From Prorocentrum cordatum (Eukaryota), in NCBI GenBank assembly GCA_963575745.1, contig CAUYUJ010000197.1, forward strand, positions 1 to 64,000: a stretch of 64,000 bases of DNA, given 5' to 3'. This document shows, piece after piece, positions 1-64,000 of this stretch. Numbering within the stretch: position 1 is the stretch's first letter; each line of letters starts with the position of its first letter. The position numbers and the translations under genes are program-made. The notes beneath the pieces were generated by a model. The model ran no database searches, was not told the DNA's origin, and saw only the letters and a program-made list of their open reading frames with translations.

Positions 1-775
1 GTGTGAGCCTGCGCGTGCGTGTGCGGGCGTGTGCGTGTGCGCGTGCGCGTGCGCGTGCGCATGCGCGTGTTTGTGCGCGTGGGTGTGCGTGTTTGTGTGT
101 GTGTGCGTGTGCGTGTGTGTGTGTGTGTGCGCGCGTGGGTGTGCGTGTGTGTGTGTATGTGTGTGAATGCGCGTGCGCGTGCGTGTGTGTGTACGTGTGC
201 GTGTTGCGTGTGCGCGGGCGCGGGCGTGTGCGTGTGCGAAGTCGCGCTTGCGTGTGTGCGCGTGCAACTTGTGAGTGTGCGTATGAGTATGATGTGTGCG
301 CGGTGGACGGGGTACTTGTGTGTGATGCGCGTGACGCGTGCGTGTGCTTACGGCGTTGTCGCGCGTGCGCGTGTGTGGTGTGTGTGTGCGTGCGTTGTGC
401 GGTTCATGTGCGCGTTGCGGTGCAGTGTTTTTTGTGCGTGTGCGTGTGCGCGTGCGCGTGTGCGTGTGCGTGTGCGTGTGCGTGTGCGTGTGCGTGTGCG
501 TGTGCGTTTGCGTGTGCACCTGCGCGTGCGTGTGCGCGTGCGCGTGAGTGTGCGTATGCGTGTGCATGTGCGTGTGCGTATGCGTGTGCGAATGCGCGTG
601 CGTGTTCGTGGGCGCGTGCGTGTGCGCGTGCACGTGTGTGTGCGTGTGCGTGTTCGTGTGCGCGTGCGCGTACGTGTGCGTGTGCGCGTGCGCGTGCGTG
701 TGCGTGTGCGTGTGCGTGTGCGTGTGCGCATGCGCGTGCGTGTGCGCGTGTGTCTCTGTGTGTGTGCGTGTGTGA
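1..775. repeat. Degenerate (GTGCGT)n/(GT)n microsatellite
   Basis: Alternating purine-pyrimidine tract read directly; it generates the spurious ACAC/RVRV ORFs. Confidence 0.95.
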
Positions 776-1261
776 TCTTGTAGTGAGAAGCAAAGGCGTG
801 TAGAGTGTATTGCAGATCGTTGACGCCTCCAGGGTTCACCATAGTCCTCCTCATCCTCCTCCTTCCCTTCCTCCTACTTCGTTCCTAGTCTTCCGCATTC
901 TCACCCGTCTCCTCCTGGCACTGGCAGTGACGGCATCGGAGCCCCTCGGGACGCTGCCTTCACCCCCCCCAGCGCGCTTTGCCGCGGGGGGGGTTGTTCA
1001 GCTCCGCGGCGGCGCTCTGCCCCACCAGGGAGGACGGACACGAATTGACCAAAATAGATATTTTTCCTCGTCATCCTCCTGCGCCTCCGACCGTCCTCCT
1101 CCTGCTTCACGGTGGCCGCGTTGAAAACGGCGTTGAGACGAAGGAGATGCTGGGTTTGGCTGCCAGCGGTGGCTGTATCGCTGGCAAGCCGCATATGGTG
1201 GACAGCGGCAGCGGTGGCGTTCGCGCTGTGGCTCAATGGCTCACGCCACCCTTGATGCCGT

Positions 1262-1550
1262 CTCCTCCTATTACTCCTCCTCCTCCTCCTCCTCCTCCTC
1301 CTCCTCCTCCTCCTCCTCGTCCTCCTCCTCCCTATTATCATCACTCTCATCACTCTCATCCTCATCCTCACCCTTCTTTTCATCCTTCCTCCTCCTCCTC
1401 CTCCTATCCGTGCTTCTCCGCTTCTAGCTCCTCCTCCGCCTCCTCCTCTTTCTCCTCCTCCTCCTCCCCTCCTCCTCCTCCTCCTCCTCCCCTCCCTGCT
1501 ACTCCAATTCCACCTCCTCCTCCTCCTCCTGGCTCCTCTTCCTCCTCCAG
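1262..1550. repeat. (CCT)n microsatellite
   Basis: Direct reading. Confidence 0.9.
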
Positions 1551-1729
1551 TCCCCCATTTACTCCCAGCTCGTCGCCTCATTGCTTCTAGTGCTTCCGTT
1601 TCCGTTTCCGCGTCCGAGCCAGCTCCCCCGTTCCTGAGGAGGCTCCCGCCGCCCGACCGGCGGGTCGGGCAGGCCTGGCAGAGGTCACCGATGACCCTCA
1701 GACCTGCCTAACACTCCTCTACAGCCCTA

Positions 1730-1905
1730 CAGTCGAAACGCTGTCATAAGGAACCCTCAATAGGGAACGAGGCCCCTTTTCTCCATCAGTTAAACTTCCA
1801 TTCCCCGTAGAAAGACTAAGGATTACCAAAGAAAAGCTGCAAAACAATGAAGGAACACTGAGCCCCTCCCCAACAAAAATGGTTCCTTCTTCAGCGGCCC
1901 GACTG
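1730..1905. mobile_element. MITE family A (Tc1/mariner-pogo-like, TA target duplication)
   Basis: TA|CAGTCG..GCTG..AAGGAACC at the left end and GGTTCCTT..CAGC..CGACTG|TA at the right end form imperfect TIRs. Related copies lie at 16195-16381 and 52786-52961. Confidence 0.75.
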
Positions 1906-2939
1906 TATCCAGCCCACGACTGCATTCCTTCCAGAATGAATCGTTTCGCAGTCGCTGCAGGGCCCCCTTGCCGGCTTTGCCCGCCACCTTTTGGGCGAGG
2001 ACCTGCGAGCATTCAAGCTCTGGCCGTTGTCCACACTCGACGGTCGCCACGAAACCACAACCCATCTCGCGCTTCTCGCTTCCTGGGAAACCAGAAAGAA
2101 CCAATACCGCTACTCCCCAGACCTCTCCCACGGTGCGTTCTGACCAACATTTTGAAGCGAATCCAACCGTGGCGTCCAGGCCCAAAAAGGCGAAAACAAG
2201 GCAAGGGTAGCGGTATCAGTACCTCTTCCTCCTCTCAGCCTCTCCCTCGCTCCTCCTCCCAGCGCAGCAGTCTTTTTCCCCGCTGGGCCCGGGAGCTGTG
2301 TCGGGCCCAGGTGCGCGCTGGCACGCGCCGGAGAGAGCCCCCGAAGCGGGCGTCGCTCGCACTGAGAGAGCGAGGAGGGCAATGGAGAAGGCGAGAAAGA
2401 AGGCGAGGGGGGTGTTGCGGGGAGGAGGAGGATCAGGAGGAGGAGGAGGAGGAGGAGGAGGAGGAGGAGGAGAGAAGGCGAGGGAGGGCGAGGAAGGAGG
2501 CGGGAGGAAGGCGGCGAGGAGGAAGGCGACGGGGAGGGCAACGGGGAGGGCGAGAAGGAGGAGGAGCAGGAGGATGCTTGAAGTGATACGGCGCTGAGGC
2601 GCCTTAACCCCATTCGTGGGACCACAAGCCTGGTGTACCACCCTGATGTGCCCCTCGAGGACAGGGCAGCCATGGAACTACATCATGGAGAGCTTCTCGG
2701 GAATTGTACTGGCGGAAGGAGTAGCAGGAGGGATCCGAAAGGGGCGGAACGGGACGGAATGGAACCACTGACAAAGTCAGGACAGCAACTGCTTACAGGA
2801 TACAACACTGGGTCTCGAGCCCCTGTGAAACCCGTCGAGGAAACTTCCTCGATGAGGAGGGGGCGAGGGAGGGAAAGAAACGAAGGGGCAAGAGGAGGGG
2901 GAACCTTCTCATCATCCCCCCTTCCTCCTCCTGGTCGTA

Positions 2940-3047
2940 ATTCCCCTCCTCCTCCTCCCCCTCGTCCTCTTCCTCCTCTTCATTATCCCTCCTCCTCCTC
3001 CCTCCTCCTCCTCCTCCTTCTCCTCCTCCTGCTCGTCCTCGTCCTCG

Positions 3048-3079
<32 letters not shown>

Positions 3080-3420
3080 CTCCTCCTCCTCCTCCTCCTC
3101 CTCCTCCTCCCCCTCATCCTCCTCCTCCTCTTCCTCCTTCGCTTCCTGATATTTCAGCTTCCCCTCCTCCGTCGGGGACGCCCGAGTACTCGCCATCGAA
3201 CAAGATCAAAGGGGGTCAACTCCTCCTCCTCCTCCTCCTCCTCCTCCTCCTCCTCCTTCTCCTCCTCCTTCTACTCGTCCTCGTCTTCCTCCTCCTTGTC
3301 ATCGTCCTCTTCCTCCTCATCCTCCAACTGCTCGTCCTCGTCCTTGTCCTCGTCCTCCTGGTTGTCCTCCTCCTCCTCCTCATCATCCTCCACCTCCTCA
3401 TCCTCCTCTTACTCCCTCTC
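2940..3420. repeat. (CCT/CGT)n microsatellite
   Basis: Direct reading. Confidence 0.9.
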
Positions 3421-3439
3421 CTCCTTGACCCCAGCACCT

Positions 3440-3453
3440 CAGCATCATCATCG

Positions 3454-3484
<31 letters not shown>

Positions 3485-4234
3485 CATCATCCTCATCAGC
3501 ATCAGCATCAGCATCAGCATCAGCATCATCATCATCACCATCATCACCATCATCTTCTCAGCATCATCATCATCATCATCATCATCATCACCATCATCAT
3601 CATCATAGCCATCAGCATCGCTATCATCAGCAGCAGCATCATCATCATCACCATCATCACCATCATCATCAACATCGGCAGCATCAGCATCAGCATCATC
3701 ATCATCACCATCATCAGAATCATCGTCATCACCATCAGCAGCAGCAGCATCATCACCATCACCATCAGCATCATCATCATGATCATCATCATCATCATCA
3801 TCATCATCAGTATCATCATCATCGTCGTCATCATCATCGGCCTCATCATCATCGTCAGCATCCTCATCATCCTCATCCTCAGCCTCATCATCATCATCAT
3901 CAACAACAGCATCATCATCATCATCAGTGCCATCACCCTCATCATCATCATAATCATCATAATCAGCAGCATTATCATCATCATCATCATCAGCAGCAGC
4001 ATCATCAGTGTCATCATCATCAGCATCATCATCATCACCAGCATCACCAGCATCACCACCACCGCCACCATCACCATCATCACAACCATCACTATCATCA
4101 TCGGCATCATCATCACCATCATCACAATGATCACCATCATCATCGTCGTCATCCTCATCATCATCGTCGGTGTCGGCATCGTCATCATCATCAGCATCAT
4201 CACCATCAGCAGCAGCATCGTCATCATCATCATC

Positions 4235-4288
<54 letters not shown>

Positions 4289-4774
4289 GCCAGCATCATC
4301 ATCAGCCTAATCATCAGCATCATCCACAGCATCATCATCAGCAGCATTCTCATCATCATGAGCTGCCGCAGCATCAGCATCAGCATTACCAGCAGCATCA
4401 TCATCAGCAGCAGCATCATCATCCTCATCCTCACCCTCATCCTGAGCCTCCTCCTCCAACCATCAGGATCATCATCATCAGCACCATCATCAGCGTTGCC
4501 ATCATCATCGTCAGCATCAGCACCAGCATCAGCATCATCATCTTCGTCAGCAACAGTGCCATCATCACCCTCATCATCATCCTCATCCTCATCCTCATCC
4601 TCATCCTCATCAGCATCATCATCATCATCATCCACACCATCAAAATCATCATTTTCATCAGTATCATCAGCACCATCACCGTCTGTATCAGCATCATCCA
4701 CATCATCATCAGTATCATCAGCATGACCATCAACTCATCATCAGCATCACCATTAGCATCATCAGCACTAGCAT

Positions 4775-4808
<34 letters not shown>

Positions 4809-4841
4809 GGCAGCATCAGAATCATCACCACCACCACCTAT

Positions 4842-4891
<50 letters not shown>

Positions 4892-5966
4892 GATCATCAG
4901 CAGCAGCAGCAGCAGCCCCATCATCACCATCATCATTAGAACCAGCATCATCGTCATCACCATCATGTGCATCCTCCTCCGCATCATCAACAGCATCATC
5001 ATGATCGTCGTCATTACTGGCACCGTTCCTAATCATCAATATCATCATGACCAACATCACCACCACCGCTACCGCCAACAGCATCATCGTCATCATGATC
5101 ATCACCAGCGTCGTCCGCCTCCTCATCATCGTCGCCATCGCTGCCATCATCATCACCATCAGCATCCGCATCCTCATCCTCATCCTCACCATCGTCAGCA
5201 TCAGCATCAACATTTACATCATCATCATCATCAGCGACAGCATCAGCATCATCAGTATGATCACCACCACCATCGTCATCATCAGCACCACAGCCATCAT
5301 CACCAGAATCCCGAGCATCATCATCATCAGTAACATCAGCATCAGCATCATCATCATGATGATCATCAGCATCATCAGCATCATCATCGTCGTCATCATG
5401 ATCCTCATCATGTTCCGCATCCTCATCCCCGTCCTCCTACACGGCATCCTCATCATCACCAGCATCATCATCAGCATCATCATTATCATCAGCATCAGCA
5501 TCAGCATCAGCAACAACATCAACATCACCACCGCCGCCACCATCATCATCAGCATCAGCATCAGCATCGTCATCCGCCTCCTCGCCATCGTCGTCGAAAA
5601 CAGCAGCAGCGTCATCAGCATCATCAGCATCATGAGCATCAGCATAATCATGAGCATCATGACCACCGCCACCACCATCATCATCGTCGCCGGCATCATC
5701 ATCAGCATCATCACCACCATAGCCATAAGCATCGTCATCATGATCAGCATCAACATAATCAGGATCATGAGCAGCAGCATCACCATCATCATCAGCAGCA
5801 CCATCATCGCCACCACCGCTCCTCATCATCGATATGATCACCATCATCAGCATCATCAGCATCACCATCATCACCACCACTACCGCCACCATGTTCATGA
5901 TCATCGTCGTCGTCCTCCTCCTCATCGTCGTCATCGTCGTCATCATCATCATCAGGCCACCGCTAG

Positions 5967-6005
<39 letters not shown>

Positions 6006-6239
6006 CATCAGCATCATCATCATCATCAGCAGCATCATCAGCAGCATTGGCATCATCACCAGCATGATCACCACCACCACCATCATCATTAGCAGCATCA
6101 TCATCACCATCAGCATCAGCGCCATCATCATCCTCCCCATCGTTACCTTTGACGACAACAGCAGCATCATCAGCATCACCAGCGTCATCATCATCAGTGT
6201 CATCATTACCAACATTCCCACAATCGCCATCATCCCCGC

Positions 6240-6304
<65 letters not shown>

Positions 6305-6929
6305 TCATCATCAGCGGCATCATCATCATCATCATTATCATCATCATCATCCACACCAAAATCAGTATCATCAGCAACATCATCAGCATCATCACCGTCA
6401 GCATCGTCATCATCGTCATCGTCATCGTCACCAACACTGGCACCGTTCCTCATCAATCCAATCATCATGATCACCACAACCACCACCACTTCCGCCACCA
6501 GCAACATCATCATCCTCCCCATCATCGCCGTCATCGGCGTCCTTATCAGCATCATCATCACAACCATCAGTCATTCATCATCCTCATCATCATCATCATC
6601 ATCATCGTCCTCATGAGCATCATCAGCATCATCACCATCAACGACGCATCAGCATACTCATCATCAGCAGCATCAGCATCATCAGCATCACCATCATCAT
6701 CAACATCAGCATTAGTATCATCATCATTAGCAGCATCATCATCATCATCAGCAGCAGCATCATAATCAGCTTCATCACCATCGTCAGAATCATCATCATC
6801 ACCGCCACCACCATCATCATCATCAGCATCATCATCGACGTCCTCCTCGTCACCGTCGTGGACAACACCAGCAGCATCATCAGCATCATCAGCTCCATTA
6901 TCATCAGCAGCATCAGCATCATCAGCAGC

Positions 6930-6962
<33 letters not shown>

Positions 6963-7086
6963 GTCATCCCCATGTTCATAGTCATAATCAGCATCATCAG
7001 CATCATCAGCATCAGCATCAATACCATCGTCATCGTCATGATCACCATCAGCATCATCACCCGCATCAGCATCATCAGCATCGTCC

Positions 7087-7131
<45 letters not shown>

Positions 7132-7439
7132 GCATCAGCATCACCACCAGCATCATCGTCATCGTCATCAGCACTGGCACCGTTCCTCATCATCAATATC
7201 AGCATCATCATCGTCATCATCACCACCACCACTACCGCCACCATCATTATCCTCGTCATCATCATCATCATCACCATCAGCAGCAGGATCCTCATCATCA
7301 TCATCAGCATCAGCAGCATCAGCACCATCATCACCACCATCATCATCAGTAGTATCAGCATCACAATAAGCATCATCATCGCCATCATCAGCTTCAGCAT
7401 CATCATCATCATCACCGTCGTCATCATCATGAACATCAA

Positions 7440-7486
<47 letters not shown>

Positions 7487-7789
7487 CAACCATCATCATC
7501 AGTATCCCGCAGTCATCATCATGGTCATCCTCCTCGTTATCGTCGTCGACAACAGCAGCATCATCAGCATCATCAGCTTCATCATCATCATCACCACCAC
7601 GATCATCATCGTCATCATAGCCATAATCAGCATCATCATCAGCAGCATCACCAGCATCAGCATCATCACCATCATCAGCATCATCACCAACATCAGCATC
7701 AGCATCGGGATCATCATCAGCATCGTCATCATCGTCCTCATGATCGTCTTCATCATCATCAGCATCATCATCATCGACATCCTCCTCAC

Positions 7790-7839
<50 letters not shown>

Positions 7840-7985
7840 GCATTATCATCAGCAGCAGCAGCATCGTCATCGTCCTCGTCCTCATCCTCGTCAGCGTCAT
7901 CGTCCTCCTCCTCCTCGTCATTGTCGTCGTCAACAGCAGCAGCGGCAGCAGGAACATCGTCAGCAGCAGGATCAGCATCATCAGA
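3440..7985. repeat. ~4.5 kb degenerate (CAT/CAG/CAC)n tract with higher-order structure
   Basis: Continuous trinucleotide array. The landmark ACTGGCACCGTTCCT recurs at 5016, 6436 and 7173. Confidence 0.95.
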
Positions 7986-8031
7986 GGAAGGCAGGGCAAG
8001 AAGACGAGGGTGGGCGAACGGCTGCAGCCCC

Positions 8032-32166
<24,135 letters not shown>

Positions 32167-32491
32167 CTGCGGCGGGGCCGGCGGGGAGCTCGCGCCCGCG
32201 GCTGCTACGCCCGAGCCGCTCGCTCGCGGCGCCGCTCGCGGGGGCCCCCTCGCCCGCGGCGATGCTCGCGGCGGGGGGCCCCCTCGCGCTCGAGCCTGCC
32301 GCGGCGCTGGGCGCCGCTCCGCCCAGGGGGGCCGCCCGCTCGCGGCTCGCTCTCGCCGAGGATCCCGCCCCTCGCCCGTGCTCGGACACCGACCCGGCCA
32401 GAAGTCCACCCCCGCGGCCCCCCCGAAAAATTTGCCGCCGCGCCCCGAGGCCCCGAGCCGGAGTGCCCTCGGGCCCCCCGTGGCCCTCGGC

Positions 32492-32655
32492 CCCCAGGAT
32501 TGCAGATACGAAAAGGGCCCAAGCACCAGATTGTCGAGGTCTCTCGGGTCCCGGGCGTGCCTCCCGCGGTTCCCCGGCGCTCCCCGCATGACATTGCAGA
32601 GCACACTGAGCTCCGTGACGGCCGGGCAGAAGCCCAGCGCCAACTGTAGAGGCCT
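32492..32655 (-). CDS. Tentative upstream PH gene exon(s): RPLQLALGFCPAVTELSVLCNVMR / DLDNLVLGPFSYLQSWG
   Basis: Unique sequence in one frame. A GC donor at 32491 gives the right phase into FLKKW, and a 42-nt GA-AG intron at 32541-32582 is possible. The match to PH beta1 is imperfect. Confidence 0.35.
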
Positions 32656-32909
32656 CCTGGATAGGCTCCAAGGAGATAGGGTCGGAGCATCGCGCCGCAT
32701 CGGCGATGCATCGTCGATGCATCGCCGATGCATCGCCGATGCAATGGCGATGCATCGGCGCCGTCGGCGTGGAGAAAATCGGGCTCTACATCGAGCCGCA
32801 TCGGCGATGCGTCGGCGATGCGGCGCGATCCTCCGGGCCCTCTGCTCGGACCCCGCCCGGGAGGCCTGGAGCGGAGAGAAGCAAAAGCAAAAAAAATGTA
32901 AACGTAGGT

Positions 32910-33012
32910 CTGCGCGGATTCCTGGGATCGGCGATGGGCCCCCTCCTTGGCGCGCGGAGCGCGCCAAGAAGGCGCCGCCACAGGGCAGCGCCGACCCAAG
33001 ATTTCCGCCCGG
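32910..33012. mobile_element. MITE family B copy (diverged)
   Basis: GCGCGGATTCCTGGGATCGGCG at the left end and the internal hairpin CTTGGCGCGC-GGA-GCGCGCCAAG. Confidence 0.6.
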
Positions 33013-33109
33013 ACCTCCGAAATGATCCCACCAGTCCTTCGGAGTGTGAGTGGTTCGGGGGCGTTTCCTCTTCCGCCCACCCCTTCTTCCCCTTCGGGCA
33101 GGGGTTTAT

Positions 33110-34239
33110 CACTGTTCCCTATTGATAACCACCCCCTCCCTCAGGCGACTGGCTGCCAACCATGACCAATGCGGACCCCAGACCACCCCTATGAAAAAAA
33201 CATGTAAAGTCCGCGTTGGGGCAAATGCTTGAGTCATGATCGGGGGGGCCGCGAGCACATTGTATTGCTTGTTGACGGGAGCGGCGGGGGTGTCCGCATA
33301 TTGCCTGCTGTGCGCAGGGCCAGCATCCCTGTCAAAAACAATACAAAATGCACTTCGAGGCAAAATCTGGATCATGCGCGGGCACCCCCCAATCACTGTT
33401 CACTGGTTTTTGACTGGGACGGCGGGGGTGCTGGCAGACACTATGATGGCCACCCCGCCGCGATTGCGCACTGGTTTTCGACGAGGGTGGTGGGGGCCGA
33501 CACAGTTCCCGATGTGTACTGCCACGTGCGCAGGCGCACATGACACACTCTGCGCGTGTCCGGAACGTGGCGCACCTGGCGCGGCTGGAGCATGCGGGGC
33601 ACATGTCGCACGCGGATCTCGTCGCGCATCTGGCGCAGAAGGCATGCCTGGCACGCTTCGACCACAGGGGTGCTGCCTGGCGCACCTGGCGCGCGTGGCG
33701 CGCCTGGCACGAGTGGCGCACATCGCCCCAGCGTTGCGCACATGGGATTTGGTTCCCATCAGCTGTCCATCCAAAGACGATCGCTGAACATGCTGCGGCT
33801 CGGGTGCTACTCATGTGTTGGCGGGGGGGGTGAAGTGAGCGAGACGGCTGGCGGGCGGAGAGGGCGTCTTGATCACTGTCCCCTGCTAATATACACCCCA
33901 TCCCCCAGGCGACCGGCAGCCAACCAGGAACAACGAGAACCCCACGAGGACCCCCCAAACCATACTCTGGCTCCAAATTCGGCGCATGCGCAACCAATTC
34001 GATGCGAGACCCCCCCACCACCCCTGTCAAAAAACCAAACAAAATACACTTTGGCGCAAAGTCTGGAGTCATGTTCGTGAGGCCCGCAGGCAATGTGTAT
34101 TTTTGTCCCAACCATCCTGTGGAATTGGGTCCTTGGTTTGAAAAGACAGCGCCCCGCGTCTGCTCCTTCCTCCTCTCTCTCCTCCTCCCTCCCCCTCCTC
34201 ACATCCCTTGCCACTGCCCTCCGCATGTCCTCATGATCG

Positions 34240-34304
<65 letters not shown>

Positions 34305-36790
34305 TGCAGCATCAGCATCATCATCATCACCACCACCATCAGCATCATCATCATCATCAGCAGCAGCAGCAGCATCAGCATCAGTATCAGCATCAGCATC
34401 ATCGCCGTCGTCATCGTCATCGACGTCATCATCACCATTATCGTCGCACCCAGTACAGCGCTTCGTGGCCCCATAGGGAGCTCCACCGAAGGTCCCACTG
34501 GCGCAGTTCGCATGCGCCTCCCCCACCCAGTATATACAGCGCTTCGTGGCCCCATAGGGAGCTCCACCGATGGTCCCAGTGGCGCAGTTCGCATGCGTCC
34601 CCCCCACCTAGTACAGCGCTTCGTGGCCCCATAGGGAGCTCCACCGATAGGGAGGTTTACCGAAGGTCCCAGTGGCGCAGTTCGCATGCGTCTCCCCCAC
34701 CCAGCACAGCGTTTCGTGGCCACATCGGGAGCTCGACCGATGGTCCCAGTGGCGAAGCCCGGATGCGTCTCCCCCACCCAGTACAGCTTTTCGGGGCCAC
34801 ACCGGGAGCTCCACCGAAGGTCCCAGTGGCGAAGCCCGCATGCGTCTCCCCCACCCAGTACAGCGGTTCGTGGCTCCGTAGGGAGCTCCACCGACGGTCC
34901 CAGTGGCGCGGTTCGCATGCGTCTCCCCCACCCAATACAACGTTTCGTGGCCCCATAGGGAGCTCCACCGAAGGTCCCAGTGGCGCAGCTCGCATGCGCC
35001 CCCCCAGCTAGTACAGCGTTTTGTGGCCCCATAAGGAGCTCCACCGACGGTCCGAGGGGCGCAGTTCGCATGCGTCTGCCCCATTCAGTACAAAGCGTCG
35101 TGGCCCCGTAGGGAGCTCCACCGATGGTCCCAGTGGCGCAGTTCGCACGCGTTTCCCCCATTCAGTACAGCGCTTCGTGGCCCCATAGGGAGCTCTACCG
35201 AAGGTCCCAGTGGCGCAGTTCGCAGGCGTCTTCCCCACCCAGTATAGTGTTTCGTGGACCCGTAGGGAGCTCCACCGAAGGTCCCAGTGGCGCAGCCCGC
35301 ATGCGTCTCCCCCACCCAGTACAGCGCTTCGTGGTCCCGCAGGGAGCTCCGCCGACGGTCCCAGTGGCGAAGCCCGCATGCGTTTCCCCCACCCAGTACA
35401 GCGCTACGTGGTCCCATAGGGAGCTCCACCGAAGGTCCCAGTGGCGCAGTCCGTATGCGTCTCCCACACCCAGTACAGCGTCTGTGGCCCCATAAGGAGA
35501 TCCACCGACGGTCCCAGGGGCGCAGTTCGCATGCGCCCCCCCTACCCAGTACAGCTTTTCGTGGCTCCGTAGGGAGCTCCACCGAAGGTCCCATTGGCGC
35601 AGTCCGTACGCGTCTCCCACACCCAGTACAGCGTGTCGTGACCCCATTGGGAGTTCCATCGAAGGTCCGAGTGGCGCAGCCCGCATGCGTCTCCCCCACC
35701 CAGTACAACGTTTCATAGTCTCGTAGGGAGCTCCACCGACGGTCCCAGGGGCGCAGCCCGCATGCGTCTCCCCCACCCAGCACAGCGCTTCGTGGCTGCA
35801 TAGGGAGCGGAGCCCCACCGAAGGTCCCAGTGGCGCAGTCCGTACGCGTCTCCCACACCCAGTACAGCGTGTCGTGACCCCATTGGGAGTTCCATCGAAG
35901 GTCCGAGTGGCGCAGCCCGCATGCGTCTCCCCCACCCAGTACAACGTTTCATAGTCTCGTAGGGAGCTCCACCGACGGTCCCAGGGGCGCAGCCCGCATG
36001 CGTCTCCCCCACCCAGCACAGCGCTTCGTGGCTGCATAGGGAGCGGAGCCCCACCGAAGGTCCCAGTGGCGCAGCCCGCATGCGTCTCCCCCACCCAGTA
36101 CAGCGTTTGGTGGCCTATCAGGGGGCTCCACCGAAGACGAGACCTACAACTGCGGTATTCACAACTGCATATGGCTGGGTTCTTCGCCAGGCGAATGTTT
36201 GACCAGGACGGCGGGGGTGTCAGCGTATTGCCTGCTGCGCGCAGGGCTACCATCCCTGACAAAAAAAACATACAACATGCACCTCGCGGCTAAATCTGGG
36301 CCATGCGCGGCAACCCCGAGATCACTGCCAAATGGTATGGTTCTTGACAGGGACGGCGGGGGTGCTGACCTATTGCCTGCTGTGCGCAGGCCCACCAGAC
36401 ACAATGATGGGCATTGGTTTTCGACAAGGCTGGTGGGGGCTGGCATGTTTCCCGATGTGTGCTATCACGCGCGCAGGAGCAACTGACACACTCTGCACGA
36501 GCCCCGAACGTGGCGCACCTGGCGCGGCTGCGTATGCGGCGCACCTGTCGCACGTGTATCACGTCGGGCATCTGGCGCACCAGGCGTGCCTGGCACGCTT
36601 CGGCCACCGGGGTGCCTGGCGCACCTGGCGCGCCTGGCACGCGTGGCGCACCTCGCCCCAGCGTCGCGCACATGGGCTCGGTTTTGGTTCCCATTAGCTG
36701 TCCATCCAAAGACGATCGCTGAACATGCTGCGGTTCGGGTGCTACTCGTGTGTTGGAAAAGCGGGTGGGAGTGAGATAGACAGCTTGCTA
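33110..36790. repeat. Two copies of a ~760-bp unit, the second split by a 2-kb insertion
   Basis: 33110-33200 resembles 33873-33960. 33280-33850 resembles 36208-36788 (for example CCATCCAAAGACGATCGCTGAACATGCTGCGG occurs in both). Confidence 0.8.
34101..36135 (-). mobile_element. Composite SINE-like element: ~22 x 77-bp satellite + (GAT/GCT)n + conserved tail
   Basis: The unit CAGTACAGCGCTTCGTGGCCCCATAGGGAGCTCCACCGAAGGTCCCAGTGGCGCAGTTCGCATGCGTCTCCCCCACC spans 34451-36135. A microsatellite lies at 34230-34445. The minus-strand tail reads TTTTCAAACCAAGGACCCAATTCCACAGGATGGTTGGGACAAAA. Confidence 0.7.
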
Positions 36791-37403
36791 TCTAGGAGGG
36801 TAGCTTGACCCCTCCCCCTACCCCCTCCCCCTCGACCTGGACGGGGCGGTTCCAAGACGGCCTCGGCGAGAAGGCCAAAATCATTGATGTACTAAGTTGT
36901 TGGTCCCATTTTGGCCTCCTGCGGGGGCACCGCTATTCAAGTACGCCCCCTTCTTTGATCGAACGCCTCCAAGATGGCTCAAAAACAGTTTCCGAGGCTC
37001 CCAAAAGTGATCCTCGCGCCCAGGAGGCCGCGAGAGGCCCCTAAGAGGTCCCCCAGAGGCTCCCCAAAGACCCCCAAGAGGTCCCATGAGGCTCCCCCAA
37101 GGCACCCAAGACTCTCCAAGAGGGCCCAGCGACCTACAAGAGGCCCCCAAGACGCACCAAGAGGCCTCCAAGAAACTATCAAGAGACATCCAAAGAAACT
37201 CCGAGAGGCATCCAAGAGGCCTCTGGCCTTCCTGCTCGCCCTCCTCATCCTCCTCCTACTCCTCCTCCTCTTCCTCCTCCTCCTCTTCCATGTATTCCTC
37301 CTGCTCCTCCAACTCCTCCTCTCTCTTCCCTACTCCACCTCCTCCTCCTCCTCCTCCTCCTCCTCCTCCTCCTCCTCCTCCTCCTCCTCCTCCTCCTCCT
37401 CCT

Positions 37404-37425
37404 TCCGTAGCCATTTTGGCTCATG
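37404..37425 (+). other. Relict dinoflagellate spliced leader (DinoSL)
   Basis: TCCGTAGCCATTTTGGCTCATG versus the known DinoSL DCCGTAGCCATTTTGGCTCAAG: 21/22 identical. It is not followed by the GT donor of an SL-RNA gene. Confidence 0.92.
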
Positions 37426-37546
37426 CCTTTCCGTAGGCCCCCCACTCCTGGACCTTGTCCCTCGGCGTACCCTGCGACCCCAGTCTGACGGGGCAACGTG
37501 GCGGGCGTGTGGGACTTGGGGGAGTGGGGCTTTTGGCTCACGGAGC

Positions 37547-38407
37547 ATGGCGCGGGCGGATGCCGATCATGGCGTCCCGAGGCGTTCGCGCGCTGAGCGC
37601 ACTGCTGCACGCCAGGCGGCCATCGCTAGCGTGGAGGCGGCGCTCAGGCGCATCACCACCGAGAGGGACGAGCTCAAGTCGAAGCTGGACCACCTCCTCA
37701 AGGCCACGGCGATGGCCTTGGATCTGCCAGCTGAGGTAGCAGATCGTGTGGTAGCTCTCGTCCCCTGTCTCACCAAGCTGGTCGAAGGAGTTCGGCCAGA
37801 GCACGCTGAAGTGCTGCGGAGGAATGTGGCGCTCCATTCGACGGCCCCTGGGGTCACGATTTCTGTAGCATCGAGCAAGGATCTTCGTTTCGCTCAGCAT
37901 GGGCCCCGTCTCGGGGCGCCCCGTGAGGCCAGTTTGCTGTCAGGTGCTCGTGTCACTGGAGCTGGTGATGTGTTCCAATGGAATGTGCATGCAGAGGTAT
38001 TTGTTCCTGCGGACGCTGCTAGTTGCGTTGTGCCCGATGTCACGGTAGATCTTTGTGATGTGGCTCATGTGCGTGATGATCCCGCTGGGGATACCGAGGC
38101 TGCCGTGCCGCCGGCAGACGTGGTGCAGGGGAAGCCTTCGGAGGGCGATGTGGATGCTGTTTTTTGTTCCTCATCGTCAGAACCAGCATGGGACGACATG
38201 GCCATAGTCAGCGAGGATAGGAGGCCCCCGTGTCATTGTCCCCTTGGGCCAGGTCTCGTGGAGTTCCGCTCCTGGGAGGATTTAGACCTGGAGTGCAACG
38301 CGTGTGGCATCCTCATGGTAAAAGGTACCCAGATGTATTCCTGCATGCACTGCGACCTTGAAATATGTGTCCCGTGCTTTTCGAGTGTTCGCATTGATAG
38401 TCGTTGA
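37547..38407 (+). CDS. Intronless 286-aa protein with N-terminal coiled coil, PAM2-like motif and C-terminal ZZ-like zinc finger (retrogene or retroelement ORF)
   Basis: Non-repetitive ORF MARADADHG...RIDSR*. It has a helical heptad region (IASVEAALRRITTERDELKSKLDHL), WNVHAEVFVP, and CNAC-x11-SCMHCDLEICVPC. It lies downstream of the DinoSL relic. Confidence 0.75.
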   Translation: MARADADHGVPRRSRAERTAARQAAIASVEAALRRITTERDELKSKLDHLLKATAMALDLPAEVADRVVALVPCLTKLVEGVRPEHAEVLRRNVALHSTAPGVTISVASSKDLRFAQHGPRLGAPREASLLSGARVTGAGDVFQWNVHAEVFVPADAASCVVPDVTVDLCDVAHVRDDPAGDTEAAVPPADVVQGKPSEGDVDAVFCSSSSEPAWDDMAIVSEDRRPPCHCPLGPGLVEFRSWEDLDLECNACGILMVKGTQMYSCMHCDLEICVPCFSSVRIDSR

Positions 38408-38919
38408 TGGCTCAGTTTGTTCTGCGTGCTCACATGTTTCGGAGGTATGGCATTTCGTTGTCTGGGTAAATATTATGCTGCAGTTTGTGCTGTATGTGGC
38501 AGACGCTTCCTGGCACTCAGTTTGTGTATTTCCTTGGGCAGCTTAGTGTTCATGTCCACGAAGATTGTGTACAGCAGACACGTACGCCAGCGGCTACATC
38601 TTCGTAGCCCTCTGCCTCTCCCTCGTCATGTTCGGCATTGTCGTGGAGTTCCAGAAGGGCGTTGTTCAGCGGCCCTGGCTCGGTGGCTGCTCAGTGTGGT
38701 CACCGCCAGAGGCCTTTACTGGAGAGGAGCTCTCTCCAGCAGATGCCTTGTTAAAAAGTCCTCCTCCTCCTCTTCCTCCTCCTCCTTCTCCTTCTCCGAT
38801 TCCTTCTCCATCCTTCCATACTTGGAGGAGGGGAGGAGGGGGGAGGAGCAGAAGGAGGCCGGGGCGACCACACTGCTCTGTTCAAAACGAGTACCCAACC
38901 AAAGGAGGGTTGGGAAAAA

Positions 38920-40285
38920 ACACCATTGGCTAAAAAACAGCTCTATCTGGAAACCCTTGGTCAAAACATATCTGTTTTGCGATGGAGATGGGGAGCACGA
39001 CCACCCTTTCCGATAAATTGTCGATTTGCTTCTTGGATTCGGGCTCTGAGCGCGGGAGCCCAATACAAAAAAACAGCACCACTTGTCAAAAAAGTAGCGC
39101 AACCTGGAAACCCTTGCTCAAAACATATTTGTTCACGGTAGAAATCGGGAGCACGACCACCCTGTCCGATATATTGTCGAATTGCTTCTTGGAGCCGGGC
39201 TCTCAGCCCGGGATCCCAACACAAAGAAAACACCATTTGTCAAAAAAACTAGCTCTATCCGGACACCCCTGCTCAAAACAAATAAGTTCCGGTATAGAAA
39301 TCGGCAACACGACCACCCTTTCCGATATATTGCCGATTTGCCTCTTGGATTCGGGCTCTCAACCCGGGATCCAAACACAAAAAAAAACATTGGCTAAAAA
39401 GCAGCTCTATCCGGAAAGCCCTGCTCAAAACATATCTGCTTTGGGATAAAATCGGGAACACGACCACCCTTTCCGATATATTGTCGATTTGCTTCTTGGA
39501 TTCGGGCCCTGAGCCCGGGATCCCAACACAACAAAACCCCATGTGTCACAAGACAGCTCAACACGGAAACCCCTGCTCAAAACAGATATGTTTCGCGATA
39601 GAAATCGGAAACACGACCACCCTGTCCGATATATTGTCGATTTGCCTCTTGGATTCGGGCTCTGAACGCGGGAGCCCGACACACAAAAAAACACCATTTG
39701 TCAAAAAACAGCTCAATCCGGACATCCCTGCTCAAAACAAATACGTTCTGGTATAGAAATCGGCAACACGACCACCCTTTCCGATATATTCCCGATTTGC
39801 CTCTTGGACTCGGGCTCTGAGCCCAGGATCCAACCCCCCAAAAAAAAAACATTGGCTAAAAAGCAGCTCTATCCAGAAACCCCTGTTCAAAACATATCTG
39901 CTTTGCGATAGAAATCGGGAACACGACCACCCTTTCCCGATATTTTGTCGATTTGCTTCTTGGATTCGTGCTATGAGCTCGGGATCACAAAACAACAGAA
40001 CCCCAATTGTCACAAGACAGCTCAGCCCGGAAACCCGTGCTCAAAACATACTTATATGTTTCGCGATAGAAATCAGGAACACGACCACCCTTTCCGTGTC
40101 GATGTGCCTCTCTGAGCGCGGGAGCCCGACACACAAAAAAACACCACTTGTCCAAAAACAGCTCAACCCGGAAACCCCTGCTCCAAACATACATGTTTTG
40201 CGATAGAAATCGGAAAACACGACCACCCTTTCCGATATATAGTCGATTTGCTTCTTGGATCTGGGCTCTGAGCCCGGGGTCCCAA
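38920..40285. repeat. AT-richer tandem satellite, ~150-156-bp unit, ~9 copies
   Basis: CACGACCACCC recurs at 38996, 39152, 39308, 39459 and onward. Units contain A-tracts. Confidence 0.92.
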
Positions 40286-40544
40286 CGGGGGAGTGCAAGG
40301 AGACTTCGAAGGGTTTCGGCGGCTGGAGCGGAGAGAGAGTGACGGGCGACCTCGAGATACGACGCACCCCTGAGCCTCGATGTGGGCCGCGACACGGAGG
40401 AGGCACTGAGAAACATGAAGAATGGCCTCTTGGATGCTCTGGGGGGGTGCAGGGAACTTCCGAAAGGCTTTGGTCTCGTCTAAGCAAGCTTGGAGTGCCC
40501 CGGCGGGGGTCTGGGGGGCTGTCACGAACGTATCCACAGCCCCG

Positions 40545-40925
40545 CTACGCGGCGGTCCCTGCACGGGGGAACCCTCCGCAGAGCGGAGCAGCCGCGTCGC
40601 GCGGGGGGCTTTCCAGTGTGGAAACCACAGCAAGTCCCTGGAGTTTGAATCGGCATCCGCACGGGGGAACCCTCCGCGGAGCGGCGCAGCCGCGTCGCAC
40701 GGGGGGCTCTCACGCGAGGGAACGATAACGTGAAAGCACCTGCGCGGCGGTCCCTGCACGGGGGAACCCTCCGCGGAACGGCGCAGCCGCGTCGCACGGG
40801 GGGCTCTCCGGTGCGAAAACCACAGCATGTCCCCGGGGTTTGAATCGTTGTCCGCACGGAAAAACCCTCCACGGAACGGCGCAGCCACGTCGCACGGGGG
40901 GCTGTCGCGCGAGGAAGCCACGACG
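40545..40925. repeat. Short tandem array (GCACGGGGGAACCCTCCGCGGAACGGCGCAGCCGCGTCGCACGGGGGGCT), 4 copies
   Basis: Direct reading. Confidence 0.8.
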
Positions 40926-42044
40926 TGAAAAACACAGAAAAAGAACGAGATTGGTAGGTTTTGATGGGGGAGGGCCCTCACGGACCTGCTGCAATGCAAT
41001 GTAACGTATGTGGCCCCGGCCTCGTGCTGGAGAGGGCTGCATTTTGGAGCGGGCGCGGCCTCCGGGGAGGCCGGCCAAGGAGCCTGGGCGGAGTGGGCGG
41101 GAAGGCACAGAAGAGGCTGCGACAGCTTGGGCCTGACGCGGGTGCTGGGCGCCGTCGCGCCCAGACCGCCCAGAGGGAAGGAAGACAAGGTTGGAACGAA
41201 AAGCGGGGCCACATGCCACAGAGCAGCGATGGCTACTCTCGTAGCCACGCTGTCGCCGCTGTCGCCGCTGTGGCCGCCGCCGCCGCGCTGAACATAGGCG
41301 AGGGGGGAGGGAGGAAGGGGAGACGCATGTGAGGAAGGAAGGAGGCAGGGCGAAGGATGGGGCAAGTGAGGGGGATCTCTGGAGATTCGGCGGAAGTTTC
41401 GGGGTGACCGCCAGACAACTCCAAACGGCCTCTTCGGGGAAAATCCGCCAGCGAACTTCGAAATACGACACTCCTGACGAGCCGTGACTGCGCGTTGGAT
41501 GCGCCTTTTCCGCACATGATCAACTCTGCGGCCCTGTCTTCTCCCCTAAAAAAAATACACGATCCAAAAAGTGGGGCGGCGGTGTCTGCCCCCTCAGGGG
41601 TGTTCCACTGAATAAAACGTCTCCCTAGCGAACTTCAATAGGAATTCCATGAATTCGTCGAAAAGTCATGGGCATCCAATCGGAAACCACAGAACCGCCC
41701 GCAGGCGAAGTGTGGGTTTTGATGGGCTGATGTTGAGGGCCCAGCCAAAGAGCCAGCCATAAATGCGCGGGAACCACTGCTGAGTTCTGCTGAGCCTTGC
41801 GCAGCCCCGTGAAGCCCTGTGAGGCTCTGCTTCAGTCTGCTAAGCCCAGCGAAGTCCTGCTGTCACCTGCTGGGCTTTGGTAAACCCTGTAAGCCGTCCT
41901 GCGCCCTGCAACGCCCTGCTGGGCTCTGAGAAGCCCTGCAGCGCCCTGCTGGGCTATGCTGGGCCCTGCAAACTCTGATAAACCACGCATCGGCCCGCTA
42001 AGCTCTGCCAACCTCTGCAAAAAAACAAACCTTGCTGGTCCTTG

Positions 42045-42632
42045 GTGCGTTGTGCGTGGTATGTTGTGTCTGGTGCGTTGTGCGTTGTGCGTTGTTTGCA
42101 ATATTGTGTGTGTTGTGTGCGGTGTGTTGTGTTGGGTGTGTTGTGTGTGTGGTGTGTTGTGTGTTGTATGAAGTGTGTGTGTGTGCGTGCGTGTGTGTGC
42201 TGTGTCTTATGTGCGTTGCGTGTTGTGTACGGTGTGTGTTGTGTGTGCTGTGTGTGCGTTGTGTGTGTTGTATGTTGTGCGTGTTGTGTGTGTTGTTTGT
42301 GGTGCGCGTGTGTTGTGTGTGCAGTGTGTTGTGTGTGGTGTGTGTTGTGAGTGGTGTGTGTGCGTTGTGTTGTGTGTGATGTGTTGTGTGCGTTGTGTGT
42401 GTTGAGTGTCTTGCGCGTGGTGTTGCGTGTTGTGTGTGGTATATGGTGTGTTGTGTGTGTGCGTTGTGTGGTGTGTGGTGTTGCGCGTGTTGTGTGTGGT
42501 GTGTTGTGTGCTGTGTGTTGTGTGTTGTGTGTTGAGTGTTGTGTTGTGTGCGTTGTGTGTGTGTGTTGTGTGTGTGCTGTGTGTTGTGTGTTGTGTTGTG
42601 CGCGTTGTGTGTGTGTGTTGTGTGCGTTGTGT
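42045..42632. repeat. Degenerate (GT/TGT)n microsatellite
   Basis: Direct reading. Confidence 0.9.
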
Positions 42633-43237
42633 CTTTTGGGGGGCCATATTTCTGGCGCCGCCCAGGCCGTTCCTAGCGGCGCTTCTTGGAGTCCTCGGAA
42701 CCCCTACGGGAGCTCTCAGGTCTTCCCGACAGCTCGCATGGCCTGCCGATTACTTGCAGAGACCTCTGAGAAGCTCTCAGAAGCTTGTCGGGGTGTCTCA
42801 ACAGCCTCCCGGGAGCTTTGAGAAACCTCTCCAAAAAAATCGCAAGGCCTCTCGGAGGCTCGCAGAAGCTTCTCGGAAACTCTCAGTGCCCTTGCGGCAG
42901 CCCTCATAAGCCGCTCGGAACCGATTAGAAGTCCCTCGGAGGCCATCATAAATTGTCAAAGGCCCCTCGGAATCTCCCAGAAGTCTTTAGGAAATGTTCA
43001 GGATTCACGACTTCTTGGGGGGTCTTGTGGATTCCCCAGAGGCGCTCCGGATTATTTAGTTTCCCCTGAATTCCTTGGGAGTCCTTCAACATCGTTTCGC
43101 GCGCGTGAATCCGGCCATAAACCAATTGTGACTTACTCGTAATTTGTATTCGGTTTCCATATATCAGTAATGCTGGCCTTACACAATTACAAGCCATAGA
43201 TTGGCGGGACGCTCCCGGCCATAAAAGAAGGGTGACC

Positions 43238-43272
43238 CTACTACGACTACTGCTGCTACGACTACGACTACG

Positions 43273-43329
<57 letters not shown>

Positions 43330-43523
43330 GCTGCTACTACTACTACTACTACTACTAATACTACTACTNNNNNNNNNNNNNNNNNNNNNNNNNNNNNNNN
43401 NNNNNNNNNNNNNNNNNNNNNNNNNNNNNNNNNNNNNNNNNNNNNNNNNNNNNNNNNNNNNNNNNNNNTGAGTAGTAGTAGTAAGTAGTAGTAGTTAGTT
43501 AGTAGTAGTTAGTAGTTAGTAGT

Positions 43524-43615
<92 letters not shown>
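43238..43615. repeat. (CTA)n - 100-N assembly gap (43369-43468) - (TAG)n
   Basis: Direct reading. The two tracts are reverse complements of each other. Confidence 0.95.
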
Positions 43616-45047
43616 TCATTATTTTTCAAAAAATATATATAGTCGCTTTTCGCCATTCCCATAGCGCGTTCGGAATCCCTCTCGCGAAGGGCACGGGGCC
43701 TCTTTTTCTCCCGTGTCCCGCTTTCCTGCTTGTCTCCTCTTGCATCTTCGACCGCCGCAACGTTGTCGTATCGCTTTCGGACCCCCATTGGGCTTCCATC
43801 GAGCGACACCTGGCTTGGGTTGTGCCCACGCGTGCGGCGATTGAGATCGGAACGTTCTCATGCGAAGCATTGCCCCAGCATCTGCCGCAGAGGCACCCTG
43901 CATCGTGTACTGGGACGGCGGGAGTGCGCCCAGAGTAGTTTCATCGGGCCCCGCGCGTCGCGGATCGCAGTGTTAGAATCCATGCTGCCCTCCCTTCGCC
44001 GCATCTTTGGCTGCGGCCCTGCCTCCCCGTGCGCAGAAAACAGAACATTGCGCCGAGGGGCAGGGCCCCCGAAGGTGTCCCCAGGGGTCCCTGGGGCCTC
44101 CAGAGGCCTCCAGAGCACCCCCCCTGGAAAGGGGGGGGGATCCTCGGTTCCAGCCTGCGCAATTCTCAGTCCACCCCTGCCCAAAACGCTCAACACAATC
44201 ATCTGAGACCCGACGTTGCGACACAAGTTGGAACATCGTAGCGAACTTGATGGCGACCAGAGCCCCCGACCCCACCTCTCGGCTGCATCTCTCGAGCCAG
44301 ATCATACGGTGGGGGAGTTGGTTCAGGAATTTGCCCTGGAGGTTTCAGACCCTGGGGGGCCCTTCTCTGATGAGGGCTAAGGTGATATCCATGGCCAGTT
44401 CACGATTGCAGTTCCACCCGCTTCCGGACCCTGGATTACTTCCTATCCAATGGTTCCTTATCCAACGCGCCCACTGCATGTGAAGGGGCCAGGGCCCTCA
44501 GTACCAGGCGAACAGCCGCCCGGTGCGGCAGCAGGTGCGGCGCAGGTACCCCGGCACTTCGAGCCTCGATTCGATCGAGGACCCCTTCGCCGGCAGCGGC
44601 CGGCCGGCCCGCGGCCCACACGCCAGGGGGGGACGGGGGGGGGCGGGCGCACAGGGGGGCCGGGGATGGGATGGGTGGGGGGGGGGGCGGGTGGGGGGGG
44701 TGGGAGGGGTGGGAGGGGGGGGAGGAGAGTAGGGGGGGGCGGGGGTGGGAGGGGGTGGGTGGGGGGGGTGGGAGGGGGGGACGAGGATGGGTGGGGGGGG
44801 GGGCGGGGCGGGGTGGGAGGGGGGAGAGGGGAGAGCGAGGGCTCGGGGCGGAGGAGAGCGGGAGCGAGAGGAGGGGGTCGCCTGCGCCCGCGAGAGTGGC
44901 CCCTCGGCGGAGCGTCCTCCTCGTGCCGGGGGCGCAGGGGCCCCCCGTGGGGGTTCCCCCCTGCGCTGGCCCCTGCGCGCCTGGATTGATTCGCCCCCCC
45001 CTCGCGGCCCCAGGATGCCGCGCACCAGGGGCCGCCCTCGCCCTCGG

Positions 45048-45170
45048 CATCGCTCGGACGTGTGCCATTTTTCCTTCGGCGAGGACCATCGAGGAGCATC
45101 TTTGATCATCTGGCGAAGAAGCCACGCACGAAACCGAAAAAAAACACAGGGAATGGACGTCCGAGCGATG
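45048..45170. mobile_element. MITE family C (~120 bp, 14-bp TIR)
   Basis: CATCGCTCGGACGT ... ACGTCCGAGCGATG form perfect inverted termini; there are four similar copies in the window. Confidence 0.85.
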
Positions 45171-46448
45171 GCGAGCGCCCATCCCCCCAGGGTCGCTCTG
45201 GCCGGAGACACCACAAGGTACCGAGACCGCTACTCTCAAGTCGGGCATGGCATGTCCCTCCACATGAGGAGTACGCAAACATAGGCACATGAGAGTCGAG
45301 GGACGATGCTTCTGTTACTTTTTTCTCTTGAAGCAAAGCCGGGTTTTTGTTTTCCTTCCGAAATCCCCCTGTAGGAGGACATGCCCGACCTGATGCTACT
45401 CCCAGAACCCCTGGATTCCGAAGTCTGAGTCCAGCCCTGGCGACGAGGGCCTCCCAGGAGGCCCCAGCAAGGGGAGAAAGAGGGAAGGGTAGTGGTACAT
45501 CGGTGCATTTGCCTCTTCGGATTGGCGCGTGGCCGAGGGGGGGGGGAGGCTGGGAGGCGGGGGGAGGAGGCGGCCGAGTTCATGAAGAGGAAGTAGCTGC
45601 ACACCGACGCAAATAAACGTCGATTCCCAGGAACAGAATGGGAACTATGGGAACTATGGGAACTGGGGGGGAGGACGGGCATCCAGCAAACGTGGTGGGT
45701 GTATGTATGATATGTATATATATAATGTGTAGATACATGTATATATCTTATGTGTATATATATATATATAGATATATCATCGCGGGCTCAGGGCCCACGC
45801 CCCCCCCCCCACCCAGATGGCATGGGCCACAGGGTCCTCGGCCCCCCCCCAGATGGGATGGGGGGGAGGAGGAGGAGGAGGAGGGAGGAGGGAGGAGGAG
45901 GAGGAGGAGGAGGGGAGGAGGACGACGACGACGACGACGACGACGACGACACCGACAACGACGACGACGACAACGACGACGATGACGACAACGACGACGA
46001 CGTCGACGGTACCACCAGCGGCAGCGGCGGCGACGACGTCGAGCACCGGAGCTGTCAACATGACGCCAATCCCAGCCACACGCCGCACCCACACCGCACC
46101 ATCAGGGGGGGAGGGAGGGGGGGAGGACCATGGCGTCACCCCGCACACACACCCACAGCAACACACCACACCCACACCACATCCACAGGGGAGTGCGGGG
46201 GAGCCACCACGCCACGCCCACGCCCACAGGGCGGGGGAGGGGGGGGCATCGCGCGGGGGGGGGGGGCGATGGCATTAGCATTGGGGGGGGCCCAAACCAT
46301 CGACCGCACACACATATATATATATACACATATGTATAGCATAACATGTATATATATATATATATATATATATATGTGGGAATCCTGGGACTTGTGCCTG
46401 TCTAGCTGTGTGCCCATGGGCCCCTTCGTGAGAGGGGTGCCGCCCCAG

Positions 46449-46535
46449 GAGCGGGGGCTGTATGAGGCCCGGGGGGTCGACCTCGAGTGGGTGACCGTGC
46501 CGCAGGGCACCGGGGCCATGTGCGACAAGCTGGAG
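46449..46535 (+). CDS. Ca3427-like exon (ERGLYEARGVDLEWVTVPQGTGAMCDKLE)
   Basis: cag|GAG...GAG|gc; 87 nt. Confidence 0.88.
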
Positions 46536-49500
46536 GCTCGTCCGACCCGGACCCCCTCGGGTCACTGAACAATCATGACGGTGGGTTGCTCGCGCTTTTC
46601 TGCCTCCGGGGGCCCTCGCCGGGCCCCAGTACCGTTGAGGAAGGACTCAGTGTGAACACTAGAGATGGGAAAACGCCACAAACATAAATTTGTGGCGTTC
46701 CGCGCGGATTTCTTGGATCCGCGCTGGGTCCCCCCAGCGGCGCCTCTGGCGCCGCCCCTGGCGCGCGGAGCGCGCCAGGGAGGGGGGTCCAGCGCAGATC
46801 CGAGAAATCCGCGCGGCGCGCCAACAGTTGATGTTAATGCCGTTTTCAATTCTTCTTTTAGAAATGCCATTCCGGAGAATGTGTCGGGACTTCTGGGGGT
46901 CGGCGTCATACACAAGTCGTGGCGTCGGTGGCTTGGGGAGGAGGGCCCCCGTGGATTGGCCGTGCTCGCAGGCGACCTCTCGCCCCCCCCAACAAAAACC
47001 CGACTCGGCCACGACGAGTCGGGCGCCGCTCAGAGAAGGACTTGGCATCGCTCGGACGTGTGCGTGTTTCCTTCGTCGAGGACCATCGAGGAGCATCCTT
47101 GATCATTTGGCAAAAAAACACGCACGAAACCGAAAAAAAAACAGGGAATGGACGTCCGAGCGATGGCAGGAGGAGGGGGGGGGGGGCTCGGGGATATGCG
47201 CACCCCTGGGGGCCACTCTCGGGTGCATCCCTGTCACAGGTGGGCGCTCCCTGGCCGTGCCTCCCCGCGCATGGCCCCCAAACGTTTGGGGCCCGCTCGC
47301 GAGCCCCCACACGAGGTCGGAGGCGGGGGCTCCACGCGTCCCCTGGTTGTGTGGCGGAGGAGGTCGAGGGGGAGGAGGGGGAGGGGGAGGGAGGGAGGAG
47401 GAGGAGGAGGGAGGAGGAGGAGGAGGAGGAGGAGGAGGAGGAGGAGGAGGAGGAGGAGGAGGAGGAGGAGGAGGGGTAGGAGGGCGATGCCTCTTGCTCC
47501 GTCCCGGCGCGGGGCTTCCTCGGGCCGCGGCCTCCATGGGGGGGCCCGCTGCCCAGGCCTCCCTCGGGGGTCCGGGCCTCCCGGAGGAGGGGGGGGGGCC
47601 CGAGCAGAGGAGGGGTCGGAGAGGATCGCGCGCCGCAGCGCCGATGCCTCGACGATGCGGCTCGCTGTGGAGCCAGTGTTTCCCCACGCCGACGTCGTCG
47701 ACACATCGCCGATGCATCGCCGATGCATCGCCGATGCATCGGCGTGGCACTGGGGGGGCCATCGACGCTGGAGCCGTGGCGGAGCGCTCGCCCAGGGCGG
47801 AGTGGGCTTCTGTTTCCGTCCTGGCGCGCTCCTCCTTCTCACTTCGGCCTCCAGAGCGGCCAGCGTTTCGGGCTCCGGGCCGATCCAAAGAGTGGATCTG
47901 GGACGAGCAGCAGACTCTGGGAAAGGGGTCGGGACTTCTGCGGCCTGCGGACTGACGACAAGCACATTCCCTAGGACGTCTGGGAGCGAGGCTTTGGGAC
48001 GGTTTTTGCTGTTCTCGTTTTTCGGGGTCTTCTGAATGCCTCTGGCGCCTTCCACGGAGGCTTTCGGAAGCGGACGAGGGGACGGAGCCAGGAGGAGGAG
48101 GAGGAGGAGGAGGAGGAGGAGGAGGAGGAGGAGGAGGAGGAGGAGGGAGAGGAGGAGGAGAAGGAGGAGGAGGAGGAGGAGGAGGAGGAGGAGGGTTGTG
48201 CGGGCGAGGGGAGGTGGCCGCCGGAGGCCAACGAGGTGGACGTGGCCATCATGCTCAGCGAGGGGGCCGTGGCGAGGGCAGCCGCGGGAGGCCCCTTCAA
48301 GGTGGCGGGTGGCGGCCACGAAGCGTTCGTGCTCTGGGCGGTCCCCAGCGGGCCTCGTCTTGGGCATCGCGGGATCGACGCCTCGCCCTCGGGGCGAGGG
48401 GCGGCGCGGCCACGAGGCAGTCTTTGTGAGCGTTCCACAGCGGGTCTCGTCTTGGGCGTCGTGAAGTCGACGTGTCTCGCCCCCGCGGGGGGGCCGACGG
48501 GAGGGGCCGCATTTGAGCAGCCTCGGCGCGGAGGTTTGTGGAAGGCGCGGAAGGTGGGGCAGAGGCTGGAGGAAGTGCGCGAAAGGTGGAGTTTTCTTCG
48601 CCACCCGTTTGTGCCCCGCCCTCAGTCAGCGCCCGCCGATGGGCGGCCGGCTGTTGCGGCTTGTCGCTCCGGGGTCTGCACGGCTCTTCTGACAGGGCGC
48701 CGGTTTCGGTGGCAGCGTGCCCACGAGAGTGTTGTATTTCTGGCTCCCGAGGTTGTGGGCACCTACGTGCAGTCGCCTTTGAGATGGGGCGTTCACACAA
48801 AAAGAGGAAGTCAGAGGAGAAGCAGGTACCGATACACTGCCCTTCCGTCGTCTCCAACTTTTTGGGTGCCTCCTGGGAGGCCCTCGTCGACACTGCTGGA
48901 TTCGCTTCGAATTCTGAGTCAGGACGTTCCCTAGGAGAGGTCCAGGGAGCAATATCTTTCTGATTCCCCAGGAAGCGGTATTAGTAGCATCGCCGACCTG
49001 AAGGGCAAGGTCTTCGGGGTGTCGAGGATGCTGAGCGGCTCTCACCTGATGGCCTACGTCATGGCCCATGAGCGTGGCTGGGACTTGAGCAAGGATGCGC
49101 CCCTGAAGCTCTGCGGGACCCTCGATGGTGCTCGCGAGGCGATGGGCAAGGGAGAGATAGATGCGTGGTTGTGGGAGAAGTTCACAACCAAATTTCTGGT
49201 GGACAGCGGGGAGTGGGATATCGTGGGCGAAGTGCCCACTCCGTGGCCTTGTTTCCTGATAGTGGCCTCTGACCGTGCCATCGAGAGCCACGGGAGGGAG
49301 ATCCGCGCAATAGTCGAAGCCACCAGCCCCGTCTGCAAGGAATTTAAGGCGAACAGCGGGGGAACCACTTTCGCCTACGTGGCCAAGCACCACGCCTTGC
49401 AGGACGAGCAGGATATGATGTTCCAACAGGAGGAGGAGAAGGAGAAGGGCGGGTAGGAATAATGAGAAGGCGCATGAGGTGGGAGGATAACTAGGTGAGC

Positions 49501-50169
49501 GACGGGAAAAGAATTGGGTCAACCACGCCGGCATTCGCGCGTAAGCTTCCCGAGTATGGCCGCGCGTGAGCGCCCTCTTCTCCACGCGGTGTGCCATGTT
49601 GGCGGCCCGCGTAATTTGCTGCTTAAGGTCGCTATGGCACTGTGCGTCATACCCGTTTCTCTTCGTCGCTCAGGTGGGAAATGAAGGTTTCCAGATTTTG
49701 ACGAGTACTGTTGGGATCTGGAGGGTTCTGGAAGGTGGATACAACTGGATGTGACATGGCGAGGAAACGGAGAAGGATGAGGCCAATTATGATAGACAAC
49801 CTCGAGATAATGATGATGTGGCGATGGGCGAATCGGATGATAATGATATGGATGAGGAGGACGCCAGATAGAGGTGAAGAGGAAAAATATGAACATGTGG
49901 AAAAGGAACGGGAGGGCGAGGAGGTGGAGGATACGGAGAAAGCGGGGGGAAGGATGAGAAGGATGTAGAGGGCGTGCGTTTCATGCTCGTCGATCGTGGT
50001 TGCATCGGCTTCCAAAGAGGAGAAGCGTGTGACAATGGGGGAGGAAGAGGAGGCTTTGGGTCCTTGCAACATGACCTCGGAGGATCTGAACACGCACGCA
50101 CAAACACACGTAACAACACCCACACACACAGTTTCAGCCCTGGCCTGCCGAGGGGATGCGGTCGGAGAA

Positions 50170-50202
<33 letters not shown>

Positions 50203-51928
50203 GAGAGGGCCCATGGTGGCTGGGCTAGCCATTTGGGGGTCAGCCACAATGAGTGGCTGGCCATTCGCCCCTGGGGGGGGAGGGTTGTGCCAGTCATTAC
50301 GAGCCGGTGGTGCTGTCGCTCCCCCCCCACCCGCCCTGCCCTGCCCTCAGCAGCCCCATCGATCATGGATGATGGGAGTGAGAAGCCAGCCACTGGAAAG
50401 CCCAACGGCAAGCTTGGGAACCACCGAGGAAGAGCGGGATGCGGCAAACATGTGAGGCACAAGACGCCAAGTCGGCACAAGAGGAGCAGAGGCAAGAAGA
50501 GGGGGGGGGGAGGCGGAGCATGAGCGGAGTAGGCAGCAGGAGACCCAGTGGAGCGGAGCAGGATTGGTCTACGAGCCTCGCGGCGGCAACGGATATCCTG
50601 GGCGATAGCTTCGCAGCGCCATCTCTGCAGCCTCCGCGTCCCAAAGGGCCCTCGTCGAAGCGTGGGTGCTCTGTGCACTCCAGTCCGCAGTGGACTCTCT
50701 GCCAGCCACGGTCACGCTGTCGATGAAGATTTGCTCGCTTCTGCGTCCCATTGGCGGGCAGGCTTTGGACCGCGCCGCTTCGCACCGCCTCGGGAAGCAA
50801 GCCAGGAACCCAGGTTTCCGACGTCGTGATGTGCTCAGTTGCGGGGTCGCTGGAGGTGCCGCCCCCGCCCCCTTGGCTGGTTTCTCATCTTTGGTAGTTT
50901 GCGTGTCTCTCGGCGGCCATGCCGCAACCACTTAACTTAGTTGTGTCGTTTAAGAGTTTCTGGTGTGCGATTCTCGCCCAGTTTCCAATTTCCTCGCGCC
51001 CGGATTCGGCGCTTCGCTTTTACAGGGTATTTACTTGCATGTCTTGCTGTGCACTGTAATTCGGGGTGTGTAGGTTTGCGTAGAGGTTCAAGGGGCTTAG
51101 CATTGTACCTTAGCTTGGTCACCATCCACGGAACCGACTGGCTTATACCATCCGTCTTATTCGTGATGGCGTTTGCATTTTCTTCCCTGTGCTACTGTTC
51201 CTGCACCGGCTCGGTCACACATGCATTTGCCTCGCTGTGCGAGCCAAAGGCTTTCGCATCGGGCTTGTCAGGCTGTGTGAGGCTGCGTGTGATTGGCAGT
51301 CGAAATGGGGAGACGAAGTGCTCTGCGGGGGAACAGAAGTTTGTTGATGGTCCTGGAGGACAAGTGTGGCTTCCCAGGGCCGAACAGTTGCGAATCTCCC
51401 CGCCCTGTCTTTCATTCGTGACGCACGCTGGAGACCTGGGGAGGGGCTCGGTGGGACACCAGTCCCTGCCTGAGGGTGTTGCCGCTCGCAGGTTTCTCTC
51501 GGCGACAGCGGCTCCGAGAGGCCCAGCAACAAAGAAACCCAAACATGCCCAAGGCCAAGGAAGGCGATGGCAGTGCCGTCGACGATGGCGGCGGCGACGA
51601 GGACGCTGCGGAATGGCTGAACGGCACCGAGTGGGCGTGCTCTCTCGAGGTGAACGAGGCGACGCTGCGCAAAACGCAGGCGGCCCTAGTCACCATAGGG
51701 CAGCTGGACCCCAGAGGAACAACGTACCTATACCCGTGCCGTTCCCTCGCCGTTGTCTTTGTGGGCCTCCGAAGGGCCTTTGTCGCCACGGTCAGATTGG
51801 TTTCGGATTCCTGCGGAGAGTTTACCTCGGGAGAGGTCAGGGGAGCAGCAGTATAGGTATGTCCGCAGGACCACACCGTTCCCTTCGAGAAGCTGTACGC
51901 CGCTTCCATGTGTAAGCTCGTCGCATGA
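46449..51928 (+). CDS. Spliced NMT1/THI5-like (Ca3427-type PBP2) substrate-binding-fold protein; first exon not found
   Basis: Exons 46449-46535, 48227-48301, 48752-48806, 48972-49411, 51602-51706 and 51869-51928 join in phase to ~273 aa. Family motifs include VPQGTGAM, EVDVAIMLSEG, VVGTYVQSPLRWGVH, FGVSRMLSGSHLMAYV, DAWLWEKFTTK, GEVPTPWPCF and DAAEWL. Confidence 0.9.
46700..46816. mobile_element. MITE family B (28-bp TIR, 2 mismatches)
   Basis: CCGCGCGGATTTCTTGGATCCGCGCTGG ... CCAGCGCAGATCCGAGAAATCCGCGCGG, with the internal hairpin CCTGGCGCGC-GGA-GCGCGCCAGG. Confidence 0.85.
47046..47165. mobile_element. MITE family C copy (intronic)
   Basis: Same TIRs and body as 45048-45170. Confidence 0.85.
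48227..48301 (+). CDS. Ca3427-like exon (ANEVDVAIMLSEGAVARAAAGGPFK)
   Basis: gag|GCC...AAG|gt; 75 nt. Confidence 0.88.
48752..48806 (+). CDS. Ca3427-like exon (VVGTYVQSPLRWGVHTKR-G)
   Basis: gag|GTT...AGA G|ga; GA donor. Confidence 0.88.
48972..49411 (+). CDS. Ca3427-like long exon (SGISSIADLKGKVFGVSR...HHALQDEQ)
   Basis: cag|GA AGC...; corresponds to ORF 49019-49456. The GA donor follows either 49411 or 49402. Confidence 0.92.
51602..51706 (+). CDS. Ca3427-like exon (DAAEWLNGTEWACSLEVNEATLRKTQAALVTIGQL)
   Basis: gag|GAC...CTG|ga; 105 nt. Confidence 0.82.
51869..51928 (+). CDS. Ca3427-like last exon (DHTVPFEKLYAASMCKLVA*)
   Basis: cag|GAC...TGA; GGACC is shared with the upstream donor. 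Confidence 0.65.
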   Translation, partial: DHTVPFEKLYAASMCKLVA

Positions 51929-52785
51929 GTGCCAGTCGGAGGTTGCCAGAGGTGATCCTGCCCCAAAGTGTCTCAGGCCTTCCTGCGGCGATTTGGGCCT
52001 CCTGTGGTCCTCTGGGCCTTGGAAGCAGTGCCATCTGCGCCGCTCTGGAAGAGCTTGACTTACATTGGTCCAGGGACACCTCTGGTGACCTCCAGGGGGA
52101 AGTGGACCGCGGGGAAGTGAGTGTGCGGTCTCTCCCATACGGCTGGCAGCCGACGCACTCGGCTGTTCGGGCAGACGTCTATGAGAAAAATTCGTGGGCG
52201 CTCGCGCACACGAGCATCGCACATATCCTATGGTCCATAACAGTGTGAACGCGTATCGCACATGGCTGTCGTCCACAGCTCCACGTGTGCACTCCAACTG
52301 TGAAGTGGGAGAAATTGGAAAGCAGACAGCATCCGTTGCCCCCCTTTTGGTCGGAAGAGGGGAAAGCGACCCCACAAGGAGGGGGCACCTGCAGCCCTGC
52401 AGCAAGGAGATGCCCCCCACAAGCGGGACACCAGAGATGCCTCGAGCAGGGCATGAGTTGGGGACCACCCCGCCCAGCTCCTCGCGCTGGTGGCGGTGGT
52501 GCCGCTTTCCCCTGCTCGAGCGTGTCAGTGGTAATTAGCCATCCAACGGACGGCCACTTTGTGGTGAACATGGGCGTTGTACTTCGTTCGCAAATCATGG
52601 GGGCCTTGCATTCCTACGCAACGCCGTCTTTCGAGTGCACTGACGTCGACGAGCGTCTGGTAATCGAATGGATAGCGCCGACTTGCGTCCATCATCGTCG
52701 ACTGCCGTCGATCGGCTTCGGCGCCGGCGCCGCGGCCCACTTCTAAGCTCGTCGAGGGCACCCGCCCACCTGGCCCAACGACATA

Positions 52786-52961
52786 CCGTCGGGGCGTTGA
52801 CCTAAGGAACCCTAAATAAGGAACGAGGCATCTTTTTTCCATAAGTTAATCTTCGATTTCCCGTCGAAAACATAAGGAAAGCCTGAGGCAAGCTGCGAAA
52901 CACTTAAGGAACGCGGAGCCCCTCCCCAACGAAAAGGGTTCCTTCTTCAGGGCCCCGACTG
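52786..52961. mobile_element. MITE family A copy
   Basis: TA|CCGTCGGGGC..TAAGGAACC...GGTTCCTTCTTCAGGGCCCCGACTG|TA; collinear with 1730-1905. Confidence 0.75.
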
Positions 52962-53303
52962 TAGTGCAAAGGCGCCGAGCGCGCCACCTGTCTGTGTCGA
53001 CGACGCCTCGGCAGCACATTGGCGACGCATCGGCCACTCGAGGTCGACGCATCCCACCCATACGCTTAGTTTGTAGTAGCAAGCAACGACATAAAAGCGT
53101 AAGCTTTCGGAGGACCAGGTGGATTGACTGGGTGCGTGCTGGACACCCCCTCCTCGGCGCTCCAGGGCGGAGCCGAAGGCGCCGCCAAGGCGCTCCAGCG
53201 CCGATCCGAGAAATCTGCACGGACTCCCGCAAGTTCATAACTTATGTCATTGTTTGTGCCTCGATGGCCCCGGGCCATCGCTGCCCCTCAACACAGCCTA
53301 TAG

Positions 53304-53425
53304 CATCGCTCGGACGTGTGCATTTTTCCTTCGGCGAGGACCATCGAGGAGCATCCTGGATCATTTCGCGAAAAACCCACGCACGAAACCGAAAAAAAGC
53401 ACAGGGAATGGACGTCCGAGCGATG
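53304..53425. mobile_element. MITE family C copy
   Basis: Same TIRs and body as 45048-45170. Confidence 0.85.
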
Positions 53426-54724
53426 GCCAGACAGGGCGCGCTGAGCGTGCCTGGTGCTGCCGGCGCTCCAGCTCCGCACCGGGCGTGCCGGGTGCAACGC
53501 TCGTGCCGCGTGCTCCGGGCGCTGCGGGCGTGCCGCGTGCGGCGTGCGGCGTGCGCGCCGCGCGCGCGCGGAGGGCGGCCCGCGCCTGCCTCGGGCAGTG
53601 CGCAGAGTCCCCTGCCATCCCAGACGAATTTCCCCCGGTGAAGTCATGGCGCGGCATTGGTTCTGGTCTGAGTGCGCGTGTGCGTCCTCGCTCGCTTGGC
53701 ACCGGATTCTGACAGGAGCGATGGGCTACCACACACGCATGATAAGCCCGCTGATGCATCTGCCGAACACCGTGCTGTGCGATGAAGAGGTGCCCGCACA
53801 GGGTTAACATATTGTGAGCCCACTCCCTTGCCCATTGCTTGGTTCATTGCGCACGCAGACACCGCGGCGCAAGCGGCACTAGCGAAAGTGATACTGGCGC
53901 GAGATTTGCCGCCACGTGCACAGAGTCTTTTGTCAGGGATGGCCGGAGGGGGCCCACATGGTGATTCGGGCAGGCGGCTGCTTCAAGTGGAGGAGGGGGG
54001 GGTTCTACGGTCGGACCGCGGTATACGATTGAGGTCTGTTCGGGGATGGTATCCTGATGTTCTTCGTGTGTGTTCGGATGGTCTTTTGCACCCTGGGTAG
54101 GGTGCCCTCGGATGCTCTGTGTGTTCTGGGCGGCGGAAGGTATCGTGTTCTTGAGGGATGCTCTTCTGTCCTATGCTCGACTGTACTCATTATCCAGTGG
54201 CAGGTGTAGAAGGATGCTGGAGGAGGAAGGGTCAGGGGCAAGGGGCAGTCGAGGCGCACGTCGGGCGAGGGGCAAGAGGAGGACTGTTGGGCAGGATCAC
54301 CTGAATAGTCTGCTCTCCAAACATGGCACCGCCGTCTCGTCAGCGAGACACCTCCGCGAGGCCTCAGACGAGGCCTCCTCCCCTCATCCGTCCCTTCTCC
54401 CCCCTTTGTTCCTGCTCCATCTCCTTTCCCTTCTCCTCTTCCCTCCCTCCTCATCCGCCGTCCCCTCCTCGTGCGCATGTCTTCTCTCCAGCTCTTCAAT
54501 GGCGAGGGGCGCGCGCGTGACATATTCGAGAAGGCGCCATAGCCACCCTTCTTAGTGCGGCCATGGCATAGCCGTCCTGTCTCTCCCGAATCGTAGTTCC
54601 TCCACCCGTCTCCCACAGCTGCTGCTTCTTCTGGTGTCGTCCCTGATCCTGTTGTCGTCGTGCCTCCTCCCGCTTCTCAGCAGCGCGTGTTGTTTTCTTG
54701 GCTCGCGGCCAGCTTTCTTCGACG

Positions 54725-54844
54725 CTCCCTCGGACGTGTGCATTTTTCCTTCGGCGAGGGCCATCGAGGAGCATCCTTGATCATTTGGCGAAGAAACCAC
54801 GCACGAAACCGAAAAAAACACAGGGAATGGACGTCCGAGCGATG
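54725..54844. mobile_element. MITE family C copy (left TIR degenerate)
   Basis: Body and right TIR are conserved. Confidence 0.8.
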
Positions 54845-56829
54845 GCGAGGTGCTGCTCACAGTGGAAGAAGCACCAAGCCCCCCCCCCCCGCGGAACCCG
54901 ACGCGGAGGAAGCGTGGCGCGCGCTTCCTGCCTGACTCCTCCCTCCTCCCTCCTCCCTCCTCCCTCCTCCCTCCTCCCTCCCTCCCTCCTCCCTCCTCCC
55001 TCCTCCCTCCTCCCTCCTCCCTCCTCCCCCCTCCCTCCTCCCTCCTCCCTCCTCCCCCCTCCCTCCTCCCGCCTCCCTCCTCCCTCCTCTCTCCTCCCTC
55101 CTCCCTCCCGTCCTCCTGAATGTATGAGTCTACGCCGTGGCTCGCCTCGCCGTCCGATGTCGGGGTATAGCCCTCTTGAAGGGCAGCGGATGGTCTCCCT
55201 TTGGTTGCTTTCTCTCGTTCTTCCTCTCCTGGATCGTCCTTTCCTCCCTTGTCCGCCCTCGCCTTGCTGGCCAGTGTCGCTCCTCCTCCTCCTGCACGCG
55301 CATCCCGCCGCGCCGGTCGCCGTGGAGCGCGGCGCTGGCCGTGGCGCCGCCCAGAGGGGGAAGCAGGCGCTCTTCCGCTGCGCCGGGAGGCTCGGCTCCC
55401 GCCCCCTCGGGTGCCTCGGGGGCCGCCGGGCGGCGCCCAGCGGAGGCGCGTTTGCCCCTCGAGGTTGCAAGGCATGGAAGCGTCGCTGCTCGTGCCCCCC
55501 CCCTCACCCTCGCGGCCCCCGTCCCTCTGCCTCCGCCTCGTCCTCCCCGCTCCCTGGGAGGAGGGGCGCAGGCGCTTCCGACATCATCTTCCCGCCAAGC
55601 TCCAAAGAGGGTGGCCTGCCTTTTTCTGCGCTCGTTCTGCCTGTCTGCCTGTTCGTCTCGCTCTCTCTCTTTCTCTCTCTCTCTCTCTATCCTGCCGTCT
55701 CTCTTTTTCTCTCTGGGGGTGTGTTGTGAACTGCTTATCCCCAACATCCGGGGGGGCGTATGTAGGGGAGGACGGGGGAGGAAGGCTGAGGGGGGGAAGT
55801 GAGACGGGATGGAAGTGAGTAGAAGGGGGAGAAGGCGGAGAAAGGGAGATAAGAATGGGTAGCGGCAGGAGGAGGGAAGGGAGGACCGTCTGGAGGATGA
55901 AGATGCGGAAGAGGAGGAGGAGGAGGAGGAGGAGGAGGAGGAGGAGGAGGAGGAGCAGCAGCAGGAGGAGGAGGAGGAGGAGTGGGAAGATGCGGGTTTT
56001 GGAGGAGGAGGAGGAGGAGGAGGGGGAGGTTTGGGATTATTTGGGGCAGGAGAACGCGGATATGGAGAAAGAGGAGGATCAGGAGGAAGTGCCGGTGTGG
56101 GACGGAGAGGGATGGGGGGTGCGGAACGGGGAGGATGAGGGGGGCGCATGGGGAGCATTAGGCTGTGAGGGAGGAGGTCGGATCAGGGGGTGCAGCGGGT
56201 GGCGACGATCAGAAGGGGGAGGGGAGGGGAGGTGGAGCAAGCGCACTGGGAGGGTGGCGTGGCCGTGGCGAGGGTGGGGGGGATGGCCACGACCAGAAGG
56301 GTGAGGATCAGGAGGAGGATGGCGAGGGGGAGGGGGTCGAGGAGCGGGCGGAGGAAGGGGACGCGGAGGAGGAGGAGGACATGTTGTGTCTGTTGTGGAT
56401 GCGTTTGCGGACGGCTGCGAGGCGGCGCGCGCAGGCCCTTGGGAAAGCAGGCCGGAGGATGCCTCGGAGACTGATGACCTGCTACAGTCAACGCGCCTAG
56501 TGAGGACGCCGCGCCTTCATCTAGGGTACCCTTGTGTCCATGCCTCTGAGGCACGTCCTTGCCATTATCACTGGTCGCCCGCCGCCCACAAAATCCCAAC
56601 TTCGGCCTCCAAGGGTCTTGCGTCCTTACCATCCGTCCTTAATACACGTTTTGACTGTAGTCCTGCAGCGCCGTGACGAAAGGCCACGCCGGCTGAGGAG
56701 AGCCAGGTAGACGCCTCGAGCTGTATTACCTATATACGACCACGCCTCGGGTGGTAGGGAGGTTTAGGGGGGAGCGGAGCACCCACTGACCACAGCTGCG
56801 ATGACCTGTGCTGGCGATGGGATAGCGCC

Positions 56830-58690
56830 ATCGATCCCACGAATTTCACAATCGATCTCACCATCGATCTCTCCATCGCTCTCGGTATCGATCGCACTAT
56901 CGATCTCCCGATCGACTTCACGGTCGATCTCACCATGGATCTCATCAGAGTTCTCACTACCGACCTCCCAAGAAATCTCACGAGCCACCATCGTGACACC
57001 ACGATGGGGCACCCCCAGCCACGGCGGGGCACCCACAGCCACAGATATGTTGTGATCGATATCGTTATCGATCTCACTCTCGATCTCGATAGCATTACCT
57101 ATACGATCACCCTGCGGGTGATAAGGAGGTTGGGGGAGGAGGGGGGCCAGCAATGGGCAACAGTGGTGATTGTTGCGTTGCCGCTCGCTCTTGGGAGCCT
57201 TGGTGTCGAGTTGTTTACGTCATCATTCGCTCTTGGGCGCCTTGGTATTATTCTCCCCCCCCTGGGAACCAACGAAATCCCTGGATGGTAAGAGAGTTGA
57301 GGGGGGGAGGACCCAACGTCTCACTCAATCGATCTCACAATGGACCCCACTATCGCTTTCACAATCGATCTCACTCGATCGATCACACTATCGATCTCAC
57401 TCGATCGATTTCACTATCGATCTCACTATCGATCCCACTCAATCGATGTCACTATCGACCTCTCTATCGATCTCACAAGCGATGTCGTTATCGATCTCAC
57501 GATCGATCTCACCATCGATCTCACTATCGATCTCTCTATCGATGGGACCATTAATCCCACTATCGATCTCACTCGATCGATCTCACAATCGATCTCACTC
57601 GATCGATTTCACTGTCGATCTCACTCTGGATCTCGCTATCGATCCCACTAACGATCTCCCTATCGATATCACTCGACCTCACAATCGATATCACTATCGA
57701 TCTCACTATCGATCTCACTATCGATCTCACGATCGATCTCACTATCGGTCTCACGATCGATCTCACTATCGATCTCACAATCGATTTCGTCATCGGTCTC
57801 ACTATCGTTTTCGCACCAGCGGGACACCGGGACACCGGCGGGACACCGGCGGGACACCGCGCGCCACCGCTTGCCAGAGGGAGAATCATTTGGTCCGGCT
57901 GGGGCCCAGCCACAAGCGGGACACCGGCGGGACACCGGCGGGACACCGCGCGCCACCGCTTGCCGGAGGGGGATTCATTTGGTCTGGCCGCTCCTCAGCC
58001 GCAGGAGACTTTCCTTTCGCCCGCCCACGCAGCTTCGCCTTGCCCGCACGCACGGCACGTACGAACACGAAACCGAAACCGATTTCCCGGTGGGGGGCTC
58101 TCCGTTCCACTTCGATCTCACCCCCCAACCCCCGGTGGATCTCGCGATCGATCCCACTATTGACCTCACGATCGATCTCTCGATCTCACGATCAAGATCG
58201 ATCACGCAATCGATCCCAGTATGGATCTCGCGATCGATCTCAAAACTGATCTCACGAGCTGCCATCGAGACACTACGGCGGGACACCTCGAGCCACCGTC
58301 GGGACACCCCGCGCCTCCGACGGGGCACCCCCGCACCACCGACGGGGCAACCCGGGATCGATCTCACGATCACGATCGATCGCGCAATCGATTTCACTAT
58401 GGATCTCAAGATCGATCTCACAGTTGATCCCACGAGCTACCATCGAGACACCACGGCGGGACATCCAGAGCCACCGTCGGGACACCCCGCGCCTCCGACG
58501 GGGCACCCCGCGCCACCAACGGGGCACCCCCGCGCCACCGACGGGGCAACCCGGGATCGATCTCACGATCACGATCGATCAGGCAATCGATTCCACTATG
58601 GATCTCACGATCGATCTGACAGCAGATCTCACGAGCTACCATCGAGACACCACGGCGGGACACCCGGAGCCACCGTCGGGACACCCTGCG
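56830..58690. repeat. Modular minisatellite: ~12-bp (TATCGATCTCAC)n blocks alternating with GGGACACC/GGGGCACCCC blocks
   Basis: Direct reading; the densest array is at 57320-57810. Confidence 0.9.
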
Positions 58691-58703
58691 CAGCCGCGCC
58701 TGT

Positions 58704-59261
58704 GTGCCAGACGACAGGGCCTTTGGCGGCGGGTGCGGCCTGGCAGCCTTGCGGATGCCATCGCTGGCACGCACAAGCAGCGCCTGGCAGTCCGCCACCG
58801 GGATGCCCAACGAAGGCGCAGGCGACCCGCTCGTCGGAGACGCCGACGATGTCAGCCTGGCCCAGCTCGCAGGACACGACAAGTGGTCGAAGGTGTCGAC
58901 CTTGCTTGGGGAGATCGGCACCCAGATGCGCATCCACAGGGAGAAGACGAACGTATCCACAGTAGAGGCCCATGCCAAGAAGCACCCTGCTTGCCTCCAG
59001 GGTGCCCTGGGTTTCTTGGGTTTCGATGGTTTTGCTATGGAGAGCGTGTCGCTCCCACACCAAGAATCCATGGACGTCCTGGGGTCTCAGGGTTGGGTTT
59101 CTTGTGGAAGGTTTCTTGTGGTCGGGCGTCCACTGCAGCCAGCGCACGCGCAGGGCAACCGCAGTTCGCCGTCACCCTGCGGTCGCAGCGAGGCGACCAT
59201 CCACGGGGCCAGCGGCGGGGCCTGGGCGCGAGCGGAATCTATCGAGCCCAGGGTGGCTTGA
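58704..59261 (+). pseudogene. Coding-like repeated fragment, unidentified
   Basis: Open, non-repetitive frame. Its 3' part (~58965-59125) has an inverted diverged copy at ~26405-26565 that keeps AHAKKHPACLQGALG. Confidence 0.3.
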
Positions 59262-60349
59262 GCGGAGGATGAGGAGGAGGAATTAGGAATGGCCGGAGGA
59301 GTGAGACGACGATGAGTAGATGGAGGAGGCGGATCATAACTACGAGGAGGAGTAGAAGGAAGATGGCGACGTGAAGGGGGAGGAGAAGGAGGAGGAGGAG
59401 GCGGAGCAGGAGAAGGTGGATCACAACCAGGAGGAACATAAGGCTTATGACGGTGAGTGGGAGGGGATGGACAGGAGGAGGAGTAGGAGGAAGATGAGGA
59501 GGAGGAGGAGGAGGAGGGGACGGAGGGGCAGGTGGGGGAGAGTGACAAGAAAGGGGGGACGTGGAGTATGTGGCCCACGGTTCGCGGCAAGCACAATTGC
59601 ACGCGCGCGCTGGATGTTGCATCGATGTTTCCAGATTTGAGTGCGTGCGCACGCGCGTGCGTTCACGTCCGAGACGGAGGGTGTGTCACGGGGCCAGGCA
59701 AAGTAATTGCACGCGGGAGTGTGCGGGGTGCATGCGGAAGTGGTTCCTTCGGATCCTTCTCCCTAGCCCTTTCAGGGCACACGTTGGCTGCAGCCACCAA
59801 TTCGACCAGCCCGTTGCGACCTCCCCCTCCTCCTCCTCCTCCTCCCCCTCCTCCTCCTCCTCCTCCTCCTTCTCCTCCTCCTCCTCCTCCTCCTCCTTCT
59901 CTTCAGACTGGGTCCCGGGCGACCCCCCCGCTGTCTCGCCCGTGGGCCCTCTCGCCCGTGGGCCCGCCGTGCTTGGTTCCTCCTAGGGTGGGCCCGCCCG
60001 AGCGCAGCCGGGAGGACCTTGCATCTTGCTGCCGGTTGCCAGCGCGAGTGGCAGACACGAGCGTGGCGAGGGCGACAGGAGGAGAGGATGTTGAGCTTAA
60101 CGGGGTGTGAACACGACCCAGCCACATTACGCATCCCGACGGCCCTGGCACTGGATAGTAGGATACAAGTGCAGTGCGTCGTGAATCATGTTCCGAAGCG
60201 ATGGCTCTCATGTGTGTAACCTGCTGGAGGCATGGTGAGAGATTCGGGCAGGATTCTCAGAGATAGTATTTACATACAGGGCACAAGCTAGAGCAACATG
60301 AGAAACATACATAACACATTCCAGCGTGCGACCGAAAAGGAGGCCTGAC

Positions 60350-61110
60350 CATGGCCCCCACAGTCACGGATAAGAGTGAGGGCGCGGGGGGGAGAGTCGT
60401 CGGCAGTCTGCGAGGTTCGAAAGGAAATTTGATGAAGCCCGCCGCAGGCGCCGATGATCAGTCAACGCAATGTGGGTGAGTCTCGGGCGGGTCGCGGTTG
60501 GGTCGCTGGTGGGTCGTGGGTGGGTCGCGGGTGGGTCTCGGGTGATTTGCGGGCGCATCGCGGGTGTGTGGAGGGACGGTCGCGGGCGAGGTTGACGACA
60601 GCAACACAGCAGCAAGAGTCCGCACCGCGGATCCCCCCTTCAGCCACGCACACAGGGACAGCGTAAAGCCGATCGACCCCTTCACTCGGACTATTGTAAA
60701 GCATGCGTTTGTGTACATCAACATGTGTATGCCATGGCCCCCGTAGTTGCGGTTGAGAGTGAGGGGGCGGGGGGGGAGTGTCGTCGGCAGTCTCTGAGCC
60801 TCGACAAGACATCTGATGTAGACCGCCGAAGGCGCCGATTTTTCCGCATAATGCAGCGAGCCCGCCGCAGGTGTTGATTTTTGGTCAACGCAGCATTTGT
60901 GACACACGGGTGGGTTGCGGGTGGGTTGATGGCGGGTAGTTGTTGGGTCGTGGTTGGGTCGCGGGTGGGCCGTGGGTGGGTCTCGGGTGAGTCGCGGGCG
61001 CATCGCGGGTGGGTGGAGGGCCGGTCGTGGACGAGAACGACGACAGCAACACACCAGCAGCACGAATCCGCGCCGCCGCTCCCCCCTTGAGCCACGCGCC
61101 CAGGGACGGT
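60350..61110. repeat. Direct duplication of a ~310-380-bp unit
   Basis: CCATGGCCCCC..GAGTGAGGG..GTCGTCGGCAGTCT..GGGCGCATCGCGGGT occurs at ~60350-60655 and ~60732-61110. Confidence 0.8.
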
Positions 61111-64000
61111 GCAAAACCTTTCGGCACCCGTCAGACTGATAGACATAGCGGGAGATATTTCCCCCCACGATGCTTGCACTGAGGGCTTCTCAATTGGGTG
61201 TATGTGCCAGTGAGAGACCGTACCCTGTATATATAGACTTACGGCATATTGAAAACGAGCTTGTACGTAAACGTATCAGAGTGAGGGGACCGAATCGTCT
61301 TACACGATCCCTGGGTGCGTGGGTGAAAGGGGATTAAGTTGCCCGGGTTATGCTTGTTTGTTGTTTGTTGCGGTTGTGCTCACACCCGGACAAAATTATC
61401 GTTGGTCCTTCTTGTGACTTGCGTGTATCTGTTTCTGATTGAAATGCCCCTTCCCCAGTCTCGGACTTGGTATCTTACCAGTCAAAGTCTTGGATCCCCT
61501 AACTATTCGGTCGGCCCCCGGTTTACAACAACAGCGGCTATTTTCCCCAGATTCGCGCTCTCGCGTCGGACTTCGTCGCAACTCATGCAGGCGCCGAGCC
61601 CTCGACACTCAGGAATCACGCCTTCGTTCTGGACTTCCTCACGATTTCCTTGGAGATCGTGCCATCGCTAGAGGCATCTCGAGCTTCCTGCAGGGCTGAC
61701 GCTTCAGCGACCCGCCCGGTCAACACGGCCGTGACGGCCCGCCCGGCCGACCCGTCCGTCTGGTGTTGCCGCCTGTTTTCCTGCCCTCGGCCCTCCTCCT
61801 CCTAGTCTCTCTCGTGCTCCATTCCTCTCCCCCCCCTTTGCCCCTTCCCCCCATCCCACCCTTCCCGCACTCCACTCCTCGTCACGACATTTTGGTTCCT
61901 GTCTCCCTCCTCCTCCTGTTTTCGGGGCTGCGCCGACTGCACGCGACAGGTAAGGAAGACAAACCACCAGACCACGGTGGTACGATCGAAGGCGAAGAGG
62001 GCGGGTACCGAGGGCTTGGGATATACATGCCGCTTGTCACGCGAGTAGATGAGAGCGAACAGTCTTAAAGTGATTCAACGTTCATTCCTGAAGACTAATG
62101 ATTGTTGATCCTCCCGTCTGCTGCGCATTGTGTTTGTTAATTGAAGGACCTCTCCCAGGGCTCGCACCCTGTTTCTCTTTATGGGGAGACGTCTTGAGTC
62201 TCCAGAGTGTGTCGTTGGCCCCCTAGGCGCGCGACACGCGCGCGTGGTTCTAGTATAGATGTATATATAAATACAGATACACGCATGTGTATATACATAT
62301 ACGTTATAGCTAAGGAGCGCGATAGAGATAGAGAGAGCAAGGGAGAGCAAAAGAGATAGAGAGAGAGAGAGAGGAAGAGGGAGAGAAGACGATGCTGGAG
62401 TTACGCTGGAGACCAGAGTCGTGCAAGTCAGAGCCAGGCTGGATAAGGTGAAGAACAAGCTCGGGCGTGGCCATGACGACCGACTGCTTTCGCGCGGTCA
62501 TGATGACCGACACGACCGGCAGCTTTCGCCAGGGTCAGGGGAGGAGGAAGCTAGGGGAGCGAATGGTGTCGGTGGTTCTTTTTGCATCGAACGGCGTCCG
62601 TCCTCTGTCCCGGGAGGCGGATAGGGGGCACTTGCCCTATCGCCTGCTTTACCCGCCGCGCCGCCCCGACTCAGCTCCATCGTCCCCGCCCTCTTCCACG
62701 TTCCAGCCCAAAGGTAGCCGAGCGCTTGTCCGGAGGGCCGCGCGAGAAAGCGCCGCAGGAGGAAGACCTTTCGGGCAGGCCTACCCCTGAGACATCTCTC
62801 TATCAGAGCGTTCCCTGCGGGCGCTTTCGGGAGAGGGGGGCGAAAACACCGGCAGGAGCGCAGGATGGCGTGGACAAGCCCAACTGGGCCCCCCTTGGGC
62901 TCCGAAGTTGCGCGAAAGGAAAGGTACACCTTTTCTCCTCCGCTTCCTCCTCCTCCTCCTCCTCCCGGTTTTAGTTCCCACCCCGCTCGGCGGCACCCGT
63001 TCTTTTCGGCAGCCTTTCGACAGACCCCTCACTTCGAGTTGCTCTCTCCTAGCTCCCCAGAGCGCTCTGGAAAGGCCGCGGCGCACGATGCTTCCTCTGG
63101 CCTGGCTGACTCTCAGAGGATCCAACTTTTGCCCCTGGCCGATTTCATGACCATCACGATTGCGCCCCAGGAGCCCACGAGAAAGCGCCACAAGAGGGGT
63201 GCTCTCCTCCTCCCAGTCAGCAGAAGGCCGCCGCTTCCCGCTGCCGACTCCGCCTTCCATGGTTTCTGTGCCCTCTGTCTCAAGACTTGTGGGTTGGGGT
63301 GGATGAAAAGGAGGAAAGGCATAGCGATGAGACTTAGGATGAGATCGAGCAGCAGCAGGCGGATGGGCAGAGCGAGGAGGACGAACATCACACGACGGAG
63401 GAGAAGGAAGAGGAGGAGGAGGAGGACCAGTGTAAACCCAAGGCTCGTCAATGATGTTGGGGGACACCCTCCCTCCAAGCTCCTTCTCCATAGGCCCCGT
63501 ACAAGAGTTTGCTTTCACTGAAGGAAGTGCCCCGTTGGGAGACAACCGTTTGAACAATATTTCAGCAGGGCTGCAACGCTACGAGTCAACTTTCCTGATG
63601 CGTCTTGACGGCCCTGGATCGTGCCAGAACACCATTCCTGGGACTTCAACACCGTGAATCAACGTAACTGTTGCGCCCTGACATCCCTGAATCGCTCGAG
63701 AACGCCATTCCTAGAAGCTCACCGTGAGAATTAGTGCAATTCTTGCAATTTCTTTACGAATGTGCGCGGCGCTGAGGCGAGAGGCACATCTTGACAAGGA
63801 GCTGCCTACAATCCGTGAGACTCTTGCAATATGTGTGGAAATGACTGTTGGTGGCTCTAAGGCCAGAACCACAGTTTGAAAAGGAACCGCCCTCAGTCTG
63901 TGAAGCTCTAGTCGATGTTTACAACGAATGTGCGCCCGCTCTCACTCGTGATGCTCTTGCAAAGTTATAGACGACTGCGCCTGGCGCTAAGGCGGGAGTC

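Follow-up and report, generated by a model that had tools for sequence, protein, structure and literature searches.

The 64,000-nucleotide stretch of Prorocentrum cordatum DNA analyzed here (hereafter, the window) contains a 286-codon open reading frame at positions 37547-38407, and the question raised by this locus is whether the frame belongs to a mobile element or to a gene that was itself copied from an mRNA, and what its product, P0001, is likely to do. The initial annotation had proposed an ORF1-like factor of a self-mobilizing spliced-leader retroposon, on the basis of a heptad-like N-terminus, a PAM2-like motif and a cysteine-rich finger. These three sequence features are present and the PAM2-like motif is conserved, but the proposed retroposon is not supported: the locus is an intact processed gene copy derived from an mRNA, not a mobile element. 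The coordinates that had been assigned to the reading frame, to WNVHAEVFVP and to the finger are all exact. In the window translation, the frame runs from an ATG at 37547 to a TGA at 38405-38407, its start lines up with that of the homologues (MAR...), and RNA-library contigs align to the coding sequence without joints. The features of the locus are the following.

37240..37403, no strand: (CCT)n microsatellite forming the upstream flank of the retrocopy (TRF: period 3, 54 copies)
37404..37425, + strand: near-complete DinoSL relic, TCCGTAGCCATTTTGGCTCAtG, marking the 5' terminus of the copied mRNA
37530..37540, + strand: another spliced-leader relic, partial and decayed (cTTTTGGCTCA), 7 nt before the ATG
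37547..38407, + strand: coding sequence of P0001, 286 aa, intronless, stop codon included
37577..37912, + strand: family-defining N-terminal helical domain (residues 11-122), delimited by pLDDT and conservation
37979..38008, + strand: PAM2-like motif WNVHAEVFVP (residues 145-154), in a poorly conserved linker of variable length
38231..38380, + strand: Cys/His finger, DC1/C1-like or ZZ-like (residues 229-278), CHCPLGPGL...CNAC...YSCMHCDLEICVPC
38408..38752, + strand: 3' untranslated region; an RNA-library contig spans 38562-38752 (X2 record 12)
38753..38757, + strand: A5 run, possibly what is left of the poly(A) tail where the retrocopy ends (weakly supported, read from the sequence)
38759..38830, no strand: downstream flank rich in TCC, compatible with an insertion point inside a TCC microsatellite

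The sequence CCGTAGCCATTTTGGCTCAtG at 37405-37425 matches the dinoflagellate spliced leader (DinoSL) at 20 of 21 positions, with a single mismatch, and is located 122 nt before the ATG on the same strand. None of 100 shuffles produced such a match, and the spliced leader named in the title of the initial annotation is thus real. The DinoSL sequence agrees with that given in PMC6050394. Six partial spliced-leader matches were found in the window against 0.8 expected, and the copy at 37530-37540 is on the gene strand. Because an upstream spliced-leader match is the usual mark of retroposition, P0001 is read as a retroposed gene; a DinoSL or a relic of it, upstream and on the same strand, is what defines a DinoSL-tagged retrogene in PMC6050394, and the P0001 locus carries one. 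According to the same source, a relic of this kind precedes approximately 22-23% of Symbiodinium genes, and 477 retrogenes have been reported among Prorocentrum minimum transcripts (PMC12014239). Within the P0001 family, a translated DinoSL (PFWLK or AILAQ) was found 15-30 residues before the initial Met in at least 6 of 157 proteins.

The copy is flanked by repeats, the trinucleotides TCC, CCT or CTC occupying 76% of the positions in 37240..37403. The limits of the insert are marked only by the A5 run at 38753-38757, and any target-site duplication is masked because TCC-rich repeats are found on both sides; the exact boundaries of the insertion are weakly supported by the A5 run and these repeats. 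The TCC stretch at 38759..38830 could form a hairpin with the GGA-rich stretch that follows it, and a search of Rfam with positions 36500-39500 revealed sub-threshold miRNA-like matches in that hairpin (38757-38865) and no spliced-leader RNA gene. The surroundings are repeat-rich and gene-poor, with satellites and microsatellites, and neither a second P0001-like copy nor a repeat of the unit was found within the 64-kb window.

The gene is probably still transcribed. A transcriptome reading frame is identical to residues 56-204 of P0001 at 148 of 149 positions, and contigs from three RNA-library runs and a fourth run only guessed to be RNA (four studies altogether) cover pieces of 37420-38752. 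Most of these contigs are 90-99% identical to the window and two reach 99% or more; they are metatranscriptome contigs, and as such show presence rather than prove transcription of this particular copy. Coverage left out the repeats at 37250-37412 and 38753-38809, several bins inside the gene stayed uncovered in all runs, and the contigs are uninformative on transcript ends. A 161-nt contig from run X1, the run only guessed to be RNA, shows no difference over 37480-37640, while one X1 contig carries a 1-nt insertion after position 38319, so that there may be close copies, including broken ones. A contig of run X2 has a 25-letter loose end before 37467, which is not leader sequence. The differences found in the contigs comprise nine synonymous and eight non-synonymous changes over 213 synonymous and 645 non-synonymous sites. 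The resulting pN/pS of 0.29 among near-identical variants (binomial p=0.012) indicates that P0001 appears to be under purifying selection.

P0001 belongs to a large family. A family profile search retrieved 224 representative clusters at a threshold of E<=1e-3, of which 113 reach E<=1e-10; among the matches listed, the profile aligns mostly over the N-terminal domain. Prorocentrum cordatum accounts for 11 of the 30 clusters looked up, in addition to P0003-P0005 and P0157, and the species-named members that were checked all come from this organism, with the exception of two EukProt entries labelled Pyramimonas. A search started from the 146-sequence alignment gave five matches, with P0157 as the only new one, and relatives of A1 and P0029 were not found in metagenome contigs. 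The aligned relatives are 24-53% identical, except for one transcript fragment at 99%.

The N-terminal domain is predicted with high confidence. The AlphaFold2 model built with 146 homologues, which supersedes a model from only five sequences (pLDDT 49.6), displays helices at residues 15-58, 62-79, 86-97 and 110-117, with block-mean pLDDT values of 93-98 over residues 11-120. Residues R67, P73, R92, N93, H97 and A108 are near-invariant, and 104 of 112 domain anchors are placed within the first 130 residues. The family consensus is hydrophobic or Ala at positions 25, 29, 32, 36, 40, 43, 47, 50, 54 and 57; the description of this region as heptad-like holds because it is helical in the model and follows this 3-4 spacing. 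No Pfam model matches the N-domain, and DUF7801, a candidate for residues 1-79, was dismissed (E 0.11, 13 bits versus a cut-off of 33). Foldseek returned no match in the PDB at E<=0.001 (best 2.7). A wide search with VIA-align reached a best Z of 5.6, but only the long helix (residues 6-60) was superimposed, on coiled coils or single helices, so that no fold was assigned and a new fold is not shown thereby. RecN, the best match of the family profile against PDB sequences, is not meaningful (E 0.021), and the ESM Atlas gave no usable match with residues 1-160.

Downstream of this domain, residues 123-144 form a linker of low occupancy and low conservation that is followed by an island of conservation at residues 145-154 (L.66, A.65, F.58 and P.79 in the MAFFT alignment). 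Of 152 family proteins, 54 carry the motif, counted as [LFWM][NSR]..A..[FY].P, at a total of 55 sites, compared with a mean of 0.26 and a maximum of 3 in 200 composition-preserving shuffles. Among the 82 proteins with enough downstream sequence, 40 contain it, at a median of 45 residues (range 36 to 124) after the RRNxAxH anchor; the strict pattern is absent from the other 42, several of which have one-off variants. The PAM2-like motif is therefore conserved in homologues, in a set location behind the N-domain, and is there often nearer than in P0001 to the canonical LNxxAxEFxP, and distant members contain LNPNAAEFFP, LSPLAKEFVP and LNPLAKEFVP. In P0001, N146, A149, F152 and P154 correspond to PAM2 positions 4, 7, 10 (where Trp is also accepted) and 12, and Trp145 stands where the PAM2 consensus has Leu. 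This first motif residue (position 3) is Leu at 37 of the 55 sites, Trp at 12, and Met and Phe at three each. Arg replaces the canonical Asn at position 4 in 20 of the 55 and is as common as Asn, whereas Pro or Val is commoner than Glu at the seventh motif residue (position 9 of the 12-residue PAM2 numbering). A Trp found 2-7 residues after the motif Pro (19 of 55 sites) is specific to the family; we know of no such feature in canonical PAM2 motifs. The Pfam PAM2 model (PF07145) is the commonest family match among the members, in 14 of 146 at E<=1, all of them weak (best E 0.0056), and does not match P0001 at E<=1.

In complexes of PAM2 with the MLLE domain of poly(A)-binding protein (PABP), the peptide is anchored through positions 3 (Leu or an aromatic residue), 4 (Asn), 7 (Ala) and 10 (Phe), and eRF3 inserts a Phe into the Leu pocket (PMC7356810); no report of a Trp in this pocket was found. 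Two PABPs, with four RRMs and a C-terminal PABP domain, have been reported for P. cordatum (PMC12787238). In the 146-homologue model, residues 141-160 have pLDDT values of 70-75, and could be packed on the N-domain rather than free. A complex prediction of the N-domain (1-125) with residues 131-170 scored 0.00; it was run without controls and is evidence neither way.

The C-terminal finger has the ligand pattern C229 H230 C231 ... C250xxC253 x13 C267xxC270 x4 C275xxC278, which is common to five relatives (P0002, P0064, P0100, P0108 and P0131), and its seven Cys columns are invariant over the six aligned fingers. The C1_2 family (PF03107) scores 18.8 bits with whole P0001 and 22.7 with the isolated segment (cut-off 26), and ZZ (PF00569) scores 15.4 and 19.1 bits, respectively (cut-off 21.4). 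At E<=1, C1_2 matches five of the six family fingers (best 1.3e-5) and ZZ matches one, that of P0001 (E 0.0011). The name ZZ-like finger is thus correct insofar as the finger exists and ZZ is its second-best Pfam match, but the best match is C1_2/DC1, and both remain under their cut-offs. A search of the PDB with the finger profile found the ZZ domains of HERC2, p300 and CBP among the matches, together with weak FYVE matches (E 0.006-0.02), and the pLDDT of the region is under 45 in the 146-homologue model. In ZZ fingers, a His/Cys pair downstream of the third ligand pair completes the second zinc site; the eight residues that follow C278 in P0001 contain neither Cys nor His. By analogy with C1-type fingers, the upstream C229/H230/C231 cluster may substitute for the missing trailing pair.

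Several explanations other than a functional retrogene were considered. A copy lying in such a repeat-rich, gene-poor setting, among satellites and microsatellites, might be a recent retropseudogene, without function, that has not had time to lose its open frame, with the RNA contigs stemming from its parent or from sister copies; contigs that differ from the window at 1-5% of positions, one of them with a frameshifting insertion, and a protein search that found no annotated protein identical to the P0001 frame are in line with this. The proposal is nevertheless unlikely, since the 286-codon frame is intact and retains the start, the domain, the motif and the seven invariant Cys of the finger, and since the X1 contig without differences (from a run only guessed to be RNA), the near-identical transcriptome fragment and the pN/pS of 0.29 all speak against it. 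Extremely unlikely, in our view, is the original idea of an ORF1-like nucleic-acid chaperone of a non-autonomous spliced-leader retroposon, which would act on PABP-bound poly(A) and promote its own or general retroposition. The leader relic of P0001, itself a retrocopy, the translated leader upstream of the start in at least 6 of 157 relatives and the very large size of the family would fit this idea, and the long helix, the poly(A)-linked motif and the zinc finger loosely recall ORF1 proteins, whose architecture is taken here as general background. Yet the 137 window ORFs that have at least 130 aa and are not of low complexity contain no reverse transcriptase (RT), endonuclease (EN) or transposase domain, and none was detected in 150 relatives, six of which exceed 600 aa. 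A word-index search for longer relatives (502-2000 aa) found none, which is weak evidence, and a Pfam scan revealed neither an RRM nor a CCHC knuckle in the P0001 family. The 64-kb window has no second copy, the aligned relatives are diverged paralogues (24-53% identity) and not near-identical copies, and synonymous changes are in excess. Moreover, leader relics are found on about one fifth of dinoflagellate genes, according to PMC6050394, and retrogenes are numerous in Prorocentrum minimum (the 477 of PMC12014239). The retroelement proposal is therefore largely refuted.

A further alternative concerns the motif itself. The L/W-x-x-x-A-x-x-F-V-P segment might be a family-specific element unrelated to PABP, its likeness to PAM2 being convergent; it would then serve as a ligand for another partner, or as a strand that packs on the protein's own N-domain. 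The pLDDT of 70-75 over residues 141-160 points in this direction, as do the frequency of Arg, equal to that of Asn, at position 4, the excess of Pro or Val over Glu at position 9, the Trp that follows the motif Pro in 19 of 55 sites and the weakness of all Pfam PAM2 matches. Against it, the distance from anchor to motif varies from 36 to 124 residues over a linker of low occupancy, as is usual for short linear motifs that are free but not for structural elements held in place. The four conserved positions are the ones in contact with MLLE (PMC7356810), and the members that have diverged most come together on the textbook form, LNPNAxEFxP. We consider this alternative possible, though doubtful.

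The reading that we favor, with a probability of roughly 0.55, is that of an intact processed retrogene encoding a likely PABP-docking adaptor of a large family. An mRNA carrying the trans-spliced 22-nt leader would have been reverse-transcribed and inserted into a (TCC)n microsatellite, and the retrocopy has been kept intact, probably transcribed and apparently under purifying selection. The encoded protein consists of three parts. The N-terminal helical domain of about 115 residues, including a 44-residue heptad-patterned helix, is likely to mediate oligomerization or target binding. The flexible linker bears the PAM2-type motif, from whose sequence we infer docking on the C-terminal MLLE domain of cytoplasmic PABP. 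The C-terminus varies from member to member, and in P0001 would form a two-zinc DC1/ZZ-like finger, a putative effector or second binding module. Such an adaptor would bring the finger and the N-domain to polyadenylated mRNPs, with possible effects on translation, stability or localization.

The retrogene aspect of P0001 is ordinary. The protein is a member of a large, uncharacterized dinoflagellate family with a short conserved motif that resembles a PABP docking site. In dinoflagellates, gene expression is described as being under mainly post-transcriptional control (PMC12787238). According to this 2026 review of dinoflagellate RNA-binding proteins, PABP diversity in these organisms is undocumented; the review never mentions PAM2, and full-text searches of the dinoflagellate literature on PAM2, MLLE and PABP gave no description of the P0001 family. 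The combination of a conserved PAM2-type motif, a confidently folded domain and varied zinc-finger ends makes these proteins testable candidates for PABP partners in dinoflagellates. Tentatively, the family might amount to an extensive, so far undescribed layer of translational regulators tethered to PABP, whose effector ends (DC1/ZZ, RING, PHD) would be interchangeable, a possibility that we hold with reserve. It is very unlikely that its more than 200 diverged clusters represent a lineage-specific PABP-docking set that participates, on the poly(A) tails of spliced-leader mRNAs, in mRNA recycling through retroposition; were this so, the leader-tagged expansion of the family would be a by-product of action in cis on its own transcripts, and the proteins would act in an ORF1-like manner with no reverse transcriptase linked to them.

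A comparison with known systems situates both the locus and the protein. Like LINE-1 and other non-LTR ORF1 proteins, P0001 has a long helix at its N-terminus and a nucleic-acid-related module behind it, and its locus is likewise retroposed; unlike LINE-1, it has no ORF2, RT or EN partner in the window or among relatives, lacks an RRM/CTD or a CCHC knuckle, and has diverged paralogues of a cellular type as relatives. The DinoSL retrogenes of Slamovits & Keeling 2008 and Song et al. 2017, which PMC6050394 summarizes, correspond to P0001 in the upstream relic, the second decayed relic nearer the ATG and the intronless structure; nothing different in kind distinguishes P0001 from other DinoSL-tagged retrogenes, of which it is an ordinary example. 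The finger shares the CxxC-x13-CxxC-x4-CxxC spacing and an upstream C/H pair with DC1/C1_2 and ZZ fingers, but lacks the trailing His pair of ZZ and has a Cys in place of the last His of DC1. As in the PAM2 partners of PABP (PAIP1/2, Ataxin-2, eRF3, LARP4/4B and Tob, among others; ELM LIG_PAM2, PF07145), the family has a motif of 10-12 residues located in disordered sequence, whose position 3 is hydrophobic and whose positions 4, 7, 10 and 12 are Asn or Ser, Ala, Phe and Pro, respectively (consensus: PMC7356810). By contrast with these partners, the motif is attached to an N-domain that matches no Pfam family, and has Trp at position 3 in P0001 and Arg at position 4 in many relatives. Upa1 of Ustilago maydis is a far larger protein with further domains. 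Its PAM2 and PAM2-like motifs are followed by a FYVE finger (PMC4466420); there is no sequence relationship with P0001, whose finger is best described as DC1/C1-like and not FYVE, but by analogy both proteins place a short motif of the MLLE-docking type ahead of a C-terminal cross-brace zinc finger, and P0001 would have a like adaptor architecture.

The open reading frame under study begins at the ATG at 37547 and ends with the TGA at 38405-38407, exactly as initially annotated, and encodes a protein of 286 residues (P0001); the start codon is consistent with its homologues, which begin with MAR... The surrounding DNA of the window is GC-rich, laden with repeats and eukaryotic. Two elements of the protein were likewise found where they had been placed: WNVHAEVFVP (37979-38008, residues 145-154), resembling PAM2, the short motif for the MLLE domain of poly(A)-binding protein (PABP), and the Cys-rich stretch CHCPLGPGL...YSCMHCDLEICVPC (38231-38380, residues 229-278). 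The frame is flanked by the following features:

37240-37403, no strand assigned: (CCT)n array of 54 units, directly upstream of the DinoSL relic
37405-37425, forward (the gene's strand): near-complete relic of the dinoflagellate spliced leader (DinoSL), CCGTAGCCATTTTGGCTCAtG, with 1 mismatch; 0 of 100 shuffles matched
37530-37540, forward: second, decayed DinoSL copy, cTTTTGGCTCA, 7 nt upstream of the ATG
38408-38752, forward: 3' UTR of the retrogene, ~345 nt, preceding the A5 run
38753-38757, forward: A5 run, followed by TCC-rich sequence

The near-complete relic lies 122 nt upstream of the ATG. This arrangement fits a ~1.35-kb mRNA copy (37404-38757) inserted into a TCC microsatellite; the exact limits of the copy are only inferred, given how short the A-run is and that the repeats mask any target-site duplication. 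The DinoSL sequence is given in PMC6050394, as is the rule by which its relics identify genes derived from mRNA by retroposition; that paper counts 22-23% of genes as retrogenes in two Symbiodinium genomes. For Prorocentrum minimum, PMC12014239 reports 477 retrogenes and ascribes retroposition to the off-target action of retrotransposon reverse transcriptase.

Several repeats were recorded in the window. The TCC-rich run and a GGA-rich run that follows it form a long hairpin (38757-38865), whose many sub-threshold Rfam matches to miRNA precursors (37 bits at best, with the gathering score at 77) we take as a low-complexity artefact. A tandem array with a period of 155 bp (38915-40286; 9 copies, 77% identity) is located directly downstream of the retrogene. 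A 77-bp satellite is present in 19 copies at 34647-36136, and a related ~80-bp repeat occupies 22000-23600. Three units of the latter (23129, 23308 and 23389) carry CCATTTTGGCGCA on the minus strand, which matches the core of the spliced leader at 12 of 13 positions and may reflect chance or a leader-derived satellite. Also observed were a (GAC)125 microsatellite (30000-30375), a 100-N assembly gap (43369-43468) between (CTA)n and (AGT)n microsatellites, and a strongly strand-skewed, low-complexity block of lower GC at 4001-8000 (GC 0.47, GC skew -0.55).

A word-index search for relatives of P0001 returned four sequences, one MMETSP transcript and three P. cordatum proteins. The profile built from these five sequences, searched against 1.84 billion representatives, gave 224 matches at E<=1e-3, of which 113 reach E<=1e-10 and 7 reach E<=1e-30, nearly always over profile positions ~3-150 and at the N-termini of the proteins; 104 of 112 RRNxAxH anchors fall inside the first 130 residues. 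Taxonomy was looked up for 30 clusters, of which 11 are Prorocentrum cordatum, 1 bears a EukProt label and 18 are short environmental contigs without a name. The relatives P0003-P0005 and P0157 are likewise P. cordatum, and several of these sequences are also labelled Polarella glacialis in NCBI nr. The visibly different amino-acid composition of members such as P0010, P0029 and P0081 leads us to infer that further taxa are represented. P0007 (925 aa, P. cordatum) probably represents tandem copies merged into one gene model, as it has three stretches of the N-domain and repeats the motif LRADAPPFVP identically, at residues 130 and 535. A translated leader opens 6 of the 157 family proteins, 15-30 residues ahead of the Met; thus, other members also carry the leader or its relic.

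The N-terminal domain that defines the family is predicted by AlphaFold2 (146 homologues) to be helical, with helices at residues 15-58, 62-79, 86-97 and 110-117 and a block-mean pLDDT of 93-98 over residues 11-120. For P0001, the pLDDT is 70-75 over residues 141-160 and below 45 past residue 200. The long helix has a 3-4 hydrophobic spacing in the consensus, so that its earlier description as heptad-like is fair. Residues R67, P73, R92, N93, H97 and A108 are near-invariant. No Pfam family matches the domain, neither Foldseek nor VIA-align returned an informative structural match for it, and the family profile found none among PDB sequences.

The Cys-rich C-terminus follows the pattern C-x(1-3)-C/H, ~18 residues, (Y)xCDxC, 13 residues, CxxC(D), 3-4 residues, CxxC, which recurs in four relatives (P0064, P0100, P0108 and P0131); P0002 has a variant of it, and seven alignment columns hold Cys throughout. 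The Cys finger proposed earlier is real, but its ZZ likeness is loose: among six isolated segments only that of P0001 matched ZZ (19.1 bits, below the cut-off of 21.4), whereas C1_2/DC1 matched five of six (best E 1.3e-5; P0001 22.7 bits, cut-off 26). Among PDB matches of the finger profile, 6tly_A ('protein kinase, putative') ranks first at E 1.1e-4, ahead of FYVE domains, cellulose-synthase RING-type fingers and the HERC2 ZZ domain (E ~0.006-0.02). Judged by these profiles, the finger is of the cross-brace type, nearest to DC1/C1, and would probably hold two zincs. Other members end in a RING (P0020) or a PHD (P0044) finger or contain an RCTCGAxxFSS motif (12 members).

Contigs from four runs (four studies) map to pieces of 37420-38752; three of the runs are RNA libraries, and the RNA nature of the fourth is a guess. 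Most contigs are 90-99% identical, two are >=99%, and no joints were seen in those lying on the locus. These metatranscriptome contigs establish presence in RNA libraries, short of proof that this exact copy is transcribed. The transcriptome ORF P0006 matches residues 56-204 at 148 of 149 positions. Like P0156, which shares a 90%-identity cluster with P. cordatum proteins, it is a EukProt entry labelled as the green alga Pyramimonas sp. CCMP1952, a label that probably reflects cross-contamination of that transcriptome, since the named relatives are dinoflagellate.

Two readings of the locus were considered improbable. One is that this copy is a decaying pseudogene: a contig from run X1 carries a 1-nt insertion after 38319 plus 10 further differences, and close sister copies probably exist, possibly some of them broken. 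The 17 coding differences among run contigs comprise 9 synonymous and 8 non-synonymous changes (pN/pS = 0.29 over 213 synonymous and 645 non-synonymous sites; one-sided binomial p = 0.012), an excess of synonymous changes that speaks against this reading. Less probable still is the ORF1-like, self-mobilising element that the initial annotation proposed. Reverse transcriptase, endonuclease or transposase domains were found in 0 of 150 relatives and in 0 of 137 ORFs of the window (those of >=130 aa without low complexity, picked from 317 stop-to-stop ORFs >=120 aa). No relatives of 502-2000 aa were found, the window holds no second copy of the gene, and identity to relatives is 24-53%, except for the 99% transcript fragment. 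Together with the synonymous excess, these results point to a diverged cellular multigene family, spreading partly by the retroposition ordinary for dinoflagellate genes, rather than to a self-mobilising element. The gene belongs to a large family rather than being single-copy, and the motif is kept in homologues; the motif idea thus stands, whereas the lack of RT-linked relatives counts against the ORF1 idea, which falls. The only other Pfam-bearing ORF in the window (48935-49453, forward; PBP2_Ca3427_like, E 4e-14, or NMT1-THI5-like fragment) probably corresponds to a single exon of a gene of the thiamine-pyrimidine-synthesis or substrate-binding type, unrelated to P0001.

Of 152 family proteins, 54 contain a match to [LFWM][NSR]..A..[FY].P (55 sites; 200 shuffles gave a mean of 0.26 and a maximum of 3), and a stricter regular expression, the ELM form, matched 22 of 152 versus 0.86 expected. 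Among 82 proteins with the domain anchor and >=90 residues beyond it, 40 have the motif within 130 residues of the anchor (median distance 45, range 36-124), and several of the other 42 contain one-off variants, e.g. LRAEAPAFVI and LSADAAEFML. In the 146-sequence alignment, conservation is high up to residue 122 (GPRL), collapses with low occupancy over 123-144, and recovers over 145-154 (L.66, A.65, F.58, V.54, P.79). Such an island inside a poorly conserved linker is typical of a short linear motif. Across the family, the consensus reads L-[RNS]-[AP]-[DE]-A-[AP]-[PVE]-F-V-P, and divergent members have LNPNAAEFFP, LSPLAKEFVP and LNPLAKEFVP. A second conserved element, G-[IVM]-R-C-T-C-G-A-x-x-F-S-S, sits 20-60 residues past the motif in 12 members (e.g. 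P0004, P0014, P0031 and P0034), and a Trp follows the motif (FVPGxGxWEP) at 19 of 55 sites; both are missing from P0001.

Two PABPs with RRM1-4 and a C-terminal PABP domain are reported for P. cordatum in PMC12787238, which does not mention PAM2. A receptor is therefore plausibly present in the host, and a candidate ligand motif is conserved. We favor, with a probability of roughly 0.55, an adaptor that would dock on the MLLE domain of PABP through its linker motif and engage other partners on polyadenylated mRNPs through the N-domain and the finger. The main rival, in which the motif binds a different partner or packs on the N-domain, appears possible but distinctly less likely. In a Pfam scan of all 146 members at E<=1, PF07145 (PAM2) is the family matched by most members (14 of 146, best E 0.0056), and P0001 itself has no match to it at E<=1. 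According to PMC7356810, the PAM2 consensus is LNxxAxEFxP, in which Leu-3 and Phe-10 are the pocket anchors, Asn-4 stabilises the turn and Ala-7 is sterically required; in eRF3, a Phe is able to fill the Leu pocket. Compared with this consensus, the P0001 motif retains N, A, F and P; Trp replaces Leu, a substitution found at 12 of the 55 motif sites.
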